From NCBI GenBank assembly GCA_963846575.1, contig CAWJWJ010000002.1:2208001-2272000 (forward strand): a DNA stretch of 64,000 bases. The letters run 5' to 3'. Positions 1 through 64,000 of the stretch are shown piece after piece. The position numbers and the translations under genes were made by a program. A model generated the notes under the pieces. That model worked only from the letters and a program-made list of their open reading frames with translations, was not told where the DNA came from and ran no database searches. The stretch comes from an uncultured Nitrospiraceae bacterium. GTDB taxonomy: Bacteria > Nitrospirota > Nitrospiria > Nitrospirales > Nitrospiraceae. Positions within the stretch are counted from its first letter, which is position 1. Every line of letters begins with the position of its first letter.

Positions 1-2165
1 ATACTCGCCAATACCTGCATGTCTGCGAGCGGTAGCACCGGCGGAGCATCTATGATCACATAATCGAACTTCTCTTTTAACTCTGAGATTAAATCAGCCA
101 ACTGATGCATCTTAGACAGTGCCAGGGGATTATCCCCGACACCCCCTGCGGTCAGAATCCATGGTCCTACCTCACCAAGTCGCTGCACACAGTCTTCAAC
201 GACCTTGGTCCCACGCAGCACCTCTGCTAATCCCGGCTGCTGCCAAACGCCCGCATAGATGTGTTGCATGGGACGTTTCAGATCACAATCAATGACTATA
301 GTTCTGCGATCAAGGTCCTTAGCTAAAACATAGCCCAAATTAAGTGCCGTCGAGGACTTTCCTTCTCCCATCACAGCGCTTGTCACAACTATTGCCGTGC
401 TCTTGCGATCTCCGGTCATTAGCTCAAGCCGCGTGGCCGCAACACGATACTGCTCCGCCACAAATGAGAGCGGTCTCCACATGGACACTAGCTCGAGGCC
501 CGGTGTTGGATTTTGAAGCTGGCCATTTTGTATTCTGTGTTTTCCGACCGTAATGGCAGGAAGCCCTCTCCTAGAATTTAAGTCTTCAGCTATTTCCCCG
601 TGACCGGAAGGCAATAAAGGCGAGAGGCGATTTTTGCCCGACAGTGCCCGTACAGTCTGCATCGTTCCGCCAAATGCGCTCTCATACAGTGGAATGGAAG
701 CAATAACGGGAAGGCCTAATGTAAGTTCAACCTCTTCGGCTGAGCGGAAACCTCGGCCCATAAGTTCAAGACCAACAGCTCCCCCAAAACCTAACGCGCA
801 CCCTAACACAAGTCCTGCCACCATAATGAGCGGTATATTGGGAACGATCGGAACGACGGGGGTGTACGCTGGGTCCACGATGCTAAATTTTGCCCCCTTG
901 CGACCCTGTGCCAAGCTCTTTTGCATTCCCGCACTTAGTTTCTTGTCTAGTAGCGATTGATAGTTCTTCTGAAGGTTTTCGTAGTCTCTTTCCAGAGTCT
1001 TCAGCTTTTGCTCTCGTTCCGGGGTATGCTCCACTCGTCGCTCATACTGCGAAATTTCTAAGGAGATATGCGCTTGATGGCGCTTAACTGCGTCCAATTC
1101 GAGAAGGATATCCTCTCTCTGTTTCAGCAACTCAGCATGATAAGGGTCAAGGGCCTTCCTTTTGGACCTCCTCGTTGCAGACGGTTCCTCACTAGCGTCG
1201 CTGTCCGGCAATAAATCACGATATTGGGCTGACGTCATCTCCTTGAGTTTTTTGATCTCTTCTTTGACTTGGACGAGATCTGGATACGTTTCCTTGTACA
1301 TTGAAGACAATTCCACCAAACGCCGCTCTAATTCCTTGATTCTTCCTAGGCGAGGATCCTTATTCCGCTTGAGAGATCCCCCACTGGGAGAATCATTAAT
1401 CTCCCCAGTCTCCTCGTAGTCCTTTATTGCTTTGTCAACTTGGCTCAAACGGTTCGCCAGATTCTGCGCCTGTTCGCTCTGTGATCTCCTGTCATCTTGA
1501 AGTCTGTCTAGCTTACGAAGATTGGCATCGATCTGCTGAGGGAGTTCACCCAAGTGTTGCTGCTTGAATTCCGAAATAATCTTTTCTTTGACCTCGAGTT
1601 CCGCCTTCGCGTGCTTAAGTTCCAACCCCAGAAAGTCCTCGGCAGCTTCTACTCCACGCTCCCGGTCCTTTAACGTTTCTTCAATAAATAAGTCGCTGAG
1701 TCTGGACGTTACGTCCCGAGCAATAATGGGATCTTCGTTAGAAAACGACAGGGTGATAAACAGTTTGTCCTTAGTGGGTTCAACCTTGATAGAGCCTCGC
1801 ATGGCGCGGATGGCATTCTCTGAATCGGCACCCTCAGGACGGTCCTTATCATAACCAAACAAGCCGAATTCTCCCGCAATCTGTCCCAGGGTTTTTCTCC
1901 CCATCACAAATTGCCGTACTTCCATAACACGGTCATCGAGAGTTGGGGCATATGCCCCACCCGCTGGATTGGGACCGCTCACAATTGATTCTTCTATCTT
2001 TGCACCCTCGAACCACATTTTTGTCGCAGATTGGTACACTTTGGGTACTAGTGCACACACCACGCCGGCAATGCTCAAGGAGACCAGTACTGCGGAAATT
2101 ACCAACCATTTGCGGCTGACAACTGCCCGCCAATAATCCTCTGGAGATAGCGTACGCATGTTCAT
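1..2165 (-). CDS. Wzc-type polysaccharide co-polymerase / BY-kinase fusion (3' end runs off the window)
   Basis: Not in the ORF track. Manual translation gives MNMRTLSPEDYWRAVVSRKWLVISAVLVSLSIAG (Wzz-like N-terminal TM). The same frame later gives VTSAVMGEGKSST (Walker A), VIDCDLKRP and YVIIDAPP (CpsD/CapB kinase motifs). ATGA overlap with the upstream stop. Confidence 0.88.
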   Translation of the reverse strand, partial: MNMRTLSPEDYWRAVVSRKWLVISAVLVSLSIAGVVCALVPKVYQSATKMWFEGAKIEESIVSGPNPAGGAYAPTLDDRVMEVRQFVMGRKTLGQIAGEFGLFGYDKDRPEGADSENAIRAMRGSIKVEPTKDKLFITLSFSNEDPIIARDVTSRLSDLFIEETLKDRERGVEAAEDFLGLELKHAKAELEVKEKIISEFKQQHLGELPQQIDANLRKLDRLQDDRRSQSEQAQNLANRLSQVDKAIKDYEETGEINDSPSGGSLKRNKDPRLGRIKELERRLVELSSMYKETYPDLVQVKEEIKKLKEMTSAQYRDLLPDSDASEEPSATRRSKRKALDPYHAELLKQREDILLELDAVKRHQAHISLEISQYERRVEHTPEREQKLKTLERDYENLQKNYQSLLDKKLSAGMQKSLAQGRKGAKFSIVDPAYTPVVPIVPNIPLIMVAGLVLGCALGFGGAVGLELMGRGFRSAEEVELTLGLPVIASIPLYESAFGGTMQTVRALSGKNRLSPLLPSGHGEIAEDLNSRRGLPAITVGKHRIQNGQLQNPTPGLELVSMWRPLSFVAEQYRVAATRLELMTGDRKSTAIVVTSAVMGEGKSSTALNLGYVLAKDLDRRTIVIDCDLKRPMQHIYAGVWQQPGLAEVLRGTKVVEDCVQRLGEVGPWILTAGGVGDNPLALSKMHQLADLISELKEKFDYVIIDAPPVLPLADMQVLAS

Positions 2166-3715
2166 TTCTTTATCTCGACTCCGCCTGACCCAGGTTTGCC
2201 TAAACCGGAAGATGATCCCCCAGATGACCCTTCCCAAAAAGCACCAGAACGGAAAAAATCTCCACGCGGCGCGTACGCATATGTAAACGCTAGAAGGATT
2301 ACTTGCTTCGAGATCCCCAAATCCTGAACACCTGCAGAATTTGTTTGATTATCAAAATTAAGCCATTGGTGACTAAGCCTAGCCGTAAAGGTGGGTGTAA
2401 TGAGGTAGTTAAACGATACCGTCGTACCATACGTGGTGAAGGTCGTACCAATGCTGTCCGAAGTGTAACTACTGCGGGCATAATTCAAGAACGCCTGAGC
2501 AGTCAGTTTGTCTGTGATGCCAGCCGTGCTCCCTAAAGAAACTAAATGCGTATATATAGGTCCCGCTGATTGAACAAAACTTGGGTATACTCCGAGATTA
2601 TAAATGAGGCTCAATTGATAAGACCCAGGGGTTGCGATACCGCCCGGCATATTCATCCCAGCTAGTAGTGGAAGAAAGCTCCCCCCCCCGGATACCGCTC
2701 CTGAGATTTCTCGCATGTCGCTTCCTAGCTTCCTCAGAAATGACGAGCCTGAAGCATAAGTTATGTTAAAGCCACCGGTCGGAAAAATTGTGGCGGGAAT
2801 TCGTCGCTGCCCGCCATTGGCGGAGGAGTCGGGGATCGGTTCGATCAACGTAAGGCCACCATTAAGGCCAGAACTCAGCTCTTGGGTCCAGCTTCTTCCC
2901 CAACCTAATGTACCCCCATGTGTCGTATAATCGCCGAATTGCGCTTGGGAAGCCTGAGTAAATGTATACTTTACACTCAAGCTGTCAATTGCCGATATCC
3001 TCGAAGTTGGCCCCACGCTGATGGTGTGGGTGGTAGTATCGAAGACCGTACTTGACGGTTGTCCGCCAGCCGTAGCTGGTGGGGTAAATGCACCACCAAA
3101 ACTAAGCTGAGAGTATGTATATGCGGTTTGAAAGTCGGTAGTCGGAGAGAGTGAGTAAGAGTCCGTGAATCCAGCTTGATACATCGTGGTCCTAATTCGC
3201 TGAGTCAGAAGACCGGAATCAATAGGTCCAGCAATACTGAAACCACCGCTCCCAAAACCACCGCTCCCGACACCCCCGCCAAAGCCTCCCGCACCAAATG
3301 CCGATTGAGAAGGACTATACCTGTAGGCTCCAAATAGGCGAAATGCCTTCATTCGTGGCAAAACTCTGCTCACTGCCTGCGAAAGATCGATGCCAGCGGC
3401 AGCGTTAAACCCGACGTTATCAAGCTCCGAATTTCGTGCAAATTTTTGGATAACCGCCCCAACGGACAAATTTGTATTGATCAGCGTGTTACTCTGCGTG
3501 AAGTTTATCTGAGGAGTGAATGTCGAAATGAGATCATCGGCCTTTGTTCCTGTTGGAAGTTGTGACTTCGGAGCAAAGAACACATTTGTATCGTATTGCT
3601 CAATAATCGAGATTGATGGCACAATGCGTGTCTGTTGAGCAAAGCATTCAGCTCCGCTCCAGGTCGACGTAAGAGCCAGCGCCACAATCCACGTGCTAAT
3701 TCGGAAAAATTTCAA
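2162..3715 (-). CDS. Outer-membrane beta-barrel protein of an exopolysaccharide export locus
   Basis: Signal peptide-like N-terminus, then IVPSISIIEQYDTNVF and alternating aromatic beta-strands; lies between Wza-like and Wzc genes. Start uncertain: TTG at 3715 preferred because the track start 3931 overlaps the upstream gene by >200 nt. Confidence 0.7.
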   Translation of the reverse strand: MKFFRISTWIVALALTSTWSGAECFAQQTRIVPSISIIEQYDTNVFFAPKSQLPTGTKADDLISTFTPQINFTQSNTLINTNLSVGAVIQKFARNSELDNVGFNAAAGIDLSQAVSRVLPRMKAFRLFGAYRYSPSQSAFGAGGFGGGVGSGGFGSGGFSIAGPIDSGLLTQRIRTTMYQAGFTDSYSLSPTTDFQTAYTYSQLSFGGAFTPPATAGGQPSSTVFDTTTHTISVGPTSRISAIDSLSVKYTFTQASQAQFGDYTTHGGTLGWGRSWTQELSSGLNGGLTLIEPIPDSSANGGQRRIPATIFPTGGFNITYASGSSFLRKLGSDMREISGAVSGGGSFLPLLAGMNMPGGIATPGSYQLSLIYNLGVYPSFVQSAGPIYTHLVSLGSTAGITDKLTAQAFLNYARSSYTSDSIGTTFTTYGTTVSFNYLITPTFTARLSHQWLNFDNQTNSAGVQDLGISKQVILLAFTYAYAPRGDFFRSGAFWEGSSGGSSSGLGKPGSGGVEIKK

Positions 3716-3722
3716 GAACCGG

Positions 3723-4346
3723 TCACGGCACAACAATGACGTCACCAGCCTTGAGGAAGAAATTACCCTCCGAATTTTTCCCCTGAAGAATATCCTCATA
3801 TGGAACGGGGATCTGAACTTGCTTTGGCTGTCCTTGGCCATTAGGAACAACCCGAAGGACGTGGATCTTATTTCTTGATGCAAATGTGGTAAAGCCTCCT
3901 GCCAACGAAATGCCCTGCAAAACCGTGGCATACGACTTTAATGGAACTTTCCCCGGTTTTGAGACCTCTCCTAGCACATAGACATAATAACTATTAACCT
4001 CTTTCACCTGAACGGAGACGGTCGGATTCGACATGAATTCGGCTAGTCCATCTGCGATACGTTTGGCTAAAACATTAGATGTCATTCCAGCTGCCTGAAT
4101 ATCGCCGATCAATGGCATTGAGATCTTCCCATCAGGACGAATTATAACCTCCCGGGAAAGCTCTTGATTTCGCCATACGTTCACCACCAAGACATCTTCA
4201 GGACCCAACAAGAACTCATTTGGAGGGATGTATGTAACATTAAAATCGATCTGCTCGCTGCCAATCCAGCATCCCTGGAGCGCCAGCAGCAATCCTAGGA
4301 CAATACATACCCCCCCCCGTAACCTTCTGCAACCGAAAGTTTTCAA
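3723..4346 (-). CDS. Polysaccharide biosynthesis/export protein (Wza/Poly_export + SLBB), probable lipoprotein
   Basis: LGPEDVLVVNVW...IRPDGKISMPLIGDI Poly_export motif, VYVLGEV SLBB motif, lipobox-like LQGC. Confidence 0.9.
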   Translation of the reverse strand: MKTFGCRRLRGGVCIVLGLLLALQGCWIGSEQIDFNVTYIPPNEFLLGPEDVLVVNVWRNQELSREVIIRPDGKISMPLIGDIQAAGMTSNVLAKRIADGLAEFMSNPTVSVQVKEVNSYYVYVLGEVSKPGKVPLKSYATVLQGISLAGGFTTFASRNKIHVLRVVPNGQGQPKQVQIPVPYEDILQGKNSEGNFFLKAGDVIVVP

Positions 4347-4402
4347 TTCACCAACTCCTTTGATTCCACCTCGGAAAGTATCAAAAAAACCTTTATCACC
4401 GC

Positions 4403-5104
4403 CTATCTTGAGGGTAAGACAACCATAGTTTCGGAGGGCACAACGATCTGATCTCCCGGCTTTAACTCTATATTCTGATCTGACCCATCTCTCAAAACAA
4501 TGTCGTCATAACTTGCCTTTATCTTGTTTAGGCCTTCACCATCTTTTCCAAATCGAAACACAACAATCTTATTGCGCGCTGCAACCTGCGTAAAACCGTG
4601 CGCGATCGTAATTGCTTGCAACAAGGTTGTTTTACTCTTCAAAGGATACTTGCCTGGTGCGTTTACCTCGCCAAGAACATAAATTTGATAACTGTTCACT
4701 TCTTTAACAAGAATTGAAACTGTTGGGTTCTCCATATAAGACTTCAGACGTGCCGAGATCTCCTCGGTCAACTGAGCAGCTGTCCGGCCCACTGCCGAGA
4801 CGTCACCAATTAGCGGAAGAGAGATTCTGCCGTCAGGCCGAACTTGAACCTGTTTTGACAAATCGGCATTCTTCCAAACAGTGATTTCGAGAACGTCCTC
4901 AGGACCCATGATATAATCAGGCGTTACCGTGAGCGAAGACTTCTCAGCCCCTTCTACTCCGTGCCGGACCGCCGGTGGGTTAGCTCCTTGCGTAGATCCT
5001 GCCGCCAACACTATCATCGGTTCAGGAACTCTCTCCGTTGCGATCGCCTCATTTGTGAAGATCCCCGACCAAATACTTACCAGCAATAAAATCCTAACAT
5101 TCAT
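4403..5104 (-). CDS. Polysaccharide biosynthesis/export protein (Wza-like), second paralog
   Basis: YIMGPEDVLEITVW...VRPDGRISLPLIGDV, IYVLGEV; signal peptide; ATG 5104 preceded by a GGGGA RBS. Confidence 0.9.
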   Translation of the reverse strand: MNVRILLLVSIWSGIFTNEAIATERVPEPMIVLAAGSTQGANPPAVRHGVEGAEKSSLTVTPDYIMGPEDVLEITVWKNADLSKQVQVRPDGRISLPLIGDVSAVGRTAAQLTEEISARLKSYMENPTVSILVKEVNSYQIYVLGEVNAPGKYPLKSKTTLLQAITIAHGFTQVAARNKIVVFRFGKDGEGLNKIKASYDDIVLRDGSDQNIELKPGDQIVVPSETMVVLPSR

Positions 5105-5147
5105 AGCTGATTCCCCCTGAAAGATTTCCAAGCCGTACCACTAATTA

Positions 5148-5164
5148 AGCACTTACCATGCCAA
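5148..5164 (-). promoter_or_regulatory. Sigma-54 (-24/-12) promoter for the EPS export operon
   Basis: Minus strand TTGGCATGGTAAGTGCT: GG-N10-GC spacing, close to TGGCAC-N5-TTGC, ~45 nt upstream of the ATG at 5104. Confidence 0.65.
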
Positions 5165-5247
5165 GGCTATCTATTCCCTAGCAAGGAGAAATTTTAGACC
5201 AAGAAGAGATGACGCTTCACTTCCCGACGAGGCCAAAAGGCAATCAT

Positions 5248-5511
5248 CTAGACCAGCCAACCTTTGCCAAGTTGGCCTTCCTGCCAATGGAATCCGCATT
5301 GAACCATTGATCCTCTTACTTGATCTAATATCGGCTCTTGCTCCATAAGAATCAACATTCCACCATTACAAAGATTCAGGGCGAGAGCCTCCCCGCAAAA
5401 GCTCTTTACCTTCGCTCCTATTAGAAAGTAACAACTCGTGAAGAATTTGGTCGAAGGCGCGCCATTCGTTCGGCATGCCTCTGACCTGCTGGGATCATTG
5501 ACCGATCCCAC
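5248..5511 (-). pseudogene. Possible degenerate PilZ-like fragment
   Basis: GEALALNLCNGGMLILMEQEP resembles the PilZ (D/N)xSxxG strand; no RxxxR motif, short, no convincing start. Confidence 0.3.
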
Positions 5512-5791
5512 CGTCCCTCGACCGAAATGCGCTCCTCACCATCATGGAGGTCAAGCGCGACCCTCACTTCTCCCCGTATCCATTTAATATTCGTGATTCT
5601 GGTCGTAAGAATGCCAGGATTCCGGTTGCCAACAGCTGATCGTTTCTCAGCCGAGCTCCCCTAAATACCAAGCTGTTCTTGTTCCTGAACAGACTAGAAG
5701 TATAGAGCCAATGAAGAAAACGAACAATACCAACCATGTACCACCATTTATCTCGGAAGTATAGTTTGACTACCTCGAAAGTATTATGTAG

Positions 5792-5805
5792 CATTACTAG
5801 TAATG
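5792..5805. promoter_or_regulatory. Perfect 14-bp palindrome, candidate operator
   Basis: CATTACTAGTAATG in the AT-rich divergent region upstream of the LuxR gene. Confidence 0.35.
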
Positions 5806-5872
5806 GTTAGATGTAGGTTACCAGAAATCAATCCAATGTCTACATAGATCAACATCCATACGGAGAACCCCC

Positions 5873-6484
5873 GTGGCTCAAAATGCAGTCAACCATCAGG
5901 ACCCCGCTGATAACATAGCTGATCAACGTACAGGCGCTGGCATCGTCGTCCTATCTTCGTCCATGCAGCTATTGCACATGAACCGGCAGGCTGCTGAACT
6001 TTCCAAACTTATAAATATGACGGAAAACGGCGGAACTCCCGCCAAAGCTGCCCATGGAGTACTCCCTGCCGCACTCACAGAACTCTGTGCAGAGCTACTA
6101 AAGGCACTCCAGGTTCGTACCGAAGCGAAGGATTGGGAACAGTTTGAGGTTAAACGAATTGCAGGAAATCCGAATCAACCCGTATTGCTTCGTGGGTTTG
6201 GACTTCCAGATCGGGAAGGCGTTCAGCATGCCCGCCTCGTCATAACACTGGAAGAACTCGGGCGCCGCCAACAGCTCAATACCGACCAAGCAAAGGAGCG
6301 CTTTCAGCTTACAAATCGAGAACAGTCGGTTGTGGAGAACCTTGCAAAAGGCTGGACCAATAAAGAAATAGCCAATGCACTCAAAATAACCGAACAAACT
6401 GTGAAGGAACATATTAAACACATCATGCGAAAAACAAATTCCACCACACGAACAGGAGTACTAGTTCAAGTGTTCCGCTCTTGA
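5873..6484 (+). CDS. LuxR-family HTH transcriptional regulator with PAS-like N-terminus
   Basis: C-terminal LTNREQSVVENLAKGWTNKEIANALKITEQTVKEHIKHIMRK; GTG start after GGAG. Confidence 0.9.
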   Translation: MAQNAVNHQDPADNIADQRTGAGIVVLSSSMQLLHMNRQAAELSKLINMTENGGTPAKAAHGVLPAALTELCAELLKALQVRTEAKDWEQFEVKRIAGNPNQPVLLRGFGLPDREGVQHARLVITLEELGRRQQLNTDQAKERFQLTNREQSVVENLAKGWTNKEIANALKITEQTVKEHIKHIMRKTNSTTRTGVLVQVFRS

Positions 6485-7230
6485 CCTTTGACTCCGCCAC
6501 TTCTCGACTTCAGTCCGAGCAAATCCGAGCTTTGACGGATCCTTGTTATGGTATAACTCCTCCCCCACAGATTCTTTCGCACGAAGGAGTTCACCACCTT
6601 ACTCAATATCAGCTGACTCCTATTCATTAGGTCACTAGTTTTGACGCACCGACCATTCCGAATCACACTCACACTTGCCGCTATCCCTGCAGCCCACTCT
6701 CCTATCTACCGCATCAGAAGGTAGGCAGAGCGCCACCCTGTCCCTTGAGATGAAGTACTCAAATTTCGATTGAGCTTCAATGGCAAATCGCCAAACTCAG
6801 AGAGAAATGAGCAACGTTCCGAAATAACCCGTCACACACTGAACCTTATCCCGCCTTCAATAGGCCCGCCAGCGCATGATCGTGAAGGAACTTTGGCATC
6901 ATCGTGACCGCCCCTTTCAACCTCAAACCTAGAACTTCTCATTTCGTTAATGCCACATCAGGGGTTATTTCCTCTGAACACAGACAGTGAGCGCTATTAA
7001 TCGGCCTTGCCCGTCAAGGTCGTCAATGAGGGTGACACAGGACCCGAACGGTCCCTGACTCTTGACGCTCTACCGCAAGGAGAGTTTGATCGCTCATTGG
7101 TCCCATTTTGTTATTGCAGATTCTGCTCAAGTCATCAAAACCTGCAGTATAATCGTGCGTTCGCCCATCAGGTCAAAATCGCTATCCACGGTTCACATGA
7201 CCACGTACCCCTCGCAAAAGAATAGCCACC

Positions 7231-8373
7231 TCAGTCCCTTGCAACCGATCCATCGATGAACTCCATGAATGCTCTCTTGTTCTCGGCAGGTGTGGTGGTT
7301 GGCCGGCCCAGGTCTTTTCTTGCCCCGCAGTGAACGCGCACTTCTAGTAGACCAGGTCCATCAGAGGCCTTTAGAGACAACAACGCCGGACGAAGCTCCT
7401 CACTAGTCTGGACTCGAGCGGCAAACACGTAGCCAGAAGCACGGGCAAGACCAAGAATATCCACGAATAGCCCTGCCGTCGGTTGCCCGCCAACTGAGTC
7501 GTGAGCTCCATTATTCAGGATGATGTGTTTTAGATTACCCGGCTTGAGGGATCCATTAATGGACAATGCGCCCATGTGCATCAAGAGAGCGCCGTCCCCG
7601 TCAAGACAGTACACGCTCCGCTGCGGATCGTGTAGAGCAATACCCAGTGCGATTTGAGAAGCGTGTCCCATCCCTCCCACAGTTAGAAAATCTCGTTGAT
7701 GGCCTTCACCCTTTTTATCACGACATTCGTACACTTCTCGGGAACACATGCCTGTGGTGGAGACGACCACGTCGCTTGCGTCGAGAGTATCTATCACCTT
7801 ATGGATCGCCTCTTCTCGGGAAAGCTTGAATTCCGATTGTCCTGGCCTCGCAATCTTAAAAGACTTGAAGGTTCCTTTCTTGACTACGAGCGCATAAGGC
7901 GCACTAGCCTTTCGAACGTAGCCAAGAGCGTCAGCCAGAATGGGATCCACATGATCCACATCCGGCCCGATAATGGAATAGGGAACTTCCATTGCCTCCA
8001 GCATGGGAAGCATTACCCGCCCCTGCTTCTTGTGTTGCGGCTCATCATGGACGCCTGGTTCACCTCGCCAACCGATAACCAGCAGCATGGGAATGCCGTA
8101 CACCTCGCTATCAGCTAAAGACAACAAGGGATTAACAACGTTGCCTAAACCGGAGTTTTGCATGTAGACCAAAGGGGTCTTGCCTGTCGCCAAGTGGTAA
8201 CCGAGCGCCAACGATACGGCGCCCCCTTCGTTGGCAGCGACGATGTGTTGATCAGCGCGAGAAAGACTCTCCAAGCAGCTACAAAAATCCTTCAGAAGTG
8301 AATCCGGCACACCGGCATAAAAATCAACTGCATTTGCCTGGAGACTTGTGAGGAATTCCTCTGGATCAATCAT
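7231..8373 (-). CDS. aepY: Phosphonopyruvate decarboxylase
   Basis: FYAGVPDSLLK, ANEGGAV, YMQNSGLGN, DEPQH, TPP motif GDGALLMHMG...NN; directly downstream of PEP mutase. Confidence 0.95.
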   Translation of the reverse strand: MIDPEEFLTSLQANAVDFYAGVPDSLLKDFCSCLESLSRADQHIVAANEGGAVSLALGYHLATGKTPLVYMQNSGLGNVVNPLLSLADSEVYGIPMLLVIGWRGEPGVHDEPQHKKQGRVMLPMLEAMEVPYSIIGPDVDHVDPILADALGYVRKASAPYALVVKKGTFKSFKIARPGQSEFKLSREEAIHKVIDTLDASDVVVSTTGMCSREVYECRDKKGEGHQRDFLTVGGMGHASQIALGIALHDPQRSVYCLDGDGALLMHMGALSINGSLKPGNLKHIILNNGAHDSVGGQPTAGLFVDILGLARASGYVFAARVQTSEELRPALLSLKASDGPGLLEVRVHCGARKDLGRPTTTPAENKRAFMEFIDGSVARD

Positions 8374-8480
8374 GCGGTGGTAACTCCGAAATATGTAGGT
8401 TGGCTGTGGGCGAGAACTATCAACGTCAAAACCGATTCACCATCTAACAAGCACTCTCCATCCCTGTTCCAAGGGGAGCC

Positions 8481-10115
8481 TCAAAAGTTTCCTGCTTGAA
8501 TGACATCCTCAAGGCTATTGATGTCCAGCCAATGCCCGACTGTATAGAGGACTCGCACGGGCTGTTGCCGCTTCAGCAATTCTTGGAGTAACTGTGGAAC
8601 GCCGGCTTGCCGATTCATCGGATCGGCCAGCATCTCCCCAAGAATCTCCTGAATTTGGCTGGTCGCGCTGGAAGAAAGCTTAAGAAAACCCATCCACACT
8701 CCGTGAATGGTTTCGCCTGAAACATTCTTCCCCAATTGCTTGAGGTAGACCTTCGCATTGAAGGCCTTCCGCGTATTCTGAACGGTACATTCGACAAATC
8801 CGTCAAGACGGGCATAGCTGGTACGCTCCTGCCAGTTGCTATCCACGAAAACTACACAATCATCTTGTTCCTGACATAACGTCTGTGGAATATATTTATT
8901 AAATAAGACATCGCCATACGAAATAATCGTTGGCTGAACGGGTCCCTTTCGAGATTGCAGCGCCTTCAAGAGGGAATACAGCTCACCGGTTTCCGAAAAT
9001 TCATCATTGTCGACGTAGGTCAGGTTGGGAAGATCGACCGACTCTTTCCTATACCCTCGAACGACGAGAACATCTTTGATTCCGACCGCATGGTAGGCGT
9101 CCACTATGTGACTCAGAATCGGAGCGCCTTGAATTTTAACCATGGTCTTCGGTTGTGCTTCTGTGAGTTCGCCCAGTTCCTCGCCTCGAGAGGCGGCAAG
9201 AACCACTGCTGAGGTGCCCTCCGCGCCGCGAGGCAAGTAGCGTTCCTCCGCCTCCATCAATTCCGCTGCGTTCTGCAGTCGAAATATTTCAGAAACTGGG
9301 ACCACTTTGTCTTCAATTGAGAGCAAATGTTCGCTCTCCTTGAGAGCTCGTGCGGTTTTCTGCATTGCGGCCACAGCTGCTCGCAACATGTGGTTGGCCC
9401 ATATCACCATTGAAAACCCGTGTTGGCGGAACACATCAGTTGGAGTGGAATAATACTTAGTTGGCACGATCACGACCGGGCATCGATCCGCCCACTCGCG
9501 CTTAAATGCGAGGATTTCATCAGGAACGGAGAGTGCACTGTGAATGAGAATGCCGTCCGCGCCGGCTTCATAATAGGCCTCGGCCCGACGTAGCGCCTCC
9601 GCCAGACCCCAGCCGCAGATAAACGCCTCGATTCGGGCAATAATGCTGAAGTCAGGGTCGGTTTGCGCATCTTTGCCGGCCTTAATTTTTCCACAGAATT
9701 CATGCATATCCGCGAGAGGCTGGGCATCTCCTTTGAGAAAACTATTTGTCTTCGGGAACAATTTGTCCTCAATGCAAACCGCCGCGATGTTGCGTTGCTC
9801 AAGTTTCCTGATCAACCGCTGCATGTTATTGAAATTGCCATATCCGGTATCTCCATCGAGAAGAATCGGGATTTTGGTGGCGTCGGACATGAACTCGAGA
9901 TCCTCCAACACCTGAGTCCAGCTCGCCTCGTTGTTGTCACGGACACCAAACTGGGCTGAGATAGAGAGACCGCTGGCCCAAATGCCGCGGAACCCTGCCT
10001 CTTGGACAATTTTGGCGCTGAGGCCATTGTGCGCCTCACAAATGAATTCCAGCTGCTCCGACAGAAGGAGCTCTCTGAACTCACGGGCCTTGCTCGGCAC
10101 TAATCTCGAATTCAT
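8481..10115 (-). CDS. aepX: Phosphoenolpyruvate mutase fused to a C-terminal nucleotidyltransferase (LicC/PntC-like)
   Basis: PepM signature [10 protein letters not shown] (EDKx5NS), [16 protein letters not shown]-terminal VVLAASRG...[11 protein letters not shown]-transferase motif; ATG at 10115 preferred. Confidence 0.95.
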
Positions 10116-10668
10116 TGGTAGAGGAACCTTTCCTGGAAAGATTTCGCGCTGTGTTGAAGGTCTAATTCCCTTGTAGTTGAGCCTGCTGCACAGTTCCCAT
10201 CCTGCCTCTTGGCTGGACACTGGTTTAGTGACGAGAGATGCTATCCGAGCGACAGGCTCGACTCTCCATCATCGCCGGCTACTGGTGGTTGACTTGAGAG
10301 TTGCCAACCATATCAGGTGACGCCAGAACTTCGCTAGAGCGCGCCCATCCGATGCCCCAGAACCATTTCTTCCGAGCAGAGCTGCCAGGGTGGGTTATAC
10401 CTCCCGAGAGTCGGAGATCAGAGCGACGCGTCGTCGAGAGTTCTGTCTGGACTGCTACAGTGGGAAAAAACTGCCCCCATATACCTGATCTGTGATGCCG
10501 TGGGACGCTGAGCCCATATCTATGAATTCCCGCTAACCCGAGAGCAGTTCATCGGCCTGCTCACCCACCTCCGTATCTTATTCCGCACAGTGCTATATTT
10601 TTGAGACATCCTCCTGTGGTTGGATTCCAAGTATTGACATGATTTCATCATGTTACAAAGTGCCACCT

Positions 10669-10684
10669 GGGCCCGAGATTTGCT
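10669..10684 (+). promoter_or_regulatory. Possible sigma-54 promoter for the lipoprotein gene
   Basis: GGGCCCGAGATTTGCT with GG-N10-GC spacing; inverted repeat ACATGAT-TTC-ATCATGT upstream at 10637-10653. Confidence 0.35.
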
Positions 10685-10730
10685 CACTACCAAACTGTCT
10701 TTCAAATGGGACAGTGGAGCACCTCGGCCT

Positions 10731-11228
10731 ATGGACGTCATAGAAGAAGTAAAAGCTAGCCTATTGGCCCTTGTGTTGATGGGCATGACTGCCGCGGGAT
10801 GCCAATCCGGTCCTGCCGACACCTCTGCTCGTTACGACAACGCGATGTTTATGGATGTATGGAGTACCTATAATCGGTGCCTGTCGACTGAGGGACTTGA
10901 GTCGGCCGCAGTCGACTCGACCAAGCTGCAAGAGGTCAGCCGGATCCAAGCGAAGCGGCCGCGGATAAATATCCATCTCCCCGCCCCCTTTAAGAACCTA
11001 ATCAGTGAACCCTCTCCCAGACAAGCGGTGGATATTCACGCAATGGCGGCATCGTGCAGTCTTCACGCTGGCACACTCGCATTGTCAGCGGGAGAACATG
11101 ACCTCGCACGGTTCCAGTTTAAACAGATTTTGGATAACCCTAATCAGTCCGACTATTCCTTTTATGCGGCGCAAGCGCGGGTGCGACTAGCGTATCTCGA
11201 GCGGACGCTCCAAGCTGCTGTCCGCTGA
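10731..11228 (+). CDS. Hypothetical lipoprotein with TPR-like C-terminus
   Basis: Lipobox LVLMGMTAAGC; helical C-terminus; start uncertain (track start 10650). Confidence 0.7.
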   Translation: MDVIEEVKASLLALVLMGMTAAGCQSGPADTSARYDNAMFMDVWSTYNRCLSTEGLESAAVDSTKLQEVSRIQAKRPRINIHLPAPFKNLISEPSPRQAVDIHAMAASCSLHAGTLALSAGEHDLARFQFKQILDNPNQSDYSFYAAQARVRLAYLERTLQAAVR

Positions 11229-11233
11229 GACAA

Positions 11234-11251
11234 CCTGCTTCCGCCAGCAGG
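11234..11251. terminator. Hairpin between convergent genes
   Basis: CCTGCT-TCCGCC-AGCAGG; no clear U-tract. Confidence 0.35.
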
Positions 11252-11265
11252 CCTACCGTCCAATC

Positions 11266-12792
11266 CTAACGCGAACTGTCTGAACCTGTGGGAAGCATCT
11301 TCTCGAACAGCTCGACATAATTTTCGGCTGACCGAGTCCATGACAGATTCTGCTCCATGCCCGCCTTGACGATGCGGTGCCAGTCGCCCTTTTTCTTATA
11401 GACCGACAATGCCAGGAGTACACAGGTCAAGAGCGAGGTGGCGTTAGTGTCGGTAAAACTAAATCCGGTGACACGCGAGGCCTTCAGACTGCGGGGAGTG
11501 TAATTCACCACAGTATCAGCTAAACCTCCAGTTTTCCTCACAATGGGAACGGTTCCATACCGAAGGCTATACAACTGGCTGAGCCCGCACGGCTCATAGC
11601 GAGACGGCATGATAAACAGATCCGCGCCCGCTTCGATTCGATGAGCCAATCCTTCGTCGAACACATTCCTAAACGCCACTCTGCCGGGATGGCATGCCGC
11701 GAACTGCCGCACTTGTTGTTCATACTGGACTTCCCCCATCCCCAGAAAGGCTACCTGGGCATCGAGTTCCATCAGTTCCGGCATCACTTCGAGAACCAGG
11801 TCAATCCCTTTCTGACTCGTCAGACGAGCAATGACTCCAAGAAGTGGGACCTTCTGCTGATTAAGCCCTAACTCCCGCTGAAGCGCGCTTTTACAGCGTG
11901 CCTTCCCCGACATATCAGACAGTGAATAGTGCGCAGGGAGATACGAATCCTGAGCAGGATTCCAGGTCTCCGCATCGATGCCATTTACGATGCCGTGAAG
12001 AACATGTTTACGCGCACGGATGACCCCATCGAGGCCACATCCAAATTCGGCAGTCTGAATCTCTTGACTGTACGTCGGGCTAACAGTGGTGAGCAGATCC
12101 GCAAAGACCAAGCCCCCCTTTAGTAAATTGACCGCGCCATAAAACTCGAGCGCGGCAGGCGCGAACAGTTGCGGGGACAACCCGGTCAGAACAAACTGCT
12201 CGGCCGGGAATATTCCTTGATACCCCAGATTATGAATGGTCAAGACGCTACGAGTGTCATGAAAGGGGGCCTGCTCTTGATAGATTGATCGTAGATACAC
12301 TGCACAGAGGGCGCTTTGCCAATCATGGAGATGCAGAATATTCGCCGGCCATGTGTCCTTCTCGCCGAAATACACCATTAGTTCCATGACTGCGCGGGAA
12401 AAAAAGGCGAACCGGTCGAAGTTGTCCGGGTAATCGACGCCGGCCTCCTGGTAGAGCCCTGGACGGTCGAAGTACTGATCATGGCGAATAACAAACACAC
12501 GCAGCCGTCCCCGGCCCATCGGCTGTGAAGGCGGGGCGATTTCCTGGATCCGGGCCTCGATCAGACCATGACTCGTAGGAACCGACAACCGAGCATAGTC
12601 CGTCATCTCGTAGGCACGTGAAAGGACTTCTCGATAGCACGGCAGCAGCACGCGCACATCATGGCCCGACTTGGCAAACTCGATCGCCAGCGCCCCAACG
12701 ACATCAGCAAGTCCTCCCGTTTTGGCATAGGGCACGACCTCGGAGGACACCATGCAAATGTTGAGGGAACGATGATCTTGATCTGCGTTCAT
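11266..12792 (-). CDS. glgA: Glycogen synthase
   Basis: SEVVPYAKTGGLADV, HLHDWQ, PSRYEPCGLSQLYSLRYG. Confidence 0.97.
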   Translation of the reverse strand: MNADQDHRSLNICMVSSEVVPYAKTGGLADVVGALAIEFAKSGHDVRVLLPCYREVLSRAYEMTDYARLSVPTSHGLIEARIQEIAPPSQPMGRGRLRVFVIRHDQYFDRPGLYQEAGVDYPDNFDRFAFFSRAVMELMVYFGEKDTWPANILHLHDWQSALCAVYLRSIYQEQAPFHDTRSVLTIHNLGYQGIFPAEQFVLTGLSPQLFAPAALEFYGAVNLLKGGLVFADLLTTVSPTYSQEIQTAEFGCGLDGVIRARKHVLHGIVNGIDAETWNPAQDSYLPAHYSLSDMSGKARCKSALQRELGLNQQKVPLLGVIARLTSQKGIDLVLEVMPELMELDAQVAFLGMGEVQYEQQVRQFAACHPGRVAFRNVFDEGLAHRIEAGADLFIMPSRYEPCGLSQLYSLRYGTVPIVRKTGGLADTVVNYTPRSLKASRVTGFSFTDTNATSLLTCVLLALSVYKKKGDWHRIVKAGMEQNLSWTRSAENYVELFEKMLPTGSDSSR

Positions 12793-12809
12793 AGGGAGGA
12801 AAGCATCGG

Positions 12810-13271
12810 CTACTTCAGGGTTGGCGACGATTCCAGGCGTGTCTTGAATTGCGATTCGTATTTCCATGTCTTACCGACGGCATGGACCTTCTCAGCCGGC
12901 ATGGCCTCCTGGTACACCAGCCTGTCATCGAGAAATACGAGATACTGTCCCTGATCGGCATACGCAAGAAACAAGGCGTCCCCTGCAGCGAGCCCCGTTT
13001 CCCACCCTTGCGGCGATTCGCCCAGAGCCATTCGTGCCTGGGGTATCAGCCGTCCATCCTGCATCCCAAAGAAGTGGGTAAATTGTTGATGCATATAGGT
13101 CGGCGTCCCCCATGTTTCGGCAAAGGCTCTCGGAGTCAGCTGCTGAATCCTGAAGTCAGCGGTTTGCACCAGGCGTTTCTGTTGCTCTAACGATGGCAAT
13201 CCGGAGCAGGCCGCAAACAGAGCCCCGATCACAAGCCACCATTCCGCACCTCGATATCGGTATGACCTCAT
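12810..13271 (-). CDS. Hypothetical lipoprotein
   Basis: Lipobox LFAAC; co-oriented in operon; start 13271 preferred over 13325. Confidence 0.7.
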   Translation of the reverse strand: MRSYRYRGAEWWLVIGALFAACSGLPSLEQQKRLVQTADFRIQQLTPRAFAETWGTPTYMHQQFTHFFGMQDGRLIPQARMALGESPQGWETGLAAGDALFLAYADQGQYLVFLDDRLVYQEAMPAEKVHAVGKTWKYESQFKTRLESSPTLK

Positions 13272-13321
13272 CGGCTGACGCTCCCCTCTCCCGCGGTCGG
13301 CCCGCGTGCCGGCAATAGCGG

Positions 13322-13678
13322 TCACAGTAAGCGTCTGGACTTAGACTCCACCGGCTTCACGGGCTGACACACATCGCACTGGCACATGCGCCGTAAAAAC
13401 GCATAGGAATACAGGCCGGTGTCATGCCCGTCACTCCAAGTAAACTGAAATGCGTATCGCCCGACCGGCTGGATATCCTGCAGCATGATCACAATGGGCA
13501 CATCATCAGGTTTCAACCGCAACTCGCCGGTCCATTCATCGGTACAAGCCGCGCACGGGCAATGCTGCCGAAGGTACCGGACCGGATAGATAGCTTTATG
13601 ACCATCGCTCCAGGTGATACTCAATACGCCCTTCTCGAGCCACTCCATATCGGTGGGTTCGAGCACGGTATCATTCAT
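13322..13678 (-). CDS. DUF971 / gamma-butyrobetaine hydroxylase-like N-terminal domain protein
   Basis: WSDGH...LRQHCPCAAC...VGRYA...WSDGHDTGLYS. Confidence 0.9.
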   Translation of the reverse strand: MNDTVLEPTDMEWLEKGVLSITWSDGHKAIYPVRYLRQHCPCAACTDEWTGELRLKPDDVPIVIMLQDIQPVGRYAFQFTWSDGHDTGLYSYAFLRRMCQCDVCQPVKPVESKSRRLL

Positions 13679-14492
13679 AATTCCCCGCTTCCTCACTGGC
13701 ACCGGAACGCCCGGTTGCCTTGATCGTCACAGCACTAGGGAGACTTCCACTGCTCAAAAAGTCCACCGGCGGCAGCCGCCGCCCCGCCACCACCGTGACA
13801 TAACTCTCAATAGCCAACTCAACCTCAGCCCGCACTTGACCGGCCGCGTGTAACCGGCTCAAGAGTGCCGGCTGCATATGCAACGCTTGATGGAGAAACG
13901 CGACGCTTCCCCGGGACAAGGCTGTGCAACGAAACGGTTGCCGGCTCGCACACCGGTCGCAGACCATGCCCCCGGCGATGGGTGAAAAGTGGGGTAAGGG
14001 GCTTCGATTGACCTGGCCGCAGGTCGCACACTGTTCGGTTTGCGGTCGAAAGCCGGTGATGCCCAAGAGGCGAATCTGAAACAACAAGGTCGTCCACGCC
14101 GCATCACGACTCTCCAACAATGCACGCAATCCCGATTCCAGCAGCTCGAAGACCTGCGGTTCCGCGTCGCCATCCGCCATCACTGCACTCACTAGGTTCA
14201 CCATCCGCCCCGCGGCAGCCATGAGTGTCAGGTCGCTGCGAAATTTGGCGAAAGACTCCACCTGCGCAACCTGCGAGATCCGATACAATGAGTCGCCGGC
14301 CTTCTCAAACAGATCCAGATGACACAGGGTCAGCGGTTCGATCATCCCGCCCAACCGGCTCTTCAACCGCCGCGCGCCACGCGCCACTCCACGCAATTTT
14401 CCCAAGCGCATCGTGTAGAACGTGACGATACGATCGGCATCGCCCCATTTTCGACTATGCAGCACAATGGCGGCGGTCTTCACCAGCGGCAT
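13671..14492 (-). CDS. recO: DNA repair protein RecO
   Basis: AIVLHSRKWGDADRIVTFYT...GKLRGVARGAR; CxxC...CxxC zinc finger; near era. Confidence 0.95.
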   Translation of the reverse strand: MPLVKTAAIVLHSRKWGDADRIVTFYTMRLGKLRGVARGARRLKSRLGGMIEPLTLCHLDLFEKAGDSLYRISQVAQVESFAKFRSDLTLMAAAGRMVNLVSAVMADGDAEPQVFELLESGLRALLESRDAAWTTLLFQIRLLGITGFRPQTEQCATCGQVNRSPLPHFSPIAGGMVCDRCASRQPFRCTALSRGSVAFLHQALHMQPALLSRLHAAGQVRAEVELAIESYVTVVAGRRLPPVDFLSSGSLPSAVTIKATGRSGASEEAGNYE

Positions 14493-14542
14493 CTCAGCAC
14501 CCACCGTCGAGAAGTACCTCGGAAAGAGGTCGCTCCGCAACT

Positions 14543-15934
14543 CTACCGAATTTGTTCAAGGAAGACCGTCGCCAGCGTGAGGTAAATCGCAATGCCGGTG
14601 ATGTCATTGGCCGTCGTCACAAATGGGCCCGCAGCGACTGCGGGATCCACACCCATACGTTTCAAGACGATCGGCATGACCGTAGCCATGCTGGTGGACA
14701 CGAGAAAAGCTGTAATGAGTGAGACCCCCACGACCATGCCGAGAAATACTTGGTGCCACAACCAGCCCACCACGGTCAGGATCAGGCTACAGACAATGCC
14801 CATCAGAAATGCAATTTTGGCTTCCCGAAAGAAGATCGTCCAGACGTCCGTGAGTTCCACGAGACCCGTGGCAAGTCCACGAATGATGAGCGTGGACGAT
14901 TGCAGCCCGACGTTGCCCCCCATGGCGGCAATCACAGGGATGAAACTGACGATGGCTACCACTTCCTGAATCGTGTACCGGAACATCCACAACAGCATGC
15001 CGGACAAGAGACTTCCGACGAGATTCGTGAACAACCAGGGAAGCCGGACCCGCGCCGCGACCACGCTGGATGACTTGAACATCGAATCTTCTTCGATGGC
15101 CCCGGCCATTTTCAACATGTCCTCGGTGGCTTCCTCCCGAATGACATCCACGACGTCGTCCACGGTAATGATGCCGACGAGCTTCCCGTCTTTCTCGACC
15201 ACCGGAATAGCCAGGAGATTGTAACTCGCGACCTGGCGCGACACTTCCTCCTGATCCATGTCCACAGCCACACTGATCAGATCGCGCGTCATAATGTTCT
15301 TGAGGGGAGTCGCTGGGGGAACCGTCAATAACTGACGCAGGGACAACACGCCGACCAGCCGATCTTCCTTGTCCGTCACATAAATATAGAAGACCATTTC
15401 GGCATCGGTGGCCTGTTGCAAGCGGCGTATGGCCTCCTGTGCGGTGGCGTCCTCGGAGAGGGCGAAAAACTCAGTCGTCATGATGCCGCCGGCCGTGCCT
15501 TTTGGATACTTCAGGAGGTCGGCAATCTCAGTGGAATCCTCCGTCCGCATCAACGCCAGAATCTCCTTCGCGCGATCGGTCGGAATCACACTTAAGATAT
15601 AGGCGATATCGTCAGACCCAAGGTCCTTTAATAACCAGGCGGCATCAGAGGGGAGCATATCCGACAGCACCAGGGCAATGCTGTCGCCGTTCAACTCGCT
15701 GAGCACCTGCCCGCGCTTGACATCCCCGCGCACCAATTCGAAGATCTCGCGTTTCTCTTTCAGGGATGAAAGGTGGTCGATCACATTGGCGATATCCGCG
15801 GGATGCATGCGCGCCAACATTTTGGCCAAGTTGGTGATCGCGCCGCGGCGCAAGAGACGCTGAATGGAGACCAACCGCACGTCGGATTTAGCCTGGCCGT
15901 TGGCCGAAGCCTCGCGAGACACATCTTTCCCCAT
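14543..15934 (-). CDS. mgtE: Magnesium transporter MgtE
   Basis: MgtE_N, CBS pair, GGNVGLQS and DPAVAAGPFVTTAND. Confidence 0.97.
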   Translation of the reverse strand: MGKDVSREASANGQAKSDVRLVSIQRLLRRGAITNLAKMLARMHPADIANVIDHLSSLKEKREIFELVRGDVKRGQVLSELNGDSIALVLSDMLPSDAAWLLKDLGSDDIAYILSVIPTDRAKEILALMRTEDSTEIADLLKYPKGTAGGIMTTEFFALSEDATAQEAIRRLQQATDAEMVFYIYVTDKEDRLVGVLSLRQLLTVPPATPLKNIMTRDLISVAVDMDQEEVSRQVASYNLLAIPVVEKDGKLVGIITVDDVVDVIREEATEDMLKMAGAIEEDSMFKSSSVVAARVRLPWLFTNLVGSLLSGMLLWMFRYTIQEVVAIVSFIPVIAAMGGNVGLQSSTLIIRGLATGLVELTDVWTIFFREAKIAFLMGIVCSLILTVVGWLWHQVFLGMVVGVSLITAFLVSTSMATVMPIVLKRMGVDPAVAAGPFVTTANDITGIAIYLTLATVFLEQIR

Positions 15935-15986
15935 CGGCTCCTTTTCAGGAAGTCGCGAAGACCCGGACGGTTGAATGGTAAGATCG

Positions 15987-16871
15987 TTAATAACCTAACT
16001 CCGCGAGGGTTTCCTCATCCTCTCGCCATGACTCTCGCACCTTCACCCACAGCTTCAAAAACACCTTCATGCCGAACAACCGTTCCATATCCTGGCGCGC
16101 CGCCGTGCCGACAATCTTGAGGCGCTCCCCATGCTTTCCGATGAGAATGCCTTTTTGCGATTCCTTTTCAACCAGCACAACCGCACCGATTTTGGTCAGT
16201 TTCTTGGTTTCCTGAAACTCCTCAATCTCCACGGCCACCGAATGGGGCACCTCTTCATAGGTTTGCTCCAGAATTTTTTCCCGAATCAATTCAGCCGCCA
16301 ATGTCCGCATGGATTGATCCGTAACCACGTCTTCGCTATAGGTACCCTCGCCTTCCGACAAATGCGAGACCGTTACCGTTAACAGGCGATCGACGTTGTC
16401 GGCCGTTTCCGCCGACACGGGAACCATTTCGGTCCAAGGGAAAATCCGCAAATACTGATCCATCAACGGGAGAATGCGGGACTTGTTGACCAGATCCACC
16501 TTATTGATCACCAAGAGCACGGGACGCGGCTGTTTGGCCACCGCCTGCCGGACATGATCAATCACCGCCAAATCGCCCGGACCCGGTTGCGATGTCGCCT
16601 CGACAACGACGTACAGCACATCCGCATCGTCAAAAGTATCCAGCGTCGTGCGCACCATGCGTCGGTTCAACAAGTGATGGGGCTCGTGAAAGCCGGGAGT
16701 GTCGAGAAACACGATTTGGGCTCCGTCGACATGTGCCACCCCTAGGATTCTCGTTCTCGTCGTCTGCGGCTTGTCCGAGACGATCGCAATCTTTTCCTTC
16801 AACAGCCGATTCAAGAGCGTCGATTTCCCGACGTTCGATCGCCCGATGATGGCCACGCTTCCAAACTTCAT
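15987..16871 (-). CDS. era: GTPase Era
   Basis: GRSNVGKSTL, QTTR, DTPG, NKVD, KH domain. Confidence 0.98.
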   Translation of the reverse strand: MKFGSVAIIGRSNVGKSTLLNRLLKEKIAIVSDKPQTTRTRILGVAHVDGAQIVFLDTPGFHEPHHLLNRRMVRTTLDTFDDADVLYVVVEATSQPGPGDLAVIDHVRQAVAKQPRPVLLVINKVDLVNKSRILPLMDQYLRIFPWTEMVPVSAETADNVDRLLTVTVSHLSEGEGTYSEDVVTDQSMRTLAAELIREKILEQTYEEVPHSVAVEIEEFQETKKLTKIGAVVLVEKESQKGILIGKHGERLKIVGTAARQDMERLFGMKVFLKLWVKVRESWREDEETLAELGY

Positions 16872-17227
16872 GGTGCCTTCACTGCGGGAACTCGTTCTTT
16901 GTCACTGAGCGGGGCGAGTTGATACACCGTCTCTCCTCTCCGTACATAGCCTAACCGCTCCCGAGCCAACTCCTCGATGCGAGTCGTATCGTACTGGACA
17001 CGATCCAGGTCCGTCCGTAATTCACTGTTCAGTCGTTGCAGTTCCGACAATTCACGATCGAGCTGTTCAGCATGGTCGCGCAGGTGCAAATATCGCGAAA
17101 CTCCCATCTCACCGAACACCAGGGTTCCCATCATCAGAAGCAGAGCCCCAAGGCCCACCCATTTGCCGGCGAACCAGAGTTTCCGCTGCCAATCCAACCA
17201 GTCGCGACCACGATTGGGTTTAATCAT
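16868..17227 (-). CDS. ftsB: Septum formation initiator FtsB/DivIC
   Basis: TM helix, coiled coil, IEELARERLGYVRRGE; downstream of eno. Confidence 0.85.
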   Translation of the reverse strand: MIKPNRGRDWLDWQRKLWFAGKWVGLGALLLMMGTLVFGEMGVSRYLHLRDHAEQLDRELSELQRLNSELRTDLDRVQYDTTRIEELARERLGYVRRGETVYQLAPLSDKERVPAVKAP

Positions 17228-17235
17228 AGCAATGA

Positions 17236-18564
<1,329 letters not shown>

Positions 18565-18607
18565 CTACGTCTGTCCGCTTACCCTGCGACTGTGCCGGTT
18601 CAGAAGA

Positions 18608-18998
18608 CCATCATCTGATCGATTCGATGGCGTGAGTTCAGTTCGACCAATACCAGTTCCAGCGATCTCACCTTCTACATTCGTGAACCCATGCTTCCAC
18701 ACGATGGGCACTGATGCAGGCCACCTGACTCATCGCAACACACCCTCGATGCAGGACGCACCCCCTGCTTGGTGTAGGACTACCGGCACAGCCTCTCCGG
18801 GTCTTCCACGGTGGGCAGGGGCTCAGCCTGTCTGTAACAGCTCTCAGATCCCGCTCAAGTCGATCTCAGCCGAAGGCAGCATTGTCCCGGATCGCCTCCG
18901 CGATGTGCAGGATGTTCCGGTCAGACTTTGTGAGAGTTCCCTTACGACAAGTAACCCGTATGAGGTCCCGGCTAACCACAGACATCTCTACCATCGCG
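18608..18998 (-). ncRNA. Candidate structured RNA / long leader between gatB and eno (family not recognised)
   Basis: Several long imperfect stems whose irregular pairs are G-U on the minus strand; no credible ORF. Confidence 0.4.
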
Positions 18999-19050
18999 TG
19001 CTCTCGCCCATGACGTGTGCATTGCTCGGGCAGGCCGGATCCTCCGCGCC

Positions 19051-20481
19051 TCACCCCTGCAACTGTCGCTTCAGCAGCTCATTCACCTTCCCGGGATTCG
19101 CCTTCCCGCCGGAGGCCTTCATGACCTGTCCAACCAGGAAACCGAGAACCTGCTGCTTGCCTTCCTTGAATTGCGCCACTTGGGCCGGATTCTTCGTCAA
19201 GACTTCCCGGATGAGGGTGACGAGTGAACCTTCGTCCGAGACCTGGGTCAGCCCTCTTTCCTGGACGATCTGCGCTGGAGCCTTTCCCGATGCATAGACA
19301 TCTGGAAAGATCTCCCGGGCTACTTTAAGGCTGATCACATCCTGATCCACCAGCCGAAGCAACTCGACCAGGCGATCGGGTGTCACCGGGGACGCGTCCG
19401 CCTCGATTCCGGATTGATTCAATTCGCGGAGCAATTCTCCCATCACCCAATTACTGACCGTCTTAGGGTGCGGATACAACGTGACACAGGCTTCGAAATA
19501 CAAGGCCAATGCCTTGCTCGAGGTCAGAATGCCCGCGTCATACTCGGGCACTTCGTACTCCGTGATGAACCGCTGCTGCTTACTCGACGCAAGTTCAGGC
19601 AATGCCTGACGAAGCTCCTCGATCCATTGGGCCGAAATGGTCAAAGGCACGAGGTCGGGATCGGGGAAATACCGATAATCATGCGCTTCTTCCTTACTGC
19701 GCATGACTGCCGTCTCACCGCGATCGAGGTTCCAGAGGCGTGTTTCCTGATAGATCTTTCCGCCTTCGCTCAACACCTTCGTCTGCCGCCTAATTTCGTA
19801 ATCAACCGCGTCCTTGACGAATTTGAACGAGTTGATGTTCTTCAATTCCACCTTCGTCCCAAAGGTCGTCTGTCCCACGGGACGCAACGAGAGGTTGGGT
19901 TCACAACGGAAGCTCCCTTCCTCCATGTTCCCGTCGCAGACATCGAGATACATCAACAGCTCTCGTAGCGCCTTGAGATAAACCACCACCTCTTCAGAGG
20001 AACTCAAGTCCGGCTCCGTGACGATTTCCAGCAAGGGCGTGCCGGCACGATTGAGATCAACCAAACTCATGCCGCTGCCGGCCTCATGCAGATTTTTCCC
20101 CGCGTCTTCCTCCAGATGCGCCCGTCTGATCCGCACTCTTTTTCGATGCCCCGCAACTGTGATGTCGATCCAGCCGTGCTCGCAAATCGGAGCTTCGTAT
20201 TGCGAAATCTGGTATCCCTTGGGCAGGTCGGGATAAAAATAATTTTTGCGGGCGAACAGATTGTGCTGACCAATCGTGCCATTCAGCGCCAACCCGGCAC
20301 GAACCGCCATTTCCACGGCCTGTTCATTGATGACAGGAAGGCTGCCCGGCAATCCGAGACAGACCGGACAGGTCTGCGAATTGGCCGTAAGACCGAAGGT
20401 AGTCCCGCACGGACAAAAGAGCTTGGACTGAGTCCGCAGCTGTGCGTGCACTTCGACGCCGATGACGACTTCGTACGCCAC
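19051..20481 (-). CDS. gatB: Asp/Glu-tRNA amidotransferase subunit B
   Basis: IGVEVHAQL, RKNYFYPDLPKGYQISQ, DYRYFPDPDL. Confidence 0.99.
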   Translation of the reverse strand: MAYEVVIGVEVHAQLRTQSKLFCPCGTTFGLTANSQTCPVCLGLPGSLPVINEQAVEMAVRAGLALNGTIGQHNLFARKNYFYPDLPKGYQISQYEAPICEHGWIDITVAGHRKRVRIRRAHLEEDAGKNLHEAGSGMSLVDLNRAGTPLLEIVTEPDLSSSEEVVVYLKALRELLMYLDVCDGNMEEGSFRCEPNLSLRPVGQTTFGTKVELKNINSFKFVKDAVDYEIRRQTKVLSEGGKIYQETRLWNLDRGETAVMRSKEEAHDYRYFPDPDLVPLTISAQWIEELRQALPELASSKQQRFITEYEVPEYDAGILTSSKALALYFEACVTLYPHPKTVSNWVMGELLRELNQSGIEADASPVTPDRLVELLRLVDQDVISLKVAREIFPDVYASGKAPAQIVQERGLTQVSDEGSLVTLIREVLTKNPAQVAQFKEGKQQVLGFLVGQVMKASGGKANPGKVNELLKRQLQG

Positions 20482-20483
20482 GT

Positions 20484-20804
20484 CTAGCTCTGCTCGCCCT
20501 TGGTGAAGTGCTCGCGCTCCCTCCGCATGGCCTCTCGTCCGGCATCGAAGGCATCTCGCAGCACGGTTTTCTTGGCCTCGATAAACTCGCGGCCTTCCTC
20601 GACCGCTCCCTCTAACTTTTCACCGGCTTCGCCGACCAAGTCCCGCAGTCCATCCTCGGCGCGCCGCGCATAACCGCGTAAAATCTCGCGCGATTCCTCA
20701 CCCGTTCGTGGCGCAAACAGGATCGCCATGACGGCTCCCAGGGCCGCCCCGCTCAAAAACCCTAGTAACACGGCGCCTGACGATGATCCTTCATATTCCG
20801 CCAT
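20484..20804 (-). CDS. YtxH-like protein
   Basis: FLSGAALGAVMAILFAPRTGEESR motif. Confidence 0.88.
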   Translation of the reverse strand: MAEYEGSSSGAVLLGFLSGAALGAVMAILFAPRTGEESREILRGYARRAEDGLRDLVGEAGEKLEGAVEEGREFIEAKKTVLRDAFDAGREAMRREREHFTKGEQS

Positions 20805-21195
20805 TGTGCTCCCCTCCCTGTTTAAACCGTTCCTTGACCACATGTTTCGCAGCTTTCAGACCCGCGAACAGACTCGTGACGTTAGCCAGGAGCGAACTCC
20901 CCGACCCTCGCACCAGGCTGTGAACCTGATTCACCGATTCGCCTACCTCTCCCATGGCATGCAACAGCACCGACGCATGTTCGACGCCATCGCGCGCCTG
21001 CATCGTCACATCGTTGAGGCTCTGAGTCATCAGCCGCAACTCGGCAATCAGCGTCGGCAGTTCGCTATCAAGCTTCGCCACCAACTGTTCCGCCCCGGCC
21101 GCCGTCTTTCGGACCTGAATGAGGACCGGAATGAGATATCCCACCAGTACCGCAAAAGCAATCGCGACGAGAATTGCCGCGCCCTCAATGATCAT
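20791..21195 (-). CDS. DUF948 (YoxC-like) membrane-anchored protein
   Basis: N-terminal TM plus coiled coil; paired with YtxH. Confidence 0.8.
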   Translation of the reverse strand: MIIEGAAILVAIAFAVLVGYLIPVLIQVRKTAAGAEQLVAKLDSELPTLIAELRLMTQSLNDVTMQARDGVEHASVLLHAMGEVGESVNQVHSLVRGSGSSLLANVTSLFAGLKAAKHVVKERFKQGGEHNGGI

Positions 21196-21213
21196 ACGCA
21201 CCCCCTGTCCGGC

Positions 21214-22689
21214 TCATCGAATCGCCGGTTTCTTCGCACGCCAGGTCGTCGCCTGTTCATAGGCATGTGCCCCACGCAACAAAGTCTCCTCCTCAAACGG
21301 CCGCCCGATCAGCTGCAGACCGATGGGTAACCCCGTCTGGCTGAATCCGCAGGGAAGCGCAATCGCCGGGAGCCCGGCCAGATTGGCAGAAATGGTGAAA
21401 ATGTCGGACAAATACATTTGTAACGGATCCTGAGCCTTCTCACCGAACTTAAATGCCGGAGTGGGGGTTACCGGCGTGACGATCAGATCCACCGTTTCAA
21501 ACGCGGCCTCAAACTCCTGACGGATCAACGTCCGCACCGCCTGCGCTTTGCCATAATACGCATCGTAATAACCGGCGCTGAGCACATAGGTGCCGAGCAT
21601 GATCCGGCGTTTGACCTCCGGTCCGAATCCTTCGGCCCGGGTCTTGAGGTACATATCAAGAAGATCCTGACCGCCTTCAGCCCTCAGGCCATATTTGACC
21701 CCGTCGTAGCGCGCAAGATTGGAACTGGCCTCGGCGGTGGCAATCACATAATACGTCGCCACGGCCGCATCGGTCGTCGGCAATTTGATCTCACGAATGT
21801 CCGCGCCAAGTTCCCGAAGGACTTCAATCGCCGTCCGGACCGCCTGTTCCACCTCCGGATCCAGCCCATCGATAAAGTATTCGGAGGGAACACCCACTTT
21901 CAGTCTTCGCAAATCTTTCTTTTTGAGTGCCCTCAGATAGTCCGGAACTGGCACATTGGCCGATGTCGAGTCGCGGGGATCATGGCCTGCGATCACTCCC
22001 AGGAGGATGGCGGCATCGGTCACGTCCTTGGTGATGGGACCGATTTGATCCAGCGACGACGCGAACGCTACCAGCCCATAGCGCGAAACTCGGCCGTAGG
22101 TCGGCTTGAGCCCTACGACGCCGCAGAATGCCGCCGGCTGACGAATGGACCCTCCGGTATCAGACCCCAGGGCCGCGACACATTCATCGGCTGCTACTGC
22201 CGCCGCCGATCCGCCACTCGATCCTCCGGGAACCCGCTGGAGGCTCCATGGATTGCGGCTGGCACCGAAAGCCGAGTTTTCGGTGGATGACCCCATCGCA
22301 AATTCGTCCAGGTTCGTTTTCCCCAGCAACAGGTAATTTTGAGCCCGCAGCTTGGCGACGACGGTCGCATCATAGGGTGGCACGAAGGTCTCGAGCATCC
22401 GGGAGGCGCAGGTCGTGCGCACGCCTTCCGCGCAGATGTTGTCTTTCAAGGCCAGTGGCATAGCCATCATGGGAACCGTCTTGCGCCACCCCTTCAAGGT
22501 ACGATCAAGATTCGCCGCCTGTTCGATGGCCGCTTCCTGACATTGCGTCAGGTAGGCCTTCACCTTGGGTTCGACCTGCGTGATGCGCAAACCGTACGCA
22601 CGGACGATCTCCGTAGCCGTCACATCGCCGGCCGTAAATTTCCGCTGCAGTTCTGCCAGCGTCAGCTTATGTAGTAAGGTCAAGGACAT
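21214..22689 (-). CDS. gatA: Asp/Glu-tRNA amidotransferase subunit A
   Basis: Amidase signature [19 protein letters not shown]. Confidence 0.99.
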
Positions 22690-23054
22690 CAGCGTTTCGT
22701 CACCTTGCGGGCAATTCGGTTCTTCGAATCGACGAGGATGATCTTCGGCTTGTGCCGGGTGATCTCCTCGTCTCCATAGTACTCGTAACAGAAAATAATA
22801 ATCTGATCCCCGACCGCGGCTTTCCTGGCGGTCGGTCCGTTCAGCACGATTTCGCCGCGCCCCCGTTTGCCCTTCATCGCGTACGTCATAAATCGCTCAC
22901 CGTTGTTCAGATTGGAGCAGACGATCGCTTCATAGGGCAAAATGCCCGCCGCATCCAGCAGGTCTTCATCCACGGTCAGACTACCTTCATACTCGAGACA
23001 GGCCTCGGTCACTGTGGCACGATGGATCTTCGCTCGTAGCATTTGTCGGAACAT
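22689..23054 (-). CDS. panD: Aspartate 1-decarboxylase
   Basis: [15 protein letters not shown] self-cleavage site, NGERFMTY. Confidence 0.95.
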
Positions 23055-23075
23055 GGGATTATCTTTTCTCCTTGC

Positions 23076-23369
23076 CTATGATTCCTGAATGATCTTCGGC
23101 ACTCGAAAACAACCGGCCTCTGCATCGGGAGCATTCCTCAAGGCCTGATCATTCGAGAGTGACGTTTGGGCCTGATCGGGACGAAACACGTTGGTCTGGC
23201 CTAATACCGTCGACGTCGGTTCCACGCCTTCGGTGGGGAACGTCTTGAGTTTCTGGACATAGGCCACAATCTGATTCAACTGTTGCGAGTAGGCGGCGGT
23301 TTCGGCTTCGGTCATCGCCAGCCTTGCCAGCTTCGCCACCTTCTCCACTTCCTGCCTGGTTATTTCCAT
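23076..23369 (-). CDS. gatC: Asp/Glu-tRNA amidotransferase subunit C
   Basis: VEKVAKLARL...NAP...FRVPKII. Confidence 0.96.
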   Translation of the reverse strand: MEITRQEVEKVAKLARLAMTEAETAAYSQQLNQIVAYVQKLKTFPTEGVEPTSTVLGQTNVFRPDQAQTSLSNDQALRNAPDAEAGCFRVPKIIQES

Positions 23370-23390
23370 CACACCCCTTCGTTTCTTCGA

Positions 23391-23510
23391 GAATGTTCAC
23401 AATAGTCTTCCGGCAAGGTCGCAGGCAGCCGGGCAACGAGGCATACCCGTTGTGATGCGTCGCAGGATGCTGAGCGGCCGAGAACGCAGTAGGGAGCCAT
23501 TCTCAACATC
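23391..23510. repeat. ~120-bp palindromic intergenic repeat (MITE/REP-like), copy 1
   Basis: Imperfect terminal inverted repeats; shares GAGGCATACCC and GCCGAG(A/C)ACGC with the copy at 38393-38510. Confidence 0.65.
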
Positions 23511-23513
23511 GGA

Positions 23514-25346
23514 CTATTCCACCGTCACGCTCTTCGCCAGATTACGCGGCTGATCGACATCTTCTCCCCGCAGCACCGCGATGTGGTAAGCCAATAGCTG
23601 CAACGGGATCGTAAAGAGAATCGGCGACAGCAACGGGTGCACGTCAGGAATCGTAAACACGGCGTCGGCGGTCTTGCCGAGTTCGCGTTCTCCTTCCGCG
23701 ACAAATGCAATGACCGGAGCCCGGCGCGCCTTCACCTCCATGAGATTGCTGACCGTTTTCTCGTACAACCGGTCCCGGGGCGCCAGTACGACCACCGGCA
23801 TGTCCTTATCGATCAGCGCGATCGGCCCATGTTTCATTTCTCCGGCGGCATATCCTTCCGCATGGATATAGGAAATCTCCTTGAGCTTGAGCGCTCCCTC
23901 CAAGGCGATCGGATAATTAATTCCGCGCGCCAGGTAGAGGAAGTCCGGTTTTTTGTAATAACGCTTGGCAATCGCCAGAATCTCCGCCTCCCGCCCGAGC
24001 ACATGCTTCACCAAAGCCGGCAGCGTGACTAACCGATCCAGCCAGGCCTTTCCGTCCGCCACGCTGAGGACACCGCGCACACGCCCCAAATGCAGGGCCA
24101 GCATGTACAATGCCGCGAGCTGGCTGGTGAAGGCTTTGGTCGAGGCCACGCCGATCTCCGGCCCGCAGTGCGTATATAAGACGCCATCGGACTCGCGCGC
24201 CAGGGTGCTGCCCACCACATTGACGATGGATACGACGCGCGCCCCCTTCTGCTTCGCTTCGCGCGCTGCGGCCAGGGTGTCGGCGGTTTCGCCCGATTGC
24301 GAGATGGTGATGAACAGATCGTTCTTCTGGACCAGCGGATCGCGATACCGAAACTCGCTGCCGATATCGACCTGTACCGGCGTACGGACCATTTCTTCCA
24401 GGAGATACTTTCCGACCAGCCCCGCATGCCAGCTCGTGCCGCACGCCACAATCCAGATCTGCCCGACGTCGGCGAACTGTTCGGGCGTCAGTCCGATATC
24501 CGGCAAATCGGCTTCGCCGCTCTCGTAGGAATAACGACCACGGATGGTATCCAGAATCGTCTGGGGCTGCTCGTGAATCTCCTTCAACATGAAGTGCGGA
24601 TACCCGCTCTTCTCTGCGGCCGACGCGTCCCACGTCACGGTCGTCTTTTTGCGTTTGACCGGCTTTCCGTCGAGATCGGTGAACGTACTCTCATCCGCCT
24701 TTACCTCGACAACGTCCCCTTCTTCCAAAAACGTCACGTCCCTTGTATAGGACAGCATGGCCATCACATCGGACCCCACGAAGGCCGCCTCCGCCGTGCG
24801 GCCGACCACCAGCGGACAGCCGGATCGGGCAGCGACCAGAAGACCGGGCTCGCGTTCAGCAATCACCGCCAGCGCATAACTGCCGCGGATCTCCTTGGCT
24901 GTTGCCCGCACCGCATCCGCCAGGCCAAGGCCATCCTTCTTCATGTATTTGTCGATCAGATGCGCCACCACTTCGGTATCGGTCTCAGACTGAAACCGGT
25001 AACCGTCTTTGACCAGCCGCTGCTTGAGCTCTACGTAGTTCTCGATGATCCCGTTATGCACCAGGACACAGCTCTCGGAGCGATGGGGGTGCGCGTTCTG
25101 TTCGGAGGGCTTGCCGTGCGTCGCCCACCGCGTATGGCCGATCCCGCACGTCCCGGCCAGATTCTTCTGCGCCAGCGACTTTTGGAGGTTGACCAGTTTC
25201 CCCACGCTCCGGCGGATTTCGATCTTTTCCCCTTGCTGGATCGCTACGCCGGATGAGTCATACCCCCGGTATTCCAGCTTCGACAGCCCGTTCAACAAAA
25301 TCGGAACCGCGTCTTGATTTCCCACGTAGCCAACGATGCCACACAT
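23514..25346 (-). CDS. glmS: Glutamine--fructose-6-phosphate transaminase
   Basis: MCGIVG, HTRWATHG, PRNLAKSVTVE. Confidence 0.99.
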   Translation of the reverse strand: MCGIVGYVGNQDAVPILLNGLSKLEYRGYDSSGVAIQQGEKIEIRRSVGKLVNLQKSLAQKNLAGTCGIGHTRWATHGKPSEQNAHPHRSESCVLVHNGIIENYVELKQRLVKDGYRFQSETDTEVVAHLIDKYMKKDGLGLADAVRATAKEIRGSYALAVIAEREPGLLVAARSGCPLVVGRTAEAAFVGSDVMAMLSYTRDVTFLEEGDVVEVKADESTFTDLDGKPVKRKKTTVTWDASAAEKSGYPHFMLKEIHEQPQTILDTIRGRYSYESGEADLPDIGLTPEQFADVGQIWIVACGTSWHAGLVGKYLLEEMVRTPVQVDIGSEFRYRDPLVQKNDLFITISQSGETADTLAAAREAKQKGARVVSIVNVVGSTLARESDGVLYTHCGPEIGVASTKAFTSQLAALYMLALHLGRVRGVLSVADGKAWLDRLVTLPALVKHVLGREAEILAIAKRYYKKPDFLYLARGINYPIALEGALKLKEISYIHAEGYAAGEMKHGPIALIDKDMPVVVLAPRDRLYEKTVSNLMEVKARRAPVIAFVAEGERELGKTADAVFTIPDVHPLLSPILFTIPLQLLAYHIAVLRGEDVDQPRNLAKSVTVE

Positions 25347-25355
25347 AGGTCCTCG

Positions 25356-26939
25356 TTACCTCCGCTTCGAGCGTTGAACCGCCGCTTGCTTCTTCTGTAC
25401 GGACTTCGTCGAGCCCTTCACGGCTTTCGAGCCTTTTGCAGCTTGCTCTCCCGGGGTCGGAGCCGCCGCCTCCCCGCTCTGTAACGCCCTCCGTCTCGCC
25501 GCCCAACCCTGGCGGGTCACCTGCGGTACCCGCGAGAGCACCAGGGCATCGGCCGGCACATCCTCGGTCACGGTGGTGCCGGCCGCGATTATGGCGCCCG
25601 ATCCGATGGTGACCGGCGCGATCAATTGTGCGTCGCTTCCAATGAACACCCGGTCCCCGATCACCGTCTGGAATTTTTTCCACCCATCATAGTTGCAAGT
25701 GATCGTCCCGGCTCCGATATTGACACCCGTTCCGATCTGCGCGTCGCCGAGATACGTGAGGTGATTGGCCTTCGATCCCTCGCCGAGATCTGTCTTCTTC
25801 ATCTCGACGAAATTGCCGACCTTCGCTTTGCGTCGGACGATCGAACCCGGCCGCAAATGCGCAAACGGCCCGAGATGCGCGTCCTCCTCAACCTGAGACT
25901 CGCGCAAGATGCAGTGATCCAGAATCTCCACCCTGGGCCCGATGGTGCAGTCGGTAATTCGCGACCCGGAGTGAACGACTGCCTCGTCTCCGATCACCGT
26001 CCGGCCCTCGAGCGTCACGTTGGGATAGAGAACCGTGTCACGACCAATCGTCACGTCGGCATCGATCCAGGTGGAGGCGGGATCCCGCATCGTCACGCCG
26101 GCCTCCAGCCAGCGCTCGCGTATCCGTTGCCGGATCACCCGTTCAGCCTCCGCCAGCTGAACACGACTGTTGATGCCCAGTCCTTCGTCCAGCGTGCGCA
26201 GGCGCATGGCCGACACGGTACGCCCCTGCTGCACGGCCATCTGCACGATGTCGGTCAGGTAATACTCACCTTGCGCATTGCGTGGATCGAGCTTGTCCAG
26301 CGCCGGAAACAGAAAATCTCCGTCCACCACATAGGTCCCCACATTGATTTCTCGCACGCGTCGGTCGTCCTCGGAGGCATCCTTGTCTTCAATAATGGTT
26401 TGCACGGCGTTATCCGCATCCCCGTGCAGCCATTCATCGCGTCGACGACGGAGAACGCGGCCATAACCCGACGCATCGTCAAGCACGGCGGTCAGCAGGG
26501 TGACCGCGGCGCGCTGCCTCTCGTGCATCGCGAGGAGTTCACGCACCGTCGCTTCCGTGAGCAGGGGCGTGTCGCCATTCAGGATCAAATAACGTGACGG
26601 CTTTCGATGCGTCTCCCCGACGAACAGAGAACGGGCTTGCAACACGGCATGGCCGGTTCCCAATTGCCGGGTCTGCTCAGCCACGGCCACTTGGCCACCC
26701 GCCCCTTCGACAATCTTTCGGACATCCGTGCCTTGATGCCCCACCACGACCGCGACGCCCTGGTCCGCCAAACGGCAGGCGATGTCGACGACGTACAGCA
26801 CCATCGGGCGGCCCGCTACCGGATGAAGCACCTTAGCCAGGGCCGACTTCATGCGCTTGCCGAGCCCTGCCGCCATGATGATGACACCAAGCCCGGGCAA
26901 GAAAGACAGGCCGTCGTTGGATTTCCGCGAGTGAGTCAT
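25356..26939 (-). CDS. glmU: Bifunctional UDP-GlcNAc pyrophosphorylase / GlcN-1-P acetyltransferase
   Basis: MAAGLGKRMKS, QLGTGHA, NAQGEYYLTD, hexapeptide repeats, TCNYDG. Confidence 0.98.
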   Translation of the reverse strand: MTHSRKSNDGLSFLPGLGVIIMAAGLGKRMKSALAKVLHPVAGRPMVLYVVDIACRLADQGVAVVVGHQGTDVRKIVEGAGGQVAVAEQTRQLGTGHAVLQARSLFVGETHRKPSRYLILNGDTPLLTEATVRELLAMHERQRAAVTLLTAVLDDASGYGRVLRRRRDEWLHGDADNAVQTIIEDKDASEDDRRVREINVGTYVVDGDFLFPALDKLDPRNAQGEYYLTDIVQMAVQQGRTVSAMRLRTLDEGLGINSRVQLAEAERVIRQRIRERWLEAGVTMRDPASTWIDADVTIGRDTVLYPNVTLEGRTVIGDEAVVHSGSRITDCTIGPRVEILDHCILRESQVEEDAHLGPFAHLRPGSIVRRKAKVGNFVEMKKTDLGEGSKANHLTYLGDAQIGTGVNIGAGTITCNYDGWKKFQTVIGDRVFIGSDAQLIAPVTIGSGAIIAAGTTVTEDVPADALVLSRVPQVTRQGWAARRRALQSGEAAAPTPGEQAAKGSKAVKGSTKSVQKKQAAVQRSKRR

Positions 26940-26997
26940 AGAGACCTTCGATTGAACATAAACAGACCGGTACTCCCGCCGTCGGTCGGCGCCGCGA

Positions 26998-27672
26998 TCA
27001 CGTGACCTGCATGCCTGCGCCAGGCTGTTTGATCGTCGACCATTTTTTCCCGCTTGCCTGCGCGGCGGACCCTGCCACGGAGGTTGACGTATACAGGCCC
27101 CCGGACACGATCAACTTCATGGCTTCTTCAACCGTGATATCTACGGCGATCACTTCCCCCTCGGGTACCAGCAGAAAATATCCGGAGGTGGGGTTGGGCG
27201 AAGTCGGCACATACACATGGACCAATGGATCCGGCGAGAGCTGCTGCATGTCTCCTTTTGTCACGCCGGTCACAAAGGCGAAACAATAATGACCGTTCTT
27301 GGGAAATTGGATCAAGACCACGCGGCGGTAGCTCTCTCGTTCGGCAAACGACAGGATATCCATCATCGACTTGATGGTGGAATAAATCCCGCGCACGACC
27401 GGGACTCGATTGAGAAGGTTTTCCCACTGGCGAACGACCTGTCGTCCGATGAAGTTCGCCCCAAGAAGCCCGGTGACAAAAATGAGCAGTACCAGCGCCA
27501 CGATCCCCAAGCCCGGCACATAATAGCCGGGGGTTACCAGGCGGGCGGTCGCATTTCCAAGAATTCCGTCCAGGCTGACAAAGAGCGTCTTCAAAATGAG
27601 GACGGTCCCCCAGAAGGGAATCATGACCAGCAAACCGGTCAGAAAATAACGTTTTAACGAGGCTTTCAACAT
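26998..27672 (-). CDS. DUF502 membrane protein
   Basis: YFLTGLLV...RVPVVRGIY...YVPTSPNPTSG...AMKLIVSGG. Confidence 0.92.
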   Translation of the reverse strand: MLKASLKRYFLTGLLVMIPFWGTVLILKTLFVSLDGILGNATARLVTPGYYVPGLGIVALVLLIFVTGLLGANFIGRQVVRQWENLLNRVPVVRGIYSTIKSMMDILSFAERESYRRVVLIQFPKNGHYCFAFVTGVTKGDMQQLSPDPLVHVYVPTSPNPTSGYFLLVPEGEVIAVDITVEEAMKLIVSGGLYTSTSVAGSAAQASGKKWSTIKQPGAGMQVT

Positions 27673-27803
27673 GTATGGCTGAGGGGTCCCAGGTAGAGCG
27701 TCATGATACTGGGCTTCTACCAGTCCTCGCAAGCCTTTTCTTGCTATTTTCAATCACTTGGACTAGGATCCGGCCCTTCCTACTCGAGGGTTTTCGACCT
27801 GTA

Positions 27804-28532
27804 ATGATGACTCAGCAAAGGCGACCCGCGCGAGGCCTGTTGGTGACGTTCGAGGGCATCGAAGGGTGCGGTAAATCGACCCAGGCCAGGCTGCTCGGCG
27901 ACTATCTCCGGAGCGAAGGGTACGTCATCCTGGAAACCAGAGAACCCGGCGGCACCCCGCTGGCCGAAAAAGTCCGATCGGTCCTTCTGGATCGCGCGCA
28001 CGAACCTGTCGCGCCCGAGACTGAAGCCTTCCTGATCTTCGCCGCCCGACGCCAACATGTCATGCAGGTGATCGAGCCTGCCCTCGCGAAAGGTGCGATC
28101 GTGCTCTGCGACCGGTTCAGCGACTCCACCCTGGCCTATCAAGGATATGCGCGGGGATTACGTCTCTCAACGCTTCGCACGCTCAACCGGCTCGCGACCC
28201 GGGCGATCGAACCGGATCTCACGTTGGTCTTCGATCTCCCGGTGACCACCGGCCTGGCGCGACGACGATCCGCCGCAGTACAAAATCGACTCGATCGTGA
28301 ATCCCTCCAATTCCATCGGAAGGTTCGCGCCGGATTTCTCGACCTGGCCCAGCAAAATCCGGGACGCATGAAGATCATTCCCGCAGGCGGAACCCCGGAG
28401 AAGGTCGCTCGCGCGGTCGCACGGAGCATCACGCCGATGCTCAGCCGGTATCGTCCCGACACCCTACAGCCCCGGTCGGCACCGCGACCGCCTTCCCCCC
28501 CGTCACCACGGACGCGACATGCCCTTCGCTGA
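27804..28532 (+). CDS. tmk: Thymidylate kinase
   Basis: FEGIEGCGKSTQ, TREPGG, LCDRFSDST. Confidence 0.97.
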   Translation: MMTQQRRPARGLLVTFEGIEGCGKSTQARLLGDYLRSEGYVILETREPGGTPLAEKVRSVLLDRAHEPVAPETEAFLIFAARRQHVMQVIEPALAKGAIVLCDRFSDSTLAYQGYARGLRLSTLRTLNRLATRAIEPDLTLVFDLPVTTGLARRRSAAVQNRLDRESLQFHRKVRAGFLDLAQQNPGRMKIIPAGGTPEKVARAVARSITPMLSRYRPDTLQPRSAPRPPSPPSPRTRHALR

Positions 28533-29550
28533 CATCATCGGACATGACGGTGCCAAGGCGCTGCTTCGGTCGGCGATTATGCAGGACCGGGTCGCGCACG
28601 CGTATCTCTTTCACGGCGAGGACCGGATCGGGAAACGCCTGCTCGCTCTGCGCCTGGCGCAGGCACTGCTGTGCGAAACCTTGCCGGTCGACCAAGTGCC
28701 CGAGGCCTGTGGCACCTGCCGGGCCTGCCGTCAGGTGGACGCGAGAACCCATCCGGATTTTATGGTGATCGAGCCGGATCGCGAACAGGCCAATCCGCAG
28801 ATCAAGATCGAATTGATTCGCGACATCGAGCATCAGATGATCTATCGGCCGCTGATCGGTGATCGCAAAATCTGCCTGATCGACGACGCGGACCGCATGA
28901 CGATCGGTGCCGCCAACGCATTACTCAAAACGTTGGAGGAACCACCGGACCACAGTCTGTTCATTCTGGTCTCGAGCCGGCCCTATGCTCTTCCCGCCAC
29001 GATCCGCTCTCGATGCCAGGCATTACGACTCACGGCCCCCGCGCAGACGCAGGTTGAGGCCGCCGTCATTTTGAGACGCGAACTGCCGCCAGCCGACGCG
29101 CATTTTCTGGCGGTCCTGAGTGACGGACAGTTGGGACGGGCGCTGGAGTGCGATCTGGCTCAGGCACGGAACAGTCAAAAGGAATTTTCCGCCATCTTTT
29201 CGGCCCAGGGACTGCAATCCTTCAGCACCATTCTCGCCTCGGCCGAAGCCCTGGCCAAGGGAGAACGCGGCCTGGAGGCGTTCGACTGGCTGCTCCGGTG
29301 GTTGCGTGATGTCCTCCTTCTCGCTGTGGGCGCCGGTTCGGATCACGTGCTCAACCTGGAACAGCGTCACGCCATGCAAACCCTGGCCGAACGCATCGAC
29401 ATCGACGAGCTGCTGAACCTGATTGGCGATCTCGAAAAGGTGGAACGACAGGCCCATCGCAACCTGAATCTTCAAATGGCGCTCGAGACCATTTTGTTAC
29501 GGGTCCGTCATTTGCTTACGCCTCAGCAGAACGCCGACGCGGGGCGATAG
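28519..29550 (+). CDS. holB: DNA polymerase III subunit delta'
   Basis: HAYLF, CGTCRAC, HPD, AANALLKTLEEP, TIRSRC. Confidence 0.96.
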   Translation: MPFADIIGHDGAKALLRSAIMQDRVAHAYLFHGEDRIGKRLLALRLAQALLCETLPVDQVPEACGTCRACRQVDARTHPDFMVIEPDREQANPQIKIELIRDIEHQMIYRPLIGDRKICLIDDADRMTIGAANALLKTLEEPPDHSLFILVSSRPYALPATIRSRCQALRLTAPAQTQVEAAVILRRELPPADAHFLAVLSDGQLGRALECDLAQARNSQKEFSAIFSAQGLQSFSTILASAEALAKGERGLEAFDWLLRWLRDVLLLAVGAGSDHVLNLEQRHAMQTLAERIDIDELLNLIGDLEKVERQAHRNLNLQMALETILLRVRHLLTPQQNADAGR

Positions 29551-29595
29551 CCTAGCTTTCACCGTCGGCATCTTGTTATCTTCATCCCACGACTC

Positions 29596-31602
29596 ATGAG
29601 CGACTCCGGCACCTTCTACATCACGACGCCCATTTACTACGTCAACGACGTGCCGCACATCGGCCATGCCTACACGACCGTGGCCGCCGACGTGCTCGCG
29701 CGCTACTGGCGATTGCGCGGGCGCGAGGTGTTCTTTCTGACCGGCCTGGACGAACATGGGCAGAAGGTGCAGCAGGCCGCGGCAAAGGCCGGCATCGACC
29801 CGCAGGCCCATTGCGACCGGCTCGCCCCGCAGTTCACGAACCTCTGGGAACGGTTGAACATTGCGAACGATGCGTTCATCCGAACCACCGATCCCCGCCA
29901 CAAAGAGATGGTTCAACGATACCTTCAGAAACTGTTCGATAACAAATTGATTTACAAGGCAGACTACACGGGATGGTACTGCACGTTCGACGAACGGTTC
30001 TGGACGGAGAAAGACGTGCTGGACGGCATCTGTCCTGATTGCAAAAGACCAATCGAACGGCTCAGCGAACACAACTATTTCTTCAAGATGGGTCAGTACC
30101 AGAACCTGCTGATCGAACACATCCGTAGCCACCCGCAATTCATCCGACCCGATTCGCGCCGTAACGAAGTGCTGGGATTCCTGCAGACACAAAAACTCGG
30201 CGACCTCTCGATCTCCCGTCCCAAATCCCGTCTGTCCTGGGGTATCGAATTGCCGTTCGATAAAGAGTATGTGACCTACGTGTGGTTCGATGCCCTGGTG
30301 AATTACGTCTCCGCCCTCGAATACACACCCGGGCTGAAGCGGTTCTGGCCCGCTGATGTTCATCTCGTCGGCAAGGATATCCTCACGACCCACGCCGTGT
30401 ACTGGTCCACGATGCTGATGGCACTGGAGCTGACACTTCCGGACACGATCTTCGCCCACGGTTGGTGGACGGTCGATGGCGAGAAAATGTCCAAGAGCCG
30501 CGGCAATGTCGTCGATCCCAACGCCATGATCGATCAGTTCGGCGTGGATGCCTTCCGCTACTTCCTCCTGCGCGAGGTGCCGTTCGGGCAGGATGGAGAC
30601 TTTTCCCAGGCCGCCCTGGTCGGTCGCATCAATAGTGACCTCGCAAATGGCCTGGGCAACCTGTTAAGTCGCACCGTGACGATGATTGAGCGATATTGCG
30701 GAGGCAAGATTCCCCCTTCCCATTCCGGGTTTGAGGAACACGAAAACACCCTGGAGAACGCAGTCCGGGAGTCGGCGGAGCAGATTGAAGAATTGCTATC
30801 CAGCTTCCAATTTAATCGCGTTTTGGAATGCATTTGGAATGTCATTCAGGCTGCTGACCAATACATTGAATCTCAGCAACCCTGGAAACTTGCCAAGGAA
30901 CAAGACCGGAGAATTAGACTTGAACAAGTGCTGTACAGGCTTGCGGAAACATTACGACACGTCGCCCATCATCTCGCACCGTTCATGCCGAATACTGCGA
31001 AGGAGATAATCTGCCAACTCGGGCTTGTTGATAGGGATAGGAAAAGAGACGAAGTGCTGTCATGGGGAGAGCTCCCGTCAGGCACATCAGTAAACAAAGG
31101 CGCCTCCCTCTTCCCTCGTATCGAATCTAAATCACAAGGAGCCAAACACGTGAGCGACCCATCCGCATCCACGCCACCGCTTCCCACGGCGCCGACCACG
31201 GCACCCACTGCGCCGTCCTCTGCCACCCCCGCGCCGCAGACCTCCGCTCCTGCTGCTGCCCCTCTACCTCCTGCGCCTCCACAAATCACCATCGATGAAT
31301 TTATGAAGGTTCAACTCAAGACAGCGAAGGTATTGACGGCGGAGCGGGTGCCGAAATCGGAGAAGCTCCTGAAGCTTCAAGTCAGCCTGGGCAGTGAACA
31401 GCGACAGATTGTCGCCGGCATCGGCAAAAAGTATGACCCGGAAGCGTTGATTGGAAAGACCATCGTCATCGTGGCAAATCTGAAACCAGCCAAACTGATG
31501 GGCATCGAATCGCAAGGCATGGTCCTCGCGGCAGGCGACAGCGAAGTGCGCGGCCTCATGACCCTGCTGGAAGACGTGGAGCCCGGCACCAAGGTGAAAT
31601 GA
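29596..31602 (+). CDS. metG: Methionine--tRNA ligase with C-terminal tRNA-binding domain
   Basis: HIGH, KMSKS, YVWFDAL, Pro/Ala/Thr linker, EMAP/Trbp-like domain. Confidence 0.99.
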   Translation: MSDSGTFYITTPIYYVNDVPHIGHAYTTVAADVLARYWRLRGREVFFLTGLDEHGQKVQQAAAKAGIDPQAHCDRLAPQFTNLWERLNIANDAFIRTTDPRHKEMVQRYLQKLFDNKLIYKADYTGWYCTFDERFWTEKDVLDGICPDCKRPIERLSEHNYFFKMGQYQNLLIEHIRSHPQFIRPDSRRNEVLGFLQTQKLGDLSISRPKSRLSWGIELPFDKEYVTYVWFDALVNYVSALEYTPGLKRFWPADVHLVGKDILTTHAVYWSTMLMALELTLPDTIFAHGWWTVDGEKMSKSRGNVVDPNAMIDQFGVDAFRYFLLREVPFGQDGDFSQAALVGRINSDLANGLGNLLSRTVTMIERYCGGKIPPSHSGFEEHENTLENAVRESAEQIEELLSSFQFNRVLECIWNVIQAADQYIESQQPWKLAKEQDRRIRLEQVLYRLAETLRHVAHHLAPFMPNTAKEIICQLGLVDRDRKRDEVLSWGELPSGTSVNKGASLFPRIESKSQGAKHVSDPSASTPPLPTAPTTAPTAPSSATPAPQTSAPAAAPLPPAPPQITIDEFMKVQLKTAKVLTAERVPKSEKLLKLQVSLGSEQRQIVAGIGKKYDPEALIGKTIVIVANLKPAKLMGIESQGMVLAAGDSEVRGLMTLLEDVEPGTKVK

Positions 31603-32465
31603 TTCACCCTGCCTTCATCCGCCTGACGGCCATCTGCCTGTTCGTGCTGCTGAGCAGCGCGGCTGACGCGTTCACACCGGAGCCGGCAGAATCGGAGATC
31701 GAAGCCAAAGCCCATTATAACGATCCCGTCTCCACGACGGTGGTCGTGCGGGTCGTGGCCCACCGCGCGCTGGCGCTGGGGGCAGGAGTCGGAGGCGCAC
31801 GTGTGACGATTACGGATGTGGCGACCGGGCAAATTCTTGCGTCCGGCCTGCAACAGGGCGAACCGGGCGATCAAATGCAGATCATGCGCACGCCACACCT
31901 CATGGAAGAACCGGTGTATAGCGCCAGACCGGCGGCCTCATTCACCACCACGCTGGACCTGGCCCGCCCCACGGTCGTCGAGATCGCCGCCGAAGGCCCG
32001 TTGGCCTATCCCAGCGCCATGCAACGGGCCACCAAGACAGTGTTGCTCATTCCCGGCCACGACCTCACCAGCGACGGCATCGTGGTGCAGCTCAACGGCT
32101 ATCTGGTTCAGCTCGAACATCCGAAACCGGGCGACTCCCTCATCGCCAAGGAAGACGTCATGCTCCAGGCGTCGGTGCGCACCTTGTCTGGCTCGCTCGT
32201 GCGACCGCACAGCGATTGGGATTCGCGGAGGATTCAGATCTATGGCGAGCTCCTCATCGGAGGCCGCATCGTCGAGCGTCTTCAGATGTTCTATTCGGGA
32301 GAACAAAGCCGGTTCGAGTCTCCCTTCTTCGTGCCGCTCCCGAAGGACGCACCGGACGGCATCACCTTGCGCGTCATCGCAGCCGACGGAGCCAACGGCA
32401 ATTTCGGGATGGGATCGGCTCAGTATCCCGTCCTCTCTGAGCGGCTTCGTCCCAGGAAGAATTGA
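31599..32465 (+). CDS. Hypothetical secreted protein
   Basis: Signal peptide; ATGA overlap with the metG stop; beta-rich. Confidence 0.75.
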   Translation: MIHPAFIRLTAICLFVLLSSAADAFTPEPAESEIEAKAHYNDPVSTTVVVRVVAHRALALGAGVGGARVTITDVATGQILASGLQQGEPGDQMQIMRTPHLMEEPVYSARPAASFTTTLDLARPTVVEIAAEGPLAYPSAMQRATKTVLLIPGHDLTSDGIVVQLNGYLVQLEHPKPGDSLIAKEDVMLQASVRTLSGSLVRPHSDWDSRRIQIYGELLIGGRIVERLQMFYSGEQSRFESPFFVPLPKDAPDGITLRVIAADGANGNFGMGSAQYPVLSERLRPRKN

Positions 32466-32504
32466 GTCACCGGGTGATATGGTGATGTCATGACCTAAGG
32501 ACCG

Positions 32505-32525
32505 CCGGCCGGTACAGCCGGCCGG
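32505..32525. terminator. GC-rich hairpin upstream of ftsH
   Basis: CCGGCCGG-TACAG-CCGGCCGG; no U-tract. Confidence 0.3.
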
Positions 32526-32555
32526 ATCATTCAACTACCCGGGAACAGATTCTCC

Positions 32556-34340
32556 ATGGATCCAAAACAACGACAATTCTCCATCTGGTACATGTTCATC
32601 GCGCTCTGGGTCTTGATGCTGATCCAGATGTTTCTTCCCTCCTTCTTCAATCCCACTGAAATTCCCTACAGCGAATTCAAAGAATCCGTCGCGGCCGGCA
32701 GGGTGACGGAGATTTCCGTCTCGCCGCACATCATTCACGGGAAGATGAAGGACGACAAAAATTTCAATACCGTCCGCATCGAGGATCCCGATCTGGTCAA
32801 GGATTTGGCCCAGGGTCAAGTCAAGGTGACGGGGGTTATCGAGAGCACCATTATCCGGGATCTGCTGTCGTGGATCGTCCCGATCGCTCTCTTCTTCGGC
32901 GTCTGGTGGTTCCTCCTGCGCCGCATGGGGCAAAGCCAGGGCTTCATGACAGTCGGTCAGAGCAAAGCAAAGATTTATGTCGAAAAAGAAGTGAAAGTCC
33001 GCTTCGCCGATGTGGCCGGAGTCGACGAGGCCAAGCAGGAATTGGAAGAGATCATCGAATTCCTCAAGACACCTGAAAAGTTTCGCCGGCTGGGCGGGAA
33101 GATTCCGAAAGGCATCCTGCTCGTCGGACCGCCGGGGACCGGCAAGACGCTCCTTGCCAAGGCCGTGGCCGGCGAAGCGGCCGTACCGTTTTTTTCGATC
33201 AGCGGATCGGAATTCGTGGAGATGTTCGTCGGGGTCGGCGCGGCCCGGGTCCGCGACCTGTTCGAGCAGGCCAAGAGCAAGGCACCCTGCATCATCTTCC
33301 TCGACGAACTCGACGCGCTCGGAAAGGCCCGAGGGGTCGGCCCCATGGTCCACGAGGAACGCGAGCAAACCTTGAACCAGTTGCTGGTCGAGATGGATGG
33401 ATTCGATTCACGCGTGGGCGTCATTCTCGTCGCGGCCACCAACCGTCCGGAAATCCTCGATCCCGCGTTACTGCGGGCCGGGCGATTTGATCGCCAGGTC
33501 CTCGTGGACCGGCCGGACAAGATCGGACGGCTTGCCATTCTGAAGGTGCATGCCCGCAGCATCACGCTCGAGAATGAGGAAGACTTGAAAACCATCGCAG
33601 CCATGACCCCCGGCTTCGTCGGAGCCGACCTGGCCAATTTGCTCAACGAAGCGGCACTTCTGGCAGTCCGGGGCGGCAAGGACACCGTGGGTCTGGCCGA
33701 ACTGCAAGAAGCCGTAGAGCGGGTCATCGGCGGACTCGAAAAGAAAAACCGGGTCCTGAACAAAATGGAGAAGGCGCGCGTCGCGCACCACGAGGTCGGC
33801 CATGCGTTAGTCGCGATGTCCATTCCAGGCGGCGATGCCGTCCACAAAATCTCAATCATCCCGCGAGGTATTGCCGCGCTCGGGTATACCATGCAGCTCC
33901 CGACCGAAGATCGATTCCTCATGACCGTGTCCGAACTGAAGAACAAGATCGCCGTACTGCTTGGCGGGCGGGCGGCGGAAGACGTGATCTACGGAGAGGT
34001 TTCGACCGGCGCGCAGGACGATCTGCGCAAGGCCACCGACATTGCGAAGAGCATGGTCAAAACGTACGGCATGAGCGAGAAACTGGGCCAGGTGAGTCTG
34101 GAGCGGGATCGGCAATCCTTGTTTCTTCAGACCGGCCCCTCGCAGACTCCGGCCGACTACAGCGAACAGACATCGCGCGAAATCGATTGCGAGGTCCGGG
34201 AATTGATCGACGAACAATACGGGCAAGCGCGGGATCTCATCAAGACCCAGGAAGCCCTCCTTCGCAACGCCGCCCAGGTGCTGCTGGAGAAAGAAACGAT
34301 TACCGGGGAAGAACTTAAAGCATTAGCTGAGGGACGATGA
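32556..34340 (+). CDS. ftsH: ATP-dependent zinc metalloprotease FtsH
   Basis: Two TMs, [23 protein letters not shown]. Confidence 0.97.
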
Positions 34341-35026
34341 CTCTGCCTGTCCGCATGGTGTTCAGCCTCTGCCTCATCTCCTCCGTCTCCCTGAGTCCGG
34401 CCTGGGCCCCTCCGGCCAAAGCCCAACATGGCCATCAGCATGACCCTTTACCGAACGTCACCGAGTATCTGGACCGGCTCGACCGACCGGAACGTGACCA
34501 GGATCAAAAACCGTCCCAGGTCATCGAGGCCCTGCGGCTGAAGCCCGGCATGAGCGTCGCCGACCTGGGGTCAGGATCGGGGTACTTCACCCGGCGGTTT
34601 GTCGACGCCGTCACCGATCAGGGGACCGTCTATGCCATCGACGTGGAGGCCAAAGCCCTGCAGCATATCGAACAACGCCTCCAGCGGCTCAACCGGCCCT
34701 ATCATGTCGAGCTCATTCTCGCCCCTTCCGACAATCCCATGCTCCCTCCCAGCTCGGTCGATCTGATCTTCATCTGCAACACCTATCATCATCTCGAGAA
34801 CCATCGGACCTACCTTCGACACCTGCGGTCCGCGCTCAAACCGGGCGGTCGGGTTGCGATCATCGACTTCTACCCCGACGAGCGATCAGGCGATCTCGGA
34901 TTCCCCAAGGTGCACCTCGCCACACCCGCCCGGGTGGTTGAGGAAATGAGCACCGCCGGCTTTGAGCCGACGATCGAACATGCCTTTCTGCCGAAACAAT
35001 ACTTCCTGGAATTCACGCCGCGATAA
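34337..35026 (+). CDS. Class I SAM-dependent methyltransferase with signal peptide
   Basis: VADLGSGSGY motif I, LKPGG; N-terminal signal peptide then HGHQH. Confidence 0.88.
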   Translation: MTLPVRMVFSLCLISSVSLSPAWAPPAKAQHGHQHDPLPNVTEYLDRLDRPERDQDQKPSQVIEALRLKPGMSVADLGSGSGYFTRRFVDAVTDQGTVYAIDVEAKALQHIEQRLQRLNRPYHVELILAPSDNPMLPPSSVDLIFICNTYHHLENHRTYLRHLRSALKPGGRVAIIDFYPDERSGDLGFPKVHLATPARVVEEMSTAGFEPTIEHAFLPKQYFLEFTPR

Positions 35027-35137
35027 GCCGCGCCTCACCATTCTTCACCTCAGAGATGCCCTCGCGCGATGGTCCGCCTCCGGCCGGACCCGGGGGAAGG
35101 CTTGCCCTTGCCCCGCACCCATGAGACACTGAAACCG

Positions 35138-36079
35138 ATGGTGCCTCCCACTTATCATGAACTTCGCTCCCGCCTGCAGATCGGGCTCGTACTCAATGCC
35201 GTGATCATACTCGCGGAGTTCGTCGGCGGGTTTCTGACCAACAGTATCGGACTGATTGGAGACGCCGGACACAATCTCGTCGATCAGGGCTCCCTGTTCC
35301 TCGCGCTGTACGCGCACGTGCTGACGGCGCGGCCGGCCACCGATGCGCGGACGTTCGGCTATCACCGGGCCGGCATCGTCGCCGCGTTCCTCAACTCGTT
35401 TCTCCTCCTGCTCACAGCCATCGGCATCACCTTCGTCAGCTTCGAACGCATCATGTCTCCCGTTCCGGTCCCCGGAGGATGGGTGATGCTGATCGCGCTG
35501 ATCAGCTTCGCCGCGAATCTGTCCGTCGCGCTCCTGCTTCAACATGGCGCGAAGGACGACCTGAATATCCGCAGCGCCTTCTGGCACATGCTGACGGACG
35601 CGTGGGTGTCCCTGGGCGTCGTCATCAGCGGAGGCGCCATTCTGCTGACGGGCTGGTCGATCTTCGATCCCCTTGTGAGCCTGCTGGTGGTGGCGGCCAT
35701 CGCCAGAGGCGCCTGGCCTCTCTTTAAGGAATCACTGGAAGTACTACTGGAATCGACGCCGCCCGGCGTCAGCCCCGCGCAGGTCGCCGCCACCGTCGAA
35801 TCCATCCCCGGCGTGAAGAACGTTCACGATCTCCACATCTGGGCGGTCGAGCCGCGGCTCATCATGATGACGACACATGTGCAGGTGGACGGCGGCGACA
35901 ACGCGCTGACGACCGAGCTGCTCCACACGATTCGGAACCGGATCGCAACGGATTTCGGCATCACCCACCTGACGATCCAGTTGGAGACGCAATGCTGCGA
36001 CCCGGAGGCCGTCCACTGCGACCTCAATCGTCTGCACCGTCAACATCCGCAGCGGGAAATCCTCCACAGCCATCACTAG
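35138..36079 (+). CDS. Cation diffusion facilitator (CzcD/ZitB-like)
   Basis: IGDAGHNLVD, TFGYHRAG, AFWHMLTD, VHDLHIW, HLTIQLE; Cys/His-rich tail. Confidence 0.95.
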   Translation: MVPPTYHELRSRLQIGLVLNAVIILAEFVGGFLTNSIGLIGDAGHNLVDQGSLFLALYAHVLTARPATDARTFGYHRAGIVAAFLNSFLLLLTAIGITFVSFERIMSPVPVPGGWVMLIALISFAANLSVALLLQHGAKDDLNIRSAFWHMLTDAWVSLGVVISGGAILLTGWSIFDPLVSLLVVAAIARGAWPLFKESLEVLLESTPPGVSPAQVAATVESIPGVKNVHDLHIWAVEPRLIMMTTHVQVDGGDNALTTELLHTIRNRIATDFGITHLTIQLETQCCDPEAVHCDLNRLHRQHPQREILHSHH

Positions 36080-36104
36080 CCCGCAGGCGATCCTTGCGGA
36101 TACA

Positions 36105-37082
36105 ATGGCTCCCATGGTTCAGACAATCCCCGTTCCCTTCTACATCCTTTGCGGCTCCCTCGGCGCCGGCAAGACAACCTTGCTCATGCGCCTCCTCGAA
36201 TATTGGAATGCTCAGGGGCACAAAGTCGGGGTGCTCATGAACGAAGCGGGGGAAGTCAGCATTGATGGCCCGCGCGCGGGAACGATCGCCGAGCAGGTGC
36301 TCAACCTGGCCGGTGGCTGCATCTGCTGCGATACGAAAGACGACCTGGCGTGGAGCATCACGCAGCTCGTCCAGGATTATCAGTCCACCCTGATCGTGCT
36401 GGAATGCTCGGGCATGGCCGACCCGGCGGAGGTCGTCGATGCCGTGACCGACGCCTACGTGTCGCGGATTGCGAGGCTCGAAAGGATTCTGGCACTGCTG
36501 CACCCGGTCCCGCTTCCCGACTCCGGCATGGCAGAAATGGTGACGCGTAATGCCATTCGTTATGCCGACGACCTGATCCTCAACAAGCGAGATCTCTACA
36601 TCCCAGGACATTGGGAACAGTTCCGTGACACGATCACCCGGTACAACCCCTATGGTCGGCTATATGAAACGAACCACGCCCGGGTGGATATCCCGTCTGT
36701 GCTCGCGGCTCCCATGGTGCGATCGCGTCCGACCAACGTCGCATTCGAGAAAACAAGCGGGTCGGCTGCCACGCGCGACACTCGCGCCCCTGACCATCCC
36801 ATGGTCACCACGGTACGCTTCACGAAGCCGCTCGACCGCATCCGGTTCGTGGCTTGGACACAGTCACTACCCGAAGGACTCGAACGGGCGAAGGGGTTTT
36901 TTCGCTTTGTGCATGAACCGGAGCTGCAGGAGTTTCAGTTCTTCCATCCACGGACCAGCACCATCACCCCGGTGATGCTGCTCGATGAACCGGATCATGT
37001 CATCGTCTTAATCGGGCGCGACTTCGACCAGGAACTCTGCCGCAAGTCCCTCCTCGAGTGTCTCGCCGATTCCAACCGTTAG
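36105..37082 (+). CDS. COG0523/CobW-family metal chaperone GTPase
   Basis: GSLGAGKTT, GGCICC (CxCC), ECSG, NKRD, RAKGF. Confidence 0.93.
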   Translation: MAPMVQTIPVPFYILCGSLGAGKTTLLMRLLEYWNAQGHKVGVLMNEAGEVSIDGPRAGTIAEQVLNLAGGCICCDTKDDLAWSITQLVQDYQSTLIVLECSGMADPAEVVDAVTDAYVSRIARLERILALLHPVPLPDSGMAEMVTRNAIRYADDLILNKRDLYIPGHWEQFRDTITRYNPYGRLYETNHARVDIPSVLAAPMVRSRPTNVAFEKTSGSAATRDTRAPDHPMVTTVRFTKPLDRIRFVAWTQSLPEGLERAKGFFRFVHEPELQEFQFFHPRTSTITPVMLLDEPDHVIVLIGRDFDQELCRKSLLECLADSNR

Positions 37083-37666
37083 GAAATAGATTCCGTAGAG
37101 GCCCGAGGAGCAGGCGCGTTCCCGATGTGATTCGGAAGCGGACGGAAGCGAGACCAGCGGAGAAGCAGCCAGGCTGCGCCCCCTCCAACCAAGCCTCCCA
37201 CGACCCAGCCGCCGATCACGTCAGTCAGGTAATGCGCCCCGATGTAGACACGGGACAGCCCGATCGCCACCACCAGCGGCCAGGTGAACCAACCCGAACG
37301 GGGATAGAGGATCTGGAAAAAGACCGCAGCTGCAGCCGTGTTGGCCGCGTGATTCGAAGGGAAGGAGAACGCTCCCCCGCAGCCCAGCAACTTCTGCACT
37401 TCCGACAGAGTCAGGCAAGGGCGCGGACGTTGAACTAAACCTTTAAGTTGAGTTCCCAGCGCATCGGTACTGCCGATGACGCCCGCCAATGTCGCCAAGC
37501 CGATCACACCCTCCCGCCAGTTGCGCCAAACCCAATAACTTGCGAGCAGCGCGCCGGGATAGTACAGGTTCCCCGGCTTTGCCAGCTCGATCATGATCCA
37601 ATCGAGCGTCGCGGACCGACCGGCAAGATTGTTGATGGCATGAAAAAGGATCTCGTCCAGGTCCAT
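37079..37666 (-). CDS. PAP2-family phosphatase
   Basis: KGLVQRPRP, FPSNH, SRVYIGAHYLTD. Confidence 0.93.
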   Translation of the reverse strand: MDLDEILFHAINNLAGRSATLDWIMIELAKPGNLYYPGALLASYWVWRNWREGVIGLATLAGVIGSTDALGTQLKGLVQRPRPCLTLSEVQKLLGCGGAFSFPSNHAANTAAAAVFFQILYPRSGWFTWPLVVAIGLSRVYIGAHYLTDVIGGWVVGGLVGGGAAWLLLRWSRFRPLPNHIGNAPAPRASTESIS

Positions 37667-37925
37667 ACCGGCGACGATAACGGGTCGGGCGGGATCAGTC
37701 AAATAGTTCGCACAGACTCAGAAGGGGAAAAATTCGGGTTCCTATTCCAACGCGGTCCGTTCATCCTCGCTCCTGAATCGACACACGCTCTACAAGAGGC
37801 CGCCGAATGCGGCAACCCCGGAATGAGAAGCCTCGATGCCCGCCACCCCGCATCACACCGTCACACTCATTTTCACTGCCGATCCTGCACTGCAGCAATG
37901 ACGGAGGCCGCCTCACAGGATTCAT

Positions 37926-38372
37926 CTATTGCGACCGGAAGTGAATGCGTACGGTGAGTGCGCCGTCGACCGGTTCATCACCGTTGAGTTGCGGGTCAAA
38001 GGTCCATTTGTTCAACGCAATCATGCCGGCGACCGTGAGCTCACGATGTTTGGCCGGCTCCAACACCACCACCGTGACCGTCGCATCCTTTGAGACGAGC
38101 AGGCGCGCCTTCATCCAGTCATCGAGCGGCTTGCCATCCAATGACGAAGGAACCGCCGGCCATGGCGTCGACTTCGGCACCGGACCCAGCTGCTGATCCT
38201 TATTCAGCGGCAGACCGTGGACATGCACTTCCGGCAGTTCGATGATGTCGGCATCCAACGCATGGTCCGCTTCATGCGTCGCTTCGTCTCCAGTCACGGC
38301 ATGCGCCGCAAACGGAACACAGAACATCACCGCCGTGGTCATACTCACCATCCATCGCATAGCCTTCACCAT
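37926..38372 (-). CDS. Secreted TonB C-terminal domain protein
   Basis: Signal peptide (AHA); C-terminal KWTFDPQLNGDEPVDGALTVRIHF typical of TonB_C; downstream of the receptor. Confidence 0.72.
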   Translation of the reverse strand: MVKAMRWMVSMTTAVMFCVPFAAHAVTGDEATHEADHALDADIIELPEVHVHGLPLNKDQQLGPVPKSTPWPAVPSSLDGKPLDDWMKARLLVSKDATVTVVVLEPAKHRELTVAGMIALNKWTFDPQLNGDEPVDGALTVRIHFRSQ

Positions 38373-38392
38373 CGTCCTCCATCCTCTGACGC

Positions 38393-38510
38393 CTGCTCAA
38401 ACGGGCCAGCCAGCATGGCTGCAAGCAACGCACGCCCCGGAGGCATACCCCCGGGGGTACGTTGGGGATTCGTGCGCGCCGAGCACGCCGGTGGTGACCC
38501 GCTTGAGCAG
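38393..38510. repeat. ~120-bp palindromic intergenic repeat (MITE/REP-like), copy 2
   Basis: Terminal inverted repeats CTGCTCAAACGGGCCA / TGACCCGCTTGAGCAG (14/16); central TACCCCCGGGGGTA palindrome. Confidence 0.7.
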
Positions 38511-38514
38511 CCGG

Positions 38515-40962
38515 TTAAAAAAACCATTGGCCGCGCAGAAAAAACGACCGTGGCATCCCCGCATGGGCGACGCCCAGCCCGATGCTCCCCTCCCCCTGGT
38601 TGATGAAATATTTCTGGTCCAACAGGTTGATGACGTCGAATCCCAGGAGAAACTTCTGCCCTTCCCAGGGCAGCGGGAACACGTGGACAATCGAGAGATT
38701 GTAAATCGTGTAAGAGGGGCTATGGCTGGAGTTGGTCTTCGCCTCCTCGTTCTCCGCCGTTCGCAGGCCGGAGGCAAACAGCATCTGGCCGGTGAACGTC
38801 GTGCGTTCCTTGAAACGGTAACTCACGACAGCCGAACTCGTCAGCGTCTGCATATGGTCGCAAAACACTCCGCCCCGCGAGTTGATGTCCGAAATCTCCT
38901 TCGCTTCGAGGAGAAAATGGCCCGACTGCAACCCATAGCCCTTGCATTGCCCCCAGGCCACATTGCCGCGCGCCGTCAGGTTGTCGGCCAACTGCAGTTT
39001 CAGCGCCCCGTCGATGCCGCGTTGCCACCCGCGGTCGAACGCAAAGTAGTTTAACAGCGGCGTGGTGCCGAATTGCCCGGCATCCGACAGGAAGTTGCTG
39101 AGCTTGTACCATCCCGTCAATTGCAGCGTCGCATAGCGATTCAGCGCATGATAGCTGCCCACCTCGAAATAATGCGCCCGTTCGGCCCGGACTGTATTGT
39201 TGGTCAGGTCTTCCGGTTCCGCCCTCGTGCCCACCGTGTTCAGCTTGGCAAACGAGATCGCTTCGAGATTCGGGGGCGTGAACAGTCGTCCATAAAACAC
39301 ATGGAAGACGTTGGACTGGTTGTACTTGTAGCTCGCTCCCAGACGCGGGCTGACCTGTCCTTCATCCCGCAGATATTGGACGACATCGGCCCGCAACCCG
39401 AGGTTGAAGGTCCACTGGTCGTTCGGGCTCCATTGGTCTTGAATCCAGAACTCCTGGCGATAGCCGATCTGGCGGTTGTCGGCGTTGAGACCGAGCAGGT
39501 CACCTGTGGGATTCCCCGCGCCGTCGTCCGCGAAGGTAAAGAGTCGCGTCTTATTGACGGCCTGCGTCCGATCGAGTTGAAACCCCGTCTTGATGAGGTG
39601 CTGCTTGCTGTGCACATAGGTGTAATCGAGCCGCAAGCCGGTCGAATAGGCCCTGCGATCCTGATCGGAGGCCGAAAACGGCTCGGAAGGATCCGCCGTA
39701 TAGGCCAGAAAGTTGAGCGGGTCCGTTTTGAAGATGGCCCGAGTATGGCGGATATACCCCGCCAGGCTGAAAAAATTGTTGGCGTTGACGTCATGCCTCC
39801 ACACCATGTGGCCGTACTGATTATTTTCTTTTTGGAACTCATCGATGGCCTGGGAGGCCACGGGAGTAAAGCCGGGGCGGCTCGCCTGCAGGAGCGGCAG
39901 CAGCTGCCCGCTCGGATCCAGTTCGAGGCCGGGCCTGGTGGGGATTTGATACTTGGCCACCGAATTCAAGAACAGCCAGGTGAAGTTATTCTTGTTGTCG
40001 TGCTGATAATCCCCGCGAATGAAGGTTTGATTGCGTTCGCTCTGTCCATGAAAAATCGAGTGCCCCAGGGTCGGCGGCTCGATGCCACGGTTCGTCGTCG
40101 TATAGCTATTCAAAATGTAAAAGCGGAACTTTTCGCCGATCGTCCCGCCATACTCCAGGGACGGGTTGAGGGTCCGGTTCGACCCGCCCATCGTTTGAAT
40201 CGATCCGAAGGCCGGTTTCGTCCCGCTTTTGGTCGTGATATCCAGGACAGCCGCCGCCTTGTTTCCGTACTGCGCTTCCAAGCCCCCGAGAATGATGTCG
40301 GCCCGTTCCCAGGCGCGCGGACTGATGACATCGGAGAAGGTGGAGGACACGGTGTCCGGAATCGGAACCCCGTCGATCCGCAGTTGCAGGTTCGCATGGT
40401 CCTGACGGATATGCACCTGCTTGAGCGAGCCGTACACCGCGCTGGGGATCGTCAGGAGCACGTCATGAAGCTCGACATTGTTGCCGCGCGGCAGAAGTTC
40501 AATTTCCTTTCGGCTCAGCGAGTAGGTTTCGCTCGAGGCCTTGTACTGGATGGGCGGCAGCGAGGTCACGACCTCAAGCGCGATCTCATTGGTCGTCGAG
40601 AGCGTCAGCGTGACGGGCGGGATCGGGTCCCTGCCCACCTTGATGATGGTATATTCGCTTCGCAAAGACTCCTGCACGGCGCTGACCGAATACGTGCCTT
40701 CGTGAACGACCTCCACGACAAATTCTCCCGCGTCGTCCGCCACCGCCGAACCGACCAGGCTCCCTTCCTGATCCTTCACCTCTACCCTGGCCTGCGGGAC
40801 ACGCCGGAGATCCTGACTTTGTACCGTCCCCGAAATCGTGTGTACGTGGCTCACCGACGGTGCCGGGCCCTCCGCCGCCTGGGCCGGCAGGGTCCCGAGC
40901 AAGCCACTGACCAATAACAAACCCACCCACACCCGACCTATGGTGCTGACTGACAAACCCAT
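38515..40962 (-). CDS. TonB-dependent receptor with N-terminal carboxypeptidase-regulatory-like domain
   Basis: Signal peptide, plug (RIDGVP, AQYGN, DITTKSG), beta-barrel, NLLDQKY...PRSFFLRGQWFF; ATG 40962 with GGGGAGG SD. Confidence 0.95.
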   Translation of the reverse strand: MGLSVSTIGRVWVGLLLVSGLLGTLPAQAAEGPAPSVSHVHTISGTVQSQDLRRVPQARVEVKDQEGSLVGSAVADDAGEFVVEVVHEGTYSVSAVQESLRSEYTIIKVGRDPIPPVTLTLSTTNEIALEVVTSLPPIQYKASSETYSLSRKEIELLPRGNNVELHDVLLTIPSAVYGSLKQVHIRQDHANLQLRIDGVPIPDTVSSTFSDVISPRAWERADIILGGLEAQYGNKAAAVLDITTKSGTKPAFGSIQTMGGSNRTLNPSLEYGGTIGEKFRFYILNSYTTTNRGIEPPTLGHSIFHGQSERNQTFIRGDYQHDNKNNFTWLFLNSVAKYQIPTRPGLELDPSGQLLPLLQASRPGFTPVASQAIDEFQKENNQYGHMVWRHDVNANNFFSLAGYIRHTRAIFKTDPLNFLAYTADPSEPFSASDQDRRAYSTGLRLDYTYVHSKQHLIKTGFQLDRTQAVNKTRLFTFADDGAGNPTGDLLGLNADNRQIGYRQEFWIQDQWSPNDQWTFNLGLRADVVQYLRDEGQVSPRLGASYKYNQSNVFHVFYGRLFTPPNLEAISFAKLNTVGTRAEPEDLTNNTVRAERAHYFEVGSYHALNRYATLQLTGWYKLSNFLSDAGQFGTTPLLNYFAFDRGWQRGIDGALKLQLADNLTARGNVAWGQCKGYGLQSGHFLLEAKEISDINSRGGVFCDHMQTLTSSAVVSYRFKERTTFTGQMLFASGLRTAENEEAKTNSSHSPSYTIYNLSIVHVFPLPWEGQKFLLGFDVINLLDQKYFINQGEGSIGLGVAHAGMPRSFFLRGQWFF

Positions 40963-41073
40963 GCGAACCTCCCCCAATGAATCTGCTTCCATGCAGAGCC
41001 GTGCCCGGGTCATTTGCCCGGGCAACCTCCAGTAAACATGAACGTCACGTTGAGGTTAGGAACGGGGAGGCGC
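40963..41073 (-). promoter_or_regulatory. SD-sequestering multibranch RNA structure (translational attenuator candidate)
   Basis: CCUCCCC (41064-41070) pairs with SD GGGGAGG (40968-40974) and encloses three hairpins. Confidence 0.65.
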
Positions 41074-41376
41074 GCGCGAAGTCCTAAGCGTACCGAGCGA
41101 TTGTGAGACAAGGATCGATTGATAGGCGGCGGACGATGGGGCTTCTGCGAGGAGGGAACAGGTCGCCGGTGCGTCCCCGGCCAGCGAGTGGCCCGTGTGG
41201 TACTGCACCCACTGACAGAGGTCGGTATCCGAATGTTCGTGGCCGTCGTGATCGGCTGCCGCCAGATCGTGATGAATCTGCAACGCCGCCGCGAACGGCA
41301 CCATGGCCAGCAACAAGCACGCGAGGAGCAGGGCGACCGCTCGTCTTGAATTGACATGGGGATGACGGGAAGACAT
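41056..41376 (-). CDS. His-rich secreted leader protein with C-terminal RAPP motif (DUF2946/CruR-like)
   Basis: Signal sequence, HHDLAAADHDGHEHSDTDLCQWVQYH, ends SRAPPRS*; directly upstream of a TonB-dependent receptor. Confidence 0.8.
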   Translation of the reverse strand: MSSRHPHVNSRRAVALLLACLLLAMVPFAAALQIHHDLAAADHDGHEHSDTDLCQWVQYHTGHSLAGDAPATCSLLAEAPSSAAYQSILVSQSLGTLRTSRAPPRS

Positions 41377-41410
41377 CAATGGCCAGATAGTTCCAGTTTT
41401 TCAACCGTGG

Positions 41411-41439
41411 GTTGTAACAAAGCCGTGAAGTGAAAGCAA
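41411..41439 (-). promoter_or_regulatory. Sigma-70-like promoter for the RAPP leader/receptor operon
   Basis: TTGCTT-17 nt-TACAAC with a TGn extension. Confidence 0.5.
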
Positions 41440-41465
41440 GAACGAGCCGTCCGCTGCTCACGCTC

Positions 41466-41494
41466 TGGACATTCCACAATCTATTCGCTATGGT
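41466..41494 (+). promoter_or_regulatory. Sigma-70-like promoter for DAHP synthase
   Basis: TGGACA-17 nt-TATGGT. Confidence 0.45.
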
Positions 41495-41549
41495 AGAGGC
41501 CACTCTTCAATCACGGAATGAGCAACCTGCCGTTCCTAAAGGGACCACC

Positions 41550-42608
41550 ATGACCAGGCCGATCGACAACCAGCACGTTATTGAAATCAAGCCGCTCCCC
41601 TCGCCTCGCGATGTCAAGACCCGTCTACCGATCACCGACGACGTGGCGGAGCTGGTATTTCAGACGAGGCAATCGATTCGGAACATCCTGCATGGCCGTG
41701 ATATGGAACGGCTCATCGTGATCGTCGGCCCCTGCTCGATCCACGATGCCGACGCCGCCTACGAGTATGCCGAACGGCTCAGGCCGGTCGCCGAAGCAGT
41801 CCGTGAGAAACTTCTGGTCGTGATGCGCACCTATTTCGAAAAGCCCCGGACCACCGTGGGCTGGAAGGGATTGATCAACGACCCCCATCTCGACGGCACC
41901 TGTGAGATTGCCCAGGGTATCCAGCTGGCCCGGACGATCCTGTTGAACATCAATGGGAAAGGGCTTCCCTGCGCGACGGAATTGCTCGACCCGGTCACGC
42001 CGCAGTTCATTGCGGATCTCCTGAGTTGGACGGCGATCGGGGCACGCACCACCGAGAGTCAGATTCATCGCGAAATGGCGAGCGGCCTGTCGATGCCGGT
42101 CGGGTTCAAGAACGGCACCGAAGGGAGCCTACAGGTCGCGATCAATGCCATGATCACCAGCCGCAGCCCGCACCACTTTGTCGGAGTCAACGCCGACGGC
42201 ATGACCTCCATCATCAAGACCACCGGCAATCCTGACCATCACATCGTGCTTCGTGGCGGCGGCGGTCGCACCAACTATAGCGTCGAAGACATTGCCCGCG
42301 CGGAAGGCGCCGTCGCCACCGAAGGCCTCGCACGCGGCGTCATGGTGGATTGTTCCCACGACAACTCGGGAAAGAACCATCAACGTCAGGTTGAAGTCGC
42401 CGGAGAAGTCCTTAAACAATTCCGGCAAGGCCGCCGGTCGATCATGGGCGTCATGCTTGAAAGCCACTTACAAGGCGGTAGACAGAGTTGGGATCCGAGC
42501 AAGGCTCTCACCTACGGGATGTCGATCACCGACTCCTGCCTGGCCTGGGACGATACTGAAGCCCTCCTCCACGGCATGGCCGAGGCGCTCGCCACGCGTC
42601 CCGTCTAG
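41550..42608 (+). CDS. aroG: 3-deoxy-7-phosphoheptulonate synthase, class I-alpha
   Basis: GPCSIHD, YFEKPRTTVGWKGLINDP, IGARTTESQ, DCSHDNS. Confidence 0.96.
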   Translation: MTRPIDNQHVIEIKPLPSPRDVKTRLPITDDVAELVFQTRQSIRNILHGRDMERLIVIVGPCSIHDADAAYEYAERLRPVAEAVREKLLVVMRTYFEKPRTTVGWKGLINDPHLDGTCEIAQGIQLARTILLNINGKGLPCATELLDPVTPQFIADLLSWTAIGARTTESQIHREMASGLSMPVGFKNGTEGSLQVAINAMITSRSPHHFVGVNADGMTSIIKTTGNPDHHIVLRGGGGRTNYSVEDIARAEGAVATEGLARGVMVDCSHDNSGKNHQRQVEVAGEVLKQFRQGRRSIMGVMLESHLQGGRQSWDPSKALTYGMSITDSCLAWDDTEALLHGMAEALATRPV

Positions 42609-42940
42609 CAGATTTGAAATACGTTGCTCCGACGGCGGGCGCATCGTCCGAAGACAGGGGTCCAAACCTGCCCGCCTGTTTCACGATCCTGCAGAGTTCC
42701 CGACGGCGAGAACATCACGACGTTCCCTGAAGGTCTCCGAGAGCTAGCCTTCCAGCAGCAGCCTCTTCACTCCGTCCCCAATCGCGTTCAGGGGCGCCAG
42801 GCCCGTGTCGAAACGTCTGAGCAATCGTCCGTCCGTGGTACGTCGGCTTCCAGGCTATGCAGCCGCAGTATACTGCCCGCTGAATTGACCCATGGGGCCA
42901 AAGCTCGGCGGTCTGTGCCGATCTTTTCACCGTTCGCCTC

Positions 42941-45900
42941 TTGACCAGTTCGTCGTCTCCACTGAAGGGAATCTCGACATTGAAGATCCGCAACAGATTA
43001 CGTGAAGGCCGTCTCCGTGTGACCGATGTTCTGAGGAGGAGCACTCTGTCACAGTCGGATGTCGGCCACGAACCTCCGTTGCGCTCGGAGCTGTTCAGCG
43101 CCGGGCAGATGCACCAACACGGTAAGACGCTAGCGGGATCGCACGAGGTGAGTGCGGATCACGAACCGGACCAGTTGCTCAGCCGGTTGGCGGAGAATGA
43201 AGCGGTGCTGATGGAAGTGCGCGGCCTGGTGTCGGATGCCATGAAGGGCAGTCGTCGCATCACCCCCGCCGGTGAATGGTTATTGGATAATTTCTATTTG
43301 ATCGAGGAACAGATCCGCATGGCCAAGCGGCACTTGCCCAAGGGCTACAGCCGTGAGCTGCCTCGTCTCGCCAAGGGCCCTTCCACCGGCCTGCCACGGG
43401 TCTATGACATCGCTCTGGAAATCATCTCCCACGGGGATGGTCGAGTCGATCCGGAAAGTCTCAGCAGTTTTGTGGTGGCGTACCAAACCGTCACAGCCCT
43501 GAAGCTGGGCGAGTTATGGGCCATTCCCATCATGATCCGCCTGGCATTAATCGAAAATCTGCGACGCGCCGGCGCACGCATCGCGAGCGACCGAGTGCAT
43601 CGCAATCGCGCCTACGAATGGGCCGGCCAGATGATGGAGACGGCAGAGAAGGATCCCAAGAGTCTCATCCTGGTCATCGCAGACATGGCACGATCGAACC
43701 CGCCCATGGTGAGCGCCTTCGTGGCGGAACTTGCCAGGCGGCTTCAAGGGCAAAGTGCGGCACTGGCGTTGCCGCTCACCTGGATCGAGCAACGGTTGTC
43801 CGAGTCGGGACTCACCATCGAACATCTGGTGCAATCGGAGACGCAACAGCAGGCGATCGACCAGGTCTCCATGAGCAACAGTATCGGCAGCCTCAGGTTC
43901 CTGGCCGCGATGGACTGGCGCGAATTTGTCGAGGCCCACAGCGTCGTGGAGCAGACTCTGCATGCAGATCCGGCAGGGGTGTATAGCCGGATGGACTTTG
44001 CGACACGGGACCGCTACCGCCATGCGGTGGAGAGACTGTCCAAACGTAGTCCTCTCTCGGAACCTGAAGTCGCGACACGGGCCGTTCGGCTCGCCGAACG
44101 CCGGGCCGGTGAAACGGGAACGGACCATCGCGACGCCCACGTCGGCTTCTATCTGGTCGATAAGGGGCAGCCTCAGTTGGAACAAGCAGTCGGCATGCGC
44201 CGCTCGTTATTCGACTGGATCGGGAAATGGAGCGGCCGAGGCGCGACACCGGTCTATCTCGGTTCCATCCTGCTCCTGACGGCCGCGTTGACAGGCGGCT
44301 TCCTTGCCCTTGCGGCTGCCGATGGCTGGAGTGCCTGGCGGCTTGCCTTGATGGGATTCCTTTCGGCGTTGGCCTCCAGTCAGCTCGCGGTGACCCTGGT
44401 GAACTGGCTCGCCACGGCCCTCGTGACACCGAACCCGCTTCCGCGAATGGATTTCACCGAGGGTCTTCCTCCTGAATTACGAACCCTGGTGGTCGTCCCC
44501 ACCCTCCTTCAGAATGCACAGGGCGTCGAAGACCTCATCGAGGCGCTCGAAGTCCGGTTCCTCGCCAACCGGGACAGACACCTCCACTTTGCACTCCTCA
44601 CTGACCTTCCCGATGCTGCGCATGAAACTGTTGCAGAAGATGACCAGGTGGTGCGGCTCGTCCAGACACGCATCGAAGCGCTGAATGACAAATACAACAG
44701 CGAGCACGGCGAGACGTTCTTCCTCTTTCATCGACCACGTCGCTGGAATGCCCAAGAGCGGGCGTGGATGGGGTATGAGCGGAAACGTGGCAAACTCGGG
44801 GACCTGAACGCGCTGCTCCGGGGCGGTTCAGAGGATCGCTTCTCGATGGTGATCGGAAAGACGGCAATACTGTCCTCCGTCAAATACGTGATCACGCTCG
44901 ACACGGATACGCAACTGCCTCGCGATTCCGCTCGCCAGTTTGTGGCAGCGATGGCACACCCTCTCAATCGTCCACGGTATGACCTCAAGGCCCAGCGAGT
45001 CACCGAAGGGTATGGCATCCTTCAACCTCGCGTGGCCGTCAGCTTACCCGGCACCAACCGATCAAGGTACGCGCGTCTCAATGCCAGCGAACCGGGCATT
45101 GACCCTTATACCCGCGCCGTTTCGGATGTGTATCAGGACGTCTTTGGAGAAGGGTCTTTCATCGGCAAGGGCATTTATGAGGTCGAGGCCTTCGAACGGG
45201 CGCTCCACAACCGGTTTCCGGAAAATCGAATCCTCAGCCACGATCTGCTCGAAGGTTCCTATGCGCGAGCCGGGTTCTTGAGCGACGTCCAGCTGTATGA
45301 GGAATATCCAGCCCGGTACCGCTCGGATGTCGCCCGGCGGTATCGCTGGATTCGCGGAGACTGGCAGATCGCACGATGGGCATTTCCGCAAGTACCGGGG
45401 GCTAACGGGCGCACCCAAAACAATCCGCTCTCAACACTCGCCCGTTGGAAGATCTTTGACAACCTGCGCCGAAGTCTCGTGCCTGCGGCGATGCTGTCCC
45501 TGTTCCTGCTGGGCTGGACCGTTCTGTCTCCCGTCTGGCTCTGGAGCCTCTCGGCGCTTTCGCTCCTCCTGATTGCTCCACTGATGGCCGCTTTCGGGGA
45601 TCTGTTTCGTAAGCCAGAAGATGTGCGGCTCGACCAGCACCTGACGTCGACGGCTCGGGCCACGACGCAACAGCTTACGCACGCCATGTTGACCCTCATG
45701 TGCCTGCCCTATGAGGCCTACTACAGCCTGGGGGCAATCCTCCGGACAGCCGGCCGCATCTGGCTCACCCGCACGCGTCTATTGGAATGGAGCCCATCAA
45801 GCACAGTGCACGGAACCGCAACGGGCCTGATCGGAGAGTACCGATCGATGTGGGTCTCCCCAGGCCTTGCCCTGGGGACCGCAGCCTATCTCCTGCTCTC

Positions 45901-48900
45901 GCGCCCGGACGCACTGCTGGTAGCAGGACCGGTGTTGATCCTCTGGGGGACGTCTCCCCTGTTCACCTGGTGGATCAGTCGGCCGATCGCCCGGTACGAG
46001 GCGAAGCTCACGGCGGACCACACCCTGTTCCTCCGCAAGATGGCCCGCAAGACCTGGGGATTTTTTGAGACCTATGTCGGCCCGGATGACCACTGGCTTC
46101 CGCCGGATAATTACCAGGAGCACCCCGTCCCGCGAGTGGCACACCGCACGTCGCCGACGAATATGGGCCTGGCGCTGCTCGCGAACTTGTCTGCCTACGA
46201 TTTCGGCTACCTGTCAACAGGACGCCTCCTGGAACGCACGAAACAGGCTTTCGACAGCATGGCGAGATTGGAACGGTATCGAGGCCACTTCTACAACTGG
46301 TACGACACGCAGTCCTTAAAACCCCTCTTGCCCATGTACATTTCGTCCGTGGACAGTGGGAACCTGGCCGGACACGTCCTGACGTTGCGGTCGGGGCTGC
46401 TCACCATCCCGGATCATGCGATCCTCTCTCATCGCGTCTTTGACGGCCTTCGCGACACCCTGACGATCTGGAACGATGCTCTCGGAGAGGCGGGGGACCT
46501 CCCACTCGGCAGGCTGAGTACGGAGTTGACCGCTGCATCCCTGGACAGCTCGGCCACGCTCACGGCGGCGCACCGGTCTCTGGATGGCCTGGCGACGCTC
46601 GCGGCTGAAGCCGCGTCTCGTCTCGATACCACTGCGGACGGGAATGCACGACGATGGGCCCATGCCTTTGAGCAACAGTGCCGTGGCGCGCTCACTGATC
46701 TGACGGTGCTTGCGCCCTGGATCGGTCTTCCGGACTCGCCTCGCACGCTCAGTTCCTTCCCGGAATTAGACCAGATACCGACACTCCGGAGACTGACCGA
46801 ACTGGAAAGCGAATGGCTGCCGGCAATTGAGCAACGACTCGGTCCCGACACCACGGAGCCGGATCGGGACTGGCTGGCCGGACTTCAACGGCATCTCAAC
46901 GACGCGGGCCAGCGCGCCGGTGAACGCATCACCTCGCTTAATCACCTGGCCTGGCGATCGGGCCAGTTCGCCCGGATGGAGTTTGACTTCCTGTTCGACG
47001 GGACACGGTTCCTCCTGTCTATCGGGTACAGCGTCACAGACCGACGGCGCGATGTCAGCTACTACGACCTTCTGGCATCGGAAGCACGATTGTGCAGCTT
47101 CGTCGCCATTGCGCAGGGACAATTGCCGCAGGAGAGCTGGTTTGCCCTGGGGCGCCTGCTCACGACCACGGGTGGAGATCCCATTCTCATGTCCTGGAGC
47201 GGTTCGATGTTCGAATACTTGATGCCGCTCCTGGTCATGCCGACCTACCAGCACACGCTGCTGGATCAGACCTATCAGGCTGCGGTGGCAAGACAGATCG
47301 AATATGGACGGGAGCGGGGCATACCCTGGGGCGTATCCGAATCCGGCTATAACATGGTCGACGTCCATTTGAATTACCAGTACCGGGCGTTTGGCGTGCC
47401 CGGCCTGGGCCTCAAGCGGGGGCTGGGTGAGGAGTTGGTCATCACGCCCTATGCCACGGCCCTCGCCCTCATGGTCGCGCCCGAAGAAGCCTGCCTGAAC
47501 CTGCAACGGCTCGCCGCGGAAGGAGCTGAAGGCCCATTCGGATTATATGAAGCGATCGACTACACGCCGTCTCGCCTTCCACGCGGCCAATCGAGTGCCG
47601 TGGTTCGTTCGTATATGGCCCACCACGTAGGGATGAGTTTTCTTTCCCTAGCCTACGTGATCCTGGATCGTCCGATGCAACGGCGCTTCGAAGCCGAACC
47701 GTTGTTTCAGGCGACCATGCTGTTATTGCAGGAACGGATTCCAAAGGCCACCGCGTTCTATGCTCACAGCGCCGAGCTCTCAGACCTCCGCCCGGCATCG
47801 GGTGTTTCGGAAACGCCGGTTCGCATCCTGACTACGCCGAACACGCCGGTTCCCGAAGTGCAGCTCCTGTCCAACGGCCGATATCACGTCATGGTCACCA
47901 ATACGGGTGGCGGGTACAGCCGCTGGAAGGACCTGGCGGTCACGCGATGGCGTGAAGACAGCACCTGCGACAACTGGGGGACGTTCTGTTACATCCGCGA
48001 TGTCGAAAGCGGAGAGTTCTGGTCGATGGCCTATCAGCCGACGCTCAAACCGTCGAAAACGTACGAGGTCATCTTTTCAGAAGGGCGTGCGGAATATCGA
48101 CGCCACGACCATGAGATCGAGACGCACGCCGAGATCGTGGTGTCCCCTGAAGATGATATTGAACTGCGCCGGATCCGCCTCACGAACTGCTCCGGAACCA
48201 GGCGTACCATCGACCTGACCAGCTATGCGGAGGTCCTGCTGGCATTGCCGGCGGCCGACGCCCTGCACCCGGCATTCAGCAACCTCTTTGTGCAGACTGA
48301 AATCGTCCCTGAGCGTCAGGCGATTCTCGCCACACGCCGCCCCCGTTCACTCAACGAGCAGGCCCCCTGGGCATTTCACCTCATGGCGGTACGTGGCCCC
48401 CACAGCGGAGAAATCTCTTACGAGACGGACCGCATGCAGTTCATCGGCCGCGCCCGCACGCTTGCCTCCCCGCAAGCCATGGACCGTTCCGCGCTCTCGG
48501 GAAGCCAGGGCTCCGTGCTGGATCCGGTGGTGTCCATCCGTTGCCAGATCGTCCTTGATCCGGAAGAGTCCGTCACGGTGGATCTCGTATCCGGCATTGG
48601 CGAGACCCGGGACATCTGTCTGCGCCTGGTCGATAAATATCAGGACCGGCATCTCGCCGATCGCGTCTTCGAGTTGGCCTGGACACACAGCCAGGTGGTG
48701 TTGCGGCAACTGAACGCCACCGAAGCGGACGCGCAACTCTACGGACGTCTGGCCGGCTCGATTCTCTATGCCAATGCCTCCTTGCGGGCCGAGGCGTCAC
48801 TGCTCAGCAAAAACCGCCGCGGACAGTCCGGCCTCTGGGGTTATGCCATATCAGGCGATCTGCCGATCGTACTGCTCCAGATTGGAGACCCCTCGAACAT

Positions 48901-51682
48901 CGATCTGGTGCGTCAGATGGTCCAGGCCCATGCGTACTGGCGGCTGAAGGGACTCGCCGTGGACCTCGTGATTTGGAACGAAGACCACGCCGGATACCGC
49001 CAGGTCTTACATGACCAGATTATGGGGCTGATTGCAGCCGGGGTCGAAGCTCATGTGATCGATCGCCCCGGGGGAATTTTCGTGCGCACGGCCGAACAGA
49101 TGTCGGTCGAGGACCGCCTGCTGCAACAATCGGTGGCGCGGGCCATCCTCACGGACCGACGAGGCGCGTTGGCGGACCAGCTCGCCCCGATGACGGCCTC
49201 CGCGGCACCGGCCTACCGTTTCAAGCCGACACGCACGCATCGGCCCGATGCGCCGGTGCTTATTGAGGCTCGAGAAGATCTGCTCTTCTACAATGGCCTC
49301 GGCGGGTTCTCTTCCGATGGCCGGGAGTACGTCATCACCACGGGACCGGAGCAGGTAACGCCCGCCCCCTGGGTCAACGTGCTGGCAAACCCCTACTTCG
49401 GCACGGTGGTCTCCGAGCATGGTCTCGCCTACACGTGGGGCGAGAACGCGCATGAATTCCGCCTCACACCCTGGCACAACGATCCGGTCACGGATTCCAG
49501 CGGAGAAGCCTTGTATCTCCGGGATGAAGAGACCGGTCACTTCTGGTCGCCGATGCCAATGCCCACCCGGGGTACCAGCCCCTATGTCAGCCGGCATGGC
49601 TTCGGCTACAGCGTCTTCGAACATTCAGAAAATGGCATCCGCTCCGAGGTGTGGGTCTATGTCGCGCTGGATGCCTCGGTAAAATTTACGGTGCTGAAGC
49701 TGCATAATGAATCCGGCCGCCCCCGACGGTTGTCGGCAACCGGGTATGTGGAGTGGGTGCTGGGTGACCTGCGCCCCAAATCGGTCATGCACGTCGTAAC
49801 AGACATCGATCCCCTTACTGGAGCGTTCTTTGCCCGGAACCATTACAACACGGACTTCCCCGGACGCGTTGCCTTCTTCGACGTCGATGAGGGCACCCGG
49901 AGCATCTCCGGAGACCGGACTGAATTTCTGGGACGGAACGGGACCCTTTCCAATCCGGCCGCAATGGGTCGCTCGCGACTGTCGGGGAAGGTGGGCGCGG
50001 CCCTGGATCCCTGCGGGGCCATCCAGATCCCGTTCGAACTCGCTCAAGGACAAGAGCGTGAGATTATCTTTCGATTGGGAATGGGAAAGGACGCCGATGA
50101 TGCCCGTCAGCTCGTCCGTCGCTTCCGGGGCTCGATGGCAGTTCGTGGGGCACTGGAAACAGTCTGGCACCACTGGACCCATACCCTGGGCGCCGTACAC
50201 GTCGAGACGCCCGATCAGTCCCTCAACGTGCTCGCCAATGGCTGGTTGCTGTATCAAACACTGGCCTGCCGGCTCTGGGCGCGGAGCGGATACTATCAAT
50301 CGGGGGGAGCCTATGGGTTCCGCGATCAGCTGCAAGACGTGATGGCGCTGGTGCATGCCAAGCCACATCTCGCGCGGGAACAACTCCTCCTGTGCGCGAG
50401 CCGGCAGTTCCAGGAGGGAGATGTGCAACATTGGTGGCATCCGCCCTCGAACCGGGGCGTGCGGACGCGCTGTTCAGATGATTTTCTCTGGCTTCCCTTC
50501 GTCACCAGCCGCTACGTCATGACGACCGGAGACACCGGCATCTTGGATGTCCCGATTCCGTTTATCCAAGGCCGCCCGATCAACTCGGACGAGGATTCGT
50601 ATTACGATCTCCCGAGCCGGTCGGAACAATCAGGCACGTTGTATGAACATTGTGTGCGCGCCATTCTCAAGGGTTTGACTCAGGGCGAACACGGTCTCCC
50701 CCTCATCGGCTCCGGCGACTGGAACGACGGGATGAACATGGTCGGTGATCGCGGCCAGGGCGAAAGCGTGTGGTTGGGATTCTTCCTCTACGACGTCCTC
50801 ATGCGATTCGCGGCCGTGGCACGCAGGAAGGATGATGCGCCGTTTGCGGAACGCTGCCAGGCGGAAGCGGATCAGCTGCAGCGGCATATCGAAGCAGAGG
50901 GTTGGGATGGCGAATGGTATCGCCGTGCCTACTTTGATGACGGCTCCCCGCTGGGCTCCTCCAGTAATGAGGAATGCCAAATCGATTCCATTCCACAAAG
51001 TTGGTCTGTGTTATCAGGGGCGGGTGATCCGAGCCGTTCTCGATCAGGGATGGAGGCCGTATACACGCGACTGGTCCGGCAGGACAACGCCTTGATTCAA
51101 CTCTTGGATCCCCCCTTCGATAAGTCGCTGTTGAATCCCGGCTATATCAAGGGGTATGTCCCGGGGGTGCGCGAAAACGGAGGCCAATACACGCATGGCG
51201 CCCTCTGGACCGTGATGGCCTTTGCGGCACTGGGTGACCGCGAGCGCGCCTGGGAGCTTTTCGCCCTGATCAATCCGGTGAACCATGCCCGATCGCCAGA
51301 AAAGGTCGGGGTGTATAAAGTCGAACCCTATGTCGTCGCAGCGGATGTCTATGCCGTGTCACCCCACACAGGTCGCGGCGGATGGACCTGGTACACAGGC
51401 TCAGCCGGCTGGATGTACCGGCTGATCGTGGAGTCACTCCTCGGCCTGAGGCTGGAAGGAGCCCTATTACGATTCGTCCCCTGCCTTCCCCTCGAGTGGA
51501 CGACCTTCAAAGTCCACTACCGATACCGGGATACGGTCTATCACATTACTGTGCGGCAGACTCGCGACCCGGAATCTGCCATGTCGGTGACCGTGGACGG
51601 GACTCATCGTGCTGATTCCGCGATTCCACTGGTTGACGATCGCCGGGAGCATTCGGTTGAGGTGATCATTCCCGGGGGGTGA
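42941..51682 (+). CDS. ndvB: Cyclic beta-1,2-glucan synthase (NdvB/ChvB/Cgs; C-terminal GH94 phosphorylase)
   Basis: ~2900 aa; EWLLDNFY, ERKRGKL, LSHDLLEG, RWIRGDWQ, YQSGGAYGFRDQLQD, GDWNDG, ENGGQYTH; start may be TTG 42980. Confidence 0.95.
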   Translation: MTSSSSPLKGISTLKIRNRLREGRLRVTDVLRRSTLSQSDVGHEPPLRSELFSAGQMHQHGKTLAGSHEVSADHEPDQLLSRLAENEAVLMEVRGLVSDAMKGSRRITPAGEWLLDNFYLIEEQIRMAKRHLPKGYSRELPRLAKGPSTGLPRVYDIALEIISHGDGRVDPESLSSFVVAYQTVTALKLGELWAIPIMIRLALIENLRRAGARIASDRVHRNRAYEWAGQMMETAEKDPKSLILVIADMARSNPPMVSAFVAELARRLQGQSAALALPLTWIEQRLSESGLTIEHLVQSETQQQAIDQVSMSNSIGSLRFLAAMDWREFVEAHSVVEQTLHADPAGVYSRMDFATRDRYRHAVERLSKRSPLSEPEVATRAVRLAERRAGETGTDHRDAHVGFYLVDKGQPQLEQAVGMRRSLFDWIGKWSGRGATPVYLGSILLLTAALTGGFLALAAADGWSAWRLALMGFLSALASSQLAVTLVNWLATALVTPNPLPRMDFTEGLPPELRTLVVVPTLLQNAQGVEDLIEALEVRFLANRDRHLHFALLTDLPDAAHETVAEDDQVVRLVQTRIEALNDKYNSEHGETFFLFHRPRRWNAQERAWMGYERKRGKLGDLNALLRGGSEDRFSMVIGKTAILSSVKYVITLDTDTQLPRDSARQFVAAMAHPLNRPRYDLKAQRVTEGYGILQPRVAVSLPGTNRSRYARLNASEPGIDPYTRAVSDVYQDVFGEGSFIGKGIYEVEAFERALHNRFPENRILSHDLLEGSYARAGFLSDVQLYEEYPARYRSDVARRYRWIRGDWQIARWAFPQVPGANGRTQNNPLSTLARWKIFDNLRRSLVPAAMLSLFLLGWTVLSPVWLWSLSALSLLLIAPLMAAFGDLFRKPEDVRLDQHLTSTARATTQQLTHAMLTLMCLPYEAYYSLGAILRTAGRIWLTRTRLLEWSPSSTVHGTATGLIGEYRSMWVSPGLALGTAAYLLLSRPDALLVAGPVLILWGTSPLFTWWISRPIARYEAKLTADHTLFLRKMARKTWGFFETYVGPDDHWLPPDNYQEHPVPRVAHRTSPTNMGLALLANLSAYDFGYLSTGRLLERTKQAFDSMARLERYRGHFYNWYDTQSLKPLLPMYISSVDSGNLAGHVLTLRSGLLTIPDHAILSHRVFDGLRDTLTIWNDALGEAGDLPLGRLSTELTAASLDSSATLTAAHRSLDGLATLAAEAASRLDTTADGNARRWAHAFEQQCRGALTDLTVLAPWIGLPDSPRTLSSFPELDQIPTLRRLTELESEWLPAIEQRLGPDTTEPDRDWLAGLQRHLNDAGQRAGERITSLNHLAWRSGQFARMEFDFLFDGTRFLLSIGYSVTDRRRDVSYYDLLASEARLCSFVAIAQGQLPQESWFALGRLLTTTGGDPILMSWSGSMFEYLMPLLVMPTYQHTLLDQTYQAAVARQIEYGRERGIPWGVSESGYNMVDVHLNYQYRAFGVPGLGLKRGLGEELVITPYATALALMVAPEEACLNLQRLAAEGAEGPFGLYEAIDYTPSRLPRGQSSAVVRSYMAHHVGMSFLSLAYVILDRPMQRRFEAEPLFQATMLLLQERIPKATAFYAHSAELSDLRPASGVSETPVRILTTPNTPVPEVQLLSNGRYHVMVTNTGGGYSRWKDLAVTRWREDSTCDNWGTFCYIRDVESGEFWSMAYQPTLKPSKTYEVIFSEGRAEYRRHDHEIETHAEIVVSPEDDIELRRIRLTNCSGTRRTIDLTSYAEVLLALPAADALHPAFSNLFVQTEIVPERQAILATRRPRSLNEQAPWAFHLMAVRGPHSGEISYETDRMQFIGRARTLASPQAMDRSALSGSQGSVLDPVVSIRCQIVLDPEESVTVDLVSGIGETRDICLRLVDKYQDRHLADRVFELAWTHSQVVLRQLNATEADAQLYGRLAGSILYANASLRAEASLLSKNRRGQSGLWGYAISGDLPIVLLQIGDPSNIDLVRQMVQAHAYWRLKGLAVDLVIWNEDHAGYRQVLHDQIMGLIAAGVEAHVIDRPGGIFVRTAEQMSVEDRLLQQSVARAILTDRRGALADQLAPMTASAAPAYRFKPTRTHRPDAPVLIEAREDLLFYNGLGGFSSDGREYVITTGPEQVTPAPWVNVLANPYFGTVVSEHGLAYTWGENAHEFRLTPWHNDPVTDSSGEALYLRDEETGHFWSPMPMPTRGTSPYVSRHGFGYSVFEHSENGIRSEVWVYVALDASVKFTVLKLHNESGRPRRLSATGYVEWVLGDLRPKSVMHVVTDIDPLTGAFFARNHYNTDFPGRVAFFDVDEGTRSISGDRTEFLGRNGTLSNPAAMGRSRLSGKVGAALDPCGAIQIPFELAQGQEREIIFRLGMGKDADDARQLVRRFRGSMAVRGALETVWHHWTHTLGAVHVETPDQSLNVLANGWLLYQTLACRLWARSGYYQSGGAYGFRDQLQDVMALVHAKPHLAREQLLLCASRQFQEGDVQHWWHPPSNRGVRTRCSDDFLWLPFVTSRYVMTTGDTGILDVPIPFIQGRPINSDEDSYYDLPSRSEQSGTLYEHCVRAILKGLTQGEHGLPLIGSGDWNDGMNMVGDRGQGESVWLGFFLYDVLMRFAAVARRKDDAPFAERCQAEADQLQRHIEAEGWDGEWYRRAYFDDGSPLGSSSNEECQIDSIPQSWSVLSGAGDPSRSRSGMEAVYTRLVRQDNALIQLLDPPFDKSLLNPGYIKGYVPGVRENGGQYTHGALWTVMAFAALGDRERAWELFALINPVNHARSPEKVGVYKVEPYVVAADVYAVSPHTGRGGWTWYTGSAGWMYRLIVESLLGLRLEGALLRFVPCLPLEWTTFKVHYRYRDTVYHITVRQTRDPESAMSVTVDGTHRADSAIPLVDDRREHSVEVIIPGG

Positions 51683-51698
51683 GGCAGCCGGTCGCCCA

Positions 51699-51731
51699 TG
51701 CAGACCTCGGCATTGCAGGCCGGTGTCTGCA
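51699..51731. terminator. Hairpin downstream of ndvB
   Basis: TGCAGAC...CGGC-loop-GCCG...GTCTGCA. Confidence 0.35.
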
Positions 51732-51803
51732 CATATCGGCAGACCGTGACACTCAATCCCCTCGGCTTCCGGCCTCAGGGGCAACCATGTTCAGGATGCG
51801 CCC

Positions 51804-52583
51804 ATGCTGATTGACACGCACACGCATCTCGACGATGCCCGCTACGAACCGGACCGCGATATGATGCTCGCCCGTGCGCGGGAGGCCGGCGTGGAAACCA
51901 TGATCACCATCGGGTGTGACCTCGTTACCAGTCGATCCGCCGTGGCCATTGCCGATCGCTATCCCTTCGTGTACGCCTCCGTCGGCGTGCATCCCCACGA
52001 GGTCAAACACGTCGAAGCCACCTGGTACGACGAGCTCCGGCAATTGTCGCAACACAAGAAGGTAGTGGCCTATGGCGAGATCGGTCTCGACTACCACTAC
52101 AACCATTCTTCGCCAGAGGAGCAACGCCAGCGCTTCCGCGAACAGATTCAGCTGGCTCGTGAGTTGGGCCTGCCGGTCATTATCCACACCAGAGACGCGC
52201 AGGACGATACCGTTCGTATCCTCAAGGAGGAACGTGCGTCCGAAGTCGGAGGCGTATTTCACTGTTTTTCAGGAGATGCCTGGCTGGCGAAGGATGCGTT
52301 GGATTTGGGATTCTATCTGTCGTTTTCAGGCATCCTGACGTTTCAGAATGCGACCATGCTCCGAGAGATTGCCAAGACCGTTCCGGCAGACCGTCTCTTG
52401 ATCGAAACGGATTGTCCCTACCTGACTCCGATTCCCCATCGCGGGAAGCGGAATGAACCGGCTTATGTCACGCATGTGGCCGCACTGCTGGCCGTCATCA
52501 AGTCGGATGACGGCATCCGGACCGCAGAAGACGTGGGTCGCATCACCAGCGAGAATGCGCGCCGGCTGTTTAAAATTCCCTGA
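51804..52583 (+). CDS. tatD: TatD-family hydrolase
   Basis: IDTHTHL, GVHPH, GEIGLDY, IHTR, HCF, ETDCPYL. Confidence 0.96.
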   Translation: MLIDTHTHLDDARYEPDRDMMLARAREAGVETMITIGCDLVTSRSAVAIADRYPFVYASVGVHPHEVKHVEATWYDELRQLSQHKKVVAYGEIGLDYHYNHSSPEEQRQRFREQIQLARELGLPVIIHTRDAQDDTVRILKEERASEVGGVFHCFSGDAWLAKDALDLGFYLSFSGILTFQNATMLREIAKTVPADRLLIETDCPYLTPIPHRGKRNEPAYVTHVAALLAVIKSDDGIRTAEDVGRITSENARRLFKIP

Positions 52584-53103
52584 GCTGATGTGTTCGTTTG
52601 CGTTGCGACTTGGGTAGCTTGCGGGGGTTTCCGCCCTTGTCCTTGGACCGCTTCACAAGATCGGCATCGCCCCCATCCAACTCCTTGAAGGCCTGCGCCG
52701 GCGCGCCGGAGGACCGATCCTGCAGCTTGGCACGAAATTCCGCCGCCCCCAGAACGAACGCCCCGGCCGCTCTGGCCACGTTGACCACTTCATGATCCGA
52801 GGACACGACCGCGCAGTCCTTTCCGTAGGCACGAGCCAACCGTTGAATGACCTGGTCGGCTCGTTCGCCGCGCTTCGAATAGACGACTTCGATGCCGGAC
52901 TGGTGCTCATGGTGTTCGGCCCCCGAGCCGCCCTGCCACCCGTCGAAGACAAGGGTAATGGCGTGACCTTTTCTTTGGCGGTACCCGGCCAGCCGTTGTA
53001 GCAGCGCCTCACGCGCTGCCTCGAGGCGGCCGCTGACCGGCGATCCCGCCATCCCGGCGCTGCCTAAAAGGTTATATCCATCGACAAGGAGATGCGTTGC
53101 CAT
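52570..53103 (-). CDS. NYN-domain protein (YacP/Rae1-like)
   Basis: LLVDGYNL, VFDG, ADQVI, VVSSD. Confidence 0.9.
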   Translation of the reverse strand: MATHLLVDGYNLLGSAGMAGSPVSGRLEAAREALLQRLAGYRQRKGHAITLVFDGWQGGSGAEHHEHQSGIEVVYSKRGERADQVIQRLARAYGKDCAVVSSDHEVVNVARAAGAFVLGAAEFRAKLQDRSSGAPAQAFKELDGGDADLVKRSKDKGGNPRKLPKSQRKRTHQLREF

Positions 53104-53196
53104 CTAAAATTACATCGTATAAGGCCTTGGGTTGACAATATCACAAACATTTGAGAAAAGGCCTGAGAGACTCCCTGTCGAGAGGAATGCCGGTTC

Positions 53197-54525
53197 GTGA
53201 ATTCTGCTGTCCGTTTTACACGCAGTCTTTTCGCTCTCACCCTGCTGTGGCTGTGCCTCGGCGCCATCGCCCTGTCCAACGCGGAGATTCAGACCGCACC
53301 CTCATGGCCGCAGATTCCTCAATGGGGGGGCGAAGAACCCGTTCCGCGCTTTCTTGCGGCGAAAAAAGACAGCACGGGAAAATCCCGGTACCCGGCCATC
53401 GTCCGCGATCTTCGATCCTGGTCGACCGCCGAGGGGACCAGACTCGTCCTGGATCTCAACCACAAAGTTTCCTTCGCTGAAACGCACTTACGCAATCCGG
53501 ACCGGGTCGTCATCGAGGTCAGTAATGCCATCCTGGGAAAATCCTCCCGTTTGCGCGTGTCCGGAGGGACCGTTCCGCCCTCGTTTCAAGTGGCACAGAA
53601 GCGCTCACGCACGGTCACGATCACGCTGTCGAGAACTCCAGGCTCTCAATACAAGGTGTATCCGCTGACCAACCCGGATCGTCTGGTGATCGATCTGCAC
53701 CAGCGGCCGAAGGATCAGATGAAACAGATCGGTGAGACCTCGGCGACGTCGCCCTCGGCTCCTCTCACCGCATTGCCGGCCCCTCCGTCCATTCCACGGC
53801 CGACCGTCACGGAGCCAGTTCGTCCCATTGTCCCGAAACCCGCCAGTCCGACCAGGACGATTGTGATCGATCCGGGACACGGAGGGAAAGATCCCGGCAC
53901 CATCGGCCACCAGGGCACGACTGAAAAAGACGTCACGTTAAAGGTCGGGCTGCTGCTCAAGACCTTGCTCGGCACGTTACCGAATACCCGCGTGCTCATG
54001 ACGCGGGAAAACGACAGCTTCATCGAGTTGGAGGACCGGGCGAAATTTGCCAATGGCAAAGAGGCCGACCTGTTCGTCTCCATTCACGTCAACTCTCATC
54101 CTCACAAGGGTGTCCGCGGTCTGGAGATTTATCACTTCGGGGAAGCCAAGGATCAACGCGCCCTGGAGGTTGCCGCGCGTGAAAACGGCACACCGCTCAA
54201 CAATACCGGCGTGGGATGGGAATATCTGGTGGCCGATCTGCTGACCTCGAAAAAGATCGAACATTCCCTTGAACTGGCCTGGACGGCCAAGCAGGCGATG
54301 GTGACCAACCTCAACGGCCGCTATAGCACCATCGATCACGGCGTGAAGACGGCCCCCTTCTACGTGTTGCGATTTACCACCATGCCCAGCATTCTCGCCG
54401 AAATCGCATTCATGTCGAACCCGGCTGAAGAATCGCAGATGCGGACACAACCGTTTCTTGCGCATATTGCCGAATCGATTTTCGAAGGCGTGAAGACCTA
54501 TCTCGAGTCGACTCCCCCCAGGTGA
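53197..54525 (+). CDS. N-acetylmuramoyl-L-alanine amidase with AMIN domain
   Basis: NPDRVVIE/NPDRLVID AMIN motifs; IDPGHGGKDPG, FVSIHVNS, ILAEIAF. Confidence 0.95.
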   Translation: MNSAVRFTRSLFALTLLWLCLGAIALSNAEIQTAPSWPQIPQWGGEEPVPRFLAAKKDSTGKSRYPAIVRDLRSWSTAEGTRLVLDLNHKVSFAETHLRNPDRVVIEVSNAILGKSSRLRVSGGTVPPSFQVAQKRSRTVTITLSRTPGSQYKVYPLTNPDRLVIDLHQRPKDQMKQIGETSATSPSAPLTALPAPPSIPRPTVTEPVRPIVPKPASPTRTIVIDPGHGGKDPGTIGHQGTTEKDVTLKVGLLLKTLLGTLPNTRVLMTRENDSFIELEDRAKFANGKEADLFVSIHVNSHPHKGVRGLEIYHFGEAKDQRALEVAARENGTPLNNTGVGWEYLVADLLTSKKIEHSLELAWTAKQAMVTNLNGRYSTIDHGVKTAPFYVLRFTTMPSILAEIAFMSNPAEESQMRTQPFLAHIAESIFEGVKTYLESTPPR

Positions 54526-54566
54526 CAGATCGTCGCGATTCGGGCTACCGTCCACACTTTCCGGGT

Positions 54567-55340
54567 ATGACTACATTTAAGATCGTCATCGAATATGACG
54601 GGACGCAGTACGCCGGCTGGCAGCGCCAACTGGACCTGCCGACTATCCAGGGGACGGTGGAGGAAGCCCTGGCGGCGATTTCCCGGACCCGTATCACGCT
54701 GGTCGGCGCCGGCCGCACCGATGCCGGCGTACATGCCCTCGGCCAGGTCGCCAGCTTCAGAACCGATCGCGGTCTGTCCGGAAGGGAATGGTGTCGCGCC
54801 CTGAACGCCCACCTCCCTGCTGACATCAGCGCCCTGACGGTCGAACAGGTGCCCGATACCTTCCATGCGCGCTATTCGGCAATAGGCAAATTATACGAGT
54901 ATCGTCTGCTGAATCGCTCGGAACGCGCGCCTCTCCAGCGGGAACGGGCCTGGATGCTCTACAAACCGCTCGACTTCCCAGCCATGACCGAGGCCGCGGC
55001 CCACTTGACCGGTGAACAGGACTTTTCGTCATTTGAAACCGCACCGACCGACAACGAGAATCCACGCTGCCGGTTGGAACAGTCGGACCTCAGGCGAGAG
55101 GGTCATCTCATCGTGTTCGCCTTCTATGCCGATCGATTTCTCAAACAGATGGTCCGCTCGATGGTGGGAACTCTCGTAGAGGTGGGGCAGGGAAAACGAA
55201 AGGCCGCCGACATGCCCGCCGTGCTCGGCGCACGATCCCGCGCGGCGGCGGGAAGAACCGCCCCGGCGCATGGTCTTTATCTGGTCAGAGTCGATTACGG
55301 CCCGGCATTGGATCGCTGCACGGAGCCCTCTCCCGAATGA
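54567..55340 (+). CDS. truA: tRNA pseudouridine(38-40) synthase
   Basis: EYDGT, AGRTDAGVHA, FHARY, FLKQMVR. Confidence 0.97.
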   Translation: MTTFKIVIEYDGTQYAGWQRQLDLPTIQGTVEEALAAISRTRITLVGAGRTDAGVHALGQVASFRTDRGLSGREWCRALNAHLPADISALTVEQVPDTFHARYSAIGKLYEYRLLNRSERAPLQRERAWMLYKPLDFPAMTEAAAHLTGEQDFSSFETAPTDNENPRCRLEQSDLRREGHLIVFAFYADRFLKQMVRSMVGTLVEVGQGKRKAADMPAVLGARSRAAAGRTAPAHGLYLVRVDYGPALDRCTEPSPE

Positions 55341-55583
55341 CCACATGCGACACCGGGTTTTGACCCGCGCGATGACCGGGTAATGTCCCCCTCCCGCCGC
55401 CAACGCCTGCGAGACGGCCTGCCCTGTGCCAAACCAGCTCAGCCTCCTACCGGCGCAGCGCGGCCTCAGCTTCGGGTATACCGCGGCCGGGCGGTCATTC
55501 AGCGTTGATCGGAATTCTTCCGGGGTGCGACGCTGGTCCCGGCACCATGAGGGGAGCAGGATCCGTGTAGTGCGGGCCCGATG

Positions 55584-56234
55584 TTATCGAGAACTGTCGG
55601 AGTCTTGATTCTCGAGCTTCTTTCGGAGTTCGATGAGTTCCAGTTCGAGCGCGGAGAATCGATCGGCGATCGGGTCCGGCATATTCGTATGGTCCATGGT
55701 CGCATCCGGGAGACGCTCGCCATGCGTTTTGATGATCCGGGCAGGCACTCCGATAACCGTGGAGTTGGGGGGGACCGATTTTAGCACGACGGAGTTCGCG
55801 CCGATTTTGACATTGTCGCCGATGGTGATCCCGCCGAGGATTTTGGCTCCTGCCCCCACCACGACGTGGTTGCCGAGGGTCGGATGGCGCTTGCCGCGCT
55901 CTTTGCCGGTCCCTCCGAGAGTGACACCCTGAAATAAGGTGACATGGTCGCCGACTTCCGCGGTCTCTCCGATCACCACACCCATCCCATGGTCGATGAA
56001 AAATCGTGCGCCGATTTTTGCTGACGGATGAATCTCAATCCCCGTCAGCCACCGAGCCAGTTGCGAAATCGCCCGTGGCAACAACGGTATCTGCCGCCCT
56101 TTCAGCCAGTGGGCGAGACGGTAGGCCAGCAGCGCGTGAAATCCCGCATAGGTGAGAATGACTTCGAGCCTGCTGGTCGCAGCCGGGTCACGGTCGAAAA
56201 TTGCTTGAAGGTCCTGAGAGATCGTTTTAAACAT
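55584..56234 (-). CDS. cysE: Serine O-acetyltransferase
   Basis: [33 protein letters not shown]. Confidence 0.97.
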
Positions 56235-56272
56235 CCATGCCACCACGGTTGATGGTCGCCGAATCTCGTCAC

Positions 56273-56755
56273 TCAGAGCCGCTCGATCAGACAGACCGCC
56301 TGAGCGGCGACGGCTTCTTCCCGCCCCACCGCATCAAGGCCTTCGCCGCTCTTCACCTTGACATTCACCAGGTCCGGATCCACCTGAAGGACTCCGGCGA
56401 TAATTTTTTGCATGGCCGCCAGGTGCGGGCTCAGCCGGGGCGCCTGAGCAATAATTGTACTATCCACGTTCGCGAGACGATACCCCTTCGCGCGCAACTT
56501 CACGACCACATCTTCCAGCAGCTTCAAGCTCGAAATATTCTTGAACCGCTGATCCGAACTCGGGTAGTGGCGACCGAGATCGCCCTCGCCCATCGCTCCC
56601 AGCAGGGCATCGCAGATCGCATGCACGAGCGCATCGGAATCCGAGTGCCCCTGGAGTCCTTTGCTGTGTGGAATCTCCAGCCCGCCCAGAATCAATTTAC
56701 GCCCCACCACCAGAGGATGAATATCCCATCCGCACCCTACCCGTACAGCCGTCAT
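56273..56755 (-). CDS. ispF: MEcPP synthase
   Basis: [24 protein letters not shown]. Confidence 0.97.
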
Positions 56756-57507
56756 TCTGTGCTCCTCACCGCCGTTCGTGACTGGAGAATCGCCTCTCCG
56801 ATCACGAGATCTTCCGGCCTCGTCACCTTGATGTTTTCACCGCTCCCCTCGACGACCACGACCGATTTCCCGATCTGCTCCACCAGATCCGAGTCATCGG
56901 TCGCATGGATCCCGTCCAACAGGGCCCTGCGATGTCCTTCTGCCAGCCATGCGCGACGGAATGCCTGCGGCGTTTGCGCCAGCCACAACGGCCGGCGATC
57001 CATGGTCCGCTCAATAAGGCCGTCCGCTCCCACGTACTTCACCGTGTCCCGCATCGGCAGCGCGATGATAGCCGCCCCGTGTTCCACTGCAGCATCGACG
57101 ACCTTTTGAATCATGTCCACAGTCAGAAACGGCCGGACCGCGTCATGGACGAGCACGATCTCCGTCTCCTCGCCCACCTCCGCCAATGCGTGACGGACTG
57201 AATCCTGACGCTGCGCTCCTCCGGAAACAATTTTTGTCACCTTGCCGAATTCGCCCGTTGCCAGGATGTGGTCCAGGCAATACTGTCGCTCAGCCTGTGG
57301 TACAGCGAGGATAATCTCGTGAATGACCGGAGAAGCTTGGAGAATGCGGAGAGACTGCACGAGAATCGGCCGGCCCCCCAATGAGAGAAACTGTTTCGGA
57401 ACAGTTCCCCCCATCCGAAGTCCACGTCCTGCCGCCGGCACGAGGGCGACCGTCCTCGGTCCTGTCGTCACCGGCGTCTTCTCACGCGAAGGCACGAACG
57501 AACTCAC
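56752..57507 (-). CDS. ispD: MEP cytidylyltransferase
   Basis: PAAGRGLRMG, PKQF, VHDAVRP, QTPQAF, NIKVT. Confidence 0.97.
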   Translation of the reverse strand: MSSFVPSREKTPVTTGPRTVALVPAAGRGLRMGGTVPKQFLSLGGRPILVQSLRILQASPVIHEIILAVPQAERQYCLDHILATGEFGKVTKIVSGGAQRQDSVRHALAEVGEETEIVLVHDAVRPFLTVDMIQKVVDAAVEHGAAIIALPMRDTVKYVGADGLIERTMDRRPLWLAQTPQAFRRAWLAEGHRRALLDGIHATDDSDLVEQIGKSVVVVEGSGENIKVTRPEDLVIGEAILQSRTAVRSTE

Positions 57508-57614
57508 AATCAGCGGGCGAGCCTCCCGCGGAGCCGATGCGGATGCTCATGCATGACGCCGCGTCCACACGACCCGCGAATCGGCTACCCCATCCGTGGT
57601 TCGCAGGTATCTGC

Positions 57615-58640
57615 CTATACACGCGCGACCTGATATTCTTCGCGCTCTGTGTCTTCCTTCAGACGGGTGAAGATCATGCGCCCCGCCGTCGTTTGCAGGA
57701 CACTGGTCACGGTCACATCCACATTGCGGCCGATACAACGGCGGGCATTGTCCACCACGATCATCGTACCGTCATCCAGGTAGGCCACTCCCTGACCCGC
57801 TTCTTTGCCTTCCTTCAAGACAAAGACCCGGATGGTTTCGCCCGGCAACACGACCGGTCTCAGGGCATTGCACAACTCATTGATGTTCAACACCCGCACA
57901 CCCTGCAGTTCGGCAACCTTATTCAGATTCAAATCGTTGGTAATGATGCGGCCTCCCACCTTCTTGGCCAAAACCACCAGCTTGGCGTCTACTTCCTTCA
58001 CATGGGGGAAATCTTCTTCGACGATACGGACATCGACATCGGTCATTTTCTGGATCTTATTCAATATGTCCAGCCCTCGCCGACCGCGCGCTCGTTTGAG
58101 CGAATCGGATGAATCCGCAATGTGCTGCAATTCATTCAGGATAAAATGGGGAACGAGAAATGGACCTTCAAGAAACCCCGTCTCGCAGAGATCGGCTACT
58201 CGGCCATCGATAATCACACTCGTGTCCAAAACCTTGATGCTCGCGTTTGAGGCCCGTGCCCCAGGCGGCCCGGCATGCAGACCGGGAAACTGCTCATAGC
58301 CGAACCGGGCACCCACGACCAAGCCCAGATACGGCAATCCCAGAAGGACCACCAGCCCGCCTATATGAAACAGGAACGTTTCCACATCGAAGACTGCGCT
58401 GCCTACCCACTCCACGAGGCCAGTCAGCACAAGGCCTCCGGCCAGACCGGCGGCACCACCGACGATAATGCCGAATGATAGTCTCCTGAGCGCGTACTCT
58501 CCTGCGATAATAAGGCCGCCTGCACCGGCCCCCATCCCCAATCCCATTAGAAGGAACTCGCGACTCGGATCCTGGGCCCGCAGAAACAGGGCCATGCCGG
58601 CAAGAGCGCTGAGAAGAACAAATATGGCCCGTGCTACCAT
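57615..58640 (-). CDS. PIN/TRAM-domain membrane protein (YacL-like)
   Basis: Four TMs, [33 protein letters not shown]. Confidence 0.95.
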
Positions 58641-58688
58641 ACTGTTTCCCTCCTCTCTGTGAGCACCCCGAACCGATGGTCGAAGTGA

Positions 58689-60239
58689 TCACGGCCTCAG
58701 CGTCAGATAAATGGCCCGCCCCTGTCGCCGCAACAGAAGCAAGACCCCTTGGTCCTTCGGTAAGCTTGCGGCGACACGTTCGTAGGCCTTCAACGTGTTC
58801 ACCGATTTGCGGTTCACCTCCAACACGAGATCGCCTTCGCGGACGCCGGCCTCTTCTGCGGGACTGCCCTGTTTGACCCGGACCACCACCACACCATGGT
58901 CGCTGGATTTCAGCCCATATCGGCCTGCGAGTTCGTTGTTCAGCTCCTTGACCTCGATATCGGCGAGCAAGCCGGCGGGGGCCACGGATTCACCGCTTTC
59001 CTCCGCACCGGCTTGCGCCACATTCTTTGGCTGCTCGGCAATAGCCAGATCGATGGACTTTGCTTTCTTTTCACGGATGATTTTGACGGTGACCTTCTTC
59101 CCCACCGGAGTCTGCGCGACGGCATTGCGCAGGTGAGCGGGAGAGTCCATCGGTTTTCCGTCATATTCAACAATGACGTCGCCGCGCTCGAAGCCGGCCT
59201 TCTTGGCCGGACTGTCGTCCATCACATCGCTGACCAGCACACCCTTGGTGTCCTTCGGCACGCCGAACTGAGAAGACAATTCCACGGTCAGTTCCTGAAT
59301 CGAGACGCCCAACCACCCGCGGACAACTTTCCCATGCTGAGCCAGCTGCTCCATAATGGAGTGGGCCATATTGCTGGGAACCGCAAACCCGATCCCCATA
59401 TTCCCGCCGCTTTGGCTATAGATTGCGGTATTGATGCCCACCAATTCACCGCGGACATTGACCAGGGCTCCACCTGAATTGCCGGGATTGATCGCGGCAT
59501 CGGTTTGGATGAAGTCCTCGTATTCGGCGATGCCGGCCGACCGGCCCAGGGCGCTGACGATCCCGAGGGTCACCGTCTGGGTGAGACCGAATGGATTGCC
59601 AACCGCCAGCACAAATTCCCCGACCTCCAACTTGTCGGAATCCGCCCAGCTCACGGTGGGCAGACCGCTGGCTTCGATTTTCAGAACAGCCACGTCGGTC
59701 TTGGCATCCGTCCCGACCAGCTTCGCCTTGAATTCCCGCTTGTCGGACAGGAACACCTTAATTTCATCAGCCTTACTGACCACATGGTTGTTGGTGATGA
59801 TGAGGCCGTTGGGATCGACGATCACGCCAGACCCCATTCCCCGCTCCTTCCGTTCTTTCGGCGCCTCGAACCGCTTCATCCACTCCTCGCCGAAGAAGCG
59901 TCGGAAGAAGGGATCGTCGAACGGTGTGCCCTGAGTCCCTTCGCTGTTCCCGTTCCGGGTCGCGAAAATATTGACGACCGCGGGTTTGACGGTCTTGGCC
60001 ACGTCGACAAAACTTTGTCCGCCCGCACCAGGCAACGAGGGCTGAACCGCCGTGGCGACCGGTGTGGCGATAGGCGGAGGGCTGGGAGCCACTTCCGGGA
60101 CTGCATGGCCCGTGGGCAACCAGCCAAGATTCGAGCTGACCATGACGCCGATGACCACTCCCGTGATCAAGAGCACCAGCGGCACCATCCAGGAACGACG
60201 CGGCCCCTGCTCTCCGGTTGAAATGCGAAAATCATCCAT
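58689..60239 (-). CDS. DegQ/Do-family serine endoprotease with two PDZ domains
   Basis: TNNHV, TDVAVLK, AAINPGNSGG. Confidence 0.96.
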   Translation of the reverse strand: MDDFRISTGEQGPRRSWMVPLVLLITGVVIGVMVSSNLGWLPTGHAVPEVAPSPPPIATPVATAVQPSLPGAGGQSFVDVAKTVKPAVVNIFATRNGNSEGTQGTPFDDPFFRRFFGEEWMKRFEAPKERKERGMGSGVIVDPNGLIITNNHVVSKADEIKVFLSDKREFKAKLVGTDAKTDVAVLKIEASGLPTVSWADSDKLEVGEFVLAVGNPFGLTQTVTLGIVSALGRSAGIAEYEDFIQTDAAINPGNSGGALVNVRGELVGINTAIYSQSGGNMGIGFAVPSNMAHSIMEQLAQHGKVVRGWLGVSIQELTVELSSQFGVPKDTKGVLVSDVMDDSPAKKAGFERGDVIVEYDGKPMDSPAHLRNAVAQTPVGKKVTVKIIREKKAKSIDLAIAEQPKNVAQAGAEESGESVAPAGLLADIEVKELNNELAGRYGLKSSDHGVVVVRVKQGSPAEEAGVREGDLVLEVNRKSVNTLKAYERVAASLPKDQGVLLLLRRQGRAIYLTLRP

Positions 60240-60266
60240 AGTGATTCGTATCGGAAGCCGGGCCGG

Positions 60267-61190
60267 TTAAGCCTGCTCACCCGCGTACAGTCCCATAACG
60301 GCGTGGAGAAATTTGATGGCCTCAGCTTTCGGGCGTTGAAATGAATTGCGGCCGATGATCGAGCCGAATCCACCGCCGTCTCGAATGGCGCGCACTTCCT
60401 CAAACATCGTCTTGTCCTCGCTTTTCGCGCCGCCGGAGAAGATGACAATCCTGCGCCCGTCGAAAGAACTTTGCACGACATGTTTCACGCGTTCCGCCAA
60501 GGTCTTGATCGGGACCTGCTCGGCTTCGTACACCTTCTTCGCGGCCGCGAGCTCCAGATGCACCGTAGGCAATTTGACCTTGATAATGTGAGCCCCTAAC
60601 TGCGCCGCGATCTGGGCCGCATAGGCCACGACATCCATGGCCGTCTCGCCCTCCTTGCTGAGCGCGGATCCGCGCGGATAGGACCAGACGACGACGGCCA
60701 GACCACAGCTCTTCGCCTCTTCGGCGATGGCCCGCAGCTGCTCATACATCGGAGTGCAATGGGACGATCCCGGATAGATGGTGTATCCCACCGCCGAACA
60801 GCCCAGTCGTAACGCCTCCCGCACGCTGCCCGTCACAGAGGGCATGGGATCCTTCTCGTCGTGCAGCACATCATGATTGTTCAGTTTGAGGATCAGCGGA
60901 ATTCTTCCGGCGAAGTGACTCGCTCCCGCCTCGAGAAAGCCCAGCGGAGCGGCATAGGCGTTGCAGCCGGCGTCGATCGCCAGTTGAAAATGGTAGTGTG
61001 GATTGTATCCGGCCGAATTGGCTGCAAAACTCCTCGCCGGACCATGCTCGAAACCCTGATCCACCGGCAAAATGACCAACTTGCCCGTCCCCGCCAGTTT
61101 TCCAGAGTTCAGCAGGCGGGCAATGTTCGTTTTCGTTCCCGCATTATCACTTTCATACCAACTTAATATTTCCTGGACTCGATTGCTCAT
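60267..61190 (-). CDS. fbaB: Class I fructose-bisphosphate aldolase (DhnA/FbaB type)
   Basis: ILPVDQGFEHGP, WSYPRG, LGAHIIKVK, GSIIGRNSFQ. Confidence 0.93.
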   Translation of the reverse strand: MSNRVQEILSWYESDNAGTKTNIARLLNSGKLAGTGKLVILPVDQGFEHGPARSFAANSAGYNPHYHFQLAIDAGCNAYAAPLGFLEAGASHFAGRIPLILKLNNHDVLHDEKDPMPSVTGSVREALRLGCSAVGYTIYPGSSHCTPMYEQLRAIAEEAKSCGLAVVVWSYPRGSALSKEGETAMDVVAYAAQIAAQLGAHIIKVKLPTVHLELAAAKKVYEAEQVPIKTLAERVKHVVQSSFDGRRIVIFSGGAKSEDKTMFEEVRAIRDGGGFGSIIGRNSFQRPKAEAIKFLHAVMGLYAGEQA

Positions 61191-61226
61191 GATGAACCTC
61201 CCAACCAACCTCGGTCACATTAGTCG

Positions 61227-62231
61227 TTACACACGTCCTTGCATGCAGGCTTCCGCCATGCTGACATCCTCAACACTTCCGATGAGCAAAGGAACTCTCT
61301 GGTGAAGAGCCGTCGGCTCCACCTCTAGAATCCTGGCAGTTCCCGTGCTGGCCAAACCTCCGGCCTGTTCCACCACCATGGCGAGCGGGTTGCCTTCATA
61401 CAATAACCGCAACTTTCCCTCCGGCTTTTTCGTTTCACCGGGATACAGATAGATCCCTCCACCGAGCAGAATCCGATGCACATCGGCCACCAGACATCCG
61501 GAATAGCGGCCGCTGTAGGGCCGGCCCGTGGCGGCGTCCTGCACTTTGATATGGTCGACATACTGTTGCATGCCGGCCGGCCAACGGTGGTAGTTCCCTT
61601 CATTCGCCGCATACACCTTGCCCTTCTTGGGCATACGGATATCGTGATGCGACAACACATATTCTCCAATTGCAGGATCCAGTGTGAATCCATGCACGCC
61701 CTGGCCCAGGGTGAAGACCAGCATGGTGCTCGAGCCGAAGAGGAGATACCCCGCCGCCACCTGTTCCATGCCCTTCCGCAATAACTGAGGTTCAGCGGGA
61801 GGATGGGCACGGTCCTCGCACTTGTGAATGGAAAATATCGACCCGAGCGGCATGTTCACATCGGTGTTCGAAGAGCCGTCCAACGGGTCGAACAACAGCA
61901 TGTATTTCCCTTGCGGCCAATGCTGCGGAAGCGGAAATGCGTGCTCCATCTCCTCCGAAGCCAACAGGGATACCAGTTTGCACCGTTCGAACACCCGAAG
62001 AAAGGTGTCGTTCGCGAGCTCATCTAATTTCTTGACCACCTCGCCCTGGACGTTCGTCTCGCCCGTGGCCCCAAGGATATTGATGAGCCCGGCTCGCCGC
62101 AGGTCGTGCGCAAGGAGTTTTCCCACCAGCCCGATGTGGGTCAGCAACGAAATCCGGTCGCTGGTCTGTTCAGGCTGTCCAGTATGTTGTTCGGCAATGA
62201 ATCGGCTGAGAGTCGACGGAGCATTCCGCAT
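61227..62231 (-). CDS. fbp: Class 1 fructose-1,6-bisphosphatase
   Basis: NVQGE, FDPLDGSSN, GKLRLLYE. Confidence 0.96.
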   Translation of the reverse strand: MRNAPSTLSRFIAEQHTGQPEQTSDRISLLTHIGLVGKLLAHDLRRAGLINILGATGETNVQGEVVKKLDELANDTFLRVFERCKLVSLLASEEMEHAFPLPQHWPQGKYMLLFDPLDGSSNTDVNMPLGSIFSIHKCEDRAHPPAEPQLLRKGMEQVAAGYLLFGSSTMLVFTLGQGVHGFTLDPAIGEYVLSHHDIRMPKKGKVYAANEGNYHRWPAGMQQYVDHIKVQDAATGRPYSGRYSGCLVADVHRILLGGGIYLYPGETKKPEGKLRLLYEGNPLAMVVEQAGGLASTGTARILEVEPTALHQRVPLLIGSVEDVSMAEACMQGRV

Positions 62232-62368
62232 TGAGCTGTATCCTTTGCAGTGACACCACGCAGAGCCTGACACACGACTGCCCGATGAAGGGATCGGGCA
62301 GAGTCAGAAACTTGGCGCAAGTATAACGGTTTCTCTCAGTACGAGCAAACCAAAGCACGGGCAGAAAT

Positions 62369-63229
62369 CTACTGTCGTCCTCCGGAACCATAGCCCTGGT
62401 TCAGTTCCGCGACAATCGATCCCACAATGACCTTGGCCTTCATTTTGACCGGTATCCGGCGGTCGTCGGTCGTAAACCAGACACGAATATTACCTTCATT
62501 AAGGAAGATCCCCTGGAACGGCATCACCACCAGCACGCGCGCGGTCTCCCGCTTTCCCCAGGATCCTTTCAGTGTTTCAAACCCCTCGACCCGTACCGCC
62601 AACTTATAGTTCTTATTGTCGTGATGCACCGTCATCTCGAGCGACGCCCCCTGCACCAGCGGCAACACTTTGCGCACATAATACAGGCAGGAAATGGCGT
62701 CCTGCGTATCGGCAGGGATAGCCAACTCAGCCAGCTTTCCATCCTTCACCGCCGTCACGAGGCCCTCGCTGTGCCGGAACGTATAGTCAAAATCGTTGGA
62801 CCGTTTACCCTCCCTGCGGGCAAAGGTCATGTGCGTGGGGAGAAAGGGTTCGACATCGACCGTGGAGGTGACCCGGTTTTCAACCGGATAGATTTTGGTG
62901 ACGACGGGGCTCGATCGGGCGACGAGATTGAGCACGACTTGCGCCCGGCCATCGGGGGCCTGCTTCTCCTGGACCGACATGGTGGCGACCCCCGCGCGCA
63001 TGGCCAGCCACGTCAGATCGTAGGAAAGCTGCTCACCGCCGGCGAACGGGATCGGAGGGGGGACCTGCTCTCCCGGCGCTGTATCGGAACGCGACATCGA
63101 CGCGGAGAACAGATCAAGCAGGCAGATGGCCGCAACGAGGACGATGGCACGGATTGGGGCGTGAAGGACCGGCCCTTTAGGTGGACAGGACACGCCGGGC
63201 CTGCGCAAGTTCCGTTTCGATGGCGGCAC
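62369..63229 (-). CDS. DUF3108-domain protein
   Basis: GEQLSYDLTW...QDAISCLYYVR...VWFTTDDRRIPVKM; start uncertain. Confidence 0.8.
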   Translation of the reverse strand: MPPSKRNLRRPGVSCPPKGPVLHAPIRAIVLVAAICLLDLFSASMSRSDTAPGEQVPPPIPFAGGEQLSYDLTWLAMRAGVATMSVQEKQAPDGRAQVVLNLVARSSPVVTKIYPVENRVTSTVDVEPFLPTHMTFARREGKRSNDFDYTFRHSEGLVTAVKDGKLAELAIPADTQDAISCLYYVRKVLPLVQGASLEMTVHHDNKNYKLAVRVEGFETLKGSWGKRETARVLVVMPFQGIFLNEGNIRVWFTTDDRRIPVKMKAKVIVGSIVAELNQGYGSGGRQ

Positions 63230-64000
63230 GAATCACATCTAGACGGGCCGGCGAAGGGGCCTCAAAACGCAGGACCAGCGCGGGCTGGGTGTTGGACGCT
63301 CGAATGAGACCCCATCCGTCGTCGAAAATCGCCCGCACTCCATCGATCGTCACCAGTTCCCGCAATAGGAGGGTCGAGGCACCCACGGGCTGGCGGGCCT
63401 CCCGATAGGCAGTGAGTTGCGCTTTGACCTGCTCGACCAGTTGAAACTTCAGGGCGTCAGGGCAGTCAACACGAATCTCCGGGGTCACCGTCGTCTGAGG
63501 AAGGTCCGCGACCAGGCTGGATAACGACTGTTTCGTCTTCGCAAGGATTTCCACCAGGCGGCAGGAGGCATAGATGGCATCGTCAAAACCGAAATACCGA
63601 TCGGCAAAAAACATATGGCCGGACATTTCTCCCGCCAGCACCGCCGATTCCGCCTTCAGCTTGGATTTCATGAGTGAATGGCCGGTCTTCCACATGATGG
63701 GACGACCACCGCGCGCGGCAATGTCGTCGTAGAGACATTGCGAGGCCTTCACCTCTGAAATAAAGGTCGTCCCTGGCCGCTGCGCGAGAATATCCCGGGC
63801 GTAGACGATCATGAGGCGATCGCCCCACAGAATCTGCCCGCGCTCGTCGACCGCGCCGATGCGGTCGGCGTCTCCGTCGTAGCCGATCCCGACATCCGCC
63901 TTTTGGTCCTGAACGGTCGCAATCAAATCCTGCAGGTTTTCCACGACGGTGGGATCGGGATGATGGTTGGGGAATCGTCCATCCAGTTCGTCATAGAGGC
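63177..64000 (-). CDS. Phosphomannomutase/phosphoglucomutase (5' part outside the window)
   Basis: FPNHHPDP, DGDADR, GEMSGH, RASNTQP; frame continues to the window edge. Confidence 0.95.
   Translation of the reverse strand, partial: LYDELDGRFPNHHPDPTVVENLQDLIATVQDQKADVGIGYDGDADRIGAVDERGQILWGDRLMIVYARDILAQRPGTTFISEVKASQCLYDDIAARGGRPIMWKTGHSLMKSKLKAESAVLAGEMSGHMFFADRYFGFDDAIYASCRLVEILAKTKQSLSSLVADLPQTTVTPEIRVDCPDALKFQLVEQVKAQLTAYREARQPVGASTLLLRELVTIDGVRAIFDDGWGLIRASNTQPALVLRFEAPSPARLDVIRAAIETELAQARRVLST

Follow-up and report, generated by a model that had tools for sequence, protein, structure and literature searches.

The window, a stretch of 64,000 nucleotides from an uncultured Nitrospiraceae bacterium, carries on its minus strand a short open reading frame, here called the leader, ahead of a gene for a TonB-dependent receptor. 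The translated leader has a hydrophobic N-terminus, followed by a His/Asp stretch and a CQW motif. The original prediction described it as a candidate ribosome-arrest leader whose last codons hide the receptor's Shine-Dalgarno (SD) sequence, and the parts that it named are present in the ORF list and the RNA fold at the positions it had given: the 106-residue leader with its RAPPRS end, the gap of 93 nt between the leader stop codon and the receptor ATG (40962), and the anti-SD helix. The features of the locus are:

41411..41439, minus strand: predicted sigma70-type promoter (-35 at 41439-41434, then 17 nt and an extended -10 at 41416-41411)
41056..41376, minus strand: leader ORF of 106 aa, from ATG at 41376 to TAA at 41056, C-terminal end RAPPRS
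41284..41376, minus strand: predicted export signal, residues 1-31, with cleavage placed by eye after Ala31
41197..41274, minus strand: candidate metal site, residues 35-60, with H35, H36, D42, D44, H46, H48, D52, C54 and W56 invariant
41077..41196, minus strand: spacer, variable in sequence and fixed in length; the mRNA of its 3' part is C-rich and a possible Rho loading site
41065..41076, minus strand: predicted RAPP arrest motif, two residues ahead of the stop in 103 of 106 orthologs
41064..41075, minus strand: anti-SD strand in the Arg/Ala/Pro/Pro codons, the core of which (41070-41064) pairs with 40968-40974
40976..41057, minus strand: three inner hairpins (41057-41024, 41024-41002, 40997-40982), predicted here and not conserved
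40960..40975, minus strand: receptor SD sequence and ATG
38515..40962, minus strand: TonB-dependent receptor, 815 aa, with an N-terminal carboxypeptidase-regulatory-like domain; from context, zinc is the probable substrate
37926..38372, minus strand: small exported protein whose match to TonB C-terminal is weak; it comes after the receptor in 10 of the 18 larger loci
37079..37702, minus strand: PAP2 phosphatase, present in 11 of 18 larger loci
35069..37082, plus strand: CDF metal transporter and COG0523/CobW GTPase, convergent

A receptor start at TTG 41025, kept as an alternative in the original prediction, was rejected. Orthologs retain an SD sequence and ATG at the same distance as at ATG 40962, and several have an in-frame stop codon just upstream; we therefore place the start at ATG 40962. 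A PDB sequence search with the receptor gave no match and named no substrate, and a fold search with its predicted structure (pLDDT 64.6) returned generic matches only, at 10-15% identity. The best named match of the convergent CDF transporter is ZitB, below the cut-off; CDF transporter and COG0523 genes lie near the leader locus in 8/18 and 9/18 larger loci, respectively. The plus strand of the window also holds a 2913-aa ORF (42941-51682), which resembles a cyclic beta-glucan synthase/phosphorylase of the NdvB type.

The leader is the first gene of a metal-homeostasis operon, with the predicted promoter directly upstream and either the receptor or a porin-ZnuA gene set downstream. A promoter-like score was reached upstream of 91 of 106 leaders and 2 of 100 coding controls, the score and its threshold having been chosen after the sequences had been viewed. 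The leader ATG lies 8-14 nt past the -10 box in 65 of these 91 promoters (34 nt at this locus), so most leader transcripts would be nearly leaderless. A crude operator search found no spaced palindrome upstream of the leader common to more than 3 of 32 genera, and a Zur-type pattern has a single match in the window, near 6545, far from the leader locus. At 6540-6560 the window has an AT-rich GTTA-N5-TAAC palindrome, one of nine in the genome, which may be no more than the -10 region of a promoter. The host genome encodes three Fur-family proteins, and their best matches are the Fur, PerR and Fur profiles, not Zur; the Zur profile is proteobacterial, and the absence of Zur from this genome is therefore not proven. 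In two genera the gene directly before the leader is of the Fur family, and in a further genus a Fur-family gene follows the receptor (L129:2533-2946, L108:1103-1519, L134:3807-4223).

Conservation of the leader and its relation to DUF2946

Relatives of the leader occur in 136 of 151 genomes of the family Nitrospiraceae and in 36 of its 39 genera, a tally that includes one unpublished genome (G076), which entered none of the later comparisons. A profile search of a 301-genome sample of the phylum recovered the leader in all 57 sampled genomes of the family, in 14/27 and 1/1 genomes of two sister families and, apart from a single weak match in a fourth family, in none of the remaining families. 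Among 1.84 billion representatives searched, 92 matched the leader, and most of 80 named records with leader relatives are Nitrospira, Nitrospiraceae or Nitrospirota.

For comparison, 110 loci were fetched (the 30 best matches plus 80 picked to span genera, hence not a random sample), and 106 of them yielded 107 strong leader matches; these loci share kinship and are not independent. R[AG]PP together with CxW is present in 106 of the 107 (102 RAPP, 4 RGPP), which bears out the expectation that the arrest motif is conserved in orthologs. The residues listed above for the candidate metal site are identical in 106/106 leaders, H60 is kept in 98/106, and H36, H48, C54 and W56 are invariant in 46 distant leader sequences as well. 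The Cys-to-Arg distance is 47 residues in 104 leaders and 48 in the other two, and 103/106 leaders have exactly two residues after PP. A further set of 80 named loci, some of them shared with the first set, gave a distance of 47 in 79 of 81 matches and the receptor downstream in 74 of 80. A spacer of fixed length without fixed sequence is the pattern expected of a nascent-chain ruler. Among 2250 long ORFs of the host genome RAPP occurs 3 times, compared with 39 occurrences of AAPP, and its presence in the leader is more than chance. Ala31 is present in 105/106 orthologs, and every aligned leader has, as judged by eye, the basic/hydrophobic/Ala-x-Ala pattern of an export signal. The predicted structure of the leader has a helix over residues 8-42; with a pTM of 0.39 the model is too weak for the metal site to be read from it.

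Three leader copies are damaged or extended (L065, minus strand, leader region; L046, plus strand, 1440-1839; L139:10814-10997): one of them is without the HH segment and RAPP, one runs 21 residues beyond PP, and one is truncated. The host genome encodes four further RAPP/RGPP leaders with hydrophobic N-termini (G000:C1:1199269-1199604, 1204563-1204928 and 1213619-1213960, all L113, and C1:1008514-1008915, L114), three with CxWxC and one with a single Cys; they precede a BNR-repeat protein, a TonB receptor, a TPR-containing ORF and a siderophore-type TonB receptor.

The leader has no family in NCBIfam and no assignment in Pfam, and Rfam gave no match at E<=5 across 40800-41700. The proposed kinship with DUF2946 did not show in a search with the window leader itself, which has no PF11162 match at E<=1 (curated cut-off 23.7 bits); weak matches, short of that cut-off, appeared for 11 of 22 aligned family members (best E 0.012). 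A cluster with 16% DUF2946 ranked 22nd for the leader in the ESM Atlas, and a profile comparison of the leader family with one CxxC leader gave 56% probability over 27 columns only. CxxC is missing throughout the family: there is one invariant Cys, with mostly Thr, Ser or Phe at position -3 and Val at +3 in 105/106. The leader is probably a zinc-linked variant of the copper-sensing peptide switches of the CruR/CutF (DUF2946-like) kind.

Masking of the receptor Shine-Dalgarno sequence

The minimum free energy fold of 41100-40940 has, as predicted, the anti-SD helix together with each of the three inner hairpins (z = -2.37; 3 of 200 shuffles as good), and the pairs 41070-41064/40968-40974 have probabilities of 0.98-1.0 at four fold lengths from 161 to 551 nt. 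The predicted three-hairpin junction is local to this genome: when 14 loci of the same genus are aligned, its hairpins show no conservation.

For tests across the family we used the 86 of 106 loci with a usable ATG 75-125 nt past the leader stop, and dropped the other 20. The gap is short across orthologs, mostly 81-116 nt. Longer gaps follow one-Cys RGPP leaders of COG0523 genes (L067, L070, L071, L149) and hold a shared, probably structured sequence. When one locus was drawn from each of 22 genera, 200 times over, the duplex between leader end and start region was more stable for cognate than for shuffled genus pairs (-19.0 vs -16.5 kcal/mol, p<=0.008), whereas control segments from mid-gap and upstream coding sequence gave p values of 0.44 and 0.074. 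The expected covariation between anti-SD and SD is thus seen in cognate preference but weak in alignments, where few two-sided changes occur within genera, because the register of the helix slides between genera.

The original prediction assigned the masking to the Pro-Pro codons and to the choice of CCUCCC. At this locus the native Ala-Pro-Pro codons rank second of 64 synonymous sets for hiding the receptor start. Pro codons can pair with any SD by composition. Across the family, the SD is paired (p>=0.3) with the Ala-Pro-Pro codons in 31/86 loci and with the last codons or stop region in 41/86, and the native Pro-Pro codons have a mean masking rank of 8.2 of 16, equal to chance, in 22 loci, one per genus. 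In the predicted folds the stop region is therefore the masking strand as often as the Pro codons, and we reject the Pro codons as the anti-SD rule of the family. The first Pro codon is CCT in 64/106 leaders (59% when weighted by genus, vs 22% for the first Pro of PP in the host genome), a preference that fits SD masking but fits a C/U-rich Rho site as well.

Comparison across loci supports masking within reach of a stalled ribosome. With a modelled stalled-ribosome footprint, the cost of opening the receptor start at this locus falls from 20.2 to 9.5 kcal/mol. Across the family the modelled stall lowers the cost by at least 2 kcal/mol in 74/86 loci and by at least 4 in 57/86; the gain is below 2 kcal/mol in 12/86. 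With the ribosome placed further upstream as a control, gains of at least 2 kcal/mol occurred in 11/86 loci, and background gene pairs of the host genome gave at least 2 in 13/82 and at least 4 in 5/82.

Gene context and the sensed metal

In nine genomes (G019, G272, G294, G324, G348, G359, G362, G384, G401) the leader precedes genes for a porin-like protein and for a binding protein of the ZnuA/AztC type; the scan identified an ABC ATPase and permease in three of these genomes, and in a tenth genome the leader stands with a porin at a contig end. In the eight ZnuA-type proteins that were aligned, three His occupy the ligand positions, and a zinc-uptake protein is the top match in the PDB. Three His ligands mark zinc over manganese in this class of binding proteins, which can also carry manganese or other ions. 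No receptor match was found in any of the eight porin-ZnuA genomes within the phylum sample, so the leader has exchanged importers. In G272 an IS1595-family transposase (L137:1949-2902) lies between leader and porin and may uncouple the switch.

Related one-Cys leaders precede COG0523 GTPase genes in four loci, one of them with ZupT. A CopC/CopD locus was seen once, with a two-Cys leader at its head instead of one of the one-Cys/His type. One genome has two leader copies in separate units, one with the receptor and one with ExbB. In G353 the leader precedes an unannotated exported protein of 321 aa (L262:5955-6917) and a CDF transporter; CDF transporters are usually exporters. Three tandem ZigA-type GTPase genes lie near a weak leader match in G012 (L151:3152-6929).

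The receptor has 18 plasmid homologs at about 30% identity, five of which were examined for context. Three of the five adjoin a regulator that best matches Zur, one of these with zigA and a zinc ABC system and one with an exact copy of a published alphaproteobacterial Zur box. One of the five also adjoins nikR; an annotated DUF2946 leader heads another, and one lies where no metal genes are annotated. Of six distant Nitrospirota homologs of the receptor, five have a His-rich CxxC leader at their head. In genus g40, all 14 examined genomes have the receptor with no leader ahead of it. In 13 of these 14 (L239-L252) a conserved non-coding element of ~90 nt, found by eye ~250 nt upstream of the receptor, may be an operator pair or an RNA element; L244 has an AT-rich palindrome instead.

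The original prediction took the absence of CxxC to suggest a different metal. CxxC leaders precede distant homologs of the same receptor, so this loss is not in itself a sign of such a change; a metal other than copper is nevertheless indicated by gene context, which narrows the choice to zinc. On this evidence zinc is the best-supported metal and a reasonably probable one, and by the same context the receptor would take up zinc; nikR beside one homolog, the G353 locus, the plasmid homolog with no annotated metal genes and the g40 receptors that have no leader run counter to it.

Proposed mechanism and relation to known leaders

We propose that a plain sigma70 promoter, recognized by its conserved sequence, would transcribe leader and receptor together. 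While the leader end is free of ribosomes, its last codons or stop region would pair with the receptor SD and keep the receptor off, a step that is based on the predicted fold and supported by covariation. A ribosome would stall with the first Pro of RAPP in the P site, as excerpts of PMC10987492 and PMC12992588 describe for RAPP ribosomes, by analogy with ApdA, ApdP and CruR. In the model, the stalled ribosome would cover the masking strand, free the SD and so turn the receptor on. The 47 residues to the Arg would place the metal site just past the exit tunnel and membrane, where plentiful zinc may bind the His/Asp/Cys site, induce folding and release the stall, turning the receptor off. We favor this direction since most of the genes under control encode importers. 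The zinc-triggered shut-off may be aided by Rho-dependent termination. We give a probability of roughly 0.55 to the whole chain, in which an arrest leader acting in cis ties production of an outer-membrane importer to the supply of a metal, most likely zinc, with stalling, export, metal binding and the sign of control as we infer them. That the leader is an arrest leader acting in cis is very likely; that it senses a metal is likely, and SD unmasking quite probably contributes to control.

The same metal-sensing arrest leader could act mainly through Rho-dependent termination, with the anti-SD helix secondary, as CruR works via Rho according to passages of PMC9426467. The C-over-G excess of the leader mRNA peaks just ahead of RAPP, and over the last 25 codons it exceeds the synonymous expectation in 95/106 orthologs (0.148 vs 0.091); this C richness goes beyond amino-acid need and leaves room for CruR-type termination. 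The cognate-specific pairing, the footprint-dependent release of the SD and a gap of mostly 81-116 nt, compared with 162 nt for cruR, argue against Rho as the main output, which we regard as unlikely; the two outputs can coexist. Marginally less probable again is a sensed metal other than zinc (Co, Ni, Mn or Cu), or a metal that, as in CutF, lengthens the stall and switches on the receptor. The nikR gene beside one receptor homolog, the leader ahead of a CDF transporter and the CxxC leaders ahead of the same receptor family point that way, as do the His-only CutF-like clusters ahead of Ni/Co genes reported in passages of PMC9973294. They are outweighed by the nine porin-ZnuA loci, the COG0523 and ZupT loci and the Zur-like regulators at three homologs, by the two-Cys leader of the single CopC/CopD locus, and by the consideration that an importer would hardly be induced by its own metal.

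An improbable reading takes the peptide for a small periplasmic metal-binding protein of the ordinary kind, or for a SecM-like secretion monitor, that senses no metal in cis. In its favor, so well conserved a His/Asp domain is unusual for a leader, and a signal peptide plus arrest motif is the layout of SecM and ApdP too. Such a protein would hardly explain a variable spacer of fixed length, the retention of a RAPP motif that is depleted in the proteome, or the position of the leader as first gene before metal genes of several kinds, and no sec or yidC gene was found among the downstream genes scanned.

To our knowledge, both characterised metal-sensing leaders respond to copper. CruR (Bp2923) of Bordetella pertussis belongs to DUF2946/PF11162 (PMC9426467, in part), and its arrest is shown in excerpts of PMC12992588. 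In CruR the second Cys of CxxC (C93) stands 46 residues before the Arg (R139), a spacing that matters according to passages of PMC9426467; in six CxxC leaders ahead of homologous receptors the corresponding distance is 45-47 residues. The leader resembles CruR as a protein of ~100-150 aa with an export signal (here predicted), a Cys 46-47 residues from a C-terminal RAPP, a place as first gene before a TonB-dependent receptor and C-rich mRNA near its end; the direction, in which metal would shut down import, is also the same. It differs in having one Cys in CxW with a His/Asp cluster in place of CxxC, in falling below the PF11162 cut-off, in its zinc rather than copper context, and in a conserved helix that masks the SD, where CruR makes use of Rho. 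CutF of Rhodobacter capsulatus (PMC9973294 and bioRxiv 10.1101/2025.02.05.636593, in the passages used here) likewise has an exported nascent chain in which roughly 45 residues separate a metal motif from a proline-rich stall (here predicted), and a stalled ribosome that opens a structure hiding the next SD (here in silico). CutF has CxxxC, and copper induces its stalling and a detoxifying oxidase; in the Nitrospira family the masking strand lies within the leader's own last codons, and the opposite sign is suggested because the targets are mainly importers. ApdA/ApdP and SecM share RAPP-type arrest (predicted here) and SD release by a stalled ribosome, but they monitor protein export, control sec genes and have no metal motif (PMC10987492 and PMC12992588, in excerpt). 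The leader would thus share its sign with CruR and its output with CutF or SecM.

The rule-based definition of CutF-like proteins in passages of PMC9973294 (<150 aa, PP among the C-terminal 15 residues, a signal peptide, and a same-strand gene within <=1000 nt) covers the window leader, with its 106 aa, PP at 103-104, a 93-nt gap and a signal peptide recognized by eye. These passages also describe His-only (clusters 14 and 17) and mixed His/Cys CutF-like clusters and suggest other metals; clusters 14 and 17 share the histidine-type metal motif but precede HupE/UreJ. RAPP/RGPP uORFs with a signal sequence before TonB-dependent receptors are widespread in Gram-negative bacteria according to excerpts of PMC12992588. 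The passages of PMC9973294 and PMC12992588 contain no zinc assignment and no Nitrospira family, and "Nitrospira" is absent from three supplement text files of PMC9973294, which at 8,054 characters cannot hold full protein lists; the leader family may be among unlisted entries of the published sets (PMC9973294, PMC12992588, PMC9426467). A literature search that covered few subscription papers found no description of the leader family or of a zinc-sensing arrest leader. The suggestion that the variant is uncharacterised stands so far for this family, but histidine-type leaders as such are already in print (PMC9973294, in part).

A wider reading is tentative, and we consider it rather doubtful: zinc uptake in Nitrospirales would be governed by nascent-chain sensors in place of Zur. 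The leader would read periplasmic zinc and couple it to a TonB receptor or a porin-ZnuABC operon, and its motif would encode the choice of metal, one Cys plus His for zinc genes and two Cys for copper genes. This reading builds on the Fur-family proteins of the host, none of which matches Zur best, and on the proteobacterial receptor homologs beside Zur-like regulators. Passages of PMC9426467 state that no riboswitch has been described for copper or zinc and propose that protein leaders fill this gap. If true, a zinc-responsive arrest peptide would add a second metal to the mechanism. It would combine the sign of CruR, where metal releases the stall, with the output of CutF, the release of an SD. 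The leader family has few members, almost no variation and no annotation, and both its target operon and its metal motif have been swapped in nature, so that the metal tuning of arrest can be tested with reporters. The finding would bear on trace-metal control in nitrifiers that are important for water treatment and the nitrogen cycle.
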